Shown here: one piece after another, positions 1 through 62,501 of the stretch
How positions within the stretch are numbered: position 1 is the stretch's first letter
How the letters are laid out: every line of letters begins with the position of its first letter
Source: Flavobacteriaceae bacterium
Lineage (GTDB): Bacteria > Bacteroidota > Bacteroidia > Flavobacteriales > Flavobacteriaceae
Length of the DNA: 62,501 nt
Assembly: GCA_036396455.1 (NCBI GenBank)
Contig: DASWKU010000318.1
Coordinates: forward strand, 1 to 62,501
Direction: 5' to 3'
Made by a program: the position numbers and the translations under genes
The notes under the pieces: generated by a model
The model's input: only the letters and a program-made list of their open reading frames with translations
Databases searched by the model: none
What the model was told of the DNA's origin: nothing

Positions 1-31
1 AAGTCAAAGGTGTGAAGCTTTAAACTTCTCA

Positions 32-280
32 CAGCAAGATAACATTTAAAACAATCTTCCTCTGTCTATTACAGAAGCCTCTTTAGAACAAGAGGATAAG
101 ATCACCAAACAGTTCTATAAGGATTACTCGACATTTAAACACAAACTTTTAAGCATTTCTCCTAGAACACTACAAAACCCACATATCAATTTCACAATAC
201 CCTTTACAAAAGTGGGAGGAGCCATTTACAATAATTACGATGAAATCCAAAAAATACTAGAAGATAAAAGCTTTAAATAA
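32..280 (+). pseudogene. Chimeric relic: fragment of a Type IIG R-M gene (32-148) joined in frame to the C-terminal half of an HTH_17/excisionase-like gene
   Basis: Manual translation QQDNI*NNLPLSITEASLEQEDKITKQFYKDYSTFKHKL matches the R-M protein encoded at 19761-19877 (27/39 identical, one internal stop). It continues as LSISPRTLQN..FTIPFTKVGGAIYNNYDEIQKIL, which resembles Bacteroidota MerR-like excisionase HTH proteins. Confidence 0.75.
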
Positions 281-396
281 AAACATTTTATCTGTGATAT
301 TTAAGCTGTAATGTGACGAGCAATAAACTTATTTTCTTGAAATGATATATTTTATATAATAAATTTATACATTGGTTCAATTGGCAAAACTTTTAT

Positions 397-3126
397 ATGC
401 AAAGATTGTTTTCATACAATATTATAAGACCACTTATTCTGATAAGCATCTTTTGTCTATTTAGTTGCAGTAATGATGGAAATCAAAAGGTATATAAAAT
501 AGGCTTTTCACAATGTATAAGTGACCATCCTTGGCGACAGGCCATGAATCATTCAATGGAGGTTCAAGCCTCATTATTACCTGAAATTGAGCTTAAAATT
601 TATGAAGCAGATAACGACCTTGAGTTGCAGATTGAACAGATTGATAAGATGATATCTGATGGTTTTGATGCTATTATTATTTCTCCTATGCTATCTGACA
701 AATTGGTTCCCGTTATTTCCAAGGCATTTGATAAAGGCATACCTGTAGTCATAATAGATCGTAAGATTTACTCAAATAAGTATACGGCTTATGTGGGTGC
801 CGACAATTTGGAAGTAGGCAGAAATGCAGGAAATTTCATCGCCAATTTGGCAAAAGCCCCAACAAATGTAATAGAACTTAAAATTGGAGACAATGCTTCC
901 CCTTCAGTTGAACGGAGCCAAGGATTTCATGAGGTGGTTGACAGTTTAGAAAATATAAATGTAATAGCAAGTATTAATTACACCAATCCTACAGAACATA
1001 AAAAAATATTATCACGTATTCTCGATTCACTTGAAAATCAACATGTCGATTTTTTCTATGCCTTTAATGATGTATTGGCATTTGAATCATGGCAAATTGC
1101 TAAAGAAAAAGGGGTCTCAAATAAAATAAATTTTATTGGTGTTGATGGCCTTAATAATGATAATGGAGGTATAGACTTGGTTAGAAAAGGTATTCTAAAA
1201 GCCTCGATTCTGTATCCTACTGGCGGTGCAGAAGCTATTAATTTAGTGGCAAAGATTGTAAAGGGTGAAGAAGTACCTAAAATCAACCCGCTTAATACTA
1301 CCATTATAGATATCCACAATGCTGATATAATGAAAAATCAATTTGATAAAATTGATCAACATCAGAACGATATAGAAAAGCAGCAAGAAAAAATAAAACA
1401 ACAGGAAAAAACATATACCACTCAAAATAATACCTTAAAGTTGCTTGCTGCTTTATTGATAATAAGTATTCTTTTGGCTGCATTGAGTATTTATTCAGGT
1501 AATAGACTAAAAAAGAAAAAAAGAGAACTGGAATTACGAAATAAAAAAATTACAATACAGCGAAATCAAATTGAAAAAATAAACGAAGCCAAGACCAATT
1601 TTTTTACTGGTTTATCTCACGAGTTTAAAACTCCCATTACCTTGATTCTATCCTCTATTGAATCTTTGACAGAAAACAAGTCCGTTAGAGACAGTAAATT
1701 TACAAGAGAAGTCGGACTGATATTCAATAATTCAAAGCGATTATTGCGTCTCATAAATCAGTTAATTGATTTTAGGAAAATTGAAGACCGCAAGTTTATT
1801 CTAAAAGCATCCAACACAAATTTGTATCTTTTTTCGAAAGAAATTGTAGGGGACTTTGAACGTGAAGCACAGAAAAGGAACATTAATTTCTCTTTAGAAA
1901 CGAATAATGAATATTTAAATGTTTATTTAGACAGAAACTTAATGGATAAAATTTACTTCAATTTGCTATCCAATGCTTTTAAATTTACACCGAACAATGG
2001 CACAATTAAAATCAATATTGTTGATGATTTGGAAAGTAATTTTGTGAAGATATATTTTAAGGACTCTGGAATTGGAATACCAAATGCAGAAATATCAAAC
2101 GTTTTTAAAGCATTTTATCAAGGCTCCAACAATAACAAATCTAGTTCGGGAATAGGATTGCACCTGTCAAAAGAATTTGTGGAATTACATAAAGGGTCAA
2201 TTGAAGTACAATCAATCAATGGTGCTGAATTTATTATTACATTGTATAAAGGAAATGTGCATTTAAATTCCGATGAGATTGTTTATGAACCAGAAATTGT
2301 TGATAATACTGTTTTAAGCTTTGATTTGGATTATGAAGATGATGCATTCATTATGCAAAACAAATCAAATGAAGATTCTCGCCATTCAGTTTTGATTATT
2401 GAGGACAATCCAGATTTGGTAAAATATTTGAGCAGTAAGTTGTCGTTTGAATTTAGTGTTTATACATCAGATGGTAGTGATGCAATTGATAAAGCGTTTG
2501 AACATGTTCCAGATATTATTATATGTGATGTGAATTTACCTAGTAAAAGTGGATTTGAGATTTGTCAAATATTGAAGAAAGATATGAGGACATCTCATAT
2601 TCCAACCATAATATTAACAGCCAATGATAATAAGGAATCTTATGTTAATGGCTTACAATCTGGAGCCGATTTATATTTAACCAAACCGTTTAGTTTTACA
2701 ATATTATACCAATCAATTAAAAACCAATTATTTAACCGTGAAAGACTACGAAAATATTACATAAAGAATATATATAAAATTGAGGGCAATGGTCAAATGG
2801 GCTTGTATGAACAAGACTTCATTGCTAATATGAATCAATTAATTCTTGAAAATATTGACGATTCAACTTTTTCAGTGGAGCAATTGGCCAATCAATTAAA
2901 TATTTCTAGAGTTCAACTTTATAGGAAAATAAAAGCTATTTTAGATATCAATGTAAGTGATTATATTCAAAATTTCAGATTGGAGAAAGCCAAAGTCCTC
3001 ATAAATGATTCAAACCTTTCAATTACCGAAATAGGTTATTCGGTTGGTTTTTCTTCACCAGGATATTTTTCAAAATCATTTAAGAATAAATTTGGTAAAA
3101 CTCCAAAGTATTTCAGAAATAAATAG
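397..3126 (+). CDS. Hybrid two-component sensor/regulator with periplasmic sugar-binding domain (BT1754-like fructose sensor)
   Basis: N-terminal PBP domain (KIGFSQC..W), TM helix, HisKA (SHEFKTP), HATPase (NLLSNAFKF, DSGIGI, GIGL), receiver (DIIICDVNLP) and C-terminal AraC HTH. Confidence 0.93.
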   Translation: MQRLFSYNIIRPLILISIFCLFSCSNDGNQKVYKIGFSQCISDHPWRQAMNHSMEVQASLLPEIELKIYEADNDLELQIEQIDKMISDGFDAIIISPMLSDKLVPVISKAFDKGIPVVIIDRKIYSNKYTAYVGADNLEVGRNAGNFIANLAKAPTNVIELKIGDNASPSVERSQGFHEVVDSLENINVIASINYTNPTEHKKILSRILDSLENQHVDFFYAFNDVLAFESWQIAKEKGVSNKINFIGVDGLNNDNGGIDLVRKGILKASILYPTGGAEAINLVAKIVKGEEVPKINPLNTTIIDIHNADIMKNQFDKIDQHQNDIEKQQEKIKQQEKTYTTQNNTLKLLAALLIISILLAALSIYSGNRLKKKKRELELRNKKITIQRNQIEKINEAKTNFFTGLSHEFKTPITLILSSIESLTENKSVRDSKFTREVGLIFNNSKRLLRLINQLIDFRKIEDRKFILKASNTNLYLFSKEIVGDFEREAQKRNINFSLETNNEYLNVYLDRNLMDKIYFNLLSNAFKFTPNNGTIKINIVDDLESNFVKIYFKDSGIGIPNAEISNVFKAFYQGSNNNKSSSGIGLHLSKEFVELHKGSIEVQSINGAEFIITLYKGNVHLNSDEIVYEPEIVDNTVLSFDLDYEDDAFIMQNKSNEDSRHSVLIIEDNPDLVKYLSSKLSFEFSVYTSDGSDAIDKAFEHVPDIIICDVNLPSKSGFEICQILKKDMRTSHIPTIILTANDNKESYVNGLQSGADLYLTKPFSFTILYQSIKNQLFNRERLRKYYIKNIYKIEGNGQMGLYEQDFIANMNQLILENIDDSTFSVEQLANQLNISRVQLYRKIKAILDINVSDYIQNFRLEKAKVLINDSNLSITEIGYSVGFSSPGYFSKSFKNKFGKTPKYFRNK

Positions 3127-3162
3127 CTGATTCTCATTTTTTTCTCAACTATATTACCCAAT

Positions 3163-3295
3163 AATGTAACAAAATTACCATCCATTTAATTTTTTTATTG
3201 ACTAATTTTTTATTTTTTAATTCATAAATATCATATTATCAATTAGTTAATTTCATTTATGCTATAATTTTATCTTTTTTTTAACAATGTAACAA
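3163..3295 (+). promoter_or_regulatory. Direct repeat AATGTAACAA (3163-3172, 3286-3295), candidate HTCS operator upstream of the PUL operon
   Basis: Identical 10-mers in the intergenic region between the regulator and the first structural gene. The region is AT-rich, so support is weak. Confidence 0.35.
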
Positions 3296-3351
3296 TCCTT
3301 ATAACGATTGCATAATTGCTTTAATAGATTTACAAAAAATCAATTTAGGTA

Positions 3352-4674
3352 ATGAGCAAAAAAATACTAATCTGGTCCATTACAGCAGCCTTGGCTGGTT
3401 TCTTATTTGGGTTTGACACAGTAGTAATATCAGGTGCAGAAAAGAAGTTACAGTTATTATGGGGTTCATCAGATATGTTCCATGGTATTGTAGTCATCGG
3501 AATGGCACTATGGGGAACAGTGATTGGTGCTTTTTTTGGAGGTATTCCAACCAATAAAATTGGTCGTAAAAAAACGTTGATTTGGATTGGTGTTTTTTAT
3601 ACTATATCTGCATTGGGTTCAGCTTTAGCCAACGACCCAATTACCTTTGCTGTTTTTAGGTTCATTGGAGGTTTAGGTGTGGGTGCATCAACTATTGCAG
3701 CACCTGCCTATATATCCGAAATTGCACCTGCAAAAGATAGAGGTAAATTAGTTGGTCTCTATCAATTCAATATTGTATTAGGTATTCTAGTTGCTTTTGC
3801 ATCTAATTATTTACTTAACAGTGTTGGCGAGAATGCGTGGCGTTGGATGGTAGGTGTAGAAGCAATTCCAGCTGCTTTATACACAATGTTTGCCCTGACA
3901 CTACCAAAAAGCCCACGTTGGCTGCTTACCAAATTCAGAAACAATGAGGCCAAACGTGTTCTTAAAATAATCAACCCTGATCTTGATCCCGAAAAATTAA
4001 TGGTGGAGATCAAAGATGAAATGGAACATACAGTTCCTAATGAGAACATTTTTCTAAAAAAATATAGATTTCTAATAATTCTAGCTTTTCTGATAGCCTT
4101 TTTTAATCAACTATCGGGGATCAATGCCTTCTTATATTATGCGCCTCGAATTTTAACGGAGGCCGGTCTTGAAGAAAGCTCAGCACTTTTAAGTAGCATA
4201 GGTGTTGGGATTACCAATTTGGTGTTTACACTTTTAGGAATTTATCTCATAGATAAATTAGGAAGAAAACAACTTATGTACTATGGTTCTATTGGTTACA
4301 TCATTTCGTTGACTTTGGTGGCTTGTGGGTTCTTCTTTAATTGGCAGGGAAGCAGTATGCCTATATTCCTATTTATGTTCATAGCAGCACACGCCATAGG
4401 ACAAGGCACAGTGATATGGGTATTTATTTCTGAAATTTTCCCAAATCATTTAAGAGGTTCAGGACAATCTTTTGGTAGCTCAGTGCATTGGGTGTTGGCT
4501 GCTGTTGTACCTTCTTTGGTACCCATCCTATTCGCGACAATTGGAGCTGGTGTAGTATTTCTGTTTTTTGCGATTATGATGGTTTTTCAGTTACTGTTTG
4601 TGGCATTTTTGATGCCGGAAACCAATGGTGTTTCATTGGAAGAATTAAGTAAAAAATTAATAAAGGAAGTTTAA
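3352..4674 (+). CDS. MFS sugar porter (probable fructose permease)
   Basis: GFLFGFDT, GRKK, YISEIAP..RG, SEIFP..RG and PETNG motifs; located in a fructan PUL. Confidence 0.92.
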   Translation: MSKKILIWSITAALAGFLFGFDTVVISGAEKKLQLLWGSSDMFHGIVVIGMALWGTVIGAFFGGIPTNKIGRKKTLIWIGVFYTISALGSALANDPITFAVFRFIGGLGVGASTIAAPAYISEIAPAKDRGKLVGLYQFNIVLGILVAFASNYLLNSVGENAWRWMVGVEAIPAALYTMFALTLPKSPRWLLTKFRNNEAKRVLKIINPDLDPEKLMVEIKDEMEHTVPNENIFLKKYRFLIILAFLIAFFNQLSGINAFLYYAPRILTEAGLEESSALLSSIGVGITNLVFTLLGIYLIDKLGRKQLMYYGSIGYIISLTLVACGFFFNWQGSSMPIFLFMFIAAHAIGQGTVIWVFISEIFPNHLRGSGQSFGSSVHWVLAAVVPSLVPILFATIGAGVVFLFFAIMMVFQLLFVAFLMPETNGVSLEELSKKLIKEV

Positions 4675-4678
4675 AAAT

Positions 4679-6208
4679 ATGAAACGTCAACTCTTACTAA
4701 TACTTTGTTTGTCCTTTTTTGTAGCATGCAAGTTCAATAATGGCTATGATCAAGAAAGTTCAACCATAGGTATAATAATGCATTCTGAAGAAGAACTATA
4801 CCGTCCAAGATTTCACTTTACACCAAAAACAAGTTGGATGAATGATCCTAACGGGTTGGTTTATTTAAATGGGAATTACCATTTATTTTATCAATACTAT
4901 CCAGACAGCACAGTTTGGGGGCCGATGCATTGGGGACATGCAAAAAGCAAAGATCTTCTTCAATGGGAACATAGACCCATTGCCCTCTATCCAGACTCTC
5001 TTGGGTATATTTTTTCGGGAAGCGCAGTTATTGACAAGAACGATACTTCTGGCTTTGGAAAAGATGCCATGGTTGCTATGTACACCTATCATGATCCTGT
5101 TAAGGAAAAAGCGGGTGAAATTGATTTTCAAACTCAGGGTATAGCTTTTAGTAATGATGAAGGCGAAAGTTGGAAAAAGTATGAAAACAATCCTGTTATC
5201 AAAAATCCTGGGATTAGAGATTTCCGTGATCCAAAAATGTTTTGGAATGAAGAGAAATCAATTTGGCAAATGGTTTTGGTGGCAAAAGATCATGTTCAGT
5301 TTTATGAATCCAAAAATCTAAAAGATTGGTCTAAAATAAGTGAGTTTAAATTTGAGGATAACCCACCTTTGGGTGTCTGGGAATGTCCAGATTTATTTAA
5401 GTTGAAAGTTGATGGAACCCAAGAAGAAAAATGGGTACTAATAGTGAGTCATGGTAATGGAGCTCCAAATGGCGGTTCAGGAACGCGGTATTTTGTTGGA
5501 GATTATGATGGAACATCCTTTACAACCAATCAGAAAACTAGTCGTTGGGTAGATTATGGAACCGATAATTATGCTGGGGTCACTTTTAATAATGAGCCAA
5601 ACGACAAGAGAATTTTTATAGGTTGGATGAGCAATTGGAATTATGCTACAACTACACCTACCAAAACATGGCGAAGCGCCATGACGCTTCCTAGAGAGTT
5701 GTCATTATATAAAAATAATAATCAATATTACTTAAAGAGTGGTTTATTAAAAGGTTTTGCTCTCATAACAAATGCCATTCCTGAAAACGAAATTACAGGA
5801 GAAGTACCTTATACTTTTAGTTATGATAAGTTACAAGAAAGTATGATTTCATTTGATGCTGAAATACAGGATAGTATCAATATCGTCTTGTCAAACAATA
5901 ATAATGAAGCTTTTAAAATCAGTTACAATACTGTTGAAGGTATATTGAGGCTTGACAGAAGCCAATCAGGACAAGTTGATTTTAATGAAAAATTTAAAAA
6001 CAGTTCAATTCAAACTTTGTCTATTGGAAAAGTGGATAAACTGTCTTTTAAATTGGTTTTGGATGCTTCTTCAATTGAAATATTTATCAATGATGGAGAT
6101 TATGTCATGACCAATCAAATATTTCCAACAGAAAATTACACATCCTTTAGGTTAAATAAGGAAGTAATTATTAAAAATTTTAAAATAAATTCAATAAGTC
6201 ATGATTAA
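4679..6208 (+). CDS. GH32 beta-fructofuranosidase/levanase, lipoprotein
   Basis: Canonical WMNDPNG, RDP and WECP motifs; lipobox FVAC. Confidence 0.95.
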   Translation: MKRQLLLILCLSFFVACKFNNGYDQESSTIGIIMHSEEELYRPRFHFTPKTSWMNDPNGLVYLNGNYHLFYQYYPDSTVWGPMHWGHAKSKDLLQWEHRPIALYPDSLGYIFSGSAVIDKNDTSGFGKDAMVAMYTYHDPVKEKAGEIDFQTQGIAFSNDEGESWKKYENNPVIKNPGIRDFRDPKMFWNEEKSIWQMVLVAKDHVQFYESKNLKDWSKISEFKFEDNPPLGVWECPDLFKLKVDGTQEEKWVLIVSHGNGAPNGGSGTRYFVGDYDGTSFTTNQKTSRWVDYGTDNYAGVTFNNEPNDKRIFIGWMSNWNYATTTPTKTWRSAMTLPRELSLYKNNNQYYLKSGLLKGFALITNAIPENEITGEVPYTFSYDKLQESMISFDAEIQDSINIVLSNNNNEAFKISYNTVEGILRLDRSQSGQVDFNEKFKNSSIQTLSIGKVDKLSFKLVLDASSIEIFINDGDYVMTNQIFPTENYTSFRLNKEVIIKNFKINSISHD

Positions 6209-8432
6209 TAAAAACGAACATAAAATATTGAATTTAAAACACTTTTTTGGGGCGTTAATTTTGGTCTTTGCTTTTAATTGTAGTAAAGCTTCTGACAGTC
6301 CTAGTCCAAATCCAAATCCAGATCCAATGCCAACCAATGTGTTAAGGGAAATTTTCGAGTTTAAATTTAGCGAAACTTCAGGTACTGTTACATCAGAGAC
6401 TTTTACAGATAATGACTTTAATGTTATGGGAAGTGCCGTAAACCGGATGGGTGGTGTTCAAGGGAATGGGTTATTTTTTGATGGGCTTTCCAATGAAGTG
6501 AAGGGAACATTGCCAACCAGTCAAATGCCCAATATGAATTTTGTTGTGTCTTTATGGACATCACCGAAAGCTTATCCAATTGGAAAAGCCGCCATGTTGG
6601 CTTTAACTTCTATAAACTCTAATACAGGAGTAATGGTAGGGTTGAATAAATACGGACAGATAGTTGTTCAATATTATATAAATGGTGCTTTTTCTGAACA
6701 AATTACTACTGAAAGTTTAAAAAGAGATCAGTGGAATCATGTAGTCGTTGGCTTGACTTCAGAAAAGAAATATGTTATAATTTATTTAAATGGTGTTGCA
6801 CTTAAAACTGCTAATGTGCCATCGGGGAGCATCTCTTGGCCAACAACCAACACCCCTGTGTCCATAGGTAAAAACACAATGAATGAAATGATGGGTATTT
6901 ACGATATTGATTATTTCTCAGGTGCATTAGATGAGATAAAAATTTATGCTGGTGAAGCTACTCAAGAAAATGTTAATAAAATAAAAAACAACTACAATGC
7001 TCCAAACACAGTAAATTATTCAAACAGCATAGATTTTTCTGGTGATAGTAATCGTCCTACATATCATCCAATTCCTGATTATGGTTGGGCGAATGAATCT
7101 TATGGATTGATATACCAAGGTAATAAATACCACATGTTTTATCAAAAAAACGAGGTGTTTTTGGGTATCTCTCAACAAAATTGGGGCCACTTCACAAGTA
7201 CAGATTTGGTGAAATGGGATGAACAAAATGCAGTATTATGGCCTACTCCAGGTTGGGATAATTTTGGTATTTGGAGTGGAGGCTCAATAATTCTTCAAGA
7301 TGGTACGCCTGCAGTTGTGTATACAGGAGTTGATGGAGTAAAAGCGGGGATAGGAACAGCCACTTCTTCTGATAATTATCAAACTCTTAATAAAAATCAG
7401 AGTAATCCAGTAATTCCAACTGCTCCAAACACAGTTGATATGGATTTTCGCGATCCTTTTGTGTGGTTTAAAGACGGAAAATATCATATGATTATAGGTA
7501 GTGGTATTTCGTCTACCGGAGGTAATGTAGTGTACTATAGTAGCACAAATTTTAATAGCTGGACTTATGGAGGCATTTCTTTACAAGGGAGTAAGGCTAA
7601 TGGGGAAGGTGCCTTTTGGGAAGTACCCATTTTATATGAATTTCCTAACGGAAAAGAAATGTTATTGGTGCAAAAAACACCAGATGCAACTCCAGCCAGG
7701 ACATTTTATTGGATTGGGGAATTTGAAAACGGAATGTTTACACCAGATTTTACAATACCTAAAAATTTAGAAGTAGTTAATGGTTTTTTATCTCCTACTG
7801 TTACAACTGATCAAACTGGTCTCACCACAGCAATTGGTATTATACCAGATGAAGTAAATGCAGACTTCCAAATGGAACAAGGTTGGGCCAATTTATTTAG
7901 TGTACCTCAAGTTTGGGATCTTGACGCAAACAATAATGTTATAGTAAAACCGCACCCCAATTTAAACAGTTTGCGAGGTAGCGTAATTAGTTTTAATGGA
8001 CTATCCATCCAAGCTGGAGGCTCAAATTATTTGAATAATTACAATGGACGTCATTTTGAAATGGAAGCTATAATTAATACAGGTGATGCGAATCAGATAG
8101 GGTTTATTTTCGGTAAAACACCCAATAATGAAGAGTTTTATAGAGTATATTATGATATGATAACCCAAGAATGGGTGGTTGATGCTGCTAACTCATCTTT
8201 AAGTACTAAAGTAAGACGTGATGTTAGAAAAGGGTCTTATTCCATTTCTCCAGGAAGTACAATTAATTTAAGAATATTTATTGATGGTTCCGTTTTAGAA
8301 GTCTTTTTAGATAATAAAGCGCATTTTACTGGACGATTTTTTCCAACATTTACCAATGCAACTGGGGTAGATTTATTTGCCATTGGAGGTACTGCAACAG
8401 CAGATATAAACTTATATGATATTAACAACTAA
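6201..8432 (+). CDS. LamG-domain GH32 lipoprotein with variant nucleophile motif
   Basis: LamG-like region (FDG..WNHV..GALDEIKIY), then WANESYG, WSGG, FRDP and WEVP, plus a GH32 C-terminal domain. Confidence 0.88.
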   Translation: MINKNEHKILNLKHFFGALILVFAFNCSKASDSPSPNPNPDPMPTNVLREIFEFKFSETSGTVTSETFTDNDFNVMGSAVNRMGGVQGNGLFFDGLSNEVKGTLPTSQMPNMNFVVSLWTSPKAYPIGKAAMLALTSINSNTGVMVGLNKYGQIVVQYYINGAFSEQITTESLKRDQWNHVVVGLTSEKKYVIIYLNGVALKTANVPSGSISWPTTNTPVSIGKNTMNEMMGIYDIDYFSGALDEIKIYAGEATQENVNKIKNNYNAPNTVNYSNSIDFSGDSNRPTYHPIPDYGWANESYGLIYQGNKYHMFYQKNEVFLGISQQNWGHFTSTDLVKWDEQNAVLWPTPGWDNFGIWSGGSIILQDGTPAVVYTGVDGVKAGIGTATSSDNYQTLNKNQSNPVIPTAPNTVDMDFRDPFVWFKDGKYHMIIGSGISSTGGNVVYYSSTNFNSWTYGGISLQGSKANGEGAFWEVPILYEFPNGKEMLLVQKTPDATPARTFYWIGEFENGMFTPDFTIPKNLEVVNGFLSPTVTTDQTGLTTAIGIIPDEVNADFQMEQGWANLFSVPQVWDLDANNNVIVKPHPNLNSLRGSVISFNGLSIQAGGSNYLNNYNGRHFEMEAIINTGDANQIGFIFGKTPNNEEFYRVYYDMITQEWVVDAANSSLSTKVRRDVRKGSYSISPGSTINLRIFIDGSVLEVFLDNKAHFTGRFFPTFTNATGVDLFAIGGTATADINLYDINN

Positions 8433-8561
8433 AACCAAAATCCAATGGAAAAAATTATATAAAAAGAACTCTTATGTCCAATTTGAATTCTTGATTTCAT
8501 AAAATCATTTCCAGTTCAATTTAAGAAATGAAAGTTTTACTAACAAAATCAATTAAACTAA

Positions 8562-11500
8562 ATGAAGAACAAATTTTTAATTAATATGAAACAACTAAAA
8601 TTTATTTGTTTGTTTTTATTTTCAATGGTCGCCTTCGGTCAGGATGTAACAATTAATGGATCCGTTACCTCGGAAAGTGATGGACAAGTCTTACCTGGAG
8701 CAACCGTTTTAATACAAGGAACAAACAAGGGAACAACAACTGATTTTGATGGAAACTATCAGTTGGAAGCAAAACAGGGAGATGTATTGGTTATTTCCTA
8801 TGTAGGTTATAAGGAGGCTAAAATTACTGTGGCTGATGGAGCAAATTACAATGTAGTGCTACAAGAAGATATTGCACAGCTTGAGATTGTTATTGTGACT
8901 GGGTATGCTACTGAAAAGAAGAAAGACATCACAGGTGCCATTACGGTTGTTGATGTTGATGAATTAAATTCAGTAGCAACGCCTAATGTTATATCAAAAC
9001 TGCAATCTAAAGTACCGGGGTTATCGTTAACTTCATCTGGAGTTCCTGGTGGAAATGACACACAAATATCCATTCGGGGATTGACATCTGTATTTGGCGG
9101 TACTGGTCCATTATGGGTAATAGATGGTGTGCAAACTAGCAGTCCAGCAGGTTTAAATCCAAATGATATTGAAAGCATTCAAGTTTTAAAAGATGCTGCA
9201 TCGGCGGGTATTTATGGAACTGAAGCTGCAAGAGGTGTCATTATTGTTACCACTAAACAAGCAAAAAGTGGAACTACCAAAATTACATTAGATTCTCGTA
9301 TAACTTTAAATACGATTAGAGAGGATTTTAGTGTTTTAGGTGCTCAAGATTGGCTAGATGTAAGATATCGTGCAAATGGAGGAGTTCCAGTAGTGGCAGG
9401 AAACTTTGTGTATACTCCGGGGACTCCCTTGCCAGAGTTTTTAGATGCTAATAATAACTTGAGGGTTTCTAATACTAATTGGGTAGATGTGATTACTAAA
9501 AATGCAATTTCTACAACGACCGATTTTGGATATTCTGTTGCAAAAAATAACTGGAAAATATTTGGTGGTTTAGGCTATGCAAAAGATGATGGCATTATAC
9601 GAAATACTTATTACGAACGTGCCACTTTAAGATTAAATACAAGTATTAAATTACTAAAAGACAAATTAACAATTGGAGAAAATTTAACGGTTGCAAACTT
9701 TCAGGAAGTAAGAGGAAATTCCATGGAAGAGGCCTTACTTCAAAACCCTTTAATCCCAGTTTATGGAGAAGATGGTAGTTGGGGAGGCCCTACAGGAGCT
9801 GGATTGCAAGATAAATGGAATCCATTGGCTATTTTGCACATAAATAAAGATAATGTACAGAAAACCTGGAGAACATTCGGTAATGTTTATGCAGATTACG
9901 AAATTATTGAAGGATTAAAGTTTAGTACCAAATTTAATTTTGACCACAATAGTTTTAAGTTTAACGAACATACGGCTTCGTTTAATCAAAATGGGAGTAC
10001 ACTAGGTAATATATTTATTCTTGACGGACAAGATTATCAAAGATTTTCAAGAGACAGAAATGTTTCAGATACTTATATTTTTACCAATTTGCTTTCTTAT
10101 AGCAAAGAATTTGGAAGCCATTCAATAAGTGCTTTTGTTGGACATGAAACGTTTAGAAAAGTTCAGGATAATGAACACTTTAGAATAAGAGTTCCTTTAG
10201 GAACCAATGTTGACTTTGGAAATATTGATCAATATGAAATAATTGAAGATTCATCAATTTTAGATGCCTATGGCATTGGAGCTGATAGTAAAAGGGAGTC
10301 TATGTTTGGTAAAGTCTCTTATGACTATTCCGATAAGTATTATGCATCTGCCAGTGTTCGTCGTGACGGAAATTCTCGTTTTGGAAGAAATAACAGATAT
10401 GGTGTATTTCCAACAGCTTCTGTTGGTTGGACTATTAGTAATGAGAACTTCATGGAAGATTCAAAAGCAATTAATAATTTAAAGTTAAGAGCTTCATGGG
10501 GAGGAAATGGTAATGCCGATATTTTAGAATATGCTCAATATTCATTTTTTGAACAAGCTTTAGAAAACAGTAATTATGATTTATCTGGAGGTGGCACAGG
10601 ACCAATTGATTTAGGTGTTTCCCCAAACCAAGTGGGTAACCCAGATTTGAAATGGGAACAATCCTATCAGACAAATGTTGGTTTGGATGCCAGTTTATTT
10701 GATAGCCGTATCAATTTTGTTGTTGATGTTTATAAAAAGACCACATCAGATCTTTTACTTCAAACCATACAACCTTCCGTACTTGGTGAAGCAGGAAGTA
10801 CCTTGTTCTTTAATGCTGGAGATATGGAAAACAAAGGAATTGATATCGTTTTAGGATATTCTTCTAAATTAAAAAACGACTTTAAATTTGGAGTGGATCT
10901 CACGTACTCTGCTTACAAAAATGAAGTTACTTCTATAAACGATTCCGACAACTTTATACTTCAAGGTGTATCTTTTACAGGTGTAGGACATCCAATAGGG
11001 TCTTACTTTGGTTATGTTGCCGATGGGTTATTTAGAACGCCAGAAGAAGTAGCCGTTCATGCAGAACAAACGGGTAAAGCACTTGGCAATATAAGATATA
11101 GGGATTTAAATGGTGATGGTGTAGTAAACCAAGATGATAGAACCATTATTGGAAATCCGCACCCAGATTTTATATATGGCATTAACTTATCTTCTTCTTA
11201 TAAAAACTGGGATTTCGGATTATTCTTTGATGGCCGTCAAGGAAACGATATGTACAATGCACAAAGAGAACTTTTGGATTTCCCATACTTCGGGTTTAAT
11301 CATGGTTTAAACACTTTGGATGCTTGGTCGCCAAGTAATGCAAACTCAACAATTCCTGCCTTAAGCACGGCCGATTCAAACGATCAAAAAAGAGCATCAA
11401 CTTATTTCATAGAAGACGGCTCGTTTTTTAGGCTTAAAAGTGTAAACATATCCTATAACATTGATTCAGAAAGGTTGAGTAAACTGGGATTAAAAACTGC

Positions 11501-11660
11501 TAAAGTTTATTTACAGGCAGAGAATTTGATTAATATAACATCATTTACTGGCTTTGATTATGAAGTTCCAGGATTGAGTAGAACAGGTATTGGAATTGCC
11601 GGAATGGCAGTTTATCCTCATACGAAAACATTCAGTTTAGGGTTTAACTTACAATTTTAA
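8562..11660 (+). CDS. susC: SusC/RagA TonB-dependent transporter
   Basis: GTTTDFDGNY, PLWVIDG, NPNDIESIQVLKDAASAGIYG and NPDLKWE motifs; C-terminal Phe. Confidence 0.96.
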   Translation: MKNKFLINMKQLKFICLFLFSMVAFGQDVTINGSVTSESDGQVLPGATVLIQGTNKGTTTDFDGNYQLEAKQGDVLVISYVGYKEAKITVADGANYNVVLQEDIAQLEIVIVTGYATEKKKDITGAITVVDVDELNSVATPNVISKLQSKVPGLSLTSSGVPGGNDTQISIRGLTSVFGGTGPLWVIDGVQTSSPAGLNPNDIESIQVLKDAASAGIYGTEAARGVIIVTTKQAKSGTTKITLDSRITLNTIREDFSVLGAQDWLDVRYRANGGVPVVAGNFVYTPGTPLPEFLDANNNLRVSNTNWVDVITKNAISTTTDFGYSVAKNNWKIFGGLGYAKDDGIIRNTYYERATLRLNTSIKLLKDKLTIGENLTVANFQEVRGNSMEEALLQNPLIPVYGEDGSWGGPTGAGLQDKWNPLAILHINKDNVQKTWRTFGNVYADYEIIEGLKFSTKFNFDHNSFKFNEHTASFNQNGSTLGNIFILDGQDYQRFSRDRNVSDTYIFTNLLSYSKEFGSHSISAFVGHETFRKVQDNEHFRIRVPLGTNVDFGNIDQYEIIEDSSILDAYGIGADSKRESMFGKVSYDYSDKYYASASVRRDGNSRFGRNNRYGVFPTASVGWTISNENFMEDSKAINNLKLRASWGGNGNADILEYAQYSFFEQALENSNYDLSGGGTGPIDLGVSPNQVGNPDLKWEQSYQTNVGLDASLFDSRINFVVDVYKKTTSDLLLQTIQPSVLGEAGSTLFFNAGDMENKGIDIVLGYSSKLKNDFKFGVDLTYSAYKNEVTSINDSDNFILQGVSFTGVGHPIGSYFGYVADGLFRTPEEVAVHAEQTGKALGNIRYRDLNGDGVVNQDDRTIIGNPHPDFIYGINLSSSYKNWDFGLFFDGRQGNDMYNAQRELLDFPYFGFNHGLNTLDAWSPSNANSTIPALSTADSNDQKRASTYFIEDGSFFRLKSVNISYNIDSERLSKLGLKTAKVYLQAENLINITSFTGFDYEVPGLSRTGIGIAGMAVYPHTKTFSLGFNLQF

Positions 11661-11664
11661 AAAA

Positions 11665-13365
11665 ATGAAAAAAATTAAATTATTAATAACTGTAGCGATT
11701 ATAATTTTAGGATTTGCATCGTGTTCAAAGGACTATTTAGATGTTAGTCCGGAAAATGTAATATCTGAAGACAATTTAGATTTGGAACAGTTGGTGGTCA
11801 GTGCTTATAGTAGTTTGGATTATAGGTTCAACACAGGTGAGTTTAGAGATAACTGGCCATTTGATCATGCACCTTCCAATTGGTGTTTTTCAGATATAAG
11901 AAGTGGAGATGCGTACAAAGGTGGTGGTGGAGTAGGTGACAACCCAGGCGGCGGTATGCACGCTCTTGAAATTCACCAAGTTTTTCCATCTTCAGAAAAT
12001 GTGTATAATCTTTGGCGAGCTGTATATTTTGCAATTTATCGTATAAATAGTACTGTAACAGCCTTAACTAATAGCACAGATTTTGCAAATAAAGATTTAA
12101 GAATTGCTGAATTAAAAGTTTTACGTGCACATTTCTATTTTGAGTTGATGAAAAACTTTGGGTCTTTCGTCTATATTGATGAAAATACACCAGTAGCAAA
12201 TGTGCCTAATATTGAAAACTCATTTGATGAAACTTTTTTATGGGGTAAAATCGAAGGTGATTTAAATGCGGCAATAACTGTGTTACCTGATACTCAACCA
12301 GAATTGGGAAGGGTCAATAAACTTGTAGCCTATGCATTCTTAGCAAAAGCCAAGTTATTTCAAGGCCAATGGGCTGATGCTATAACCAACGCCGATAGAG
12401 TAATTGCAGGACCATATAGATTGGTTGATGATTTAGAAAAATTATATTCAACACCTGGTTACGGAAATGCAGAAAACGTATTCGCCATTCAATATTCTAT
12501 TGATGATGGTTCTGAATTTGGAAACCTTGATTTTGGTAACTTATTAAATTCACCGGATTCGCCATCTGACGACACCAACCATCCTTATTTAAATGGGGAT
12601 GATTTTGATAAACCTTCACAAAATATTGTAAATGCCTTTAAAGTTGATGGGAATGGTTTACCATTATTGGATACTTATAATGCGTCTGATTTAGCACCAA
12701 GAGATACAGCAACCCCTGTAGATACAAGGTTGGATCATGCTATTGGCCGCCCAGGAATAACTTGGAAACATTGGGCACCAATGCCAATGCAGGATAACTG
12801 GAATAGAGATATAGCAACTTATGGGTATTATGTAAGAAAGAAAAATCAAATTGACCCTAATTCGAATTTGAGAGCTTCCGGAGGATTTCCTTGGGCTAAA
12901 GGAGCATTGGATTGGGCAATCATTAAATTTAGTGATGTACTATTATGGAAAGCCGAGGCATCCATTGAGTTAAATGACTTATCTACAGGAATGAGTATAA
13001 TAAATCAAATTCGTTCAAGGGCTAAAACCTCCCCCTATGTTTATGATTTTAATAATCCTGCAATGGATGCTTCAAATTATTCAATTGGACTGTATCCAAC
13101 AAGTGGAATTACCCAAGATTACGCAAGAAAAGCTTTAAGGATGGAAAGAAGGTTGGAACTCAATAACGAGGGACATCATTTTTATGATTTGGTAAGATGG
13201 GGCATTGCAGCCAATTGGATTAATGATTACATGTTAACCGAAAGCGGAAAAAGAAGCTACTATAGTGGAGCCTCCTTTACTGCTGACCGAGATGAGTATC
13301 TTCCAATACCACAAATAGAAATTGATGCTACAGGGGGTGTTTATAAACAACGTTCGGGTTATTAA
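11665..13365 (+). CDS. susD: SusD/RagB nutrient-binding lipoprotein
   Basis: Lipobox ASC, LRAHFYF and ERRLEL..EGHHFYDLVRWG motifs; follows susC. Confidence 0.95.
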   Translation: MKKIKLLITVAIIILGFASCSKDYLDVSPENVISEDNLDLEQLVVSAYSSLDYRFNTGEFRDNWPFDHAPSNWCFSDIRSGDAYKGGGGVGDNPGGGMHALEIHQVFPSSENVYNLWRAVYFAIYRINSTVTALTNSTDFANKDLRIAELKVLRAHFYFELMKNFGSFVYIDENTPVANVPNIENSFDETFLWGKIEGDLNAAITVLPDTQPELGRVNKLVAYAFLAKAKLFQGQWADAITNADRVIAGPYRLVDDLEKLYSTPGYGNAENVFAIQYSIDDGSEFGNLDFGNLLNSPDSPSDDTNHPYLNGDDFDKPSQNIVNAFKVDGNGLPLLDTYNASDLAPRDTATPVDTRLDHAIGRPGITWKHWAPMPMQDNWNRDIATYGYYVRKKNQIDPNSNLRASGGFPWAKGALDWAIIKFSDVLLWKAEASIELNDLSTGMSIINQIRSRAKTSPYVYDFNNPAMDASNYSIGLYPTSGITQDYARKALRMERRLELNNEGHHFYDLVRWGIAANWINDYMLTESGKRSYYSGASFTADRDEYLPIPQIEIDATGGVYKQRSGY

Positions 13366-13409
13366 AATAAAAAACTATTAAAAATTAAAACATATCTAAA
13401 ATTATTAAG

Positions 13410-15239
13410 ATGAAAAACATATCTAAAATTATTGAACTGATTCCCTTCCTAGTTTTAGGAATAGTAATCACATTTATTTCTGGTTGTGATGATGAAATTA
13501 AATTTCAAGATTTAGCACCAGATTATACATATTCAATTGTTAGGTCATTCGAAGTTAATGGAGAGGCAGCTACAATAAACCATACAAATGGTACAATATT
13601 TCATTCTTTGCCAGCTGGTTCAGATTTAAGCAATGTAACAGTGGTTATCACTTTACCTGAAGGAGCTACTATTGACCCTTCTTCTGGAAGTACCGTAGAT
13701 TTTACTTCAGGCCCAGTAATATTCACTGTTAGTAATAATGATGTTTCAAGAGAATATACAGCAACAATAAATGCTTTTGGTGATCCAATGATTATGTCAT
13801 TTTCAATTGGAGAAAATGAAGGAACAATAGACCAAGTGAATGGAACCATTGCGGTAACAGTAGGCAGTCAGGAAAATATCATGACCTTATCACCGCTGTT
13901 TACAATTCCTGGTGGGACCACTGCAAGTCCAGCATCTGGTGTGGCTCAAGATTTTTCTTCACCGGTAAAATATACCATAACCTCTAATGATGGTTTTACT
14001 GGCAAGTCTTATTTTGTAACAGTAACTCAATTGGCATCTCCGTTAATAAGCTCCTTTGCTACTTCTGAAGATGTGTGTGCTGTAACTGGTACGATAAATA
14101 ATGATTTATCTACTATTTCGGTTATTCTTCCAGCAGGTTCTGATTTGACATCAATAGCACCAATAATTTCACTTAATGATGAATTGACTGTTTCACCTGA
14201 ATCTGGAGTTGCACAAGACTTTAGTCAAGGGCCTGTAACTTATGCAGTTACAAATCTTGAAAATTTAACAAAAGAATATCAAGTATCAATTAGTGCCGCA
14301 GATTCAACTCAAAAAGTAGTCTTTTTAGGAGAAGCAGATTGTATAAATACATTGGCTGATGACGATGCCAAATCAGCAGCGGAATATTTAAAAGCCCAGT
14401 ATCCTGATGATTTTACATATATTAAAATTGCAAATGTAACAGAAGCTGCCTTGGCAAACACCAATGTAGTTATGTTGTATTATTTAACTCCTCTTACTAG
14501 TGGGACTCAATATTTTGCAACAGATACTAATGTGATGACTTTATTGCCAGCAGAATTGCAACCAGGAGCTCCACAAGCAATTGCCTTAACTAATTGGTAT
14601 AAAAACGGTGGAAACATATTTTTAGCTGGAGATCCAACTTCTTTTATTCATGTATTGGGACGTATGCCAGCTGATTACTCTCAACCTCGTGGATTAGGAA
14701 ACTATCGCTATACAGAATTTGGCTGTTCCGGTGTTGGTGGTTGTGTAGATAGAGATAGACCAGCAGATGATGTATGGGGGTTAGGTGTAAGAGATTCTAA
14801 TAATTCAGGAAATCGTAGAGGTCATCCAATTTTTAATGGTTTGACTTTTAATGGTGACGGAGAACTTCCTCTATATAATGCCGGAACTCGTGAAGCAAGA
14901 TTAATATGGTGGCAACATATGGACGGTATTTTATCACCGGGATGTTGTGGTCAAGATACTGCCTTATTATTTGAACAAACCGTGAATGCTGTTAAACTAG
15001 GAACCTTACGTTGGATTGGTGATGCTTTTGGGTATGGCGCTATTGAATTTTTACCAACAAATGGTGGACTGGATGGAAATTTTGATTCAAGTATCGGAAC
15101 AGATTTTGCTGGTCGAATCATTTCACTTGAGAACACTATTATTGGATATGAATTTAATTCTAACGATGGAAGGGTTAATGATTTTCAAAGTAATATTGAA
15201 TTACTGACCTCAAATATCATTGACTATCTAAATAATTAA
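13410..15239 (+). CDS. Surface glycan-binding lipoprotein (repeated Ig-like modules + DUF4960-like domain)
   Basis: Lipobox SGC; three repeats ending P.SG..(Q/V)DF(T/S)..PV.(Y/F); C-terminal domain with DDDAKSAA; SusE position. Confidence 0.75.
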   Translation: MKNISKIIELIPFLVLGIVITFISGCDDEIKFQDLAPDYTYSIVRSFEVNGEAATINHTNGTIFHSLPAGSDLSNVTVVITLPEGATIDPSSGSTVDFTSGPVIFTVSNNDVSREYTATINAFGDPMIMSFSIGENEGTIDQVNGTIAVTVGSQENIMTLSPLFTIPGGTTASPASGVAQDFSSPVKYTITSNDGFTGKSYFVTVTQLASPLISSFATSEDVCAVTGTINNDLSTISVILPAGSDLTSIAPIISLNDELTVSPESGVAQDFSQGPVTYAVTNLENLTKEYQVSISAADSTQKVVFLGEADCINTLADDDAKSAAEYLKAQYPDDFTYIKIANVTEAALANTNVVMLYYLTPLTSGTQYFATDTNVMTLLPAELQPGAPQAIALTNWYKNGGNIFLAGDPTSFIHVLGRMPADYSQPRGLGNYRYTEFGCSGVGGCVDRDRPADDVWGLGVRDSNNSGNRRGHPIFNGLTFNGDGELPLYNAGTREARLIWWQHMDGILSPGCCGQDTALLFEQTVNAVKLGTLRWIGDAFGYGAIEFLPTNGGLDGNFDSSIGTDFAGRIISLENTIIGYEFNSNDGRVNDFQSNIELLTSNIIDYLNN

Positions 15240-15252
15240 TAAACTGATAATT

Positions 15253-16359
15253 ATGAATAAAGCAGTTATAAAAAATATTTTCGCGATTGTAGTTCTATTC
15301 ATAGGACTGCAATCTTGCGATGATAGGGAAAATTTTACCGATAGTCCATCGGTTCTAGATATAGTTGAAAGTGTATCAATAAATGGCAAAAATGCCGAGA
15401 TTGACCATTTAGCCGGAACAATAAACGTAAGTTTAGTAGGGAATACTAATTTGGCTTCAGTAATATTTGAAGCTACGGTTCCTGAGGGTGCTACCATTAG
15501 CCCAGAAAGTGGTTCAACATTAGATTTAACAAGTTCTGTAACCGTTGTTGTAAACAATGGTGTTAGCGACAGGTTTTATACTATAAATGTGACATTACTT
15601 CCATCTAAAATTGCGTTTTTAGGAGATGGAGCTGCAATTGCTGATATTGCCGATGATGATGTCAAAGCAGCAGCACAGTGGACACAATCTACATACGGCG
15701 GTGACTTTGTCTATATTTCTTATGACAATTTATCTGATGAAACTTTAGATGGAGTAAATGTTATTTTATATGTACACGATCAAGTAGGCTCATCGGCACA
15801 GCCAGCAGCTTTATTGGCTAATTTAAATGTGCTATCTAAATTTTATGTACAAGGAGGAAAAATAGTTGCAGGCTTATTAGGTACTGGTTTGGTTGAGGAA
15901 TTAGGAAGAGACACTTCCGGGTTGAGAAATATTATTGGTACTGGACCTGGTGGGCCCAATCCAGATACTTGGGGTGTTGGATTTACAGGTTCTTCTTTGG
16001 CAAATAATATTTCCAATGGCTTAACATTTTACGAACCAAATAAGGCTTTTGTTATTGATGGAGGATATAAAGAGGACCATAACGCATTGTGGAATTTAGA
16101 TCCAATTGATAGCCCAAAATATGCCAACTTCAATTCATTATATAATGCAGAACCAATAGCAGCATGGGATTGGGCCGTAGATGGTCAAGGATTTGCAGGA
16201 ATTGTAGTTTGGAAACCTTGGGATCGGTTTAAGGGATATATGATTACAATTGGCATTGGTGGAATGGAGTGGAGTATGAATGATGCAAGAAACAATCCTT
16301 ATTTGAGTAATGTCCAATTGATTTATAAAAATTCAATTGATTATTTAGCGTCATTATAA
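15253..16359 (+). CDS. Surface glycan-binding lipoprotein (Ig-like + DUF4960-like), paralogue of the preceding gene
   Basis: Lipobox QSC; shares PEGATI.P.SGST.D.TS and FLG.....ADDD.K.AA with 13410-15239. Confidence 0.75.
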   Translation: MNKAVIKNIFAIVVLFIGLQSCDDRENFTDSPSVLDIVESVSINGKNAEIDHLAGTINVSLVGNTNLASVIFEATVPEGATISPESGSTLDLTSSVTVVVNNGVSDRFYTINVTLLPSKIAFLGDGAAIADIADDDVKAAAQWTQSTYGGDFVYISYDNLSDETLDGVNVILYVHDQVGSSAQPAALLANLNVLSKFYVQGGKIVAGLLGTGLVEELGRDTSGLRNIIGTGPGGPNPDTWGVGFTGSSLANNISNGLTFYEPNKAFVIDGGYKEDHNALWNLDPIDSPKYANFNSLYNAEPIAAWDWAVDGQGFAGIVVWKPWDRFKGYMITIGIGGMEWSMNDARNNPYLSNVQLIYKNSIDYLASL

Positions 16360-16398
16360 ATTAAAGTTAGAAGTGAATTGTTTGAGTTAGTTTTAAAA

Positions 16399-16434
16399 TT
16401 CCGGAAGTCATTATTCACTTAATGTCTTCCGGAA
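16399..16434 (+). terminator. Intergenic hairpin (terminator or mRNA-stabilising element)
   Basis: TTCCGGAAG-T-CATTA...TAATG-T-CTTCCGGAA inverted repeat between the last two PUL genes. Confidence 0.55.
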
Positions 16435-16476
16435 AAATTAATTGTGAAATTTCAATGACAACAAAACAATGAAAAC

Positions 16477-18726
16477 ATGCATTATAATTATAAAATCTTA
16501 CTGTTTTTTATCTTAATTAGTAGTTTATTACAAGCTCAAAATCTGAAAATTGATTTTGATGGTGAAAACTGGTGGAATACTTTTCAAAAAGACCATCAAG
16601 TGCATCTTTATAATTCACCATACAGTCTAGAATCTGAAAACCCACATTACCTGTGGAAACCAATCGGTTCAGGAGGAGGTTCGCTCCTTTTCGATGGATA
16701 TTCTACTTATATGGAGATTGAAGATGTTAAGCTTTCTAAAACTTTTGATTTAAGTTTCTGGATAGCTCCAAGAGCTTTTGACAGTGCCATAGATAATAAA
16801 TTAGCGGCTATTATAGATTATTTTTCTAAAAAGGATTCAATTGGGTTTAAAGTGGGTTTGCTAAAACATGGTCAATTGGTCATTCAATACGATATTGGAA
16901 ATGATAAGAAACGTTTTATGAACGATCAATTATTTCTACAAAAAAACAGATGGAATTTCGTTAATATTTTACAGGACTCGCAGACTTTAAAGGTGCTATT
17001 AAACGGTAAAGAATTGTTGAAAGAGCCTTTAGATAGTTCAGTGGTTGATAAACAATTTAGTGGTAATGATTATGTTTTAACTATTGGCAGAAATTCCAAT
17101 GCCAGTGGTTTTGGTAGAAAATTTAAGTTCAATATGATTAGTGGAATTATCGATGATATTTCCATTAAACCTTTAAATGATTCCAATAAGATAGTACTTG
17201 ACCTCGATTCACGTCTACGGCAAGATATTACTAAACATTTAAGACTTGATTATACCAAGTTCGACGATGTGTTTAGGCCTAAATACCATGCCATTGCACC
17301 AGCACATTGGATGAATGAACCTCATGCGCCATTATATTATAATGGCAAATATCATCTTTTTTATCAACACAATCCTTTTGGACCATATTGGGAACAAATT
17401 CATTGGGGGCATTGGGTAAGTGACGATATGGTTCATTGGAAGCATGCAGATATTGCTTTGGCTCCAGAAAAAGGAACTGTAGATCCTGATGGTATTTGGT
17501 CTGGTTCGGCTTATATAGGGCAAGATAATACACCCTTGCTTTTCTACACAGCTGGAAACGATGCTAAAAAAGAAAATCAATATACATCAATAGCATACCC
17601 TAAAGACCAGAGCGATAAGAATCTAATCTCTTGGGAAAAATCTGGAATTATAGTCGAAAAACCATCAGAGTATTTACATAGGGAATTTCGCGATCCTTTT
17701 GTTTTCAAAATAGATTCCAAGTATTACATGATTGTTGGTAGTGGCATTGCTGAAAAAGGAGGAACGGCTGCTTTGTTTGAATCTGAAGATGCCAAAAACT
17801 GGAACTATCTTCATCCATTTTATCAAACCGATATTAAAAAGTATCCATTTATGGGAGGTGTTTGGGAGTTGCCTGTTTTTCTCCCTTTGCCTAACGAGGA
17901 TGGTACAAGCACCAATAAATTTATTTTTATGGTATTGCCACTCAGGGATGAAGCTGATGTGGAAGTATTTTATTGGGTTGGAGCTTTTGACAAGGAAGCA
18001 AAAAAGTTTATACCAGACCAAGAAAAACCATCCCTAATGGACTATGGAGATTTTGGGTTTACAGGACAAAGTGGTCTTGTGGACCCTAAAACCAATAGAT
18101 CGATAGTCTTTTCTATAGCTCAAGGAAAGTTTGGGAATATCGACACCTATAATATGGGATGGGCTCATAATGCTGGTTTACCAATTAGCCTGTGGCTTGG
18201 AAAGAGCGATGAACTCAATTTTGCACCTATTAATGAACTTAAATCGTTAAGGGGAAAACCTTTGATAATCTGTGAAAATTGTGAAGTTTCAAAACTTAAA
18301 AAGGATTTAAAAGAAATAAAGGGAGATCAACTTGAGATTATTTTAGAGTTTAAATCAGGAAAGGATAAAAAAGGAATTATTGTTAGAAAGTCTAATTCTG
18401 GAAACCCTCAAGCTATGATTTATTTTGACCCTACAACAAATTCTGTGGTTTTTGATAAAATACAAGATAATCCAGAACGAAAATTCACAGCAATTAAAGC
18501 ACCAGTTTCAAATACTAAAGATATCAAGCTTCATATTTATTTAGATAAATCGATGATTGAAATTTATATCAATAATCAAGTATCCATTACAGATCGAATT
18601 TATTTTACAGATACCGATGCAAAATACATAGAATTAATGGGGTTTGAAGATGGTATCAAGATAAAAAAACTCCATATCTGGCCTATGAACTCGATTGATT
18701 GGGAATATGTGGAATCATCAAAATAG
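16477..18726 (+). CDS. LamG-domain GH32, endo-inulinase/cycloinulo-oligosaccharide fructanotransferase-like
   Basis: Signal peptide, LamG region, HWMNEPHAP..QIHWGHW, WSGS, FRDP and WELP. Confidence 0.88.
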   Translation: MHYNYKILLFFILISSLLQAQNLKIDFDGENWWNTFQKDHQVHLYNSPYSLESENPHYLWKPIGSGGGSLLFDGYSTYMEIEDVKLSKTFDLSFWIAPRAFDSAIDNKLAAIIDYFSKKDSIGFKVGLLKHGQLVIQYDIGNDKKRFMNDQLFLQKNRWNFVNILQDSQTLKVLLNGKELLKEPLDSSVVDKQFSGNDYVLTIGRNSNASGFGRKFKFNMISGIIDDISIKPLNDSNKIVLDLDSRLRQDITKHLRLDYTKFDDVFRPKYHAIAPAHWMNEPHAPLYYNGKYHLFYQHNPFGPYWEQIHWGHWVSDDMVHWKHADIALAPEKGTVDPDGIWSGSAYIGQDNTPLLFYTAGNDAKKENQYTSIAYPKDQSDKNLISWEKSGIIVEKPSEYLHREFRDPFVFKIDSKYYMIVGSGIAEKGGTAALFESEDAKNWNYLHPFYQTDIKKYPFMGGVWELPVFLPLPNEDGTSTNKFIFMVLPLRDEADVEVFYWVGAFDKEAKKFIPDQEKPSLMDYGDFGFTGQSGLVDPKTNRSIVFSIAQGKFGNIDTYNMGWAHNAGLPISLWLGKSDELNFAPINELKSLRGKPLIICENCEVSKLKKDLKEIKGDQLEIILEFKSGKDKKGIIVRKSNSGNPQAMIYFDPTTNSVVFDKIQDNPERKFTAIKAPVSNTKDIKLHIYLDKSMIEIYINNQVSITDRIYFTDTDAKYIELMGFEDGIKIKKLHIWPMNSIDWEYVESSK

Positions 18727-18760
18727 GACAGACTAAAATCAACTATTAATTTTATAATAT

Positions 18761-18934
18761 ATGAAAGCAATTTTAGTACCCATGTATTTTGTATCGGGAA
18801 TGGATGAAGATTATGGTGAACAACTCATTAGATTAAGGGAGTTGCTCAAAGAAGAAGCTCATATTTTGGACCCAATAGCTTTGGGAGATCAAATACCTGT
18901 AGAGGCCATATTGTATCGGGAAATAGTCATTTGA
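18761..18934 (+). pseudogene. 57-codon ORF, probably the truncated N-terminus of a lost PUL gene
   Basis: MKAILVPMYFVSGMDEDYGEQLIRLRELLKEEAHILDPIALGDQIP.. starts 34 nt after the GH32 stop, with an A/T-rich leader, and ends early. Confidence 0.45.
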
Positions 18935-19253
18935 ACTTTGTTAGTACTTAATATGAATCAGATTTCTATCTTATCTCAATATAACTCATATCAAACATTA
19001 GTATGTGTGAATGCTTATTGCTTTAAACCTTCATATTCCATTCATAGCAATATACTATAAAAATAGAATTTTGAATGCCAAGAACAGTGTTGGGATTGTG
19101 GTGCTGGGGGTTGAGGCTTGAGGGTGGCCGTTGAAACCCATGAAGCTAAAGGGAAAAGTCATTCGTTGGTTAGTGGTGCAAGAAATACAAATAATTTGCC
19201 GAAAGTGTCGTGAGGTTTTATAATTTTAAGGTTTAAACATTTTTAAATACTAA

Positions 19254-22200
19254 ATGGCGTTATTCCAAACCTCCGTATTAAAAACATATCTCACGCAACA
19301 GGATCATGCTTTGGTAGGGCTAGCTTATAAAAAATACACCACCTATTTTCACAATGCGACCATACAAGAGAATATCAAAAATTCCAAAGAGGAACAATTT
19401 CAAGCTACGTTTTTAATAGAACTTTTTGTAAACATTCTGGATTACACCCTTAATCCCAATCCTAATTTCAACCTCACTACCGAGTTCAAAAATCAAACCG
19501 GTGCGGGGAAAGCAGACGGAGCTATTCTAAAAGGGAATACAGCCATTGGGGTCATAGAATTAAAAGGGACCAACACCAAGGATTTAGAAAGTATCCGAAA
19601 ACAAGCTTTTGACTATAAAGCCAATCAAAAAGGTTGTGTATATGTGGTGACATCGAATTTTGAGAAGTTGCGATTTTATATTAATGATGCCACCGAGTTT
19701 TTGGAGTTCAACCTGTTTCAGTTGGCACCGGAAGAATTCGCCTTGCTATATCTGTGCCTGCAAAAAGACAACATCCATAATAACCTTGCCCTAACGATCA
19801 AAGAAGCCTCTTTGGTGGTTGAAGATAACATTACCAAACAGTTTTATAACGATTACTCGGTTTTTAAACGCGAACTCTTTAGGGATTTGGTAAAACGCAA
19901 TGCCAAACGTATGAAAATTGAATCGGTCGTTGCGAGCGAAGTGCGGCAATCTCATGATGATAGCAACACTAACGAGAACAAAGCACTCGAAAAAAACGTC
20001 AAACTATCCCTATTCAAAAAATCGCAAAAGCTCATAGACCGCTTTCTGTTCATTTTCTTTGCCGAAGACAGGGGCCTTTTACCACCAAACAGTACCATAC
20101 AAATTTTGGATAAGTGGAAAGCCGACATCGATTTTGGTGATGAACGCCCATTGTACAACCTCTTTAAACAGTACTTCCATTTCTTGGATTCGGGCAGAAA
20201 GGGCACCACCTCAAGGGCAGAAATCTACGCTTACAATGGTGGATTGTTTAACCCCGATGCCATTCTGGACACTCTCGAAATTGATGATGATTTACTCTAT
20301 AAACATACCTACAAACTCGCCAAATACGATTTTAGCAGTCAGGTGGATGTCAATATTTTAGGGCATATCTTTGAAAACTCACTCAACGAGATTGAAAGCG
20401 TGAATGCCGAAATTGAAGGCGGTGCCTTTGATAAGCAAACAAGCAAACGTAAAAAGGATGGTGTGTTCTACACCCCAAAATACATTACCAAATACATCGT
20501 AGAACATACCGTTGGCAAGCTCTGCCAAGAGAAAAAAGAAGCCCTAGGCTTTAAGGAGGAAGCCTATTTTGAGGTCAAAAAGGGCACGCACCAAAACACC
20601 AAAAAGCAACTGTTGGGGGTGTTGGATTCCTACCGTGAATGGCTCCTGCAAATCACCATTTGCGACCCCGCTTGTGGCTCTGGTGCATTCTTAAACCAAG
20701 CGTTGGACTTTCTCATAAAAGAGCACCGTTACATAGACGAGCTTAAAGCCAAGGTCACGGGGGGCAGCCTTATTTTAAGCGATATAGAAAACACCATATT
20801 GGAAAACAACATCTATGGGGTTGACCTCAATGAGGAAAGTGTAGAAATCGCCAAACTTTCCCTTTGGTTACGTACTGCACAACCTCGCCGTAAACTCAAC
20901 GATCTGAGCAACAACATTAAATGTGGCAACTCTTTAATAAACGACAAAAAAGTAGCCGGCGATAAAGCTTTCAATTGGGAAACGGAGTTTCCGCATCTCT
21001 TTAAAGAAAAGGACAAAAAGGCGTACCACATTACCACGTCCGTACACGATAGCAGGACTTCTGAACGCATGAAAACCTACAAGGTTCGCGAACGTAGAGC
21101 CATGGGTACCAATCCCTATCCGAATGTACACTATTTTACAACGGACGATAATTTGGTCATTACCCAAACCCTGGCCACTATTGTAGAGGAGGATCGGCTC
21201 CAGTTATTGGCATACAATATTTGTGGCGACCATATCCATTTACTATTGGTCTGCGAACTTGATGAGGTACCGGGGATCATGCAAAAAATAAAGTCGGTTA
21301 CTTCCAAGATGGTGCACAGAGTGCGTGGTGCTACAAGGGAGCACGCTCCCTTGTCGAATACGCCCTTGTGGCAACAAAAGTACAGTGCGCCGAAAGAGAT
21401 TACCAGCACCGAGCAGTTGCACAATACCCTAAAGTATATACAAAGCAACCGGCAAAAGCACCAGTTACCACCACATAGCAAACAATTACAAGACCTTATC
21501 GATACTATGTGCTGTAGCGTAGATGATGCCTTTAAGCCAGAATACCTTGGCGGCTTTGATGTGGTGATTGGGAATCCGCCTTATGTAAGAGCCGAACTTC
21601 TTACCGAATATTTAAGATATTTTGAAAAGAACTATAAAGTTTATCACTCCGCAAGTGACCTATTTGCCTATTTCTATGAATTAGGTTCAAAAATTATAAA
21701 CAAAAAAGGTTTAATGGGTTATATATCCAATACTTTCGATAAAACAACAGCAGGAAAAGTATTAAGAGACTATTTAGCTACAAGAACTAATCTAAAACAA
21801 TACATAGACTTTACAGAAGTTAAAATATTTGAAGGAGCAACTACATATCCAGTTATAATTATACTTCAAAATTATTATAATAACAAGAGTAAATTTAAGT
21901 ATATTAAAATTCCAAAATCTTCACAAAACAGGGTAATAGATATTGATATTGAAAATAAAATTGAAGTTTTACAAGACTCTTTGGATTCCAATAGTTGGTC
22001 CTTATCTTCAGTTGGGAAAGCTAAAATTTTAGATAAGATTTCTCAATTTTCTAATTTAAAAGAAACCTATGGGAAATGCTATTATGGCGTTAAAACAGCT
22101 TTAAATGATGCTTTTATTGTTAAAAATAATTGGCCTTATTCAGAGCATATAAAACCGATTTTGGAAGGGAAGGAAATTAAAAAATGGAACGTTCAGAAAG

Positions 22201-23042
22201 CAGAACAAAAGCTAATTCTTTTTAAAAGTAAATGGACTGATGAGTCTTATCCTGAAAAGTCAACAGAAGAAGAAAAACTTAACGCTTTAGTTCGTGATTT
22301 TCCAGAAATTTTGAACCACTTAATGCCATACAAAGAAAGCGCGATTAAACGATATGACAAAGGGGATTATTGGTGGGAATTAAGAAATTGTGCTTATTAT
22401 GACTTGTTTGATAAGCCTAAAATTATATTCCCCAATCTTCAAAATACCAATAAATTCTGTTTTGATGCAAAAGGTACTTTCGTTAATGCCCCAGCTGTAT
22501 TCTTACCAGTAGATAATAAAGCTTTATTCTGTATTCTTAATTCTAAAGTGGTTTGGGAGTTTCTTAAATCGATATGTGTTGTACGAAGCGGTGGGTACAT
22601 TGAAGTAAAACCTCAATATTTCGAACAAATCCCTATTCCTGAACTAAAAAACGAAAAGCAATTTGAGAGTAAAGCAAATAACGTTATTGGATTTATGAAT
22701 GACTTTCAACTTTTAGATTCAAGATTTCAGAATTACATTTCGACGAAGTTTCAAATCGAAAAACCAACCCGCAAACTTGAAAACTGGCACGAGCTGGACT
22801 TTGCAGACTTTATTAAAGAACTCAACAAGGCCATTAAAAAAGCAGGAGGCACAGCACTCACCAAAAAAGACGAGTTTGAGTGGTTGGAACTGTTTGAGGA
22901 TAATAAGAAAAAAGCCCAATCGCTAAAGATCCAAATTGCCCAAACAGAAACAGAAATAGATCAAATGGTGTATGGGCTGTATGGGTTGACAGAAGAAGAA
23001 ATTGCCATTGTTGAGGGGCAAGGGAGTTATAAGGGACTCTAG
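19254..23042 (+). CDS. Type IIG (Eco57I-like) restriction-modification enzyme, N6-adenine MTase, with inserted HUH transposase domain
   Basis: N-terminal PD-(D/E)XK-like ADG..IELKG; YAYNGGLF; GVFYTP; motif I DPACGSGAF; motif IV GNPPY; TaqI-C-like TRD (PKIIFPN). Confidence 0.92.
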   Translation: MALFQTSVLKTYLTQQDHALVGLAYKKYTTYFHNATIQENIKNSKEEQFQATFLIELFVNILDYTLNPNPNFNLTTEFKNQTGAGKADGAILKGNTAIGVIELKGTNTKDLESIRKQAFDYKANQKGCVYVVTSNFEKLRFYINDATEFLEFNLFQLAPEEFALLYLCLQKDNIHNNLALTIKEASLVVEDNITKQFYNDYSVFKRELFRDLVKRNAKRMKIESVVASEVRQSHDDSNTNENKALEKNVKLSLFKKSQKLIDRFLFIFFAEDRGLLPPNSTIQILDKWKADIDFGDERPLYNLFKQYFHFLDSGRKGTTSRAEIYAYNGGLFNPDAILDTLEIDDDLLYKHTYKLAKYDFSSQVDVNILGHIFENSLNEIESVNAEIEGGAFDKQTSKRKKDGVFYTPKYITKYIVEHTVGKLCQEKKEALGFKEEAYFEVKKGTHQNTKKQLLGVLDSYREWLLQITICDPACGSGAFLNQALDFLIKEHRYIDELKAKVTGGSLILSDIENTILENNIYGVDLNEESVEIAKLSLWLRTAQPRRKLNDLSNNIKCGNSLINDKKVAGDKAFNWETEFPHLFKEKDKKAYHITTSVHDSRTSERMKTYKVRERRAMGTNPYPNVHYFTTDDNLVITQTLATIVEEDRLQLLAYNICGDHIHLLLVCELDEVPGIMQKIKSVTSKMVHRVRGATREHAPLSNTPLWQQKYSAPKEITSTEQLHNTLKYIQSNRQKHQLPPHSKQLQDLIDTMCCSVDDAFKPEYLGGFDVVIGNPPYVRAELLTEYLRYFEKNYKVYHSASDLFAYFYELGSKIINKKGLMGYISNTFDKTTAGKVLRDYLATRTNLKQYIDFTEVKIFEGATTYPVIIILQNYYNNKSKFKYIKIPKSSQNRVIDIDIENKIEVLQDSLDSNSWSLSSVGKAKILDKISQFSNLKETYGKCYYGVKTALNDAFIVKNNWPYSEHIKPILEGKEIKKWNVQKAEQKLILFKSKWTDESYPEKSTEEEKLNALVRDFPEILNHLMPYKESAIKRYDKGDYWWELRNCAYYDLFDKPKIIFPNLQNTNKFCFDAKGTFVNAPAVFLPVDNKALFCILNSKVVWEFLKSICVVRSGGYIEVKPQYFEQIPIPELKNEKQFESKANNVIGFMNDFQLLDSRFQNYISTKFQIEKPTRKLENWHELDFADFIKELNKAIKKAGGTALTKKDEFEWLELFEDNKKKAQSLKIQIAQTETEIDQMVYGLYGLTEEEIAIVEGQGSYKGL
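19926..19953 (+). repeat. In-frame REP-like palindromic element (reads VVASEVRQS)
   Basis: GTCGTTGCGAGCGAAGTGCGGCAATCTC resembles the recalled GTCATTGCGAGCGAAGCG..GCAATC repeat type and lies in a non-conserved loop. Confidence 0.55.
21009..21548 (+). mobile_element. IS200/RAYT-like Y1 HUH transposase domain embedded in the R-M ORF
   Basis: YHIT, AYNICGDHIHLLL (HUH at 21231-21239), IKSVTSK, LWQQKY and KYIQSN (Tyr at 21435-21437). It separates FNWETEFPHLFKE from GGFDVVIGNPPY, which are normally adjacent. Boundaries are approximate. Confidence 0.85.
21333..21354. repeat. REP-like palindrome within the HUH domain
   Basis: ACAAGGGAGC-AC-GCTCCCTTGT, a perfect 10-bp stem. Confidence 0.85.
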
Positions 23043-23086
23043 TCCCTTGAGGGGGCAAGGGAGGTTCAAGGGACTCTAGTCCCTTG
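23011..23086. repeat. Tandem pair of ~36-bp units, each with a REP-like palindrome
   Basis: AAGGGACT-CT-AGTCCCTT at 23031-23048 (contains the R-M stop codon) and CAAGGGACT-CT-AGTCCCTTG at 23067-23086. Each is preceded by TTGAG(4-5)CAAGGGAG. Confidence 0.9.
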
Positions 23087-23092
23087 TAAAAA

Positions 23093-24034
23093 CTAGTGCT
23101 TATTGGGTTCATGTTTTAAAGATGCGACAATGCCTGTAAGTAGGGCCAGGGCAATAAAGGCCAAAGATATCCATTCCGGAAATTTATAATGGTGTGCCAG
23201 AATAAGCTTGACGCCCACAAAGCATAAAATGGCCACCAGACTGTATTTTAAATAGCCAAAGCGGTCTAGCATGTTGGCCAGAAAGAAATACATGGACCGT
23301 AAACCCAATATGGCAAAAATGTTGGAACTGAACACCAGAAAGGGATCGGAGGTTATGGCCAATATGGCGGGTACGCTGTCTAGGGCAAAAAGGATATCGG
23401 TAAACTCAATAACCACTAGAGCCATAAACAATGGAGTGGCAGCGGTAATATGGTGCATTTTTATAAAGAATTTTTGCCCCTGCATGTGTGAGGTTATGGG
23501 CATTACCTTTCTTAAATTTCTGTAAATAAAGGATGTTTTTGGGTTAAACTTCTCTGCCTTTGAAACCAACATCCTATATGCTGTAAAAAGCAAGAAAGCA
23601 CCAAACAGATAGGTTGCAAAGCTAAATTTTTTGATGAGGACCACTCCAAAAAATATCATTAAGGCCCTAAAGACGATAGCACCCAAAATCCCCCAGAACA
23701 GGACCCGGTGCTGGTATTTTTGTGGAATATTAAAGGAGCTAAAAATAACCGCGATCACAAAGATATTGTCGATACTTAATGACAGCTCTATCAAATATCC
23801 GGTAATATATTTAATGGTGGCATCCATTGGTGTCAACGCATTGACATTATCTATCCTACCGGTATTGTAGAGCCAATAAATGACAGTAGAGAACAAGAAG
23901 GACAAACTAATCCATAGGCCTGTCCAAAAAGAGGCTTCCCTTACACTTATTTTATGGGGGTTTTTGTTAAAGACCCCTAAATCCAACGCCAAAAAAATAA
24001 GTATTCCCAAAAGGAACAGGCCCCAAACCATCAT
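23093..24034 (-). CDS. TerC/Alx family membrane protein
   Basis: GYLIELSLSIDNIFV, QHRVLFWGILGA, DILFALDSVPA and SNIFAILGLRS. Likely start is the ATG at 24034; the ORF track gives 24067. Confidence 0.93.
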   Translation of the reverse strand: MMVWGLFLLGILIFLALDLGVFNKNPHKISVREASFWTGLWISLSFLFSTVIYWLYNTGRIDNVNALTPMDATIKYITGYLIELSLSIDNIFVIAVIFSSFNIPQKYQHRVLFWGILGAIVFRALMIFFGVVLIKKFSFATYLFGAFLLFTAYRMLVSKAEKFNPKTSFIYRNLRKVMPITSHMQGQKFFIKMHHITAATPLFMALVVIEFTDILFALDSVPAILAITSDPFLVFSSNIFAILGLRSMYFFLANMLDRFGYLKYSLVAILCFVGVKLILAHHYKFPEWISLAFIALALLTGIVASLKHEPNKH

Positions 24035-24163
24035 GTTATTTAAAAATAATTTTGCGAAAATAAACATTTGGTGAATGCAAAAAAAAAGTAATGAGTTAAA
24101 TTAGGGCTTAATAAGATAATATATTTTAAATTCTTTAACCCCTTTCTGTAACTTTGTACCTTT

Positions 24164-24388
24164 TTAATGTACAAAATGTTGCATGCCAAATTCTAGCCTA
24201 AAAAGATTTGTATTTATTAGTGTAAAGTATTCAAATTTTAGAGCAACGATCCAATCATTTGCAGATTTGTTAAACCCTTTTGAATAGATGTGATTGTTGT
24301 GCTTGACCAAGCGTTCATCCATATCATGGGTCTCCCCGACATAATATGTGCCGATGGACCTGCTGTAAATGATATACAGAAAATGCAT
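24164..24388 (-). pseudogene. Truncated duplicate of the GIY-YIG nuclease gene
   Basis: The first 53 aa are nearly identical to 24683-24964; similarity stops after ALKFE (~24230). Confidence 0.85.
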
Positions 24389-24400
24389 TTTATAAGTGTA

Positions 24401-24578
24401 TGGGTGCACGACAAAAATCACTTTCCTGATATTTCATAAAAAAGAACGCTGATAACGCTGATTTTTATGATTTACGCAGTTTGTATCAGTGTCCCGAGGA
24501 ATCGGGACTGCCCGATCAGTGCCTTCTGCGTTCCATTATTTGCAACATAGATAAAAAAGAAGATATTTGTCGTACACC
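24401..24578. mobile_element. MITE-like non-coding insertion
   Basis: Absent from the otherwise matching spacer at 24965-24990. Imperfect TIRs GGTGCACGACAAAAATC and reverse-complement GGTGTACGACAAATATC. Flanked by the direct repeat AAGTGTA (24394-24400, 24579-24585). Confidence 0.75.
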
Positions 24579-24637
24579 AAGTGTATTTAAAACCAAAAAA
24601 CCCGAACGATTTGTCCGTCCCGAAGCGTCGGGATTTA

Positions 24638-24682
24638 TGGTGGTGCCTCCAGCTCCGAAGCGTCGGAGGAACCAGGGGGCAC
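24638..24682 (-). pseudogene. Duplicated 3' half of tRNA-Phe with a hairpin substituted in the T-arm
   Basis: Minus strand GTGCCCCCTGGTTC-[CTCCGACGCTTCGGAG]-CTGGAGGCACCACCA versus tRNA GTGTCCCTGGTTC-GATTC-CTGGAGGCACCACCA. Confidence 0.88.
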
Positions 24683-24964
24683 TCATTTTTGAGAGAGCAG
24701 ATCTTCCAATATCGATGGCTTTTGGATGATCCTGTTGATGAAGGTTTTGCTTTTCATCCTTTTCACAAATCTTTCGAGATAAAGGGCATCTTCTCTGGAC
24801 CTGCACTCAAATTTTAGAGCAATGATCCAATCATTTGCAGATTTGGTAAACCCTTTTGAATAGATGTGATTGTTGTGTTTGGCCAGACGTTCATCCATGT
24901 CATGGGTCTCCCCGACATAATATGTGCCGATGGATCTGCTGTAAATGATATACAGAAAATGCAT
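24683..24964 (-). CDS. Small GIY-YIG nuclease family protein
   Basis: FLYIIYS....YYVGET.D..ERL.KHN and A..LE.FVK.MKS, a typical stand-alone GIY-YIG pattern. Confidence 0.88.
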   Translation of the reverse strand: MHFLYIIYSRSIGTYYVGETHDMDERLAKHNNHIYSKGFTKSANDWIIALKFECRSREDALYLERFVKRMKSKTFINRIIQKPSILEDLLSQK

Positions 24965-25018
24965 TTTATAAGTGTATTTAAAACCAAAAAACCCGAACGA
25001 TTTGTCCGGGTCTTATTA

Positions 25019-25094
25019 TGGTGGTGCCTCCAGGAATCGAACCAGGGACACAAGGATTTTCAGTCCTTTGCTCTACCAACTGAGCTAAGGCACC
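25019..25094 (-). tRNA. tRNA-Phe(GAA)
   Basis: GGTGCCTTAGCTCAGTTGGTAGAGCAAAGGACTGAAAATCCTTGTGTCCCTGGTTCGATTCCTGGAGGCACCACCA folds as a cloverleaf with anticodon GAA and encoded CCA. Confidence 0.98.
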
Positions 25095-25106
25095 AGTAGC
25101 TATATT

Positions 25107-25147
25107 GCGGGCCTGCCCACCGATGCAAACTTTGGTGCGTAGGCGGG
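25107..25147. repeat. GC-rich hairpin element in the tRNA leader, flanked by GCGGG direct repeats
   Basis: GCGGG-CCTGCCCACCGATGCAAACTTTGGTGCGTAG-GCGGG; CACCGA..TTGGTG is an imperfect stem. Confidence 0.6.
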
Positions 25148-25149
25148 TG

Positions 25150-25157
25150 CAAATATA
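25150..25157 (-). promoter_or_regulatory. Bacteroidota -7 promoter element for tRNA-Phe
   Basis: TATATTTG on the minus strand matches the TAnnTTTG consensus. Confidence 0.7.
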
Positions 25158-25315
25158 GGGTCATTTTTAATATTCACAAAAAGAAACCAAAAAAATAATT
25201 ATGGGCTTTCAAATAAATTAGATAACCAACATAACCCTATGAAAGTGTTATTTTTAGGTTAAACGAGATGGCATTATTCTGTATCATTTTGTAAGTTTAC
25301 GGCTTATACACCATT

Positions 25316-26047
25316 ATGAATTTAATTGTTGATGTTGGGAATTCGTATGTTAAGTTTGCTGTTTTTCAGCAAGGTAAGTTAATACATAAAATAACTACAG
25401 AGCTGACCCATTTTAATAAAACTTACCAATCCATAAAGGGTGATTTTTCAGAAATTGAAAAAACCATTATTTCTTCAGTTGGAAAATTAGAGGTTTCACA
25501 AGTTGAAAGCATTAAAAAACAAGGCAAGGTTTTGGTCTTGGATTCCGAAGTTAAGCTTCCATTTAAAAATTTATATAAGACTCCAAAAACTCTTGGGGTT
25601 GACAGAATGGCTTTGGTAAGTGCTGCGGTCCATCAATTTCCAAATGAAAACGTATTGATAATTGATATGGGCACCTGTATCACGTATGATTTTTTGACAT
25701 CTGAAAACCATTATCTTGGAGGTGCCATTTCACCTGGAATACGATTGCGCTATCAGTCTTTACATAATTTAACGGCCAATCTTCCGTTATTGGATTCTGA
25801 AATGCCAAAGGACATCATTGGCGACAGCACATCCAGTGCCATCCATTCAGGAGTTGTTCATGGAATTTTAAAGGAAATTGACGGGATAATTGATGAATAC
25901 CAAAAAAAATATCAAGATTTAACAGTTATTTTAACAGGTGGAGACACCAATTTCTTGTCAAACCAATTAAAAAATAGCATATTTGCCAACTCAAATTTTC
26001 TTTTGGAAGGTTTAAACTATATTTTGGAATTCAATACACACCAATGA
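25316..26047 (+). CDS. coaX: Type III pantothenate kinase
   Basis: DVGNS, LGVDR, IDMGTCITYD, GGAISPG and LTGGD. Confidence 0.95.
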   Translation: MNLIVDVGNSYVKFAVFQQGKLIHKITTELTHFNKTYQSIKGDFSEIEKTIISSVGKLEVSQVESIKKQGKVLVLDSEVKLPFKNLYKTPKTLGVDRMALVSAAVHQFPNENVLIIDMGTCITYDFLTSENHYLGGAISPGIRLRYQSLHNLTANLPLLDSEMPKDIIGDSTSSAIHSGVVHGILKEIDGIIDEYQKKYQDLTVILTGGDTNFLSNQLKNSIFANSNFLLEGLNYILEFNTHQ

Positions 26048-27348
26048 TAAAAAAACTTGTAATAGTTTTGATCGCTTTTTTTGCTTTACAGATAAATGCT
26101 CAACAAGGCACTTCTTCACCATATTCGTTCTATGGAATAGGAACTTTAAAATTTAAAGGCACCGTTGAAAATAAGAGCATGGGTGGCTTAAGTATTTTTA
26201 CCGATAGTATCCATGTCAACCTAAGAAACCCCGCTGGATATGTCGGCCCGAACTTAAAGTCATTTAATGAGGAAAGTCGTCCTGTAAAATTTTCGGTAGC
26301 TGGCAGTAACAATAGTTTAAACTTAAAAACCAATTCGGGTTCTGCCAAAACAAGCGCAGCGACCTTTGATTATTTAACCTTGTCCTTTCCAATTGGAAAA
26401 TTTGGGGTGGGTTTTGGTTTATTGCCTTATACGGCGGTAGGTTATAAATTGGAATCGACAGAAAATGACCTTATTACCAATAGGTATAGAGGCGAAGGTG
26501 GTTTGAACAAAACGTTTTTAGGATTGGGATATCTCATAACCGATGGTTTAAGTGTCGGGATTGATGTGAGCTATAATTTCGGGAATGTTCAAAACAGCGT
26601 TATCGAGTTTGTTTATGACGATGAAAATAATCCCGTGCAGTATCAATCCCGTGAAAATAACCGATCTGATTTAAGTGGGCTGAACTTTAATCTGGGGCTT
26701 TCCTATAAAACGATGTTGAATGAAAAACTTGAATTGACCACTGGCCTTACCTATGCTCCAGAAAGTACGCTTAGATCAAATAATTCAAGGTCTTTTTCAA
26801 CAATAGTTATTAGTGCATTGTCAGGCCAGGAGTTTGAAGTGAATAGGATTGATGCCGATTTGGAGGCTGTCAATTTAAAAACCACAGATTTGACATTGCC
26901 TTCAAGAATTGCATTCGGAGCAGGATTGGGACAGCCAAGAAAATGGTTTGTGGGTGCGGAATATACCTTTCAAAACACAAAAAAGTTTTCAAATCCAATT
27001 TTTAGCGTAGATAATACTACCTTTGTAAATGCCTCGAACATTTCATTGGGAGGATTTTTGGTTCCAGACTACAATTCATTTTCAAATTATTGGAAAAGAG
27101 CGACCTACAGAGCTGGTTTACATTTTGAAAATACAGGGTTGGAAATCAATAATGAGACCATAAAGGAGTTTGGCATATCTTTTGGAGTTGGGTTACCCAT
27201 TGGGAACGTATTCTCAAATGCAAATTTGGGGTTTGAAATTGGCAAGAGGGGCACAACCAACCAAAATTTGATTCAAGAAAATTTTTTCAATGTGAATATT
27301 AGTTTATCTTTAAATGATAGATGGTTCCAAAAACGAAAATACAACTAA
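26044..27348 (+). CDS. Outer-membrane beta-barrel protein (FadL-like, conserved in Bacteroidota)
   Basis: Signal peptide, SSPYSFYGIG, NPA motif, amphipathic strands; conserved position after coaX. Confidence 0.65.
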   Translation: MIKKLVIVLIAFFALQINAQQGTSSPYSFYGIGTLKFKGTVENKSMGGLSIFTDSIHVNLRNPAGYVGPNLKSFNEESRPVKFSVAGSNNSLNLKTNSGSAKTSAATFDYLTLSFPIGKFGVGFGLLPYTAVGYKLESTENDLITNRYRGEGGLNKTFLGLGYLITDGLSVGIDVSYNFGNVQNSVIEFVYDDENNPVQYQSRENNRSDLSGLNFNLGLSYKTMLNEKLELTTGLTYAPESTLRSNNSRSFSTIVISALSGQEFEVNRIDADLEAVNLKTTDLTLPSRIAFGAGLGQPRKWFVGAEYTFQNTKKFSNPIFSVDNTTFVNASNISLGGFLVPDYNSFSNYWKRATYRAGLHFENTGLEINNETIKEFGISFGVGLPIGNVFSNANLGFEIGKRGTTNQNLIQENFFNVNISLSLNDRWFQKRKYN

Positions 27349-27362
27349 CAGTAAATTTATAA

Positions 27363-28748
27363 ATGATGAAAACGAGAATTACTTTAATATTGGCAGCACT
27401 TTTTATAAGTGTTAATGTAAGTTTCGCGCAGCAGGACGAAGAATGCATGAACAATCTTACAATCTTCACAGACTATTATAAAAGCAAACGGTATGATGAG
27501 GCTTATGAACCCTGGATGAAAGTGAGGAATAAATGTCCAAAATTCAACAGGGCCATCTATGCTTATGGAGAAAAGATTCTTGAACATAAAATAAAGGGCT
27601 CCACCGGAAGCGAAAAAGTGGCTTATATTAAAGATCTTGAAGCACTTTGGGATAAAGCCTTGGAGTATTTTCCTTCCAATTACAAGTTAGGTGAAGTATT
27701 GGCCGACAAATTAATTTTAATGTACGACAACAGAAAAGAACTTGGTGCAACAGACAGACAATTATTTGATCTGGCCGATAAAGCTTATAAACAAGATTTA
27801 GAAAATTTCACAAATCCTAAAGCATTATATATCTATTTTTCTGCCATAGTGGATTTATATGACGCTAAACAGGTGCCAATACAAAACGTATTTGACAAAT
27901 ATGACGATGTTTCAGAAAAAATTGCAACAGAGATTCAAAACTATACGGAAAAATTAAACAAACTTGTTGAAAAAGAGGAAGCGGGCCAAACCTTGACTTC
28001 TAAAGAGGCTCAATATAAAGCCAAGTACGAAAGTTATTTGGAGGCCTATGATAAAATCTCTGGAAGCATTGACAGCAAATTGGGGATATTGGCCAATTGT
28101 GAGAACTTGATTCCATTGTACAAAAAAGATTTTCAGAATTTCAAAAGCGATGCGGTTTGGTTGAAACGTGCTGTGAGTCGAATGTATGCCAAAGAGTGTA
28201 CCGACGACCCTCTATATGTTGAATTGGTAAAAGCCTATGATGCAACGGCACCATCAGCTGATACCAAATACTTTGTGGCCACGGTGTTGCTTAAACAAGG
28301 AAAAGACAAAGAAGCTGAGAACTACATGAAACAAGCGTTCGATTTGGAAACGGATCCTTATAAAAAAGGAAAATTGGCCGAACGTATTGCCAGTAGTTTA
28401 AAATCTAAAGGACAATATGGTCAAGCTAGAACGTATTACAGGGAATCTTTACGATTCAATCCTTCAAACGGTAGGCCTTATCTTGCCATTGCAGCAATGT
28501 ATGCCGCCAGTGCCAATAATTGTGGGGATGACACCTTTACCAAACGTGCTGTGTTTTGGTTGGCCGCTCAGGAAGCTGCCAAAGCTAGCAGGATAGATGG
28601 TAATTTAAGATCGGCTGCTGCACAATCAATTGCAAGTTATAATGATAGAGCACCTACGAGATCTGAAATTTTCACTAAAGGAAATCAAGGTCAACCCATT
28701 AGAATTGGGTGTTGGATAGGTGAGACAGTAACAGTGCCTAATCTGTAG
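27363..28748 (+). CDS. Exported tetratricopeptide-repeat protein
   Basis: Signal peptide and helical TPR-like repeats. Confidence 0.7.
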   Translation: MMKTRITLILAALFISVNVSFAQQDEECMNNLTIFTDYYKSKRYDEAYEPWMKVRNKCPKFNRAIYAYGEKILEHKIKGSTGSEKVAYIKDLEALWDKALEYFPSNYKLGEVLADKLILMYDNRKELGATDRQLFDLADKAYKQDLENFTNPKALYIYFSAIVDLYDAKQVPIQNVFDKYDDVSEKIATEIQNYTEKLNKLVEKEEAGQTLTSKEAQYKAKYESYLEAYDKISGSIDSKLGILANCENLIPLYKKDFQNFKSDAVWLKRAVSRMYAKECTDDPLYVELVKAYDATAPSADTKYFVATVLLKQGKDKEAENYMKQAFDLETDPYKKGKLAERIASSLKSKGQYGQARTYYRESLRFNPSNGRPYLAIAAMYAASANNCGDDTFTKRAVFWLAAQEAAKASRIDGNLRSAAAQSIASYNDRAPTRSEIFTKGNQGQPIRIGCWIGETVTVPNL

Positions 28749-29306
28749 ATGAAAATTAGAAATATAAATACATTTTTAAGTATGGTTGTAGCGTTGGCTA
28801 CAACCATACTTTTTTCATGTAAACATAATTTCAGGGATGTACAGCAAATAGGGGTGTTACAAAATGGACCAGTTGGAGAAGCCAAAAACATTAATTTAAA
28901 ATATACCGATTCTGGCAAGATAAAAGCCAATTTGTTAAGCCCTAAAATGCTGGATTACTCCAATAGGGAATTTTCATTTTCAGAATTTCCTGAAGGCATT
29001 CACCTCAATCTTTTTGACGATGAAAACCATAAAAGTGTTGTGCTGGCAGATTATGCCATCAGTTATAGCGAAACAGACTTGATTGATCTACAGGGCAATG
29101 TGGTTTTAATGACGCATACAAAAGATACCCTGTTCGCCGAACAAATGTATTATGATCAAAAACGTGAACGCTTATTCACAAATTCGCCGGTACGCTTTAG
29201 TTTCGCTTCAGGTAATTCAGGTAGGGGCAATATCTTTGATTCAGATATTCAATTTGAAAACTACGAAATATTGGAAGGGAGCGGAAGTGCCAATATAGAC
29301 CAATAA
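28749..29306 (+). CDS. lptC: LPS export periplasmic protein LptC
   Basis: Lipobox FSC, YTDSGK, FPEGI and DL.GNV beta-jellyroll pattern. Confidence 0.75.
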   Translation: MKIRNINTFLSMVVALATTILFSCKHNFRDVQQIGVLQNGPVGEAKNINLKYTDSGKIKANLLSPKMLDYSNREFSFSEFPEGIHLNLFDDENHKSVVLADYAISYSETDLIDLQGNVVLMTHTKDTLFAEQMYYDQKRERLFTNSPVRFSFASGNSGRGNIFDSDIQFENYEILEGSGSANIDQ

Positions 29307-29429
29307 ATTAATTATCTTTGTCTAATTAATTTTGTAAAATGAAACGCCCACGATCAAAATTTCGGACACACAGGAGGATGATTATCCGGGCGTTCCATCT
29401 GACCTTTGAAAAACAAATATTATAATCAG

Positions 29430-29621
29430 ATGAAACTTCTTAAATTCTTTCAATACGCCTATATACTTTTTGCCATCCTGTTTTTGTATGAAGCCATTAT
29501 CAATTGGAATGTGGACAGAAACAAATCCTACATATCCTTACTTTTTGTGGCTCTTGCAGTATTTATGTTTTTCTTTAGGAAACGGTTCAGGAAAAAGATG
29601 GAGGACAGAAACAAGCATTAA
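29430..29621 (+). CDS. Small two-TM membrane protein
   Basis: Two hydrophobic segments and a basic tail; ATG at 29430 (track start 29406). Confidence 0.6.
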   Translation: MKLLKFFQYAYILFAILFLYEAIINWNVDRNKSYISLLFVALAVFMFFFRKRFRKKMEDRNKH

Positions 29622-29624
29622 ACT

Positions 29625-30914
29625 ATGGATTTCTCTATTTTAATTATTATAACAACGCTTATTTTATCGGCCTTTTTTTCGGGAATGGAGATTGCTTACG
29701 TGTCCTCCAATAAAATCCATATTGAGATTGAAAAAAAACAGAATGACTTTCTTGCCAAAATCTTAACAAAACTTACGGCCAAACCATCAAAATTTATTGC
29801 CACCATGCTTATTGGCAACAATATTGCACTCGTGGTTTATGGGTTTTTAATGGGTGATTTATTGGTGGATTGGTTTCAATCCATGATGCCAACACCATCC
29901 GGTTTTTTAAACTATTTATTTACAGACTTGAGTTTGTTGAGCCAAACTATAATTTCTACCCTGATTATTTTGTTTACGGCAGAATTTTTACCTAAAGTTT
30001 TTTTTCAAATTTATGCCAACAGTTTTCTAAAGATTTTTGCATTTCCTGCGTATATATTTTATCAGTTATTTTATTATATCACAAATTTTGTGATTTGGAT
30101 TTCGGACAGTGTGCTTAGACGTTTTTTTAAGACCGAAGGCGATCATGTACAATTGGCATTGACCAAAGTTGAACTTGGAAACTATATCAGTGAACAAATG
30201 GAATCGGTCGAGGCACATGAAGAAGTGGACAGCGAAATACAGATTTTTCAAAATGCTCTGGAATTTTCAGAGGTCAAAGCAAGGGAAGTTATGGTGCCCC
30301 GCACAGAGATTATTGCTGTTGAAATCAATGATTCCATTAAAAACATCAATTCAATATTTACCTCTTCTGGGCTCTCAAAAATTTTGGTCTATGAGGAGTC
30401 CATAGATGATATTTTGGGTTACATTCATTCCTTTGAACTGTTCAAAAAACCAAAAACACTCAAATCCATAATTTTACCCGTAGAGTTTGTCCCCGAAACC
30501 ATGTTGGTAAAGGATGTGTTAAATATATTGACCAAAAAGCGAAAAAGTATTGCCGTGGTCATTGACGAATATGGCGGAACATCTGGAATCATGACCATTG
30601 AGGATATTGTTGAAGAACTCTTTGGGGAAATTGAAGATGAACATGATACCGTTGCATTAATTGAAGAAAAGATAGATGATTACAATTATAAATTTTCAGC
30701 ACGTTTGGAAGTGGATTACATTAATGAAACCTATAAGCTTGACCTACCGGAAGGAGAAAATTATGAAACCATTGGAGGATTGATCGTGGACGAGACAGAG
30801 GAGATTCCCAAGGTAAACGATAAGGTAACCATAGAAAGTTTCCTGTTTACGATTCTTGAAGTTTCCTCAACCAAAATTGATGTTGTTGCGCTCAAAATTC
30901 TTAAAGAAGAGTAA
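29625..30914 (+). CDS. HlyC/CorC (CNNM, CBS-domain) hemolysin-family protein
   Basis: SAFFSGMEIA, EVMVPR and VIDEYGGTSGIMTIEDIVEELFGEIEDEHD. Confidence 0.93.
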   Translation: MDFSILIIITTLILSAFFSGMEIAYVSSNKIHIEIEKKQNDFLAKILTKLTAKPSKFIATMLIGNNIALVVYGFLMGDLLVDWFQSMMPTPSGFLNYLFTDLSLLSQTIISTLIILFTAEFLPKVFFQIYANSFLKIFAFPAYIFYQLFYYITNFVIWISDSVLRRFFKTEGDHVQLALTKVELGNYISEQMESVEAHEEVDSEIQIFQNALEFSEVKAREVMVPRTEIIAVEINDSIKNINSIFTSSGLSKILVYEESIDDILGYIHSFELFKKPKTLKSIILPVEFVPETMLVKDVLNILTKKRKSIAVVIDEYGGTSGIMTIEDIVEELFGEIEDEHDTVALIEEKIDDYNYKFSARLEVDYINETYKLDLPEGENYETIGGLIVDETEEIPKVNDKVTIESFLFTILEVSSTKIDVVALKILKEE

Positions 30915-31010
30915 ATCGCTATATTCCAATAAAATCTGATATTCTACTTTTATTATTTGATAGAAAATGGTATTTTCGCGCACTTATATTTTATAAACGA
31001 ATACAACAAA

Positions 31011-33173
31011 ATGGCAATTTTAAATAAAATCAGACAACGTTCACTGTTTCTAATTCTTATTATAGGGTTAGCATTGTTCGCGTTTGTACTTTCAGGCTTA
31101 TTCGACACTAGTGGCAGCGGCTCCTTATTTGGTGGCCCACAGGATATTGTAGCGACCGTTAATGGTAAGGACGTCAACCGTGAAGAGTTCATGAACCGTG
31201 TTGAGGTTATGCAAAGGCAATTGGGCCCCAATGCAACATCAACCCAAGCCATGAACAATGTTTATGATCAAATAGTGAGACTAAAGGTACTTGAAACGCA
31301 ATTTGAGGATTTGGGACTGGACGTTGAGAAGGACCAAATGCGGGATTTAATCAAGGCAAGCTTCTCCAGTTTTCCGGAATTTAACAATGAAGCGGGAATT
31401 TTTGATGAGGCTAAATTGAACGAATTTATTGCCAATTTAAAAGCAACTTCACCACAACGATCACCCATAGGTAATGGTGCCATTAACTATGCAGAATGGG
31501 TGGACAATGAGCAGTCCATAGCCACAAATGCCATGCAGCAAACCTATTTTAATATGATTAAAGCCGGAATCAATGCAACATTGGTAGAAGGAGAGGTTGA
31601 TTATGGGTTGGAAAATCAACTGGTAGACATTAAATACGCCATGGTGCCTTACACCAGTATCCCTGATAGTTTAGTTGAGGTCACTAAAGCAGACATCACC
31701 AAATATATTAACGAGAATAAAAAGAAATATGAGATAGAGGCTTCAAGAGATATCAATTTTGTTCAGTTTCAAGAGGTGGCCAGCGTTGAAGATGAAGCAG
31801 AAATCAAAACCAATTTAATGTCTTTATTGGACAATTCAGTAGTTTATAATTCAGAAACTAAAGCAAACGATACCATTTCTGGACTTAGGGACACAAACGA
31901 TATCGAAAATTTTATAAATGGAAATTCAGATATTAAATACAATGACCGATTTATATTTAAAACGAGTTTACCAACAGCAGTTGCTGATAGTATTTTCAAA
32001 TTAAATGTTGGAGGAGGTATCTATGGCCCTTATAAAGATGGAGGTTATTATAAACTTTCTAAAGTCGTAGCAGAAACACAATTACCAGATTCGGTTAAGG
32101 TAAGGCACATTTTAATTCCATTTGTTGGATCGCTAAGTACTGCACCAACCGTAACAAAAACCGATGCCGAAGCCAAAAAGACTGCGGATAGTCTTTTGGG
32201 AGTTATCAAGGCCAATCGTTCTAAATTTCCAGAATTGGTAACTGCATTCTCATCAGACCAGGGAAGTGTTCAAAACGGGGGTGAATATGATTTTCACCCA
32301 TACAATACCATGGTAAAGCCCTTTAATGATTTTGAGTTTGAACATAGCAAAGGTGATTTAGGTGTTGTAAAAACAGATTTTGGCTACCATATCATAGAGA
32401 TTTTAGATCAAAAAAATAAAGCCAGAGCCATAAAAGTGGCTACACTTGCCCGTAAAATTGAACCTTCTGAAAAAACCATCAACGACCTGTTCAACACGAC
32501 CCAAAAATTTGAAATTGCCATTCAAGGTGAAGATTTTCAGGAAGTGGCCACAAAAAACAACTATGAGGTTAGACCTGTGAATACCATTAAGGAATTACAG
32601 GAATCCATCCCAGGTTTGGGAAGCCAAAGAGCCATTGTGCGTTGGGCATTTGAGGATGCAACAAAAACTGGTGACTATAAGCGGTTTTCAGTTCCAACTG
32701 GTGGCTATGTTGTAGTGCAATTGGCAGCAATAAACAAAAAAGGGTTGATGAGTGTTGAAAACGCTTCAGTAACAGCAATCCCTGAGATTAGAAAAGAGAA
32801 AAAAGCAAAACTAATCAGAGAAAAAATTAAGGCAACAACAGTTGATGAGGTGGCAAAAAACCAAAATGTTTCTGTTTCAACAGCGGCTGCTGTTAATATG
32901 AAAACACCAACACTTTCAGGAGCTGGACAAGAGCCTAAAGTTGTTGGTACCGCTTTTGGTTTAAAGGAAGGCCAAACCTCCAAATTAATTGATGGCAACA
33001 AAGGTGTGTTCATTATTGAAGTCACCAAAGTCACCGAAGCTCCCAAGTTGGAAAACTATCAGGCAAACACAAACAGATTGTCTACAACCAGAGTAAATAG
33101 TGCCCAAACAACAGTTTTTAATGCGCTTAAAGAAGCGGCTGATATTGAAGACAATAGGGCTAAATTTTATTGA
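31011..33173 (+). CDS. PpiD/SurA-like peptidyl-prolyl isomerase
   Basis: MAILNKIRQR plus TM anchor; parvulin motifs VKVRHILI and KTDFGYHII. Start taken at ATG 31011. Confidence 0.88.
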   Translation: MAILNKIRQRSLFLILIIGLALFAFVLSGLFDTSGSGSLFGGPQDIVATVNGKDVNREEFMNRVEVMQRQLGPNATSTQAMNNVYDQIVRLKVLETQFEDLGLDVEKDQMRDLIKASFSSFPEFNNEAGIFDEAKLNEFIANLKATSPQRSPIGNGAINYAEWVDNEQSIATNAMQQTYFNMIKAGINATLVEGEVDYGLENQLVDIKYAMVPYTSIPDSLVEVTKADITKYINENKKKYEIEASRDINFVQFQEVASVEDEAEIKTNLMSLLDNSVVYNSETKANDTISGLRDTNDIENFINGNSDIKYNDRFIFKTSLPTAVADSIFKLNVGGGIYGPYKDGGYYKLSKVVAETQLPDSVKVRHILIPFVGSLSTAPTVTKTDAEAKKTADSLLGVIKANRSKFPELVTAFSSDQGSVQNGGEYDFHPYNTMVKPFNDFEFEHSKGDLGVVKTDFGYHIIEILDQKNKARAIKVATLARKIEPSEKTINDLFNTTQKFEIAIQGEDFQEVATKNNYEVRPVNTIKELQESIPGLGSQRAIVRWAFEDATKTGDYKRFSVPTGGYVVVQLAAINKKGLMSVENASVTAIPEIRKEKKAKLIREKIKATTVDEVAKNQNVSVSTAAAVNMKTPTLSGAGQEPKVVGTAFGLKEGQTSKLIDGNKGVFIIEVTKVTEAPKLENYQANTNRLSTTRVNSAQTTVFNALKEAADIEDNRAKFY

Positions 33174-33195
33174 TCTTCCAATCTAAAAATAATTA

Positions 33196-33222
33196 AAAAG
33201 GCTCTACATTGTAGGGCCTTTT
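33196..33222. terminator. Bidirectional intrinsic terminator
   Basis: AAAAGGCTCTAC-ATT-GTAGGGCCTTTT between convergent genes. Confidence 0.8.
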
Positions 33223-34216
33223 ATTTTAAGACCATTTGGTCAAAAGGGATGACCGTTTCAAAACCTTTGGATTTGAAATAGTCGGTTGGATTCTCTTTTG
33301 AAGTTGCCAAAATGAAATCACCGCCCCAAGCTCCCAAGCTTTTTATGCTACCTTTAAAATCTTTGAAATACTTAGCTTTCACTGGTGTTTCATTGATAAT
33401 GCTGGAGATTATGGTTTCATGTCGATTTATAAGGGACTCAAATTCATCCAACCGCTTACAATCCATGATTTTTGAAGTTATACCATTGATTTCGGAAATT
33501 TCATTTGAAATATTGGACGTATTTTTCTTGTAGTGTTCAATACCAGCTCTACTATTTTGCTTTCTGTTTAAATGTGCAAAGTATAAACAATCCTTAAATT
33601 CGGGATTAAAGTCAACCTCACGAACCATAGGATTGCTATACAGTCCTGACAGAAATCGGGATTGATTCAGCATCTTATTCTTTTTGTTAAGAAGTTGATA
33701 TGTAATCGCAGAATCATGTTGCGCACAAGCAATATCATAGCCACTGCCACCAAGAGAGAATCCCAACAATTGGTAAGCATCAACGTTTGCCCAATTGGCA
33801 ATATTGTTGATCAATGTTGAAGATGACCCCAGTCCCCAATTTTGGGGAAAGTCCAATGTGGTAGTGATACTCAAACCTTTTTCGGATTCAATATAATGTG
33901 TCAAAAAGTTTTTATTGAGTTGGTTTGCAACAAACAATATTTTAAGTAATGCTTTTGAAACTTGATCGAGAGTCTTTAAGCCTAGGGAGTGTTCATATAA
34001 AAACGGAAAGACAATTTGCTCAAAACAAAATTCCCCGTTAAACCAAACTTTACCGTTGTCATCTAAACTTTTCCAAGTTATTTTGTTTTCAGCAATAGGT
34101 TCAACGATCAAGGATTGCCCATATTGCGTTGGTATGGCAAGTGATAAAGCGCCATCAAGTATCACATATTCTCCGGTAATCAATAATTTTCCGTTGCTAT
34201 AATAGGTTTGTCTCAA
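33221..34216 (-). CDS. GYDIA-family GHMP kinase (mevalonate pathway-linked)
   Basis: GKLLITGEY, WGLGSSS, GSGYDIACA and KSLGAWGGDF; overlaps the HMG-CoA reductase gene. Confidence 0.9.
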   Translation of the reverse strand: MRQTYYSNGKLLITGEYVILDGALSLAIPTQYGQSLIVEPIAENKITWKSLDDNGKVWFNGEFCFEQIVFPFLYEHSLGLKTLDQVSKALLKILFVANQLNKNFLTHYIESEKGLSITTTLDFPQNWGLGSSSTLINNIANWANVDAYQLLGFSLGGSGYDIACAQHDSAITYQLLNKKNKMLNQSRFLSGLYSNPMVREVDFNPEFKDCLYFAHLNRKQNSRAGIEHYKKNTSNISNEISEINGITSKIMDCKRLDEFESLINRHETIISSIINETPVKAKYFKDFKGSIKSLGAWGGDFILATSKENPTDYFKSKGFETVIPFDQMVLK

Positions 34217-35529
34217 CGTCTTAAGTTTTGGATGGCCTCAACAACGGCACTATGTGTCGCCAAATGGGTTTTAAAATATTCAATAAGTCGTGTTTTCTCA
34301 TCTTGGGTTGCCTTAAACTGATTCAAAATATTCATCAGATGCATTTTCATGTGCCCCTTTTGAATCCCAGTTGTCGTTAACGAGCGTAAAGCGGCAAAAT
34401 TTTGGGCCAATCCTGCAACGGCAACAATTTGCATTAATTCTTTTGCAGTGGGTTGATGCAGCAGTTCTAAAGATAATTTTACAAGCGGATGCAAACTGGT
34501 CAAACCACCAACAGTGCCAAGAGCCAATGGTATTTCAATCCAAAATGTAAATATCCCATTTTCTGCTTTGGCATGGGTCAAGCTGCGATATTTTCCATCT
34601 CGTGATGCATAGGCATGGACCCCTGCCTCTACGGCCCTAAAATCGTTGCCCGTTGCCAAAACAACCGCATCGATTCCGTTCATAATACCTTTATTATGAG
34701 TGACAGCTCGGTAAGGTTCCACTTCGGCAATTTTTACCGCCTGTATAAAATTGAAGACAAACTCTTGGGCCGAAACGGAATCGTTATCATTTAATTCTTC
34801 CACTTTGCAGCTGACTTCAGCCCTTACCAGGCATTCAGGAACATAGTTGGATAAAATGCTCATCACAATTTGAACTTGCGTTTCCTTTTCAGAAAACAGT
34901 TCAAACCGTTGCGCCTCGCTTTTAAAGGTTTTTGCAAATTGTTCCAAACAGGAGTTGATAAAATTGGCACCCATGGCATCCAAAGTTTCAAATGTAGCGT
35001 GAAGCTGATAGTAGCCTTTAAGGTCTTTGGTTTTGTCGCACAACTCAATATCCAATATGCCACCGCCTCGGGACTCCATATTTTTGGTAATTGCTTTAGT
35101 ATCTTCAAAAAGTTTCGGTTTGACAGCAATAAAGAATTGTTCAAGATTTTTAACATCGCCATAAAACATAAAATGGACCTGGCCTACCTTTTTAGTGGAA
35201 ATCACTTCTGCTTTAAAACCACCTCTATCTGACCAAAACTTGGCAGCATTACTGGCAGCGGCAACGACCGAACTCTCCTCAATGGCCATGGGGATGGTGT
35301 AGGTTTTACCATTGATCAAAAAGTTGGGAGCGACCCCAAGAGGCAGATAATAATTGGTGATGGTATTTTCAATAAACTCGTCATGAAGCTGTTGGAGTTT
35401 ATCATTGGAATTCCAATACTGTTTAAGCACCGTTCTTGCATCCTCTTTATTGGCGAAATAGGTGTTGACTATCCAATCTATTTTTTTGGATTTGGAGAGT
35501 TTTGAAAACCCTTCAATCGTTTTGCTCAT
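34213..35529 (-). CDS. mvaA: Class II HMG-CoA reductase
   Basis: EESSVVAA, DAMGAN, HNKGIMNG, GNDFRAVEA and GHMKMH. Confidence 0.95.
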   Translation of the reverse strand: MSKTIEGFSKLSKSKKIDWIVNTYFANKEDARTVLKQYWNSNDKLQQLHDEFIENTITNYYLPLGVAPNFLINGKTYTIPMAIEESSVVAAASNAAKFWSDRGGFKAEVISTKKVGQVHFMFYGDVKNLEQFFIAVKPKLFEDTKAITKNMESRGGGILDIELCDKTKDLKGYYQLHATFETLDAMGANFINSCLEQFAKTFKSEAQRFELFSEKETQVQIVMSILSNYVPECLVRAEVSCKVEELNDNDSVSAQEFVFNFIQAVKIAEVEPYRAVTHNKGIMNGIDAVVLATGNDFRAVEAGVHAYASRDGKYRSLTHAKAENGIFTFWIEIPLALGTVGGLTSLHPLVKLSLELLHQPTAKELMQIVAVAGLAQNFAALRSLTTTGIQKGHMKMHLMNILNQFKATQDEKTRLIEYFKTHLATHSAVVEAIQNLRR

Positions 35530-35549
35530 TTAACCTTGCTTTAGACAAA

Positions 35550-35557
35550 CAAAGATA
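35550..35557 (-). promoter_or_regulatory. Putative -7 promoter element for the HMG-CoA reductase operon
   Basis: TATCTTTG on the minus strand about 20 nt upstream of the ATG. Confidence 0.55.
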
Positions 35558-35751
35558 CTATTCTTGCCTGTAAAATTTTGGATGTTAACTAATATTGCAC
35601 ATTTAACTGTTAATAGTTGGGACTTTTTGCTTAATTTTTAGTAAACTTGGCAATATTTTATCAAAAATCCAGAAATGATTTTTGTGAAAATCTTAAAGAA
35701 TTTCCTGATTAAAGAGCAAAAAACTAACGTTTACTAACTAATAAATTACTT

Positions 35752-37317
35752 ATGGCGAATTCTGCTACATTGAAACAAAAAGAATTATTTGGGCATCCAA
35801 TCGGGCTCTATATTTTATTTTTAACAGAGATGTGGGAACGATTTTCCTTTTATGGAATGAAAGCTCTACTAATTCTTTATCTTGTTAAATATCATTTGTT
35901 TAGTGATACTGCTGGAAATTTAATAGTTGGGAGTTATGCTGCATTGGTTTATGCTATGCCTGTTATCGGAGGTCTTTTGGCAGATAGGTATTTAGGCTTC
36001 AGAAAAGCAGTAACTTTTGGAGCAATCCTTCTAGTTTTAGGTCATTTAGGAATGGCTTATGAAGGAAATGCGGCTACAGAAATGGCTGCGGGAGCAATAG
36101 AAAGAGACGATTTTGCACTTCAAATATTTTATTTTTCATTAGCTCTAATCATTATGGGGGTTGGTTTTTTAAAAGCCAATATTTCATCTATTGTTGGGGA
36201 ACTTTATAAAAGAGGTGATGCACGTAGAGATTCAGGATTCACTATTTTTTATATGGGGATAAACTTAGGTTCAGCTTTAGCTACATTTATTTGTGCTTGG
36301 TTAGGTGAAACTTATGGATGGAATTATGGTTTTGGTGCAGCAGGCATAGGAATGATTTTCGGTCTATTGACTTTTACATATGGAAGAAAATATTTTTATG
36401 GAAAAGGTGAAGCTAAGGATTTAGCACTTTTAAAAAGAAAATCTCCATTGGGATTAAGTAATGAACGCACAATATATGTCCTTGCCATTTTGGGAATTTT
36501 TGTGGTATGGCAAATGGTTCAAAGACATGGTGTAGTGGAAGTTTTATTGTTAGCCGCTGGTGCAGGATCATTGATTTACATCGCTTGGTATGCTGTTACA
36601 AAAACAAATAAAATACAAAGAGATAGGTTGTTTGCTTTAACCATCCTAATCATATTTTCTGTAATATTTTGGTCTTTGTTTGAGCAAGCTTACACTTCGT
36701 TAAATTTATATGCTGATAGAATTCTGGATAGGACCACCACTTGGTTTGGTGAAATTCCTGCTGGAGCATTTTTAAGCTTAAATGCAGTTTTTATAATACT
36801 GTTTGCACCAGTTTTTGCATGGTTTTGGATTAAACTTGAAAAAAAGAATATGAACCCCAATGCCGCTCTTAAATTTTCTTTTGGACTTATTTTGGTGGGA
36901 TTGGGTTTTGGGGCTCTTGTATTGGGTGCTGACTTTTCAGGTACTGGCAAAGTTGCCATAATTTGGTTAGTATTAGCCTATTTATTCCACACTTGGGGAG
37001 AATTATGCTTATCTCCTGTTGGATTATCCTATGTCACCAAACTCTCTCCCGCCAAAATTGTAGGATTTATGATGGGGGTTTGGTTCCTTGCAACAGCGGG
37101 TTCCGAATATATTGCTTCCTTATTGGCGAATTTGGCCCATATCGATACCACGGGTGGAGTGGCAACAGATTTGATGGGTGCAAAAGCTACTTATACCGAT
37201 TTATTTGAAAAACTTTTTTTCACGGGCTTAGTTGTTGGAGCTATTTTATTGGTTCTGTCTCCTTTAATTAAAAAGATGATGCATAATGTGGATGCGGACG
37301 AAAGTGTTGAAGAATAA
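35752..37317 (+). CDS. POT family peptide:H+ symporter
   Basis: EMWERFSFYG, FTIFYMGINLG and GELCLSPVG. Confidence 0.94.
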   Translation: MANSATLKQKELFGHPIGLYILFLTEMWERFSFYGMKALLILYLVKYHLFSDTAGNLIVGSYAALVYAMPVIGGLLADRYLGFRKAVTFGAILLVLGHLGMAYEGNAATEMAAGAIERDDFALQIFYFSLALIIMGVGFLKANISSIVGELYKRGDARRDSGFTIFYMGINLGSALATFICAWLGETYGWNYGFGAAGIGMIFGLLTFTYGRKYFYGKGEAKDLALLKRKSPLGLSNERTIYVLAILGIFVVWQMVQRHGVVEVLLLAAGAGSLIYIAWYAVTKTNKIQRDRLFALTILIIFSVIFWSLFEQAYTSLNLYADRILDRTTTWFGEIPAGAFLSLNAVFIILFAPVFAWFWIKLEKKNMNPNAALKFSFGLILVGLGFGALVLGADFSGTGKVAIIWLVLAYLFHTWGELCLSPVGLSYVTKLSPAKIVGFMMGVWFLATAGSEYIASLLANLAHIDTTGGVATDLMGAKATYTDLFEKLFFTGLVVGAILLVLSPLIKKMMHNVDADESVEE

Positions 37318-37366
37318 TTTGAAATAGGATTCAAGCATTAAAGTATTAATATAAAATTAAAGTTAT

Positions 37367-39109
37367 ATGACCGAAAATTCAACCGACCAATTTTTCAAAA
37401 GCACCGTTTTAGGACATCCATCAGGTCTGTTTGTATTGTTTTTTACCGAAATGTGGGAACGTTTTTCGTTTTACGGAATGCGTGCACTTTTGGTGCTGTT
37501 TTTGACCACTGAATTACTTGGTGGAGGTTGGGATTGGCCTCGGGAACATGCCATGTCGCTGTTTGGGTCTTATGTGGGATTGGTGTATTTATCTACCATG
37601 ATGGGCGGTTATTTTGCCGATAAAATTATAGGCTATCGTTGGGCCGTTGTGGTAGGCGCACTGTTAATGACCTTAGGGCATGCTTCAATGGCGGTTGAAA
37701 CCCATTGGTCCATTTATTTGGGGCTCACTTTATTGGTATTTGGTAATGGATTTTTTAAACCCAATATGACGTCCATTATTTCTGAAATGTATCAGCATAG
37801 ACCCGAGAAAAAAGATGGGGCCTATACCATTTTCTATATGGGCGTGAATGCCGGTGCTTTTTTCGGTATTTTATTATGTGGGTATTTGGGTGAAAAAGTG
37901 GGTTGGAGTTTAGGTTTTGGACTTGCTGGGATTTTTATGTTTTTTGGATTGGTCCAGTTTTGGTTGGCTCAGAACATTTTTGGGAATATTGGACTCAAGC
38001 CTAATAAGAAGGATAAAAACTCTGTTGAAGCCCAGGATAAGGACAAGCGAAATCCGTTCAGTATTTGGCAGTTAATATTGATCGTAGTTTGTGTTATTCT
38101 AGGAATACTATGGATATTAAATGAGCCTGCCACAATAATTTCTGGAGGTAGTTTTAATTTACTTTCTTTTTTAGGTGAAAATGGAAACAGTATTGCTATT
38201 TTAACGGCATTGGGTTTATTTATAATATTGTTAATTTATAGGTTAATGCAGTATTCAAAAGTTACAAAGGAAAAATTGATGGCGGTATCCTTTTTTGCAT
38301 TTATAACCATATTCTTTTGGGCCATTTTCGAACAATCCCCAGGAACATTGACCATTTTTGCCAGAGATTATACAGACAGAGTATTGGATGGAAATTCGGG
38401 AACTATTTTTAAGATCGTCAATTCCTGCATGACCATTATTCCATTAGCTATAATTACATGGGTTTTATTTTTGTTATTTAAACAGACCTTTAAAAAATAT
38501 GCTTTGGCCAATATTGTTTTGGGATCAAGTTTTGTTATTGTTTGGGCTGTTGCCATTTGGATGCTAAATGACCAATTTGGAGAAGAAAGTCCAGAAGTGC
38601 CTGCCTCTTGGTTCTCAACCTTAAATTCCTTGTTCATTATCACTTTGGCACCATTATTTTCAAAATGGTGGGAAAGCAAGTACAATCCTTCAGCCAATAT
38701 GAAATATGGTATCGGAATGACTTTATTGGCATTGGGAATGGCTTGTGTGGCGTTTGGAGCAGGAGGCATTGAACCGGGTGCCCAAACGGCTTCAGTAAGT
38801 ATGATTTGGTTGGTATTGGTGTATTTGTTTCATACCATGGGAGAACTTTGTATCTCACCTGTGGGATTGTCCTATGTGAGTAAATTGGTTCCGGCGCGTA
38901 TGATTGCCTTTATGTTTGGGGTTTGGTATCTGGCAGTTGCCATTGGTATGAAAGGTGCTGGTAAGTTTGGAGAAAATGTAGATAAAATTGCCAATGAGAA
39001 CGGAATAAGTTATTTCTTTTGGATGCTGACCATAGTTTCATTGGTCATTGCAGCACTTTCGATTGTTATGAGACCTGTCATTAAAAAGCTGATGCACGGT
39101 GTTCGTTAA
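37367..39109 (+). CDS. POT family peptide:H+ symporter
   Basis: EMWERFSFYG, GFFKPN, FYMGVNAG and GELCISPVG. Confidence 0.94.
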   Translation: MTENSTDQFFKSTVLGHPSGLFVLFFTEMWERFSFYGMRALLVLFLTTELLGGGWDWPREHAMSLFGSYVGLVYLSTMMGGYFADKIIGYRWAVVVGALLMTLGHASMAVETHWSIYLGLTLLVFGNGFFKPNMTSIISEMYQHRPEKKDGAYTIFYMGVNAGAFFGILLCGYLGEKVGWSLGFGLAGIFMFFGLVQFWLAQNIFGNIGLKPNKKDKNSVEAQDKDKRNPFSIWQLILIVVCVILGILWILNEPATIISGGSFNLLSFLGENGNSIAILTALGLFIILLIYRLMQYSKVTKEKLMAVSFFAFITIFFWAIFEQSPGTLTIFARDYTDRVLDGNSGTIFKIVNSCMTIIPLAIITWVLFLLFKQTFKKYALANIVLGSSFVIVWAVAIWMLNDQFGEESPEVPASWFSTLNSLFIITLAPLFSKWWESKYNPSANMKYGIGMTLLALGMACVAFGAGGIEPGAQTASVSMIWLVLVYLFHTMGELCISPVGLSYVSKLVPARMIAFMFGVWYLAVAIGMKGAGKFGENVDKIANENGISYFFWMLTIVSLVIAALSIVMRPVIKKLMHGVR

Positions 39110-39134
39110 TCGAGCAAACCGTTAAATTAATCTC

Positions 39135-39162
39135 AAAATGCTCCAATTTAGGGGCGTTTTTT
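39135..39162 (+). terminator. Intrinsic terminator
   Basis: AAAATGCTCC-AATTTA-GGGGCGTTTTTT after the second POT gene. Confidence 0.6.
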
Positions 39163-39196
39163 GTAAGTTCGTATTAAAATTGCAACAAAGACTACA

Positions 39197-39745
39197 ATGA
39201 AAACATTAAGATATATACTGTTATTAGCATTATTGTCTTCGGTTAGTGGCATAGCCCAGGAGATCAAGTGGCTGTCTCTTGAAGAAGCCATAGCACTTCA
39301 AAAGAAAAGCCCCAAAAAAATCATTATGGACGTTTACACCAACTGGTGCGGACCATGCAAAATGCTCGATAAAAACACCTTCCATAATCCAGATGTTGTG
39401 AAATACATTAACCAGTATTATTATGCCGTAAAATTTAATGCCGAGGGAAATTCAACACTCACCTATAACGGAAAAACATATACCAATCCAGATTACAAAG
39501 AAGCGTTGGCCAATAGACGTAATGGAACTCATCAATTTACTTATTATTTAAGAGTAAATTCATACCCTACGGTAGCGTATTTTGATGAAAAGGGCAATTT
39601 GTTAACCTCAATTATTGGATACAAGACCCCACAACAAATTGAATTGTATTTGAGACTTTTTGGTGAAGACAAACATAAAGAAATGAAGTCCCAAGAAGAT
39701 TTCAACAATTTTGCTTCTGCTTTCGTCCCTCAATTTAAAGGATAA
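39197..39745 (+). CDS. Exported thioredoxin-family protein
   Basis: Signal peptide and WCGPC. Confidence 0.88.
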   Translation: MKTLRYILLLALLSSVSGIAQEIKWLSLEEAIALQKKSPKKIIMDVYTNWCGPCKMLDKNTFHNPDVVKYINQYYYAVKFNAEGNSTLTYNGKTYTNPDYKEALANRRNGTHQFTYYLRVNSYPTVAYFDEKGNLLTSIIGYKTPQQIELYLRLFGEDKHKEMKSQEDFNNFASAFVPQFKG

Positions 39746-39751
39746 ATATTT

Positions 39752-41788
39752 TTATCGAATAATAAAAGCTCCCTTTTCATTGGTTATATGGAAAGGGAGC
39801 TTTTGTTTTTTACATGTTGTTTCCCATCTGGCCACATACGATTTGTAATTGCTGCCATCTGCAATGATGAGTTCGGGTTGTAGAGAATCTATTAATCTAT
39901 TGAGATTTATTTTTGGTGAGTTTCTTAAAAGCACATAATTGGGCCTAAAGGTTTTGACCTTATAAACGCCCAAACTATCAACCACCAAAATCTTTTTGTC
40001 ACGGATTTGATAAACAGATTCAATAGTGTCTTCTTCAGTTTTGGTAATGAAATTTCCGATTTTGAAATTTTTGATCACATTATCATGATTCATTGCTACA
40101 CTATCAATATTATGATAGACCTTAAGATTTCTATTGGCTTTTTCACCGATTAAAGTAAACCTGCTTTTATGAAATATGATCAACCCATCGGTTGAATTTG
40201 AATAGTTGTTATAAATAAATACACTTTGCAACAGTAGCACTGAAATTAACATCAACCTTAAATTGAAAAAGGTTTTGTTTTTATAAAATTTCACAAGGGT
40301 CATTATGAGCACATAGCTTACAAAAACTTGAAGGGTTGTAATGGAGATATCCTTGAACAAAAATTGTTCTTGATTGGAAACCCAACTTACAATCGAGTTC
40401 ATTGCGGATATGATTTGACCGTAAATAATTGCAACAAATTCTGGGAGTGCATTTAACAAGGCCAGAATTATCAGGATAATTCCATAGCCAAGAATAATGC
40501 CTAAAAAAGGAATTATGACCAGATTGGAAATAAAGAACAGGCTGGGAAACTGGTGAAAGTAATAAAGGCTTATGGGAACGATTCCGAATTGTGCAGCAAT
40601 GGTAACGGTAAATATTTTCCAGAGAAAATCATATACTTTGAATTTAGGTTTCCAAAGATCATAAAGCAAAGGTTGAATGGCAACGATGCCCAAAACCGCC
40701 AAATAACTTAACTGAAACCCAACATCAAATAAAAACATGGGTTTGAACAGTAGCAAAAAGAATATTGAAATGGCCAAAGTATTATAAACGTTGGTGGGCC
40801 TTTTCCAGTTCATGGCAATAGCGACAATACTGAACATGGTAACCGCTCTTGTAACAGATGCAGATAATCCGGCTATAATTGCAAAACCCCAAAGTATCAA
40901 CAGAATGATGCAGACCTTTATGGCTTTTCCATGGCTAAAATATTCAATGGGCTTAAACACAAAATTTAAAAGCAGCAAAACAATACCAACATGCAAACCC
41001 GAAACAGCAAGAATATGAACTGCACCGGCTTTGGTGTAGCTGTTATAAATTTCTTCACTAATATCTTGGCGTTGTCCTAATAGAAGGGCATTGATGATGG
41101 CCAGTTCGTCAGGTTTAAAATGGTATCGTCTTAATTTAATATTGATGGTTTCCCGTAATGCATCGGCAGATCCAAAAAGCGTATGTCTTTCGGAATTCAA
41201 TTTAAACAATGAAGGATTTTCGGTAAAAATTTGATGATAGACATACTGTTTTTCCAGATAGTTTTTATAATCAAATTGATTGGGGTTTAAAGGATGGATC
41301 AAAGGTTTAAAAGGAGATGATGTCATGAGTATGTCATCAATTTTGTAAGAGGGTTGGGTGGTATCGATAGCAACATTTAAAAGCGATTTTCCCGAAACCG
41401 TCTCATTGTTGATTTTTAAGATATCAATAATGTATTTGTTATAAAAGTTTCCAGGCTTCAGTTTTTCCCTGATCCTGAAAGTGATCCTATTTTCGGTATT
41501 GCTTTCATCTGAAAAATAATTGGAATAATGATGTTTAAAATTGTGCTGATCGTGAAGATTATATACTAAAACCCCTAAACTTATTGTGGTTATAAAAACA
41601 ATGAGCCCAAACCAAATCGTTTTTTTGAGCTGGTTTTTAGAAATAAAGAATGAAATGGTCAAAACAGCTAAACTGATGAACGTTATGACAACGGAACTAT
41701 ATAAAGAAATGGTTGCAAAATGTGCAATTATAATTCCAACACTCAAGCAAAGGGTCAGTTTTAAGATAGTGAAATTGAGCAACTTCAT
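39752..41788 (-). CDS. comEC: ComEC/Rec2 family competence protein
   Basis: NPNQFDY, HILAVSGLHVG, SVTRA..M and GFQLSY. Confidence 0.9.
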   Translation of the reverse strand: MKLLNFTILKLTLCLSVGIIIAHFATISLYSSVVITFISLAVLTISFFISKNQLKKTIWFGLIVFITTISLGVLVYNLHDQHNFKHHYSNYFSDESNTENRITFRIREKLKPGNFYNKYIIDILKINNETVSGKSLLNVAIDTTQPSYKIDDILMTSSPFKPLIHPLNPNQFDYKNYLEKQYVYHQIFTENPSLFKLNSERHTLFGSADALRETINIKLRRYHFKPDELAIINALLLGQRQDISEEIYNSYTKAGAVHILAVSGLHVGIVLLLLNFVFKPIEYFSHGKAIKVCIILLILWGFAIIAGLSASVTRAVTMFSIVAIAMNWKRPTNVYNTLAISIFFLLLFKPMFLFDVGFQLSYLAVLGIVAIQPLLYDLWKPKFKVYDFLWKIFTVTIAAQFGIVPISLYYFHQFPSLFFISNLVIIPFLGIILGYGIILIILALLNALPEFVAIIYGQIISAMNSIVSWVSNQEQFLFKDISITTLQVFVSYVLIMTLVKFYKNKTFFNLRLMLISVLLLQSVFIYNNYSNSTDGLIIFHKSRFTLIGEKANRNLKVYHNIDSVAMNHDNVIKNFKIGNFITKTEEDTIESVYQIRDKKILVVDSLGVYKVKTFRPNYVLLRNSPKINLNRLIDSLQPELIIADGSNYKSYVARWETTCKKQKLPFHITNEKGAFIIR

Positions 41789-41812
41789 AAGTTGAAGTTA
41801 CTAAATTAAGTC

Positions 41813-42379
41813 TTACAAAATACGTCTTGCTTGCACAAATGCGTAGTACCAATACCGTTCTGCCAAATTGGAAATAATAACTCCAGCATTTACGGTTGAG
41901 TGTATAAATTCAACATATCCAGGTCGTACATCGGTGACCAAGCCTACATGGTTTATTTCACGATTGTTTCGTTTTGTGGCAAAAAAAAGGAGGTCGCCTT
42001 TTTCCACCTCTTTAATATCAACCCAGTTCCCAATGGCGGCCATATCTTTTGAGCTTCTCGGTAATGCAATGTCTTCACTTTTAAAGGCAGTAAAGACAAG
42101 ACCTGAACAATCCATTCCTTTTTTAGTGGTACCGCCATATTTATAACTAACACCATCAAATTGTTTCGCAAAATTGATAATGCTGTCTGTTTTTGAATTG
42201 GTGATTTCGGTTGGAGTTTCTGGTGTGGTAATTACTTTTTCCTCGATTATGGAATTTGGATTATCTACTTCCGTTTCTGTATTTATTAAAGGTTCGGATT
42301 TTTTGGTGACAATCCCTTTTGAAGACTTACAACCATTAAAACAGAACACTAAAAGTAGGATTAGGGCAATATTTTTCAT
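41813..42379 (-). CDS. NlpC/P60 (C40) peptidase lipoprotein
   Basis: YKYGG, DCSG, GDLLFF and HVG. Confidence 0.92.
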   Translation of the reverse strand: MKNIALILLLVFCFNGCKSSKGIVTKKSEPLINTETEVDNPNSIIEEKVITTPETPTEITNSKTDSIINFAKQFDGVSYKYGGTTKKGMDCSGLVFTAFKSEDIALPRSSKDMAAIGNWVDIKEVEKGDLLFFATKRNNREINHVGLVTDVRPGYVEFIHSTVNAGVIISNLAERYWYYAFVQARRIL

Positions 42380-42418
42380 TATATATTAATCGTTTAGTCA
42401 ATTAGTTCGTATTTTTTC

Positions 42419-42522
42419 TAACCACAAAGAACACAGAGGTATTACACAAAGCACGCAAAGAGAGGCACTTAGTGTCCCGATAGCTATCGGGATTTGTGCC
42501 TGTTTAGTGAACTTTGTGGTTA
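42419..42522. repeat. Intergenic inverted-repeat element with nested 18-bp palindrome
   Basis: TAACCACAAAG...CTTTGTGGTTA ends, internal (C)ACAAAG reiterations, and TCCCGATAGCTATCGGGA at 42475-42492. Confidence 0.8.
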
Positions 42523-42552
42523 AAGATCTAATAGATGCCCCCATTATATATA

Positions 42553-43671
42553 TTAGGCATTTACAGAATTAAAAATGAGTTCTGCAGTCTTTTCACTTGC
42601 ACCTTTACCGCCCAGTTTCTTTTCCAAATCGTAGTAATTTAAAAAGAACTTAATGCGTTCATAATCATCTAAAATGAGGGCCAGTTCATGTTTTAATCGC
42701 ATTGTATTGAATTCATCTTGGATAAGTTCCGCTACAACTTCTTTATCCATAATTAAATTGACCAACGAAATGAATTTAATATGTTTAACAAGACGCTTGC
42801 CAATTTGATATGATAGCCAACTGCCTTTATAACAGACCACTTCAGGAACTTTAAATAAAGCAGTTTCTAAAGTTGCAGTACCCGAAGTAACCAGAGCGGC
42901 ATAGGAAACACTCAACAGGTCATGGGTTTGGTTGCCAATAAACGCCACATTGGAATTTTTTATAAACGGGCCATAAAAGCTCTTATCCTGACTTGGAGCA
43001 CCGGCGATAACAAATTGATAATCTTTAAAATCATCTACGATGCTCAACATGATGGAGAGCATTTTTTTAATTTCCTGTTTTCTACTGCCCGGTAACAGTG
43101 CAATAATGGGTTTGTCGCTTAACTCATGTTCTGCCCTGAACTCAAATTCATCAACTTGATTTCTACTGCCAATGGCATCAATTAATGGATGCCCTACAAA
43201 CTCGACTGGGTAATTGTGTTTTTCTTCATAAAAATCCTTTTCAAAGGGTAAAATCACGTACATGTGGTCCACATCCCTTTTAATAGCCTTAATGCGGTCC
43301 TCTTTCCAGGCCCAAATTTGTGGAGAGATGTAATATTCAGTCTTAAAACCTTTTTGTTTTGCCCATTTTGCGATACGTAGATTGAAACCAGGATAGTCAA
43401 TAAAAATGATGGCATCAGGATTATAAGCTTCAATATCTTTTTTGCAAAATGAAAGATTTTTGAATATGGTCCTAATATGCAACAGGACTTCCAAAAATCC
43501 CATAAACGCCAATACTTTATAATGCTTAACCAAAGTGCCTCCAACCTGCTGCATAAGGTCACCACCCCAAAATCTAAATTCTGCATCCACATCCTGTTTT
43601 TGTAATGCTTTCATTAGGTTGGAACCGTGTAAATCTCCCGATGCTTCTCCTGCAATGATATAATACTTCAT
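42553..43671 (-). CDS. lpxB: Lipid-A-disaccharide synthase
   Basis: AGEASGDLHG, IDYPGFN, PQIWAW, LLPGSR and SGTATLE. Confidence 0.96.
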   Translation of the reverse strand: MKYYIIAGEASGDLHGSNLMKALQKQDVDAEFRFWGGDLMQQVGGTLVKHYKVLAFMGFLEVLLHIRTIFKNLSFCKKDIEAYNPDAIIFIDYPGFNLRIAKWAKQKGFKTEYYISPQIWAWKEDRIKAIKRDVDHMYVILPFEKDFYEEKHNYPVEFVGHPLIDAIGSRNQVDEFEFRAEHELSDKPIIALLPGSRKQEIKKMLSIMLSIVDDFKDYQFVIAGAPSQDKSFYGPFIKNSNVAFIGNQTHDLLSVSYAALVTSGTATLETALFKVPEVVCYKGSWLSYQIGKRLVKHIKFISLVNLIMDKEVVAELIQDEFNTMRLKHELALILDDYERIKFFLNYYDLEKKLGGKGASEKTAELIFNSVNA

Positions 43672-43683
43672 AAAGTAATTAAC

Positions 43684-43968
43684 TTAATATAAGTTAAGCA
43701 AAAATGTAGAAATGGCAACCAAAACAGTAGCCAACAGTACACCTCTAGCCCTATAGTCTTGTTTCTTTTTAATAAAAATAAAAAAAACCACCAAATTTAA
43801 AATGGCCCCAATGGTAACCAGCTTGCCAAAAATGCCTTCATCCAAAGATTGTTTTAGTGTTGTGCCAATATCTTCCCCATTTCCAAAATAAAGTACAGCA
43901 AGTAAAAGGCCAATACAATTGGAAATCAATCCAACAAAAAAACCAATAAAAATTTCCTTTTTAATCAT
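43684..43968 (-). CDS. Small membrane protein
   Basis: Three hydrophobic segments; overlaps the surE stop. Confidence 0.7.
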   Translation of the reverse strand: MIKKEIFIGFFVGLISNCIGLLLAVLYFGNGEDIGTTLKQSLDEGIFGKLVTIGAILNLVVFFIFIKKKQDYRARGVLLATVLVAISTFLLNLY

Positions 43969-44737
43969 TAAAATTCCAAGTGTTTAAGGTTTGAATACAA
44001 TGATGTGCCGTTAGGTCAAATTGCACGGGAACCACAGAAACGTAACCATTTTGGAGTGCCCATTCATCGGTATCTTCACCATGGTCTAAATTTACAAATT
44101 TACCGGTCAACCAATAGTAAACCCTTCCCTGAGGGTTAGTTCTTTTATCAAACTCTTCTTCCCAATTGGCCCTGGCCTGTCTACAAATTTTAATGCCTTT
44201 AAGTTCTTGTTTTGGCACATTTGGTATGTTAACGTTCAAGACCACATCTTTGGGCAAACCAGCTTTCAAAACATTTTCGACAATGGATTTTATATAAGGT
44301 TTTGTGGCCTCAAAATTAGCATTCCAACTATAATCAAGCAATGAAAAACCAATGGCGGGAATGCCTTCAATCCCAGCTTCTATTGCAGCGCTCATGGTGC
44401 CGGAATAAATGACGTTTATGGAAGAATTGGAACCATGATTAATTCCTGAAACGCACAAATCCGGTTTTCTTTCAAGTATTTGGTTTACGGCCAATTTAAC
44501 GCAATCGGCTGGTGTTCCAGAGCAACTGTACTCTAATTGATTGCCTTGGTCTACCTTAACCTTTTCAACAAACAATGTTGAATTTACGGTAATGGCATGT
44601 CCCATACCACTTTGGGGACTATCTGGTGCAACCACAACTACGTTTCCAATGGTTTTCATGACTTCAATAAGTGTTCTAATGCCTGGGGCAGTAATCCCAT
44701 CATCATTTGTGATTAAAATAAGTGGTTTTCTCGACAT
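43961..44737 (-). CDS. surE: 5'/3'-nucleotidase SurE
   Basis: TNDDG, GTPADCV, SGINHG and YSGTM. Confidence 0.96.
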   Translation of the reverse strand: MSRKPLILITNDDGITAPGIRTLIEVMKTIGNVVVVAPDSPQSGMGHAITVNSTLFVEKVKVDQGNQLEYSCSGTPADCVKLAVNQILERKPDLCVSGINHGSNSSINVIYSGTMSAAIEAGIEGIPAIGFSLLDYSWNANFEATKPYIKSIVENVLKAGLPKDVVLNVNIPNVPKQELKGIKICRQARANWEEEFDKRTNPQGRVYYWLTGKFVNLDHGEDTDEWALQNGYVSVVPVQFDLTAHHCIQTLNTWNFND

Positions 44738-44872
44738 TATTTATTCATTTTTTTAGAACACTAAAATACGTAAAATAGGATATACACGTATATATTATAG
44801 GGTTTAACAAAAAATTAGTAGCCATAGACTTTATTGGCATGATTTTTTCCTTTAATTTAGTCGAAAAATAAT

Positions 44873-47089
44873 ATGAAAGATATTATGAAAAGGAATTATA
44901 AACTTTTGTTGTTGGTTTTGCTGCTTGCATTCGCATCTTGCAGTTTCACAAGTAAAACCTTTGAAGATCCCAATAAGGATAAATTGCTTATTGGTTCAAT
45001 CAGTTATGTTTTGGAAGAAGGACACTATAGCCCTAAAGAATTTAATGATGCTTTTTCTGAGCAGGTATTTATGGGTTACCTTAAACAACTGGATCCATTT
45101 AAACGCTATTTTTATGAATCGGATATAAAAGAATTTGAAGCGTATAAAGATAAATTGGACGATGAGATAAAAAATGAAGAGGTTACTTTTTTTAATTTAA
45201 CGCATCAACGTCTTCTTCAACGAATAGAAGAATCCAAAGCCATTTATAAAGAAGTATTGAGCAATCCATTTGATTATGGCATAAAGGAAGAATTTTTAAC
45301 AGATTACGAAAATCTTTCATACGTGAAATCCAAAAAGGAAATGAAAGAACGCTGGAGACAACAGCTTAAATTTTCAACCATTGCCAATTATGATGATTTA
45401 ATTGCACAACAGGACGACACGTATTCTGATAAAAAAATTTTAGAAAATGTGACCGATCTGAATCCTGATGTTTTTGAAACCAATAAAGAAAAAGAATCAA
45501 AAAGTGAAGTCAAAAAAAGTCTTTCACAACTGGAACAAGAAGCTAGGGACGCAACTTTAAAATCATTAAACGAATTATATGATTTTATAGATGAGAGAGA
45601 GCGCAAAGACTGGTTCGCAGGTTATATTAACGCCATTGTAGAAGAATTTGATCCACATACATTTTACTTTGCTCCAGAAGAAAAGGACCGTTTTGATGTG
45701 GAAATGTCCGGTAATTTTGAAGGAATAGGGGCTAGGCTCCAAAAAAGGATGGATGCCATTTTAGTGAATGAAATCATTAGTGGTGGCCCAGCTTGGAGAC
45801 AAAATGAATTGGAAGTTGGCGATCAAATCCTTAAAGTAAGGCAAGAAAATGAAAAAGAGGGCATTAACATTATTGGAATGCGCTTGGATGATGCCATAAA
45901 GTTTATAAAGGGACCCAAAGGAACCAAGGTGACATTGACCCTTAAAAAAGTGGATGGCACCATTGAAGATTTAACGATTACAAGGGATATTGTTGAACTT
46001 GAGGAAACTTATGCGAAATCTTCAACCGTCATTAAAGATGGAAAAACATTTGGTGTTATTAACCTTCCCAAGTTTTATGTTGATTTTGAAAATTATAAAA
46101 AACGAAACGCTGCTTCTGATATTAAATTGGAAATTGAAAGATTAAAAGAGCAAGGAATTGAAGGTCTTGTGCTGGATTTAAGAAATAATGGAGGAGGTTC
46201 GTTGCAAACCGTTGTTGACATGGGTGGATTGTTTATTAAAAACGGCCCAATAGTTCAGGTTAAAACTACGGGAGCACCTAAAGAAGTTCTTAATGACAAT
46301 GATCGTTCCATAACTTGGGATGGCCCACTTGTTATTTTAGTAAATGAATTATCGGCTTCTGCTTCCGAGATTCTTGCCGCAGCCATGCAGGATTACAAAA
46401 GGGCCATCATTATTGGCAGTAAGCAAACTTATGGAAAAGGAACCGTTCAAAATGTATTGGATCTCAACCGTATAGTTAGAAATAACACCAATGGAGATAT
46501 GGGCGCCTTAAAGTTTACGACCCAGAAATTTTATAGGATCAATGGAGGTTCCACACAATTGGAAGGTGTAAAAAGCGATGTCGTTGTACCTGATCGTTAC
46601 AGTTATATTAATATTGGTGAAAAAGATCAGGAAAATCCATTGAAATGGGATAAAATTGATGCAGTACCTTACGAAACTTGGGAAAATTATTTTGATTATG
46701 ATACCACAATTGCCAAAAGTAAAGAGCGGATGGCCAATAATGAACAACTGAAGCTTATTGATGAAAATGCCAAATGGGTCCAAAAAATAAGGGATAGGGA
46801 AAGTTATTCATTAAATTATGATGACTATAAAGCGGCTTTAAAGATAAATGAAGATGAAGCCAAGCGTTTTGAAAAACTATCAGATTACAAAACTAACCTT
46901 ACTTACAAATCTTTGCCTTATGAAGTAGCGTTAATGGAAAAGGATTCAGTTTTAAAACAAAAGCGTGACCGTTGGCATCAAAACTTAAGTCAGGATGTAT
47001 ATATTGAAGAAGCTTTAAATGTTTTAAATGATTTAAAAATGACTTACGGCATTAAAACAAAAGTTGCCACCACCACTGTAAAAAATTAA
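44873..47089 (+). CDS. prc: Carboxy-terminal processing (tail-specific) protease, S41
   Basis: FEGIGA PDZ region, DLRNNGGG, SASASEI and GKGTVQ. Confidence 0.93.
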   Translation: MKDIMKRNYKLLLLVLLLAFASCSFTSKTFEDPNKDKLLIGSISYVLEEGHYSPKEFNDAFSEQVFMGYLKQLDPFKRYFYESDIKEFEAYKDKLDDEIKNEEVTFFNLTHQRLLQRIEESKAIYKEVLSNPFDYGIKEEFLTDYENLSYVKSKKEMKERWRQQLKFSTIANYDDLIAQQDDTYSDKKILENVTDLNPDVFETNKEKESKSEVKKSLSQLEQEARDATLKSLNELYDFIDERERKDWFAGYINAIVEEFDPHTFYFAPEEKDRFDVEMSGNFEGIGARLQKRMDAILVNEIISGGPAWRQNELEVGDQILKVRQENEKEGINIIGMRLDDAIKFIKGPKGTKVTLTLKKVDGTIEDLTITRDIVELEETYAKSSTVIKDGKTFGVINLPKFYVDFENYKKRNAASDIKLEIERLKEQGIEGLVLDLRNNGGGSLQTVVDMGGLFIKNGPIVQVKTTGAPKEVLNDNDRSITWDGPLVILVNELSASASEILAAAMQDYKRAIIIGSKQTYGKGTVQNVLDLNRIVRNNTNGDMGALKFTTQKFYRINGGSTQLEGVKSDVVVPDRYSYINIGEKDQENPLKWDKIDAVPYETWENYFDYDTTIAKSKERMANNEQLKLIDENAKWVQKIRDRESYSLNYDDYKAALKINEDEAKRFEKLSDYKTNLTYKSLPYEVALMEKDSVLKQKRDRWHQNLSQDVYIEEALNVLNDLKMTYGIKTKVATTTVKN

Positions 47090-47095
47090 ACATGA

Positions 47096-48190
47096 ATGAG
47101 TGAGCACAGTAACTCATTGACACAATTGGCGCTTCAAAAGTTTAAAAAAAACTTTTGGGGCGTTTTTAGTTTATGGATCATCATTGTTATTGGATTGCTC
47201 TCTGTTTTTGCTTACGTTGTTTCACCGGACAATTCCCAAAATGCCAATCAAATGCATTTATCCATTCATTCCAAAAAACCGGGATTCAAGGTGCAAATGT
47301 TGACGGTTCCGTCCAAAATTGAAAATCAGCAATCTTTTGTTTCCAAATTATTTTACGGAATAAAAAACACAGAAACCGAAATTCCAATCACAACCTTTGA
47401 AGTAAGTGAGAATAATTTATTATATACCGAATATGCTTCAGATGGTTTGGAAGGCATTACAAAAACATTGAGCTTAAATGCTTTTCCAAAGCAAAATTAT
47501 AAAAAGTACATTAAAGAAAAGACCTTTATTTTTGGTACCGATAAATATGGAAGGGATTACTTGAGCAGGATATTGATAGGTTCCCGAATTTCATTTTTTA
47601 TTGGATTTATAGCCGTTTTTATTTCTCTGATTATTGGAATCATTATGGGCAGTCTGGCGGGATATTTTGGGGGCAGAACAGATGCTTTAATTATGTGGAT
47701 TATCAATGTGACGTGGTCTATTCCAACTTTGCTTTTGGTGATTGCCATAACTTTGGTTTTGGGTAAAGGATTTTGGCAAGTTTTTATTGCGGTTGGGTTG
47801 ACCATGTGGGTTGAGGTTGCCAGGGTGATCAGGGGACAAATGATCAGTGTAAAGGAAATGCAATACGTTACCGCGGCAAGAGCTTTGGGATTTAACGATT
47901 TTAGAATCATTACTAAGCATATTTTACCCAATATCATGGCTCCGGTCATTGTCATTTCTGCGGCCAATTTTGCGGCAGCCATATTGATCGAAAGTGGTTT
48001 GAGTTTTTTGGGTATTGGAGCCCAACCTCCAATGGCAAGCTGGGGCGCCATGATTAAGGACCACTATAATTATATTATTTTGGGCAAGCCTTATTTAGCA
48101 TTGATTCCAGGATTGTGTATTATGTTATTGGTTATGGCTTTTATGTTGATTGGCAATGCCTTAAGGGATGCCTTGGATGTGAAGAGTTAA
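47096..48190 (+). CDS. ABC transporter permease (OppC/DppC-like)
   Basis: GTDKYGRD, AARALG (EAA loop), HILPN and ESGLSFLG. Confidence 0.9.
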   Translation: MSEHSNSLTQLALQKFKKNFWGVFSLWIIIVIGLLSVFAYVVSPDNSQNANQMHLSIHSKKPGFKVQMLTVPSKIENQQSFVSKLFYGIKNTETEIPITTFEVSENNLLYTEYASDGLEGITKTLSLNAFPKQNYKKYIKEKTFIFGTDKYGRDYLSRILIGSRISFFIGFIAVFISLIIGIIMGSLAGYFGGRTDALIMWIINVTWSIPTLLLVIAITLVLGKGFWQVFIAVGLTMWVEVARVIRGQMISVKEMQYVTAARALGFNDFRIITKHILPNIMAPVIVISAANFAAAILIESGLSFLGIGAQPPMASWGAMIKDHYNYIILGKPYLALIPGLCIMLLVMAFMLIGNALRDALDVKS

Positions 48191-48468
48191 CGTTTCAAAA
48201 CTTCTCTGAATTGATAAAAGAACCGCTCTATAAGACGTAGGTCTTCAGTAATTATTTCGGCAGTGCCTTGCATTTCCTGTTTAAATTCAATACCCTATCA
48301 TAAGAAGTTATAAGTTATAGGCTTTTGAGGTAATGTTACGGCTATGTGATATAAACCATCACTGCCTGAAAGAAGGAATATATTTAATATTTTTCTGGTT
48401 AATATTCCATACCCAGTATCAGGATAATTTTCCAGTTTTATGTTCACGTTTTGCCCTATTTTTATTTT
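48187..48468 (-). pseudogene. C-terminal relic of an HlyD-family secretion adaptor
   Basis: Manual minus-strand translation KIKIGQNVNIKLENYPDTGYGIL.. / ..IEFKQEMQGTAEIITEDLRLIERFFYQFREVLKR*, broken by a stop/frameshift near 48300, with no N-terminus. Confidence 0.78.
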
Positions 48469-48481
48469 AATAATATGGTTG

Positions 48482-50905
48482 CTAAAATTTGTCTTTTATA
48501 GATATCTCCATTACTTTATAAATTAATTCTCCTTCATCATTCATACCATTGATAAACAGCTTAATGTTTTGATGGACACCTCTATATACTTGAAGAGTAT
48601 GAGATGTATTGGGCTGCAAGTCCAAATTTGGAATCCAATCCAACGTTTCAAAATATGAACGTGATAATATTGAATTAAATATTAAAGGAGAAGCTTCAAA
48701 ATTTATTTTTGAAGGCGTAAAACCAAAGTCTGTTTCACTTAAATAATAATTATCATTTGGAACTGTTTTATATGGTTCGTTTCTATTTTTTAATTCTATA
48801 GAAACAACACCTGCACTCCCGCGTAATCCATATCCAGCACCACTGACGTTTATTTTTATTGATTTTACATCTGTTAATCGCATTCCCACCAAAACATTGG
48901 TTTCTATAGGCACACCATTAAATAAAATTAAGGCTTCCTTATTGCCATTAAAAGTACTATACTTTGCCCTCATGAATATAACACTTGCCGTAATGCCATA
49001 TTCAGAAGCAGATATCCCTGGATGATTGTCAAGAAATTCAAGTATTGAATAGTTCATTCTATCTGCATCATTAATCGTTATGCTCTGTATAAACCCATTA
49101 CCTAATTCTTTTGGATCGTTTGGGTATGCTTCTTCTATTAATTCATCTTTTCGTTTTTTACCATAAACTGTTACTTCATCCAGTCTCTCAATAGATTGGT
49201 CTTTAGGAAGTATATAATCATCGGTGTTTAATTTTATAGGTTCTTGATTTTCAATAGTTTTAAATACCGGTTGGGAATAAACCAATAATGAGTCTACCTT
49301 ATATTTATCCAAGTCATATATATAAAAACTTGCTTTAACTATTTTACCTTTTTTATCTAAAAGGGCTAATTTGTAGTTCGTCTTCTCCTTTAAACTTAGT
49401 TGATTAAATTCAAAAGACTTATTTGGTCCAACAGGGGCAAGTAATAATATTTTATTTTCAGTAGAAGACAGTAAAACCTTGTGATTTTGTAAATCCTTTA
49501 TTGATGTATTAATAGTTCCCTTAATTGTCAATCCGTACTCTTTTTTAAAAAACGGGTCTAATTTAGACGAATTGGAACCATTTTTAGCTCTTTTTTTTGC
49601 ATGTACTTGTAGGAAAATGTCTTTCTCTAAATCGCTAAGATTATTGTTAAAAAACAAATTTGACTGTAATGTGGAAGTAATATAGGGATTGACCAAGAAC
49701 TCCGATAATATGGTAGTCGGGTTATTGTTTAATTTTGTATGCTGGGGTAATACCGAAATACTTAAATTAGATGATATTGTATCTTTTAATCTAAAATCTA
49801 ATGTTAAAGAGTCTTTTGTCGCTTCATTTTGGATCACTTCAATATCAATCAGATTTGGTTTAATGAAAAAAGGGCGTTCTGCAATCAACTCATTAGTATC
49901 GTTAAATAATGCTATGGTATTTACTCCACTCGATAGGTTTTCGTCCAAAATTTTTAAACTATAGCTTAGATATTGTTCATTAATTTGAAAAGGAACAACA
50001 AATAGCAACTTATTATTTTTATAGATAGTTGCAAACATCTCTCTTTTATGATAAGACTTAGCTATCTCTTTACTTATTTTTATAGAAAACTTTTGGATGT
50101 CATTGCTTTTGGATTCAATCTTTTGAATTATAATGCCTAAATGCCTCTCTTGTTTTATTTTAAAAGCATATACTCTATTGTTAAAGTTAATTTTTGCGGT
50201 ATAGGAATGATCTGTTTTATAGGGCAATTTAAACATGCCGTAACCATAAATGTTGCTTTCTAGTTTAGTTATTTCTTCTCCAGTGGCATCAATAACTACA
50301 TTGCCTTTTACATTTGCTAAATAAGCGTCCCCTTTTTTAACAGTAAAAAAAACCATGTTATCAATCCTTTCTAATAAGGCACCACTTTCTGGATGAAATT
50401 CCATTTCTAATTCCTTACCATCAGATTGGTTAGAAATGTGATTATCTAAAGGTTCCTCTTCTTTGTCTGTTTTTGTATTTACAATGTCTATTAGAGCTAC
50501 ATATTTATAATCAAAATTTTTATTCCATTGTGTATCTAAGCTTAAATAATAACGACCAGTTTTTAAATGGTCAGGTAATGAAATTTCTCCAAAGGCTTTG
50601 CCATTATCACAATAAAATAACTGGTGAGTTATCAATGATTTATTATTATCATAAAAATTAATATAAAGGTTAGTTGTATTTGTTGAAGGTTTGTTATTAA
50701 AGTCGCTAACAATATAGGCTTTCCACCATATTTTTTCACCTGTAAAATAGGTAGTCTTGTTAGTGTGCAAAAAGAATTTTTCTTGCTCTAAATTATCAAA
50801 AATGTTTTTTAAGACCACCGAGCGCTCAATACCACTTTTGTTATTTTGGGAAAAAAGAATTGTAGTATTCAGTAAAACACATAATAAAATATTATTTGTT
50901 TTCAT
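48482..50905 (-). CDS. Large exported protein (MG2-like N-terminus, TonB-plug-like C-terminal region)
   Basis: Signal peptide, EKFFLHTNK..Y..GE.IW.KAY, FHPESG.L, LDEVTV, YG.RG..GVVSI and TL.W.P.L; a pattern typical of a flavobacterial family. Confidence 0.65.
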   Translation of the reverse strand: MKTNNILLCVLLNTTILFSQNNKSGIERSVVLKNIFDNLEQEKFFLHTNKTTYFTGEKIWWKAYIVSDFNNKPSTNTTNLYINFYDNNKSLITHQLFYCDNGKAFGEISLPDHLKTGRYYLSLDTQWNKNFDYKYVALIDIVNTKTDKEEEPLDNHISNQSDGKELEMEFHPESGALLERIDNMVFFTVKKGDAYLANVKGNVVIDATGEEITKLESNIYGYGMFKLPYKTDHSYTAKINFNNRVYAFKIKQERHLGIIIQKIESKSNDIQKFSIKISKEIAKSYHKREMFATIYKNNKLLFVVPFQINEQYLSYSLKILDENLSSGVNTIALFNDTNELIAERPFFIKPNLIDIEVIQNEATKDSLTLDFRLKDTISSNLSISVLPQHTKLNNNPTTILSEFLVNPYITSTLQSNLFFNNNLSDLEKDIFLQVHAKKRAKNGSNSSKLDPFFKKEYGLTIKGTINTSIKDLQNHKVLLSSTENKILLLAPVGPNKSFEFNQLSLKEKTNYKLALLDKKGKIVKASFYIYDLDKYKVDSLLVYSQPVFKTIENQEPIKLNTDDYILPKDQSIERLDEVTVYGKKRKDELIEEAYPNDPKELGNGFIQSITINDADRMNYSILEFLDNHPGISASEYGITASVIFMRAKYSTFNGNKEALILFNGVPIETNVLVGMRLTDVKSIKINVSGAGYGLRGSAGVVSIELKNRNEPYKTVPNDNYYLSETDFGFTPSKINFEASPLIFNSILSRSYFETLDWIPNLDLQPNTSHTLQVYRGVHQNIKLFINGMNDEGELIYKVMEISIKDKF

Positions 50906-51364
50906 TGTTTTATATTTATTCTTTTTCCTTGTTAAGTGTTTTAGCTCCTTTTAAATTTAGCAAATATTTATGATTAAATATCTATAAATTATATTTGCTG
51001 TGAACATTTATTGACGTTCACTGTTTGTATCTGTCCTTCGTGAAAGGAATATTGTTTAGGACCCTAGTTTATGCTAGGCTCTTTTTATGTTGTTAATTGA
51101 GGCCATTAAAATCTTCAATCAAATACCAAACTGTAAATTCCAATCAAATTTGTCTGTTTTAAGAATCTAACTCAGGTTTATAGGTTTGTTTCATAATTTA
51201 AAATAGCATAAAAAAGTCTTGCTTTACAAGGGTTGATTAAGTTAACCAAATTGAGTTATTGGCTATTAAAAAATTCTTTAGGGAGAATTGATTATAAATA
51301 TAATAAAAAGATTCTTACAAAAAAGCTTTTTATAAAAATCAAAAAGAGTTTAACGATAAAATAT

Positions 51365-51976
51365 TTATTTTCGAAGCGCATTGATCTCCTGATTTGTATC
51401 CTCAATAAATTGCAGAATTTCATCTCTTCCAAGGGATTTTGTTGATGAGGTCACAAAATATTGTGGAAGCTCTTCCCAAGTTTCCAAGAGCTCTTTGGAA
51501 TAATCTTCAACATGATTTTCAATGGCTTTTGGCTTCAGCTTATCGGCTTTGGTAAACACAATACAGAATGGAATTTGGTTAATGCCCAGATATTCCATAA
51601 ACTCCAAGTCAATGTTTTGTGGTTCGTGTCTAATATCAACAAGAACAAAAGCCGAGACCAATTGTTGTCGGTTTTCAAAATAATCGGTAATGAATTTTTG
51701 AAATTTCTTCTTTGTGGTCTTGGACACTTTTGCATAGCCATAACCCGGTAGATCGACCAAAAACCAATTTTTGTTAATACTGAAATGATTGATGAGTTGT
51801 GTTTTTCCAGGTTTCCCAGAAGTTTTGGCTAAATTATGACGACCGGTCAACATGTTGATCAACGAAGATTTGCCTACATTACTACGCCCAATAAATGCAT
51901 ATTCGGGCAGCAAATCTTTAGGGCATTTGGCCACATCAGAATTGCTCATTATAAATTCGGCAGTTTTAATCAACAT
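51365..51976 (-). CDS. engB: Ribosome biogenesis GTPase YihA/YsxC
   Basis: GRSNVGKSS, PGKTQ, DLPGYG and TKADK. Confidence 0.96.
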   Translation of the reverse strand: MLIKTAEFIMSNSDVAKCPKDLLPEYAFIGRSNVGKSSLINMLTGRHNLAKTSGKPGKTQLINHFSINKNWFLVDLPGYGYAKVSKTTKKKFQKFITDYFENRQQLVSAFVLVDIRHEPQNIDLEFMEYLGINQIPFCIVFTKADKLKPKAIENHVEDYSKELLETWEELPQYFVTSSTKSLGRDEILQFIEDTNQEINALRK

Positions 51977-51990
51977 TGTAATTGGAAGGT

Positions 51991-52755
51991 CTAAAAATTT
52001 CTATCACTAAGCCACTTGTAAAGAATGGAATTAAACTCCTCTGGATGTTCCATCATGGCCGCATGGCCACATTTATCGATCCAAAACAAATCGGAGTCCG
52101 GTAATAATTGATTAAACTCTTCAGCCACCTCCGGTGGAGTTACGGTGTCATTTTTGCCCCAGATAATGCAGGTAGGTGTTTTTATTTTTGGCAAGTCTTT
52201 GGACATATTATGCCTAATGGCACTTTTGGCAATGGCCAACGTCTTTACAAGCTTATTTCGGTCATTTACCGTTTCAAAAACTTCGTCCACTATTTCTTTT
52301 GTCGCGATGGCAGGGTCATAAAAAACCTCTTGGGCTTTTTTCTTGATGACCTCATAATCGCCGCGTTTGGTATAACCTCCACCCATGGCACTTTCATATA
52401 ATCCTGAACTCCCAGTGATCACCAGGGCTTTAATTTTTTTTGGATATAATTTTGTGTGATATAAACCTATATGCCCCCCTAATGAATTGCCCAACAAAAT
52501 CACATTTTTGTAGCCTTTAAATTCTATAAAATCGTAGAGGTATTTAGCAAAACTTTTAACATTGGTCTTAATCAATGACATGGTATAAATAGGCAATTCT
52601 GGAATAATGACTTTATATCCTTTTGCACCAAAAAAATTTGCAACCCCATCAAAATTGCTTAAACCACCCATTAATCCATGTAAGATTATTATTGGGGTCC
52701 CTTCTCCCATTTCAATATAACTGTAATTTTTTTCTTTTTTTAAAAGGTGTTTCAT
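51991..52755 (-). CDS. Alpha/beta-fold hydrolase
   Basis: LHG, GNSLGG and CGH. Confidence 0.9.
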   Translation of the reverse strand: MKHLLKKEKNYSYIEMGEGTPIIILHGLMGGLSNFDGVANFFGAKGYKVIIPELPIYTMSLIKTNVKSFAKYLYDFIEFKGYKNVILLGNSLGGHIGLYHTKLYPKKIKALVITGSSGLYESAMGGGYTKRGDYEVIKKKAQEVFYDPAIATKEIVDEVFETVNDRNKLVKTLAIAKSAIRHNMSKDLPKIKTPTCIIWGKNDTVTPPEVAEEFNQLLPDSDLFWIDKCGHAAMMEHPEEFNSILYKWLSDRNF

Positions 52756-52976
52756 AGATCACTAACAATGGAGTGTTAAAAACAAATATAGGTATTTCAT
52801 TTCTAATTTGTTCTCATTTTAATTGATGTTGGTAAAATACTTTGCTAACAGTTTGGGTATGGCAATGAACAGTTAATTCTACAAATTTTAATGGATTGAT
52901 TTTAAGTAAATTGAAAAGGAAAGCTTTCTGCATTTCAACGAAAAAAACCTGAAAAATATAGAATTTATTAACAAAT

Positions 52977-53020
52977 GTGGTATTTTGTGGTAAAAAGTGG
53001 TAATTTTTTCAATATATTTG
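52977..53020 (+). promoter_or_regulatory. dcw promoter with three MraZ-binding-type repeats
   Basis: GTGGTA at 52977, 52987 and 52997 (10-bp period), followed by the -7 element TATATTTG (53013-53020). Confidence 0.8.
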
Positions 53021-53052
53021 AATCATAATCGTTTCCCACATAAACTAACCAA

Positions 53053-53520
53053 TTGAAAACATTAATAGGAACATATGAATGTAAGGTGGATGCCAAAGGT
53101 AGGCTGATGCTTCCTGGTGCCATCAAAAAGCAACTGTCTCCTGTGCTTCAAAATGGATTTGTATTGAAACGCGCTGTGTTTCAGCCTTGTCTGGAACTCT
53201 ATCCAATGGCCGAGTGGGAAACCCTCATGCAAAAAGTGAATTCTCTAAATCGCTTTAAAAAGAAGAATAATGACTTTATACGTCGTTTCACAGCTGGAGT
53301 AAAGATGATTGAGGTAGATAATACTGGACGCCTTTTAATTCCTAAAGATCTAATTGTTTTTTCAGGAATTAGCAAAGATACAGTGGTGTCTTCAGCCATA
53401 AATATTATTGAGATTTGGGACAAAGATAAATATGAACAAGCTATTGACGATGCCACAGGTGACTTTTCAGATTTAGCTGAAGAAGTTATGGGTCAAGATG
53501 ATAACGATGGAATATCATAA
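53053..53520 (+). CDS. mraZ: Division/cell wall cluster repressor MraZ
   Basis: DAKGR and DNTGR repeats; first gene of the dcw cluster. Confidence 0.95.
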   Translation: MKTLIGTYECKVDAKGRLMLPGAIKKQLSPVLQNGFVLKRAVFQPCLELYPMAEWETLMQKVNSLNRFKKKNNDFIRRFTAGVKMIEVDNTGRLLIPKDLIVFSGISKDTVVSSAINIIEIWDKDKYEQAIDDATGDFSDLAEEVMGQDDNDGIS

Positions 53521-54403
53521 TCCAGTTTTATTAAAAGAAACGGTTGAGGGTTTAAATATCAAACAAGACGGAATTTATGTGGATGTCACGTTTGGTGGTG
53601 GAGGGCATAGCAGGGAAATTTTGAAACAACTTGGACCAAAAGGTAGATTATTTGCATTTGACCAGGATAAAGACGCTCTTTTAAATACTATTGAAGATAG
53701 TCGGTTTACACTGATCAATGAGAATTTCAAATTTGTTAAACGCTTTTTAAGATTTTATGGCGTAAAGGAAGTTGATGGAATTCTTGCTGATTTTGGGGTT
53801 TCGTCCCATCAGTTTGATGTTGCAGAGCGTGGATTTTCAACACGATTGGATGCTGATTTGGATATGAGAATGAACCAAAATAGTGCACGGTCTGCTTTTA
53901 ATGTTATTAATGAATATGAAGAAGAACATTTGCGTCAAGTATTTTGGCAATATGGTGAGTTGAGACAAGCACCGGCAATGGCAAGGGTTATTGTTGAAGA
54001 ACGTTCAAAATCTCAAATAAAAACAAGTGAACAGTTAAAATTTGTACTGAAACGATTTTTGAAACATAAAAAGGAAAATAAAATATTGGCCCAAATCTAT
54101 CAGGCTGTTCGCATTGAGGTGAACCAGGAAATGGAAGCATTAAAAGAATTGCTTTTGCAAACACCCGAGATATTGAAAGTGGGAGGCAGATTAAGTTTTA
54201 TATCCTATCACTCGTTGGAAGATAGATTGGTAAAGCGATTTATAAGAAATGGATTGTTTGAAGGTGAACCGGAACGTGATGTATTTGGAAATTATAAAGT
54301 GCCTTTTAAAAAAATAGGAAACCTAATTGTGCCATCAGAGCAGGAAATAAAACTAAATAATAGGGCTAGAAGTGCAAAACTTCGCATTGCTGAAAAAATA
54401 TGA
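53498..54403 (+). CDS. rsmH: 16S rRNA m4C1402 methyltransferase
   Basis: YHNPVLL, DVTFGGGGHS, GVSSHQ and YHSLEDR. Confidence 0.96.
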   Translation: MITMEYHNPVLLKETVEGLNIKQDGIYVDVTFGGGGHSREILKQLGPKGRLFAFDQDKDALLNTIEDSRFTLINENFKFVKRFLRFYGVKEVDGILADFGVSSHQFDVAERGFSTRLDADLDMRMNQNSARSAFNVINEYEEEHLRQVFWQYGELRQAPAMARVIVEERSKSQIKTSEQLKFVLKRFLKHKKENKILAQIYQAVRIEVNQEMEALKELLLQTPEILKVGGRLSFISYHSLEDRLVKRFIRNGLFEGEPERDVFGNYKVPFKKIGNLIVPSEQEIKLNNRARSAKLRIAEKI

Positions 54404-54717
54404 AGAAAAGTGTTTATGACATTTTAAAAGGCAAATTTTTAATAAGTGACGATTCTTTTAAAAACTGGAGAGTTATCATTTTTATTTCAGCTTTGGCTAT
54501 TGTTATGATAGCAAGTTCCCACAGTGCTGACAAAAAAGTACATGAAATTGCACAATTGAATAATGAAGTAAAAGAATGGCGTTCAGCTTTTGTTGAAGGC
54601 CGCTCAAAATTGATGAGACTTAAAATGGAATCTTCAATCATTAAAAAAATGGCTGTAAAAGAGCTTACGCCCTCTACAGTCCCACCAAAAAAAATTAGAA
54701 TAAAATCCCAAGATTAA
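54400..54717 (+). CDS. ftsL: FtsL-like cell division protein
   Basis: Single TM plus coiled coil, between rsmH and ftsI. Confidence 0.8.
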   Translation: MKKSVYDILKGKFLISDDSFKNWRVIIFISALAIVMIASSHSADKKVHEIAQLNNEVKEWRSAFVEGRSKLMRLKMESSIIKKMAVKELTPSTVPPKKIRIKSQD

Positions 54718-54719
54718 TA

Positions 54720-56717
54720 GTGGCAGTAACTGAAAAAAACATATTGAACAGATTGTATTTTATTGCTGGATGCATGTTCCTATTTATGATTGCCGTAATT
54801 TTCAAATTGTTTACCATTCAGTTTGTCCAAGGAGATCAATATAGGGATTTAGCTGAAAAACGAACCATCAAAAATGTGGTCATACCTGCAAACAGGGGCA
54901 ATGTTTATGCATCAGACGGGAGCTTGTTGGCCACTTCAATTCCAAAATACGATATTAGGCTGGATGCCATAACACCTTCGGCCAATACATTTGAGAAATA
55001 CTTAAAACCGTTATCAGATTCCTTGTCCAAATTTTCTGGAAAACCTTCCAGTTTTTATCAAAATGAGATTCGAAAAGCCAGGGCAAACAAGAACAGATAT
55101 TTTTTGTTGGCACGGAATATTGGATATTCAGATTACATCCGGGTGAGAAATTTTCCGCTCCTTAATCTTGGCGCCTTTAAAGGCGGTTTGATTGTGGAGC
55201 AAACTACAAAGCGAGAGCATCCAATGGGCGAAATTGCACAACGCTCCATTGGCTATGAACGTTTTGATGAGGATGGCAATGTAACCAGGGCTGGGATTGA
55301 TGGTGCTTTTGGAGTGAAGTATTTAAGAGGAACAGATGGTCACAGATGGAAACAGAAAATAGGTCAGGGACAATGGAAACCCATCACCGATTATAATGAA
55401 GTTGAACCTAAAGACGGTTATGATGTCTACACCACTATAGATGTCAATATTCAGGATATAGCGCATCATGCATTACTTGTCCAGTTGGAATACTACGAAG
55501 CAGAACATGGTTGTGTGGTAGTCATGGAAACTAAAACAGGTGAAGTAAAAGCCATTTCAAACCTTGGGCGTAACAGTAAAGGTTTTTATTATGAACGTCT
55601 GAATTATGCGGTTGGAGAAAGTCATGAGCCTGGTTCTACATTTAAGACCGTAGCTCTTGCAGTGGCGTTGGAAGACAAGGAGATCGACACTTCAACAATT
55701 GTGGATACCAAACAGGGTTACAAACAATTTTATGGAAAAGGAATCTACGACACCCATGGTCACGGTAAAATTTCGGCTGCTAAGGCATTGGAAGTTTCGT
55801 CTAATATTGGTTTAGCAACCTTGATTGATGAGCACTATTCCAAGCAACCGAAAAGATTTATTGATAGAATTAAAAGTTGGCATTTAAATGAGCCTTTGGG
55901 AATCCCTATAATTGGTGAAGGAAAGCCAGAAATCCCAGGACCAGGCAGTAAAAAGTGGAGTAAAAATGCATTGCCTTCCATGGCTTATGGCTATAACCTA
56001 AGTTTGACTCCGTTGCAGACTTTGACGTTTTATAATGCCATTGCTAATGACGGAGAAATGATTTTGCCAAGGTTTATCAGAGAAGTCAGAGAGTTCGACA
56101 AACCCATAGAAAAATTTGATAAAGTAGTGATAGATAAGAAACTATTCTCTGATAAAACATTGCATGAACTTCAAGAAATTTTAAAGAATGTTGTCATTCG
56201 AGGAACAGCCAAATCTCTTTACTCCGAAAACTTTTCAATGGCGGGAAAAACAGGTACGGCTCAAACGGAATATTGGATGCCTGATTGGAATGATAACAAA
56301 CGCTATATTTCTTCTTTCGTAGGCTATTTTCCTGCCGATAATGCAAAATACTCTTGTATTGTGGTCATTCACAAACCAAGTATCAAAAAAGGCTATTACG
56401 GTGCCGACGTATCGGGACCCGTGTTTAAAAAAATAGCACAAAAAATATTTACCGATACGCCTTTAATTGATGTGATTGAGACACTTGAATTCAAGAATTC
56501 AATAGTTGATGAAGATTTTGAAGCCTATTATAATGTGGCACAAACCTATAAAACCATTATGCCCAGTGTTGTTGGTATGACCACAATGGATGCCATACCA
56601 TTATTGGAAAATATGGGTTTAAAAGTTAAAGTAGATGGCAGTGGTAAGGTTAAAGGCCAATCTATTGATAAAGGAGAAAAAGTCAGTAAAAATCAAACCG
56701 TTGTTTTAAATATCTAA
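54720..56717 (+). CDS. ftsI: Penicillin-binding protein FtsI (PASTA domain)
   Basis: EPGSTFK, SSN and KTGT motifs; C-terminal PASTA domain. Confidence 0.93.
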   Translation: MAVTEKNILNRLYFIAGCMFLFMIAVIFKLFTIQFVQGDQYRDLAEKRTIKNVVIPANRGNVYASDGSLLATSIPKYDIRLDAITPSANTFEKYLKPLSDSLSKFSGKPSSFYQNEIRKARANKNRYFLLARNIGYSDYIRVRNFPLLNLGAFKGGLIVEQTTKREHPMGEIAQRSIGYERFDEDGNVTRAGIDGAFGVKYLRGTDGHRWKQKIGQGQWKPITDYNEVEPKDGYDVYTTIDVNIQDIAHHALLVQLEYYEAEHGCVVVMETKTGEVKAISNLGRNSKGFYYERLNYAVGESHEPGSTFKTVALAVALEDKEIDTSTIVDTKQGYKQFYGKGIYDTHGHGKISAAKALEVSSNIGLATLIDEHYSKQPKRFIDRIKSWHLNEPLGIPIIGEGKPEIPGPGSKKWSKNALPSMAYGYNLSLTPLQTLTFYNAIANDGEMILPRFIREVREFDKPIEKFDKVVIDKKLFSDKTLHELQEILKNVVIRGTAKSLYSENFSMAGKTGTAQTEYWMPDWNDNKRYISSFVGYFPADNAKYSCIVVIHKPSIKKGYYGADVSGPVFKKIAQKIFTDTPLIDVIETLEFKNSIVDEDFEAYYNVAQTYKTIMPSVVGMTTMDAIPLLENMGLKVKVDGSGKVKGQSIDKGEKVSKNQTVVLNI

Positions 56718-58180
56718 TGGTGCAATTAAAAGACATATTGTATAAAACAACCATCAATGTTGTGGTCGGCAATACTGGTATTAAGGTTAATGCCATAGCG
56801 TTTGATTCTCGAAAAGTGACCAACAACGATGTATTTGTTGCCGTTAAGGGAACTGCTGTAGATGGCCATAATTATATTGAAAAGGCCATTGAAAACGGTG
56901 CAACTGCAATAGTCTGCGAAATACTGCCGTCAAATTTAATTGATGATATTACTTATATAGAAGTTGACAATGCCGGTAGGGCATTGGCGTTCATGGCTTC
57001 AAATTATTATCAAAACCCTTCTGAAAATTTAAAACTTATTGGTGTAACCGGTACAAATGGAAAAACAACGGTGGCTACTTTATTATATCAACTTTTCAAA
57101 AAAGCAGGTTTCAAAGTTGGCCTTTTGTCTACCGTTAAAATTATGGTCAATAACAAAGCATATGAAGCAACCCATACCACTCCAGATTCATTGACCATCA
57201 ACCGATATTTGAATGAAATGAATCTTGAAGGTGTTGAATTTTGTTTTATGGAAGTTAGCTCACACGGTATTCATCAAAACAGAACAGAAGGCTTGCAATT
57301 TGAAGGTGGCATCTTTACCAATTTGACCCATGACCATTTAGATTATCACGATACGTTTGCCGAATATCGGGATGTGAAAAAATCTTTTTTTGACAACCTT
57401 TCAAAACAAGCATTTGCCCTAGTGAACATTGACGACAAAAATGGGTTGGTCATGCTTCAAAACACAAAGGCCAGAAAGGTTACCTATGCCCTAAAAACCT
57501 ATGCCGATTATAAAGCTCAAATTTTGGAAAATCAGTTTGGTGGCTTATTGTTAAAAATCAACGAAAGTGAAGTATGGACAAGACTGATAGGAAGTTTCAA
57601 TGCCTACAATGTGTTGGCAATCTATGCCACTGCTGAATTGTTAGGTCTTGAAAAAGTCGAAAGCCTAAGGCTCATTAGTGGACTCGAAAGTGTTGCAGGC
57701 CGTTTTCAGTATTTAGTTTCTGATGAAAACATAACTGCTATTGTTGATTATGCCCACACGCCCGATGCCTTGAAAAATGTGCTGGAAACCATTAATAGCA
57801 TTCGAACGAATAACGAAGAACTGATCACTGTTGTAGGTTGTGGCGGTGATAGAGATAAAACCAAGCGACCAAAAATGGGGCACATTGCTTCGGCCTTGAG
57901 CACCAAAGTCATTTTTACAAGTGATAACCCTAGAAGCGAAGTTCCGGAAGCCATAATTGAAGATATTGAAAAAGGCGTCGAACCCCAAAATTTTAAAAAA
58001 ACAATTTCAATAGTCGATAGAAAGCAGGCCATTAAAACGGCTTGCCAAATGGCACAACCCAATGATATCATTTTAATCGCCGGAAAAGGTCATGAAACCT
58101 ATCAGGAAATTAAGGGACTGCGATCAGATTTTGATGATTATAAAATTGTACAGGAATTTTTAAAGCAATTACAGAAATAA
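56717..58180 (+). CDS. murE: UDP-MurNAc-tripeptide (DAP) ligase
   Basis: GTNGKTT, EVSSH, DYAHTPD, DNPR and AGKGHE. Confidence 0.96.
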   Translation: MVQLKDILYKTTINVVVGNTGIKVNAIAFDSRKVTNNDVFVAVKGTAVDGHNYIEKAIENGATAIVCEILPSNLIDDITYIEVDNAGRALAFMASNYYQNPSENLKLIGVTGTNGKTTVATLLYQLFKKAGFKVGLLSTVKIMVNNKAYEATHTTPDSLTINRYLNEMNLEGVEFCFMEVSSHGIHQNRTEGLQFEGGIFTNLTHDHLDYHDTFAEYRDVKKSFFDNLSKQAFALVNIDDKNGLVMLQNTKARKVTYALKTYADYKAQILENQFGGLLLKINESEVWTRLIGSFNAYNVLAIYATAELLGLEKVESLRLISGLESVAGRFQYLVSDENITAIVDYAHTPDALKNVLETINSIRTNNEELITVVGCGGDRDKTKRPKMGHIASALSTKVIFTSDNPRSEVPEAIIEDIEKGVEPQNFKKTISIVDRKQAIKTACQMAQPNDIILIAGKGHETYQEIKGLRSDFDDYKIVQEFLKQLQK

Positions 58181-58184
58181 TTAA

Positions 58185-58249
58185 AAGAATTAAGAATTAA
58201 GAATTAAGAATTAAGTTTTGTTTAAACAACGAACAACAAACAATAAACA
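58185..58249 (+). repeat. Heptamer tandem repeats
   Basis: (AAGAATT)x4 followed by AAACAAC/GAACAAC/AAACAAT units. Confidence 0.8.
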
Positions 58250-59491
58250 ATGCTGTATTACCTATTTGAATATTTAGAAAAACAATTCCAATTCCCGGGA
58301 GCATCCCTCTTTGGATACATATCATTTAGGGCAGCTGTCGCTATTATTTTATCGCTTTTGATCTCCACTATTTATGGAAAACGCATCATTAGATTTTTAC
58401 AAAGACAACAAGTTGGTGAAAGCATAAGGGACCTTGGTTTGGAAGGTCAAGTTGAAAAGGCTGGTACTCCAACCATGGGTGGAATCATCATTATCCTTGC
58501 GACCTTAATCCCTGTGATTTTGGTTGCCAAACTTGAGAACATATATATCATATTGCTAATTGTTACAACCCTTTGGATGGGAACCATTGGGTTTATTGAT
58601 GATTACATTAAGAAATTTAAAAAAGATAAGGAAGGCTTAAAAGGAAGGTTTAAAGTATTGGGTCAGGTTGGACTTGGAATTATTGTCGGGACAACGCTTT
58701 TCTTTCATCCCGATGTCACCATTAAAGAAAAATTACCTATCGCTGAACAGCAACAACTTTTGATCGCTGATCCAAATATTTCGCCCTCAAAACTTTTTGA
58801 AGAAGAAGAACGCTCAACAAAAACCACAATTCCATTTGTCAAAGGAAATGAATTCGATTATTCCGATTTGGTAACCTGGATAAACCCTGAATGGAAAGCC
58901 TATGCTTGGTTGCTATTTATTCCAATTGTCATTTTCATCATCACAGCAGTTTCCAATGGTGCCAATCTCACCGATGGCATTGATGGTCTCGCTGCAGGAA
59001 CATCGGCAATCATTGTGCTCACTTTGGGGATTTTTGCTTGGGTTTCGGGTAACATCATTTTTTCTGATTACCTCAACATCATGTACATCCCAAGAGTTGA
59101 GGAAATCACCATTTATATTGGGGCATTTGTTGGGGCATTGATAGGATTTTTGTGGTACAACACGTACCCCGCACAGGTATTTATGGGGGATACAGGTAGT
59201 TTGACCATAGGCGGAATCATTGCAGTAATAGCCGTTGCTGTGCGAAAGGAATGGTTGATTCCATTGCTGTGCGGTATTTTTTTGGCGGAAAATTTATCGG
59301 TGGTCATGCAGGTAAGCTATTTTAAATATACCAAGAAAAAATATGGTGAAGGAAGGCGCATTTTTAAAATGTCCCCTTTGCACCATCATTATCAAAAATC
59401 AGGATATCATGAAAGTAAAATCGTAACACGCTTTTGGATTATTGGCATTTTGTTGGCGATTTTATCGATAGTGACCTTGAAAATTAGATAA
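58250..59491 (+). CDS. mraY: Phospho-MurNAc-pentapeptide transferase
   Basis: [22 protein letters not shown] and PLHHH. Confidence 0.96.
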
Positions 59492-59495
59492 CAAC

Positions 59496-59513
59496 TTCCT
59501 GCGAAAGCAGGAA
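59496..59513. repeat. REP-like hairpin
   Basis: TTCCTGC-GAAA-GCAGGAA immediately after the mraY stop, without a U-tract. Confidence 0.65.
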
Positions 59514-59620
59514 TTCAATGATTTAATATGTGATTGAAGAAAACAGAAAATAGATGAAAGACAATAGAGTGAGAAAAGTGATTAAATAGAATTTAAAAGA
59601 GATTAAAGATCAGTGAATTC

Positions 59621-60958
59621 GTGGCAAAACAAAGATTAGTCATATTGGGAGGAGGAGAAAGTGGAATTGGAACAGCGCTTTTGGGAAAAGCAAAAGGATA
59701 TCAAGTATTTGTTTCAGATAATGGAACAATCAAACCAAAATATAAAGACGTTCTTATACATCATGGGATTGAATGGGAAGAGGAAAAGCATACCGAATCA
59801 AAAATTTTGAATGCTGACCTTGTGATGAAAAGTCCTGGTATTCCTGATAAGGTGCCTTTGGTGAAGAACATCAGGGAACAAGGAATTCCAATAGTTTCTG
59901 AAATAGAATTTGCTTCGGGTTTTACAAAGGCAACTTTAATTGGAATCACTGGTAGTAACGGTAAAACAACAACGGCATCGTTGACACACCATATTCTTAA
60001 ACAGGAATTGGAAGTCGGTCTTGCGGGAAATATCGGGGATAGTTTTGCGAAACAAATTTTGGAAAAAGATCATCCAAATTATGTGTTGGAAATAAGCAGT
60101 TTTCAATTGGATGATATCGTAAATTTTAAACCGCACATTGCCATAATCACAAACATTACGCCAGACCATTTGGACAGATATGATTACAAATTTGAAAATT
60201 ATATCGCTTCAAAATTTCGCATTGCATTAAATCAAACTCAAGAAGATTACTTGATTTATGACGCCGATGATGAAGTCATCACCAATTGGTTAAAAACCCA
60301 TCCAGTCCAATCCACGGTATTGCCGTTTTCATTAAAAAAAAACATTGAAAATGGAGCGTATTTAGATAAAGAAAATATAAAAATAACTATAGACAACAAC
60401 CAAATAATTATGCCAACAGCAAATCTAACATTAGAAGGAAACCACAATATTAAGAACGCAATGGCTGCGTCAACCGTAGCCCATTTGCTAAAAATTAGAA
60501 AACAGACCATACGCGAAAGTCTTGAAAACTTTCAAGGTGTAGAGCATAGGCTCGAATACGTATTGAAAATAAACAAAGTGCAATACATCAACGACTCCAA
60601 AGCCACAAACGTCAATGCAACGTATTACGCATTGGAAAGTATGGATGCGCCAACGGTTTGGATTGTTGGTGGCATTGATAAAGGCAATAACTATAAAGAG
60701 TTGTTCCCTTTTGTAAACGAAAAAGTAAAGGCCATCATCTGTTTGGGCGTTGATAATGAAAAGTTGTTCAACGCTTTTGGAAATATGGTCGATATTATTG
60801 TTGAAACACAATTTATGAGTGAAGCTGTTAAAATAGCTTACAAAATTGCTGAAGCAGGAGATAATGTACTGTTATCACCGGCCTGTAAAAGTTTTGATCT
60901 GTTTGAAAATTATGAAGACAGAGGACGTCAGTTTAAAGATGCAGTCAGAAATTTATAA
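59621..60958 (+). CDS. murD: UDP-MurNAc-L-Ala:D-Glu ligase
   Basis: GSNGKTT, GNIG, EISSFQL, HRLE and NDSKATN. Confidence 0.96.
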   Translation: MAKQRLVILGGGESGIGTALLGKAKGYQVFVSDNGTIKPKYKDVLIHHGIEWEEEKHTESKILNADLVMKSPGIPDKVPLVKNIREQGIPIVSEIEFASGFTKATLIGITGSNGKTTTASLTHHILKQELEVGLAGNIGDSFAKQILEKDHPNYVLEISSFQLDDIVNFKPHIAIITNITPDHLDRYDYKFENYIASKFRIALNQTQEDYLIYDADDEVITNWLKTHPVQSTVLPFSLKKNIENGAYLDKENIKITIDNNQIIMPTANLTLEGNHNIKNAMAASTVAHLLKIRKQTIRESLENFQGVEHRLEYVLKINKVQYINDSKATNVNATYYALESMDAPTVWIVGGIDKGNNYKELFPFVNEKVKAIICLGVDNEKLFNAFGNMVDIIVETQFMSEAVKIAYKIAEAGDNVLLSPACKSFDLFENYEDRGRQFKDAVRNL

Positions 60959-61091
60959 TTCCATCTTATCCTTCCCATCCGCCTGCCGGACGACGGACAG
61001 GAAGGGAAGAAACTGATGGGAGCCAAATAATAATTTAAAGTATAATAATTCTTCCTTTGGGAAGATGTCCGAAAGACAGATAGGAATGGGG
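60959..61091. repeat. Degenerate REP-like inverted pair with a nested GC-rich insert
   Basis: CTTCCCA-[TCCGCCTGCCGGACGACGGACAGG]-AAGGGAAG ... CTTCCTTTGGGAAG; outer TTCCATCTTATC / GATAGGAATGG. Confidence 0.55.
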
Positions 61092-62279
61092 ACACTATTC
61101 AATAATATAAAAGGAGATCGGTTAATCTGGGCCATTGTCGCATTATTGGCCATTTTCTCATTTCTTCCAGTTTATAGTGCAGCAAGTAATTTGGCTTATG
61201 TGGGAGGAATAGGAAGTACTTTTTCGTTTTTTGTTAAACACTTCATGCACTTGATTTTGGGGTTTGTCATAATGTATGGCGTTCATCGCATTCCATACCG
61301 ATATTTTAGAGGGCTGTCTATGGTGATGATGCCCATTGTGCTTGTGTTACTTGTAGTGACCATGTTCCAAGGTACGACTATTGAAGGGTCAAACGCAAGC
61401 CGATGGATTCAAATACCCATTGTTGGTATGTCATTTCAAACATCGACATTGGCGGGGGTGGTTTTAATGGTTTATGTGGCTCGATATCTATCCAAAATAA
61501 AAGACAAAGAAATTTCCTTTAAAGAATCAATTTTGCCACTTTGGGTGCCAGTTTTTCTTGTACTGATTTTAATCCTACCTGCAAATTTTTCTACAGCTGC
61601 GATTTTATTTGTGTTGATAACCATTTTGGTATTCATTGGGGGTTATCCTATTAAATATTTAGGTGTTATTATGGGAATGGGAATTGTAGCCTTGGCCTTA
61701 TTTGTTTTGGTTGCAAAAGCATTTCCTGAAATTATGCCCAATAGGATAGATACTTGGATGAGCAGAATTGAAAATTTTGCAAATGGAGAAGATACCGAAG
61801 CAGACTATCAAATAGAGAAAGCCAAAATTGCCATTGCATCAGGTGGCATCAGTGGTTTGGGACCGGGAAAAAGTATACAAAAGAATTTTTTGCCGCAATC
61901 CTCATCCGATTTCATTTTTGCAATAATCATTGAAGAATATGGATTGATAGGTGGACTATCTCTATTGTTATTGTATTCTTGGCTGCTGTTTAGGATCATC
62001 ATTGTCTCTCAAAAATCGGATACCATTTTCGGTAAGCTTTTAGTGCTTGGTGTTGGGTTGCCCATCGTATTTCAGGCATTGATAAATATGGCCGTTGCGG
62101 TAGAATTGTTTCCGGTAACAGGACAAACCCTGCCATTGATCAGTAGTGGAGGAACATCCATTTGGATGACCTGTTTGGCTATAGGAATTATATTGAGTGT
62201 GAGTGCCAAACGTGAAGAACTAAAAGAACAGGAAGGTGCAGAAGACAATCCACTTGAAATTTTAAGTGAAACCATTTGA
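61086..62279 (+). CDS. ftsW: Cell division protein FtsW (SEDS)
   Basis: ASRWI, SDFIFAII.EE.G and PVTGQTLPLISSGG; follows murD. Likely start is ATG 61086. Confidence 0.93.
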   Translation: MGTLFNNIKGDRLIWAIVALLAIFSFLPVYSAASNLAYVGGIGSTFSFFVKHFMHLILGFVIMYGVHRIPYRYFRGLSMVMMPIVLVLLVVTMFQGTTIEGSNASRWIQIPIVGMSFQTSTLAGVVLMVYVARYLSKIKDKEISFKESILPLWVPVFLVLILILPANFSTAAILFVLITILVFIGGYPIKYLGVIMGMGIVALALFVLVAKAFPEIMPNRIDTWMSRIENFANGEDTEADYQIEKAKIAIASGGISGLGPGKSIQKNFLPQSSSDFIFAIIIEEYGLIGGLSLLLLYSWLLFRIIIVSQKSDTIFGKLLVLGVGLPIVFQALINMAVAVELFPVTGQTLPLISSGGTSIWMTCLAIGIILSVSAKREELKEQEGAEDNPLEILSETI

Positions 62280-62501
62280 AGTTATAAGTGCCTAAAGTTA
62301 TAAGTACTTAAAGTTGCAATGATAAAAGTTAAAAGATAAAAATGGAATTGAGCATGGTGAAACGATATTTTGGGATCCAAAAGGCTGGAATTTGGAATTT
62401 ATTATTTGGAATTTAAAAATAAAACATTCGTGTATTAGTGGCAAAAAGAACACGATATTTAAGTTGCAAGTGCCTAAAGTTATAAGTACTTAAAGTTGCA
62501 A
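62279..62501 (+). repeat. Short-period repeats with a 34-bp exact direct repeat
   Basis: AAGTGCCTAAAGTTATAAGTACTTAAAGTTGCAA at 62286-62319 and 62468-62501; GGAATTT heptamers near 62387-62414. Confidence 0.85.

Follow-up and report, generated by a model that had tools for sequence, protein, structure and literature searches.

The window analyzed in this study, a stretch of 62,501 nucleotides, contains an intact gene that is predicted from its sequence to encode a Type IIG restriction-modification enzyme and that carries a RAYT-like HUH/Y1 module within its reading frame (Table 1). The gene matches the PADLOC model REase_MTase_IIG (PDLC03609) with an E value of 1.3e-289 and has the Type IIG architecture, with a PD-(D/E)xK nuclease motif, methyltransferase motifs I and IV, and a TRD on one chain. 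The in-frame CGTC-type repeat in its upstream part is found at the identical place in the HUH-free alleles L198-L202 and L204, and the genome holds five copies of it. The GGFDVVIGNPPY (NPPY) block shows the highest synonymous conservation (0.67), and metagenome contigs have loose ends there. At the 3' boundary, 6 nt separate the last palindrome from the stop codon of a convergent TerC-family gene; in three of four congeneric genomes the TerC neighbors stand in a different context, which lacks the repeat. The gene shifts its chromosomal address often, as 241 neighboring ORFs represent 203 clusters.

Table 1. Features of the predicted restriction-modification gene and its 3' boundary (positions in the window)
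Feature	Position	Strand	Remarks
Predicted Type IIG restriction-modification gene with intact frame (1262 aa)	19254..23042	+	Pfam Eco57I, TaqI_C, MmeI_Mtase, Y1_Tnp
Nuclease motif D88...E102-x-K104	19515..19565	+	Residues invariant in 118/118 intact alleles
CGTC-type repeat, unrelated to the 20-bp family, in-frame insertion at aa ~224	19926..19952	+	Common to HUH-free sister alleles
In-frame HUH/Y1 (RAYT-like) module, aa ~585-765	21006..21548	+	Missing from sister alleles that share 89-90% identity over aa 1-584
HUH motif H660-I-H662	21231..21239	+	H660 in 87/87 and H662 in 86/87 intact HUH-bearing alleles
Helix taken as counterpart of TnpA_REP alphaC, KS/KA-type signature (KSVTS, 21291-21305)	21258..21323	+	Structure model, class association
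Internal REP-like palindrome ACAAGGGAGC-AC-GCTCCCTTGT, CnnG loop class (CACG)	21333..21354	+	In-frame, disordered loop between HUH and Tyr motifs
Predicted catalytic Tyr728	21435..21437	+	87/87 intact HUH-bearing alleles
GGFDVVIGNPPY block, serving as methyltransferase motif IV and as left TRD-cassette junction	21549..21586	+	Synonymous conservation, allele-pair junctions
TRD cassette, variable, low-GC (right end approximate)	21587..22757	+	Allele comparisons
C-terminal segment, conserved, helical, tracks the N-terminal backbone	22758..23014	+	Closest to HUH-free L198 (85%)
Tandem unit 1, left half-copy (23019-23026) and palindrome 23031-23048, TnnA loop class (TCTA), includes the stop codon	23015..23049	+	
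Tandem unit 2, left half-copy (23056-23063) and palindrome 23067-23086	23052..23086	+	

The embedded module scores above the Pfam cut-off for Y1_Tnp, and its modeled fold matches both 4ER8 and IS200/IS605 TnpA; a sequence search of solved structures returned only IS200/IS605 TnpAs, with weak E values. As in RAYTs, an HUH motif and a predicted catalytic tyrosine lie on a Y1 fold, but the RAYT signature Y---NP is replaced here by YIxxNR, and the NCBIfam RAYT model NF047646 gave 41.8-59.3 bits (41.8 for the domain in the window), below its cut-off of 80 yet above the IS200 model. An IS200/IS605 insertion sequence, for which multiple near-identical copies, subterminal hairpins, and a Y---Q motif were taken as diagnostic, was rejected because each genome holds one or two divergent copies and NF033573 reached 26 bits against a cut-off of 55. 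Genome G000 carries a single close copy of this HUH gene. The predicted catalytic residues are conserved, and a dN/dS of 0.11 indicates that the fused form is under purifying selection.

Three palindromes in this gene had been described in an earlier note on this DNA, and all three are present: a scan of the window allowing one mismatch gave three matches, where 100 shuffles gave a mean of 0.23 and a maximum of 2. In the whole 3.75-Mb genome, AAGGGA-N4-10-TCCCTT matches six times, and only the three matches of the window have a self-complementary core. The internal palindrome encodes TREHAPL in the loop preceding LWQ, where the structure model has a pLDDT below 50 (aa 696-700), and its DNA fold has a z of -2.3. 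At the 3' end lie AAGGGACT-CT-AGTCCCTT, which contains the TAG stop codon (23040-23042), and CAAGGGACT-CT-AGTCCCTTG, each with the left half-copy CAAGGGAG ahead of it. These two copies form a 35-nt tandem duplication (91% identity, spacing 37), the first unit of which takes the place of the usual last residues of the protein, and their palindromes are able to pair with each other (DNA fold z of -4.3). The duplication and the half-copies add to an observation that otherwise stands as it was made.

The palindromes belong to a family of 20-bp REP-like repeats, CAA.GG-N8-CC.TTG with a self-complementary core. The earlier note had named co-occurrence with HUH-containing versus HUH-free alleles as a test of its reading, and the outcome agrees with that reading, with 224 matches in 103 HUH-bearing alleles versus none in 35 HUH-free alleles, in a set where the HUH-bearing alleles came from HUH-targeted searches, allele pairs are non-independent, and some near-duplicates were retained. 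A palindrome lies within the HUH module itself in 99 of the 103 genes. The genes, 447 kb in total, hold 192 perfect copies, and their flanks, 506 kb in total, hold 1. The repeats were ruled out as ends of the whole gene, since none of 87 alleles has a copy within 300 nt upstream of the start; no REP was found at aa 778-1149 among the same number of alleles, and after the stop codon the repeat is missing from all 35 HUH-free and from 99 of 103 HUH-bearing genes. Copies gather at about eight hotspots (aa ~95, 390, 445, 697, 745, 1167, and 1200, and the gene end), which the structure model places in loops, in turns, or at helix ends; that at aa ~95, a modeled beta-turn within the nuclease motif, is occupied in other alleles and vacant in the gene of the window. 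Among in-frame copies, 169 of 171 are confined to two of the three frames. The segments aa 88-102 and 374-400 have a single length in 31 of 31 HUH-free alleles, whereas they have 11 and 17 lengths, respectively, in HUH-bearing alleles.

Of 75 distinct variants, 72 keep the inner stem positions 8/13 paired (shuffle mean 19), and each of the four pair types occurs; paired changes in a perfect palindrome can also arise by template switching without selection. Subclass agreement between copies inside and outside the HUH module was seen in 27 alleles out of 46, where permutations gave a mean of 9.4 and a maximum of 19. The repeat lacks the canonical REP foot GT(A/G)G; in 193 contexts, the 5' flank is mostly (C/T)AAC, and in 14 of them the arms extend into the local flanking sequence. 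Half-copies have junctions scattered over positions 7-15 of the 20-mer and give no readable cleavage site. Phage carriage was rejected, with 31 pattern matches in viral contigs and no relatives among them. Among RNA data sets, none was listed as containing the sequence, which speaks neither for nor against expression.

A free-standing form of the same HUH gene (L259) has the repeat before its start, in the loop, and after its stop. Genomes with this form hold 7-24 repeat copies versus 0-1 in the control, counts being limited to self-complementary matches because a looser pattern matched HUH-free genomes by chance; in most genomes with the fused form, copies are confined to the gene. At 24 resolved orthologous sites, the gene was present at 2, a lone palindrome at 1, and 21 were empty. 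Flanking and dispersed palindromes, which together with a low gene copy number are expected of a RAYT, are seen with the free-standing form. Dispersed copies in G311, G843, and G912 include a loop class that mismatches the resident helix.

A new observation is that the type of the HUH helix and the class of the hairpin loop correspond, as they do in all but one of 77 alleles (76), the classes having been defined post hoc after inspection of the data; a phylogenetically independent test had 5 pairs on supported branches (p 0.06), a number too small for significance. The match may be plain linkage, as helix and loop lie 20-60 nt apart. The helix-plus-loop segment is unlike between the otherwise close alleles L052 and L061. 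In 4ER8, helix alphaC touches the hairpin (PMC3479197), and in group 3 TnpA_REP the loop bases are crucial and it was suggested that the equivalent helix reads them (PMC8266576), with which the match seen here agrees. In the window, the internal palindrome fits the helix type of the resident HUH domain and the 3' pair is of the other class; because that class is wrong for this HUH, the 3' pair is likely a relic of an earlier HUH variant or allele. The proposal that all three palindromes are cognate REPs of the embedded domain therefore holds in part: co-occurrence and the REP-flanked free-standing gene support, at family level, REP-like repeats that go with the HUH domain as its putative cognates, but the loop class of the 3' pair speaks against a fit to this particular domain.

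We consider it likely that the palindromes are footprints pasted by the HUH domain into its own gene and not designed cut points. By analogy with TnpA_REP biochemistry, the domain would bind the repeat as a single-stranded hairpin, nick nearby through Tyr728, and rejoin the ends, which would leave new copies, half-copies, and short tandem duplications. Copies would survive selection on the enzyme only if they are in frame and lie in loops or at the gene end, and they would accumulate in the gene and not around it because the gene often changes its chromosomal address. Gain and loss of the module itself likely proceed through homologous recombination between the flanking conserved methyltransferase blocks, and the module may occasionally escape as a free REP-flanked gene. 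Such passive footprints do not fully explain why the predicted catalysis has been retained in the fused form.

It had been suggested in the earlier note that the 3' half of the gene is excised or exchanged at cut points formed by the internal palindrome together with the 3' ones, and the copies that bracket the catalytic/TRD half of this gene have that appearance. This layout, with a copy at the stop codon, recurs in 4 of 87 alleles and is missing from the other 83, and a cut there would separate the HUH domain from its own tyrosine. Moreover, the TRD is exchanged in 41 of 43 close HUH-free pairs and in 26 of 28 HUH-bearing pairs. In both groups the junctions follow directly on the NPPY block and fall near aa 1135-1175, and the palindromes lie elsewhere; repeats do not coincide with segment junctions as they would in a site-specific exchange or shufflon. 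In pairs such as L020/L129 and L075/L147, both halves of the HUH module are retained (96-100% identity) and the TRD differs (26-29%), while the C-terminal segment between the palindromes correlates with the N-terminal backbone (rho 0.44-0.49) and not with the TRD (0.06). In eight of 24 listed metagenome runs, assembled as contigs from which rare variants drop out, no joint skipping the stretch was present among those listed, and three contigs span the internal palindrome. Allele comparisons thus largely refute this reading, which we regard as very improbable. What they reveal instead, and what is new here, is an independent shuffling of backbone, HUH module, and TRD. On the backbone tree, 20 changes in HUH presence are counted, 12 of them forced by well-supported branches; among 66 pairs whose upstream segments are 90% identical, 22 have the module replaced; and six cross-backbone pairs with a common TRD have HUH halves that are just 41-71% identical.

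It is also conceivable, though rather unlikely, that the HUH domain nicks the repeats and thereby stimulates recombination of its own gene, spreading the module to HUH-free alleles or accelerating TRD exchange through crossovers in conserved blocks distant from the nick. The gain or loss of the module at one site at least 12 times, its replacement in the 22 pairs, the purifying selection on predicted catalytic residues, the copies that flank the TRD on both sides in 33 of 87 alleles, and the differing helix-plus-loop segment of L052/L061 would all fit. However, TRD and HUH module move independently, and TRD exchange is near saturation without HUH, with no boost seen, although saturation could mask one. 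A bolder and doubtful extension would make the RAYT-like nuclease an intein-like resident of a defense gene that leaves the recipient uncut as it homes from allele to allele. It would nick its own gene at self-deposited hairpins, nick-driven gene conversion would equip HUH-free alleles with the HUH module and at times with another TRD, and the helix would switch together with the adjoining hairpin that it reads, as a specificity cassette. We see little prospect for the view that an RNA role (as terminator, as mRNA stabilizer between convergent genes, or as translation pause) maintains the hairpins and that they owe their symmetry to template switching without the HUH domain. The 3' pair does fold well and is situated between the stop codons of two convergent genes, and arms running into local flanks in the 14 contexts are what fold-back copying would yield; however, no terminator-like site was called at the 3' pair, nearly all genes lack the repeat after the stop, and neither its absence from HUH-free alleles nor the copies flanking free-standing HUH genes would be explained. 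A secondary RNA role would not exclude footprints of the HUH domain as the origin of the palindromes.

The persistence of RAYTs, which seemingly do not copy themselves, is raised as an open question in a preprint (bioRxiv 10.1101/2021.07.10.451892). The present family offers a testable case, in which the domain rides in a mobile, often recombining defense gene, occurs with and without its host gene, and has sister alleles with and without the domain at hand. The two natural helix/hairpin classes are suited to a swap experiment, and the repeats act as a naturally occurring insertion scan that marks some eight tolerant loops in a Type IIG enzyme, one of them within the nuclease motif.

In a literature search that covered main texts, for the most part of freely accessible papers, no description of a HUH/Type IIG fusion was found. 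One similar system is the TnpA_REP/RAYT group TnpA_Y1 subclass 2.4 (Quentin et al., 2018; PMC6006769), described in a main text that mentions no RAYT/restriction-modification fusion. Judging from that text, in-frame insertions of REPs lying between the motifs HuH and Y are common to both. In contrast to subclass 2.4, the domain here is nested in a 1262-aa restriction-modification enzyme, has DHIH and YIxxNR instead of NH[IFV]H and YIxNNP, goes with a perfect 20-bp palindrome without GTAG foot instead of long or double-foot GTAG REPs, and has copies that also occupy loops of the host enzyme. The fold resembles E. coli TnpA_REP (PDB 4ER8; PMC3479197) with a Z of 11.4 and an rmsd of 3.0 over 126 aligned residues (model residues 3-168, including the Tyr helix), but with 14% identity and a Z tied with that of IS608 TnpA (11.9, residues 1-137). 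Perfect-palindrome REPs are shared with group 3 TnpA_REP (PMC8266576); unlike in either TnpA_REP study, the HUH domain is embedded and not free, and there is no GTAG guide. Type IIG enzymes with allelic TRD exchange (MmeI 5HR4, BpuSI 3S1S, DrdV 7LO5; PMC2853133, PMC3077401) have the same single chain of nuclease, gamma-type adenine methyltransferase, and TRD, and likewise replace the TRD via conserved flanks. The enzyme described here, whose activity is predicted, differs from them in that the HUH module, immediately upstream of motif IV, constitutes a second and optional cassette that shuffles independently of the TRD. Intragenic GTAG/CGTC repeats and the Rickettsia palindromic elements are likewise short in-frame palindromes tolerated in protein loops (PMC3733652), but those are spread over many genes, whereas the copies described here are concentrated in the gene for their likely mobilizer.

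The restriction gene holds a Y1/HUH domain at aa ~585-765, inserted in frame after the GNSL motif and ahead of motif IV. Relatives occur in 37 of 301 genomes of the family, and the closest ones (89-90% over aa 1-584) have no insert. A search with the region returned 140 proteins and, among the 120 listed, nearly all unite Pfam Y1_Tnp with Eco57I. The HUH domain model (pLDDT 92) ties between IS608 TnpA (Z 11.9, residues 1-137) and E. coli TnpA_REP (Z 11.4, residues 3-168), and its NCBIfam scores are under both cut-offs, closer to RAYT. In intact HUH-bearing alleles the conservation of H660 (87/87), H662 (86/87) and Y728 (87/87) is nearly complete; dN/dS is 0.11 (17 non-overlapping pairs, several close to saturation). 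The CGTC-type repeat held in common with HUH-free sisters, together with the lack of the REP at N-terminal hotspots of the window's backbone, suggests that the module is a recent arrival there. In four HUH-free sisters (loci L003-L005 and L008) the CGTC-type repeat also fills the loop used by the HUH module.

Coordinates of the features discussed (window positions unless a locus or contig is named)
Feature	Coordinates	Remarks
Gene cluster upstream of restriction gene	11665-18726	last gene a GH32 glycoside hydrolase; presumably akin to a SusD-type sugar-uptake locus
Type IIG restriction-modification enzyme (ORF)	19254-23042	1262 aa
CGTC-type repeat, unrelated to REP family	19926-19952	in frame, aa ~224; common to window gene and HUH-free sisters
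HUH module	21006-21548	
Internal palindrome	21333-21354	CACG loop
NPPY (motif IV) block	21549-21586	
TRD cassette	21587-22757	
3' palindromes	23031-23048, 23067-23086	TCTA loop
Two small GIY-YIG gene copies	24164-25008	171-nt repeat, spacing 576, 95%; one degraded; inverted repeats close by
Second, distant Y1 protein of the window's genome (L255)	G000:C16:16007-16279	repeat not nearby
Free-standing HUH gene and lone palindrome at its site (L257, L259, L261, L269)		gene REP-flanked, always at a single conserved intergenic position (genus that includes genome G802); lone palindrome there in one genome
Decayed lone HUH copy	L125:2735-3400	between unrelated genes

It was proposed in the earlier note that the palindromes are cognate REPs of the HUH domain and also cut points bracketing the 3' half of the gene. 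The observation itself is confirmed, all three palindromes lying where they had been placed, and the interpretation is half right. The palindrome pattern exceeds chance in the window (3 matches, shuffle mean 0.23), and a genome scan for AAGGGA-N4-10-TCCCTT gave six matches, the self-complementary ones being these three only. The 3' palindromes belong to a single tandemly duplicated 35-nt unit, with a left half-copy at the start of each unit, and the first palindrome provides the stop codon of the gene. In metagenome run X3, a single low-depth contig of a related strain has at window 23089 a different repeat variant beside the TerC-family gene end, with other upstream sequence.

The tie between repeat and HUH domain was borne out among alleles. 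Loci were pooled from several searches, two of which contributed the best 80 of 153 and the best 80 of 190. Among them, 219 included the N-terminal part and 162 of these were complete; dropping equal-length copies >98% identical left 138, some near-duplicates still being in the set. The module is carried by 103 and missing from 35 (intact frame in 87 and 31), a ratio that is the product of search choice rather than natural frequency. The anchored motif CAA.GG-N8-CC.TTG was matched 224 times (75 variants) in HUH-bearing genes (103) and never in HUH-free ones (35). Its free inner positions keep their pairing: positions 8 and 13 form a pair in 72 of the variants, and each of the four pair types is represented (shuffle mean 19; a separate 12-row count agrees). 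In 99 of the 103 genes there is a palindrome within the module. Perfect copies in the 87 intact alleles sit at aa ~95 (12 alleles), 215-250 (3), ~340 (1), ~390 (12) and ~445 (5), in the HUH loop (67), at aa ~745 (26), ~1167 (12) and ~1200 (20), and past the stop (3), with none in aa 778-1149. In the full-length predicted model the main sites map to turns, loops or helix ends, and 169 of 171 in-frame copies are confined to two of three reading frames. Length is constant across the 31 HUH-free alleles at aa 88-102 and at aa 374-400, against 11 and 17 lengths in HUH-bearing ones; at aa ~95 a repeat-derived peptide was read by eye in all 18 changed alleles. Perfect copies number 192 in 447 kb of genes versus 1 in 506 kb of flanks, and the gene's neighbours are highly diverse (241 ORFs in 203 clusters). 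Among the 21 fused genomes with listed matches, copies lie apart from the gene in G166 (four, intergenic), G311 (nine) and G309 (one), besides one imperfect copy in G306. Large tandem expansions of repeat-bearing units, some disrupting the frame, were seen in loci L098 (~7100-7800), L081 and L027. In L107, L169, L174 and L102 the palindromes are lengthened (26-42 bp), and their outer arms mirror the local flanks, which suggests fold-back copying.

Free-standing copies of the HUH family, found without the restriction gene, are independent support for this tie. Fused and lone forms alternate on the HUH phylogeny (FastTree; 18 changes, 5 forced; some lone proteins may be fragments). In the G802 genus the domain occurs in 8 of 151 genomes, three of them free-standing at one site, between what we take to be ilvA and a gapN-like gene. 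L259 has palindromes directly ahead of its start, within the loop and directly behind its stop; among 30 orthologous sites 24 were resolvable, two with the gene, one with a lone palindrome (by eye) and 21 empty. Genomes with the free-standing form have 24, 10, 7 and 14 repeat copies, compared with 0-1 in controls. The L125 copy retains a motif IV block remnant of the restriction gene, which points to an escape from that gene. Two short proteins (P0137 and P0129) have the restriction-enzyme start, or an upstream-loop remnant, fused straight to the HUH domain, as if by internal deletion.

The helix just upstream of the loop is of two types, and KG.. goes with a TnnA hairpin centre and KS/KA.. 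with CnnG in 76 of 77 classifiable alleles (eight others had no loop copy and two were skipped), the class switching ~15-16 times on the tree. In the available text of PMC3479197 the equivalent TnpA_REP helix sits in the hairpin minor groove, and in that of PMC8266576 loop bases are crucial for perfect-palindrome REPs. Outside the module, copies are TnnA in 51 of 51 cases in KG alleles, and 12 CnnG plus 7 TnnA in KS/KA alleles; inside and outside subclasses coincide in 27 of 46 alleles (9.4 expected). The match may nevertheless be plain linkage, helix and loop being 20-60 nt apart, and the outside copies may just stem from the loop copy; the classes were set post hoc, and independent supported pairs number only five (p 0.06). 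In the window the KS helix and CACG internal loop are of matching class and the TCTA 3' copies of the non-matching one, so that a bracket would unite copies with likely different histories.

The bracket itself was rejected. Only 4 of 87 alleles combine a copy in the module with one located at the stop or beyond it (33 of 87 have any copy 3' of the TRD), TRD junctions lie away from the palindromes, and exchange is equal without HUH. When N-terminal segments are 90% or more identical, a different TRD is found in 26 of 28 pairs with HUH, in 41 of 43 pairs without it and in 37 of 37 mixed ones, pairs being non-independent. In each of the four swapped pairs displayed at base resolution, HUH or no HUH, the left junction falls immediately past the NPPY block (window 21586); the right one falls at ~aa 1135-1175. 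This block has the top synonymous conservation (0.67 vs 0.34-0.62 in 29 other conserved windows, half of the alleles). In each of 8 metagenome runs, contigs split off at the left and at the right edge of this block, probably as alleles of other organisms; among the contigs listed from these runs none diverges at the internal palindrome, and three bridge it. The C-terminal segment follows the N-terminal backbone (rho 0.44-0.49) rather than the TRD (0.06), the window's being nearest to that of HUH-free L198 (85%); HUH presence switches 20 times, 12 forced, on a quick IQ-TREE backbone tree; and six cross-backbone pairs have a common TRD without having HUH in common. Backbone, HUH module and TRD are thus three independently shuffling modules.

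By analogy with TnpA_REP chemistry, the HUH domain would bind the hairpin on single-stranded DNA, and Tyr728 would nick it, the ends rejoining to leave copies and half-copies behind; half-copy junctions fall at positions 7-15 of the 20-mer. Selection on the enzyme would then retain in-frame loop insertions only. The module may spread by homologous recombination through conserved blocks, conceivably driven by nicks that it makes itself, and now and then leave as a REP-flanked gene.

In the portions available, earlier papers describe allelic TRD diversity of Type IIG genes (PMC2853133, PMC3077401) and intragenic repeats (PMC3733652), and RAYT persistence is cast as unexplained, with vertical inheritance reported (PMC5581495, bioRxiv 10.1101/2021.07.10.451892). 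No description of an HUH-Type IIG fusion was found in the literature as available; the supplements of PMC6006769 may list Bacteroidetes repeats like these. The accessible part of that paper describes subclass 2.4, with in-frame REPs within the transposase's own gene. The window element is similar in its working to a subclass 2.4 REPtron, but falls outside that subclass by its motif and GTAG tests; it is a variant of the REP/RAYT kind that lies inside a defence gene.

Follow-up and report, generated by a model that had tools for sequence, protein, structure and literature searches.

A RAYT-like HUH transposase domain nested in frame within a Type IIG restriction-modification gene

The locus and its nested domain

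The window, the whole stretch of 62,501 nucleotides that was analysed, holds a Type IIG restriction-modification (R-M) gene inside which a second domain sits in frame. The gene is a 1262-aa ORF without internal stop. PADLOC assigns it to REase_MTase_IIG (PDLC03609, E 1.3e-289), and its host part, the protein outside the nested domain, is matched by Pfam Eco57I, TaqI_C, MmeI_Mtase and N6_Mtase. The features are as follows.

19254-23042, forward: Type IIG R-M ORF with the nested HUH domain inside (Pfam, PADLOC)
19515-19565, forward: PD-(D/E)xK-type nuclease motif D88...E102-L-K104 (sequence; weak Pfam MmeI_N match, aa 36-165)
19926-19952, forward: second REP-like repeat, unrelated to the cognate hairpin, in frame, encoding VVASEVRQS (5 copies in the assembly)
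20664-20684, forward: SAM-binding motif DPACGSG, aa 471-477 (invariant in 71/71 rows)
21003-21548, forward: nested Y1/HUH (RAYT-like) transposase domain, aa 584-765, own start and stop absent (Pfam, empty-allele comparison, fold)
21231-21239, forward: HUH motif H660-I-H662, within DHIH
21333-21354, forward: hairpin of the cognate family within the insert, in frame, 9-bp stem, encoding TREHAPL
21435-21437, forward: predicted catalytic Tyr728 in a YIxxNRxKH motif (KYIQSN here)
21573-21584, forward: NPPY of the amino-methyltransferase, aa 774-777 (sequence)
21585-22700 (3' limit approximate), forward: variable methylase C-half and target-recognition module (TaqI_C match; swapped between alleles)
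23015-23086, no strand assigned: two direct repeats (35-37 bp), each ending in a hairpin of the cognate family (23031-23048 and 23067-23086)

Like other Type IIG enzymes (Eco57I or MmeI-like; PDLC03609), the host part joins in one chain a nuclease, a helical spacer, a gamma-type amino-methylase and a TaqI_C-like specificity domain, and its specificity module is exchangeable. Unlike them, it carries a 180-aa HUH domain between its SAM-binding and NPPY halves. We take D88/E102/K104 to be the nuclease motif, DPACGSG presumably binds SAM, and NPPY is presumably the catalytic motif of the methylase; all are intact, and NPP[YW] is present in 74/74 full-length fused proteins. GC falls to about 26% at 21600-22200, within the variable C-half and target-recognition module.

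The boundaries of the insert come from alleles that lack it. Where these read F.W...F-xx-GGFDVVIGNPPY, aa 584-765 stand in place of two residues, a net gain of 180 aa. Pfam Y1_Tnp matches aa 627-732 with 40.9 bits (cut-off 23, E 2.6e-10). The HUH, W and Tyr residues keep the spacing of the Y1 family (66-68 aa; medians are typically 58-67). Among 114 inserts, all found by their likeness to this one, H660, Y728 and R733 are kept in every case, and H662, W706 (of LWQ) and D659 in 113. Alignment A2, whose 74 rows are for the most part short relatives, likewise shows Tyr728 to be invariant. NCBIfam NF047646 (RAYT / TnpA-REP) matches all of those rows (best E 1.8e-16) and gives the insert 47.3 bits, below its cut-off of 80.

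The predicted structure of the insert (pLDDT 94.5) finds its best matches in the ISDra2 and IS608 TnpA and in TnpA-REP 4ER8. A 540-aa two-domain model (pLDDT 78, pTM 0.52), compared by Foldseek only, matches the CamA and BrxX methylases. The HUH domain is thus predicted by these models to fold independently and to leave the methylase unbroken. No intein is present: the insert starts with KEKDK and ends with PEYL, and therefore lacks intein termini, and no Hint model of Pfam or NCBIfam matches at E 0.1.

An earlier note on this DNA had read the gene as a Type IIG methyltransferase split in frame by a Y1/HUH insert, with LWQ and Tyr in Y1 spacing, host motifs intact, no intein signature, and REP-like palindromes nearby. 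That description was confirmed, and the Y1_Tnp, Eco57I and N6_Mtase matches it called for were obtained. The hairpin at 21333-21354, absent from its list, makes a third palindrome. The note also proposed that one polypeptide may restrict, methylate and nick single-stranded DNA.

The family, its hairpins and its empty alleles

The fusion is not an accident of assembly. Homologues with the same fusion number 138, and contigs from two public runs of different studies cross both junctions (X1 at 20070-21586, X2 at 20220-21584); together these rule out an artefact. The contigs differ from the window by 4 and 8 letters, either run could be its source sample, and they break at 21586, where the variable methylase C-half starts. 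A survey of 400 genomes from the family to which the window belongs gave 63 matches to the host gene; at least 6 of these are fused (five intact, one frameshifted). Among 25 non-truncated fused loci, 7 have an ORF that is broken or shorter than 1000 aa. Twelve long representatives, drawn from the best 150 of 301 matches, were scanned; ten are Eco57I-type, two show Y1_Tnp only, and no unrelated host family appeared among them. The insertion site is fixed across hosts that are 30-94% identical, and junction spacing is the same in 38 of 41 distant representatives.

Purifying selection is evident in the inserts. pN is below pS in 527 of 528 pairs, and dN/dS runs from 0.07 to 0.34 among the closest non-identical pairs. 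The earlier note would have been refuted by a missing Y1_Tnp match or by a singleton fusion with decaying catalytic residues; neither is the case.

The gene is tied to a specific family of short palindromes, CAAGGG-N8-CCCTTG, as RAYT / TnpA-REP genes are. The 3.7-Mb assembly matches this pattern twice, each time at the fused gene (a reversed control pattern has one match). The first direct repeat at the gene end provides the stop codon of the ORF, and the hairpins there differ in variant from the one inside the insert; none of the family lies upstream of the gene in the window. A REP-type peptide occurs in 99 of 114 inserts when the pattern is run over the whole insert.

Cognate hairpins also occur in the host part of fused genes, usually in the variant of the insert. 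At the DNA level, 7 of 27 fused loci carry them and none of 28 empty loci does. As peptides they are found in 29 of 98 fused and 0 of 112 empty proteins, a contrast whose p-values are overstated, the peptide patterns having been derived from inserts and the 119 closest empties being close kin within one clade. The variant in the host part is that of the insert in 22 of 26 cases, where chance would give 11.2. Because the host-part hairpins of these samples are confined to fused genes and usually match the insert's variant, activity in cis is suggested: the HUH domain would act on its own gene.

Outside the fusions, the same hairpins flank two free-standing relatives (L029, L030), and a third (L032) has one within it; no host-gene homology was found near any of the three. 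Hairpins are also scattered between genes in genomes G177, G434 and G436, all of which have other Y1 genes. G379, for which Y1_Tnp gave no match, has one perfect copy. In G000, the assembly of the window, no cognate hairpin is close to any of the five other Y1 loci.

The insert is optional. Only one of the 120 best matches to the host has Y1_Tnp; the other 119, close kin within one clade, lack it, and the five nearest host rows of fused protein P0001 are all empty alleles. Two empties, P0208 and P0214, match both flanks (upstream 92-93%, downstream 87% and 83%). Among 116 empties, 79 have a plain loop and 37 a longer one, extended in nearly every case by other repeat-derived peptides; the VVASEVRQS family occupies the loop in many. 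The empties may instead have lost an insert. In the 30 nt that precede the junction, a single bin, identity to close empties is 0.69 for the window, against 0.78 among the empties themselves. No joint skipping the insert appeared in four DNA runs, which say nothing on the absence of excision.

History of the insert and its host

The insert is exchangeable between alleles, and its distances barely follow those of its host. In 61 proteins, Spearman's rho between insert and host distances is 0.14-0.22, against 0.47-0.78 among host parts; the parts on either side of the insert correlate with rho 0.59. The insert does not travel with the downstream module either (rho 0.01). Host trees imposed on the insert alignment cost 532-727 lnL. 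Host segments reject one another's trees too, by 79-431 lnL, and the whole gene is therefore a mosaic.

P0001 and P0081 have hosts that are 93% identical and inserts that are 50% identical. A separate origin of their inserts is not supported: a clade of the two inserts is not rejected (p-AU 0.40), and separate acquisition is therefore not established for the window's copy. On the domain tree, fused and short forms interleave, with 23 label changes of which at least 10 are forced. Under a loose pattern, 56 short proteins could be scored for remnants resembling the host; 4 have them 5' and 13 have them 3'. The short relatives may thus have escaped from the fusion, or the direction may have been the reverse; many of them are without context and are possibly fragments.

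The idea that the HUH domain drives specificity switching is not supported, since modules swap just as often in empty alleles (4% of 118 fused pairs, against 4% of 1451 when distance is matched). Exchange of the target-recognition module takes place at the same motif even where the HUH domain is missing; ordinary recombination therefore suffices.

What kind of element this is

The known systems nearest in behaviour are the REPtrons (a RAYT / TnpA-REP gene with its cognate REPs), and among them TnpA-Y1 subclass 2.4. As described by Quentin et al. (2018, PMC6006769), that subclass shares with the family described here the HUH, W and Tyr core, in-frame REPs between HUH and Tyr (as the insert has), Bacteroidota hosts, and free-standing relatives flanked by their own hairpins. 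The domain of the window differs in being nested in another protein and in its motifs, DH[IMV]H and YIxxNRxKH rather than the NH[IFV]H and YIxNNP given there for subclass 2.4. A canonical GT[AG]G foot stands on 1 of 91 perfect hairpins. Membership in subclass 2.4 is rejected on these motifs (D659, R733) and on the REP foot. The same study reports that unusually long proteins were set aside as fusions or annotation errors.

IS200/IS605 TnpA proteins (ISDra2, IS608) are the best PDB matches in sequence and fold and share the DH[IV]H motif. Unlike them, the insert has YIxxN rather than Y...Q, and it scores 26-31 bits against an NCBIfam cut-off of 55. An IS200/IS605 insertion with its ends was rejected, as the junctions, read by eye, have no subterminal hairpins, and G000 has one copy.

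Inteins with homing endonucleases carry a double-strand homing nuclease and are spliced out. Like them, the insert is in frame and optional, so that alleles are either filled or empty, and it has a single fixed position next to a conserved catalytic motif. Unlike them, it has no splicing termini, would remain in the mature protein, and is a single-strand HUH enzyme.

Here, the favoured reading, at a probability of roughly 0.55, is that a RAYT-like REPtron persists, unspliced, as a passenger in a methylase loop that tolerates insertions, copying its own hairpins and spreading by allelic recombination. A complete RAYT-like HUH transposase would then sit in frame in the loop before NPPY. Its putative catalytic activity would likely still nick and copy CAAGGG-N8-CCCTTG hairpins, mainly into its own gene. 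The domain would likely pass between alleles through recombination in the conserved motifs on both sides, probably after one old fusion. Methylation and restriction probably still function in the fused enzyme. Hairpin insertions would survive only in frame and within loops, since selection likely acts on the host enzyme. Of three roles proposed in the earlier note, the best fit is that of a selfish domain to which the R-M gene gives shelter. A self-mobilising R-M gene is unsupported, since the hairpins do not bracket the gene, and a fixed domesticated module fits poorly, given an insert absent from 119 of its 120 closest alleles and a decoupled history.

The same fixed site, decoupled history and invariant catalytic residues would also be expected of active homing. 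On that reading, nicks made by the HUH domain close to the loop would cause its coding cassette to be copied into empty alleles, much as an intein's homing endonuclease does, but the product would be tolerated unspliced. The lower identity in the one bin before the junction, a possible trace of co-conversion, and the interleaving of fused and short forms may point the same way. Against this, filled alleles are a small minority, cassette ends lack hairpins in the fused loci whose junctions were read, and the target-recognition module swaps at the same motif without the domain. Homing is considered unlikely, as is the broader proposal that homing elements of a new class exist, in which an HUH single-strand transposase targets one R-M methylase loop, copies its cassette into empty alleles and is kept as a permanent folded domain. 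If true, this would amount to the life cycle of an intein minus the splicing, and no RAYT-type gene would have been shown to move itself before.

Slightly less probable again is domestication, where host selection would keep an HUH domain that adds a function such as cutting the hairpin single-stranded DNA of invaders or tuning the enzyme. Purifying selection, a junction register fixed over great divergence, and the retained nuclease and methylase motifs of the host all accord with it. The many empty close alleles do not; nor do the absence of co-evolution with host or specificity module, the equal rates of module swapping, and the accumulation of the insert's hairpins in the host's own gene. 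Quite improbable is an inert relic, with the domain dead or silenced in the fusion and its hairpins either left from an earlier time or inserted by other RAYTs of the same genome. Other Y1 genes do exist in G000 and G177, as do broken fused copies, and the four runs gave no joint skipping the insert. Yet Tyr and His residues are kept at 35-67% identity, dN/dS is well under 1, host-part hairpin variants match the insert's, and the other five Y1 loci of G000 lack cognate hairpins.

The passenger reading bears on how RAYT genes are viewed. Known tnpA-REP genes are described as single-copy and vertically inherited, with mobility lacking evidence (PMC8266576; 10.1101/2021.07.10.451892). RAYT genes are considered non-jumping, and the reason for their retention is an open question (PMC5581495, PMC8266576). 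In the present case, a RAYT-like gene is optional, and at one defined site it is exchangeable. It is not free-standing but nested in another ORF, and its history is discordant with that of the host gene, the one gene with which it was compared. Filled and empty alleles that agree in both flanks exist in nature, and the gene preserves its hairpin insertions as peptides; with these, RAYT mobility and the in vivo copying of hairpins could be tested directly. The methylase loop, for its part, apparently accommodates an entire foreign enzyme. A literature search that took in few subscription papers found no description of this fusion. Gene annotators name the fused proteins variously as R-M enzyme or as transposase.

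A transposase domain within a Type IIG gene

The gene under study carries the following features.

19254-23042 (+): Type IIG R-M ORF, 1262 aa, no internal stop
21003-21548: insert (Y1/HUH domain), aa 584-765
21333-21354: hairpin inside the insert, in frame
23031-23048 and 23067-23086: hairpins at the gene end, same family as the inner one
23093-24067 (-): TerC-family gene, downstream of the R-M gene

The earlier note had proposed a Type IIG enzyme fused in frame to an HUH transposase, with REP-like palindromes. The three hairpins agree with this, as does the profile search that it suggested. Pfam finds Eco57I, TaqI_C, MmeI_Mtase, N6_Mtase and Y1_Tnp in the protein, the last at aa 627-732 (40.9 bits, cut-off 23), and the PADLOC Type IIG model matches the ORF at E 1.3e-289. 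For the insert alone, the better of two NCBIfam transposase matches is the REP-associated tyrosine transposase, which at 47.3 bits falls short of the 80 required. Both insert junctions are spanned by contigs of two runs from different studies.

Conservation was scored in 114 of 121 fused proteins, all found by likeness to the insert; the other seven were left out, their junction motifs not having been found. The HUH residues H660 and H662 are kept in 114 and 113 of these, W706 in 113, and the predicted catalytic Y728 in 114. Among 33 DNA copies of the insert, 527 of the 528 pairwise comparisons have pN below pS, the remaining pair being a single locus present in duplicate. The closest pairs give dN/dS values of 0.07-0.34, dS being near saturation in most. 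The HUH domain is, on this pattern of substitution, maintained. Its AlphaFold model (pLDDT 94.5) is matched by Foldseek to ISDra2 TnpA, IS608 TnpA and TnpA-REP 4ER8. A 540-aa model (pLDDT 78, pTM 0.52) matches the CamA and BrxX methylases, with the hairpin-coded loop disordered.

The host motifs, also said to be intact, largely are. The SAM motif, NPP[YW] and the D/ELK pattern are what we take to be the methylase and nuclease motifs; the first two are intact in 74/74 full-length fused proteins and the nuclease pattern in 68/74. The other six have the D and, where it can be seen, the ELK, next to altered residues or repeat-derived insertions. Seven of 25 non-truncated fused loci have an ORF that is broken or shorter than 1000 aa.

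Filled and empty alleles

With the insert as query, 138 of 226 candidates were long proteins, and Eco57I and Y1_Tnp occur together in all 120 among the matches listed. Thus, with at least 138 long homologues, the fusion is no singleton. The genome loci are mostly from Bacteroidota; Balneolaceae and Neomarinimicrobiota supply one each, and Gastranaerophilales two. With the upstream host part as query, the best 120 matches are 86-94% identical, and Y1_Tnp is absent from 119. Two of these insert-free proteins, P0208 and P0214, also match the window's downstream variable region (87% and 83%), and so are forms of this gene that lack the insert.

Of 400 evenly sampled genomes from the window's family, 58 carry the host gene (63 matches). 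All five long host-gene ORFs are fused, one genome (G139) has a frameshifted fusion, and at least 28 of the remaining matches read as empty. The host tree (108 fused and 119 empty rows) requires four changes, which may be gains or losses; every empty row in it is a relative of the query.

The methylase loop is, judging from aligned alleles, permissive. Among 116 of 119 empty alleles with a readable junction it is a plain 25-aa segment in 79 and longer in 37, nearly always with peptides of other repeats. The R-M family gathers in-frame copies of such repeats (SLRGTKQS, VIASEARQS, SAVE, PPSKGDKG, SAEASAKAG), many in this same loop; sites include window 19926-19952 and the empty alleles P0125-P0232.

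The fusion combines two known systems. It is real, and widespread though rare; it is apparently undescribed. Literature searches, extending to the main text of PMC6006769, found no published description of this fusion; that main text contains "restriction" and "methyl" 0 times, and long fusion proteins were discarded there.

Separate histories and nearby hairpins

For the 61 full-length fusions that dereplication left from 74, pairwise distances correlate at 0.47-0.78 between host segments, including 0.59 for the two ends, and at 0.68 between the insert's halves. Insert and host correlate at 0.14-0.22, and insert and downstream module at 0.01. Imposing host trees on the insert alignment costs 532-727 lnL (30 hand-picked rows); host segments reject one another's trees too, by 79-102 lnL when both are N-terminal and by 158-431 when one is the C-terminus. 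The fused proteins P0002 and P0100 differ by host distances of 0.06-0.14 on both sides of an insert at distance 0.47. The insert's history is, by these comparisons, decoupled from that of its host. For the window's own copy, P0001, one result counts against this: P0081 is its host sister, and an insert tree grouping the two is not rejected (p-AU 0.40).

Peptides coded by the cognate hairpin, CAAGGG-N8-CCCTTG, occur in 99/114 inserts; each of the three frames is used, and an insert can have as many as eight copies. Outside the insert, hairpins occur in 7/27 fused vs 0/28 empty loci, hairpin peptides in 29/98 fused vs 0/112 empty proteins, and host and insert variants agree in 22/26 classable proteins (expected 11.2), all statistics inflated by kinship and hand-made patterns. 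A second repeat family, the main one among the others, has the reverse trend (1/27 vs 9/28 loci). The window's gene-end hairpins are another variant than that in its insert. The exact pattern has two matches in the 545-contig assembly, both at the gene (reversed control, one). In this and four other genomes (G253, G285, G429, G433), every copy among the matches listed sits at the fused gene. Three genomes (G177, G434, G436) have further, intergenic hairpins and additional Y1 genes. A single perfect copy occurs in G379, a genome in which Y1_Tnp gave no match. A GT[AG]G foot accompanies 1/91 perfect hairpins. This distribution points to activity of the insert in cis. In another genome, an unrelated 618-aa ORF (L124, G439:C172, 1318-3174) contains two cognate hairpins, so in-frame insertion is not confined to the R-M gene.

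We give a probability of roughly 0.55 to the reading that a maintained RAYT-like domain would ride in the permissive methylase loop, would copy hairpins mostly close by, and would be exchanged by recombination in the conserved motifs on either side. E. coli TnpA-REP is a monomer (PMC3479197), which would make action from inside a fusion plausible. Metagenome contigs break at the NPPY boundary, where the specificity module of empty alleles is swapped as often as that of fused ones. Homing powered by the HUH domain, at which a possible co-conversion signal in a single bin hints, is unlikely. Domestication ranks behind it; it agrees with the observed selection but poorly matches the insert's rarity and decoupling. 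An inert relic fits poorly and is very improbable.

Origin and surroundings

A full-library search gave 301 representatives. Among the best 150 of these, 145 were new: 61 tied to the R-M family, 83 short, and one other long protein. Three free-standing genes (L029, L030, L032) are flanked by cognate hairpins or contain one, and nothing homologous to the host lies close to them; their ends match those of the insert, so that the insert amounts to a complete gene stripped of its start and stop. In the domain tree, fused forms are interspersed with short ones (23 changes, of which at least 10 are forced), many short proteins perhaps being fragments. The 5' junction spacing is identical in 38/41 readable representatives; two exceptions have hairpin peptides on either side of the domain, within the loop. 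We infer a single old fusion that allelic recombination probably spread, and which the domain may now and then have left or entered again.

The assembly has other Y1 genes at C188:1049-1294 and C222:3665-3910, one NHIH/YIDLNP (subclass 2.4-like) and one NHIH/YIHLNP, and IS200-like copies on C351, C237 and C76. Short remnants akin to R-M aa 170-209 (67% over 40 aa) lie at window 36-158 and C337:199-321, two in the assembly. Directly upstream of the R-M gene, window 11665-18726 is likely a fructan utilisation locus (GH32 by Pfam), its lipoprotein presumably SusD-like, by likeness. Congeners match continuously only from tRNA-Phe onward, placing the R-M gene in a variable region beside it. Two GIY-YIG-like copies lie at 24164-25094 (a 171-nt repeat at 24231 and at 24807); the 3' end of tRNA-Phe is overlapped by an 18-nt repeat (24635, 25016).
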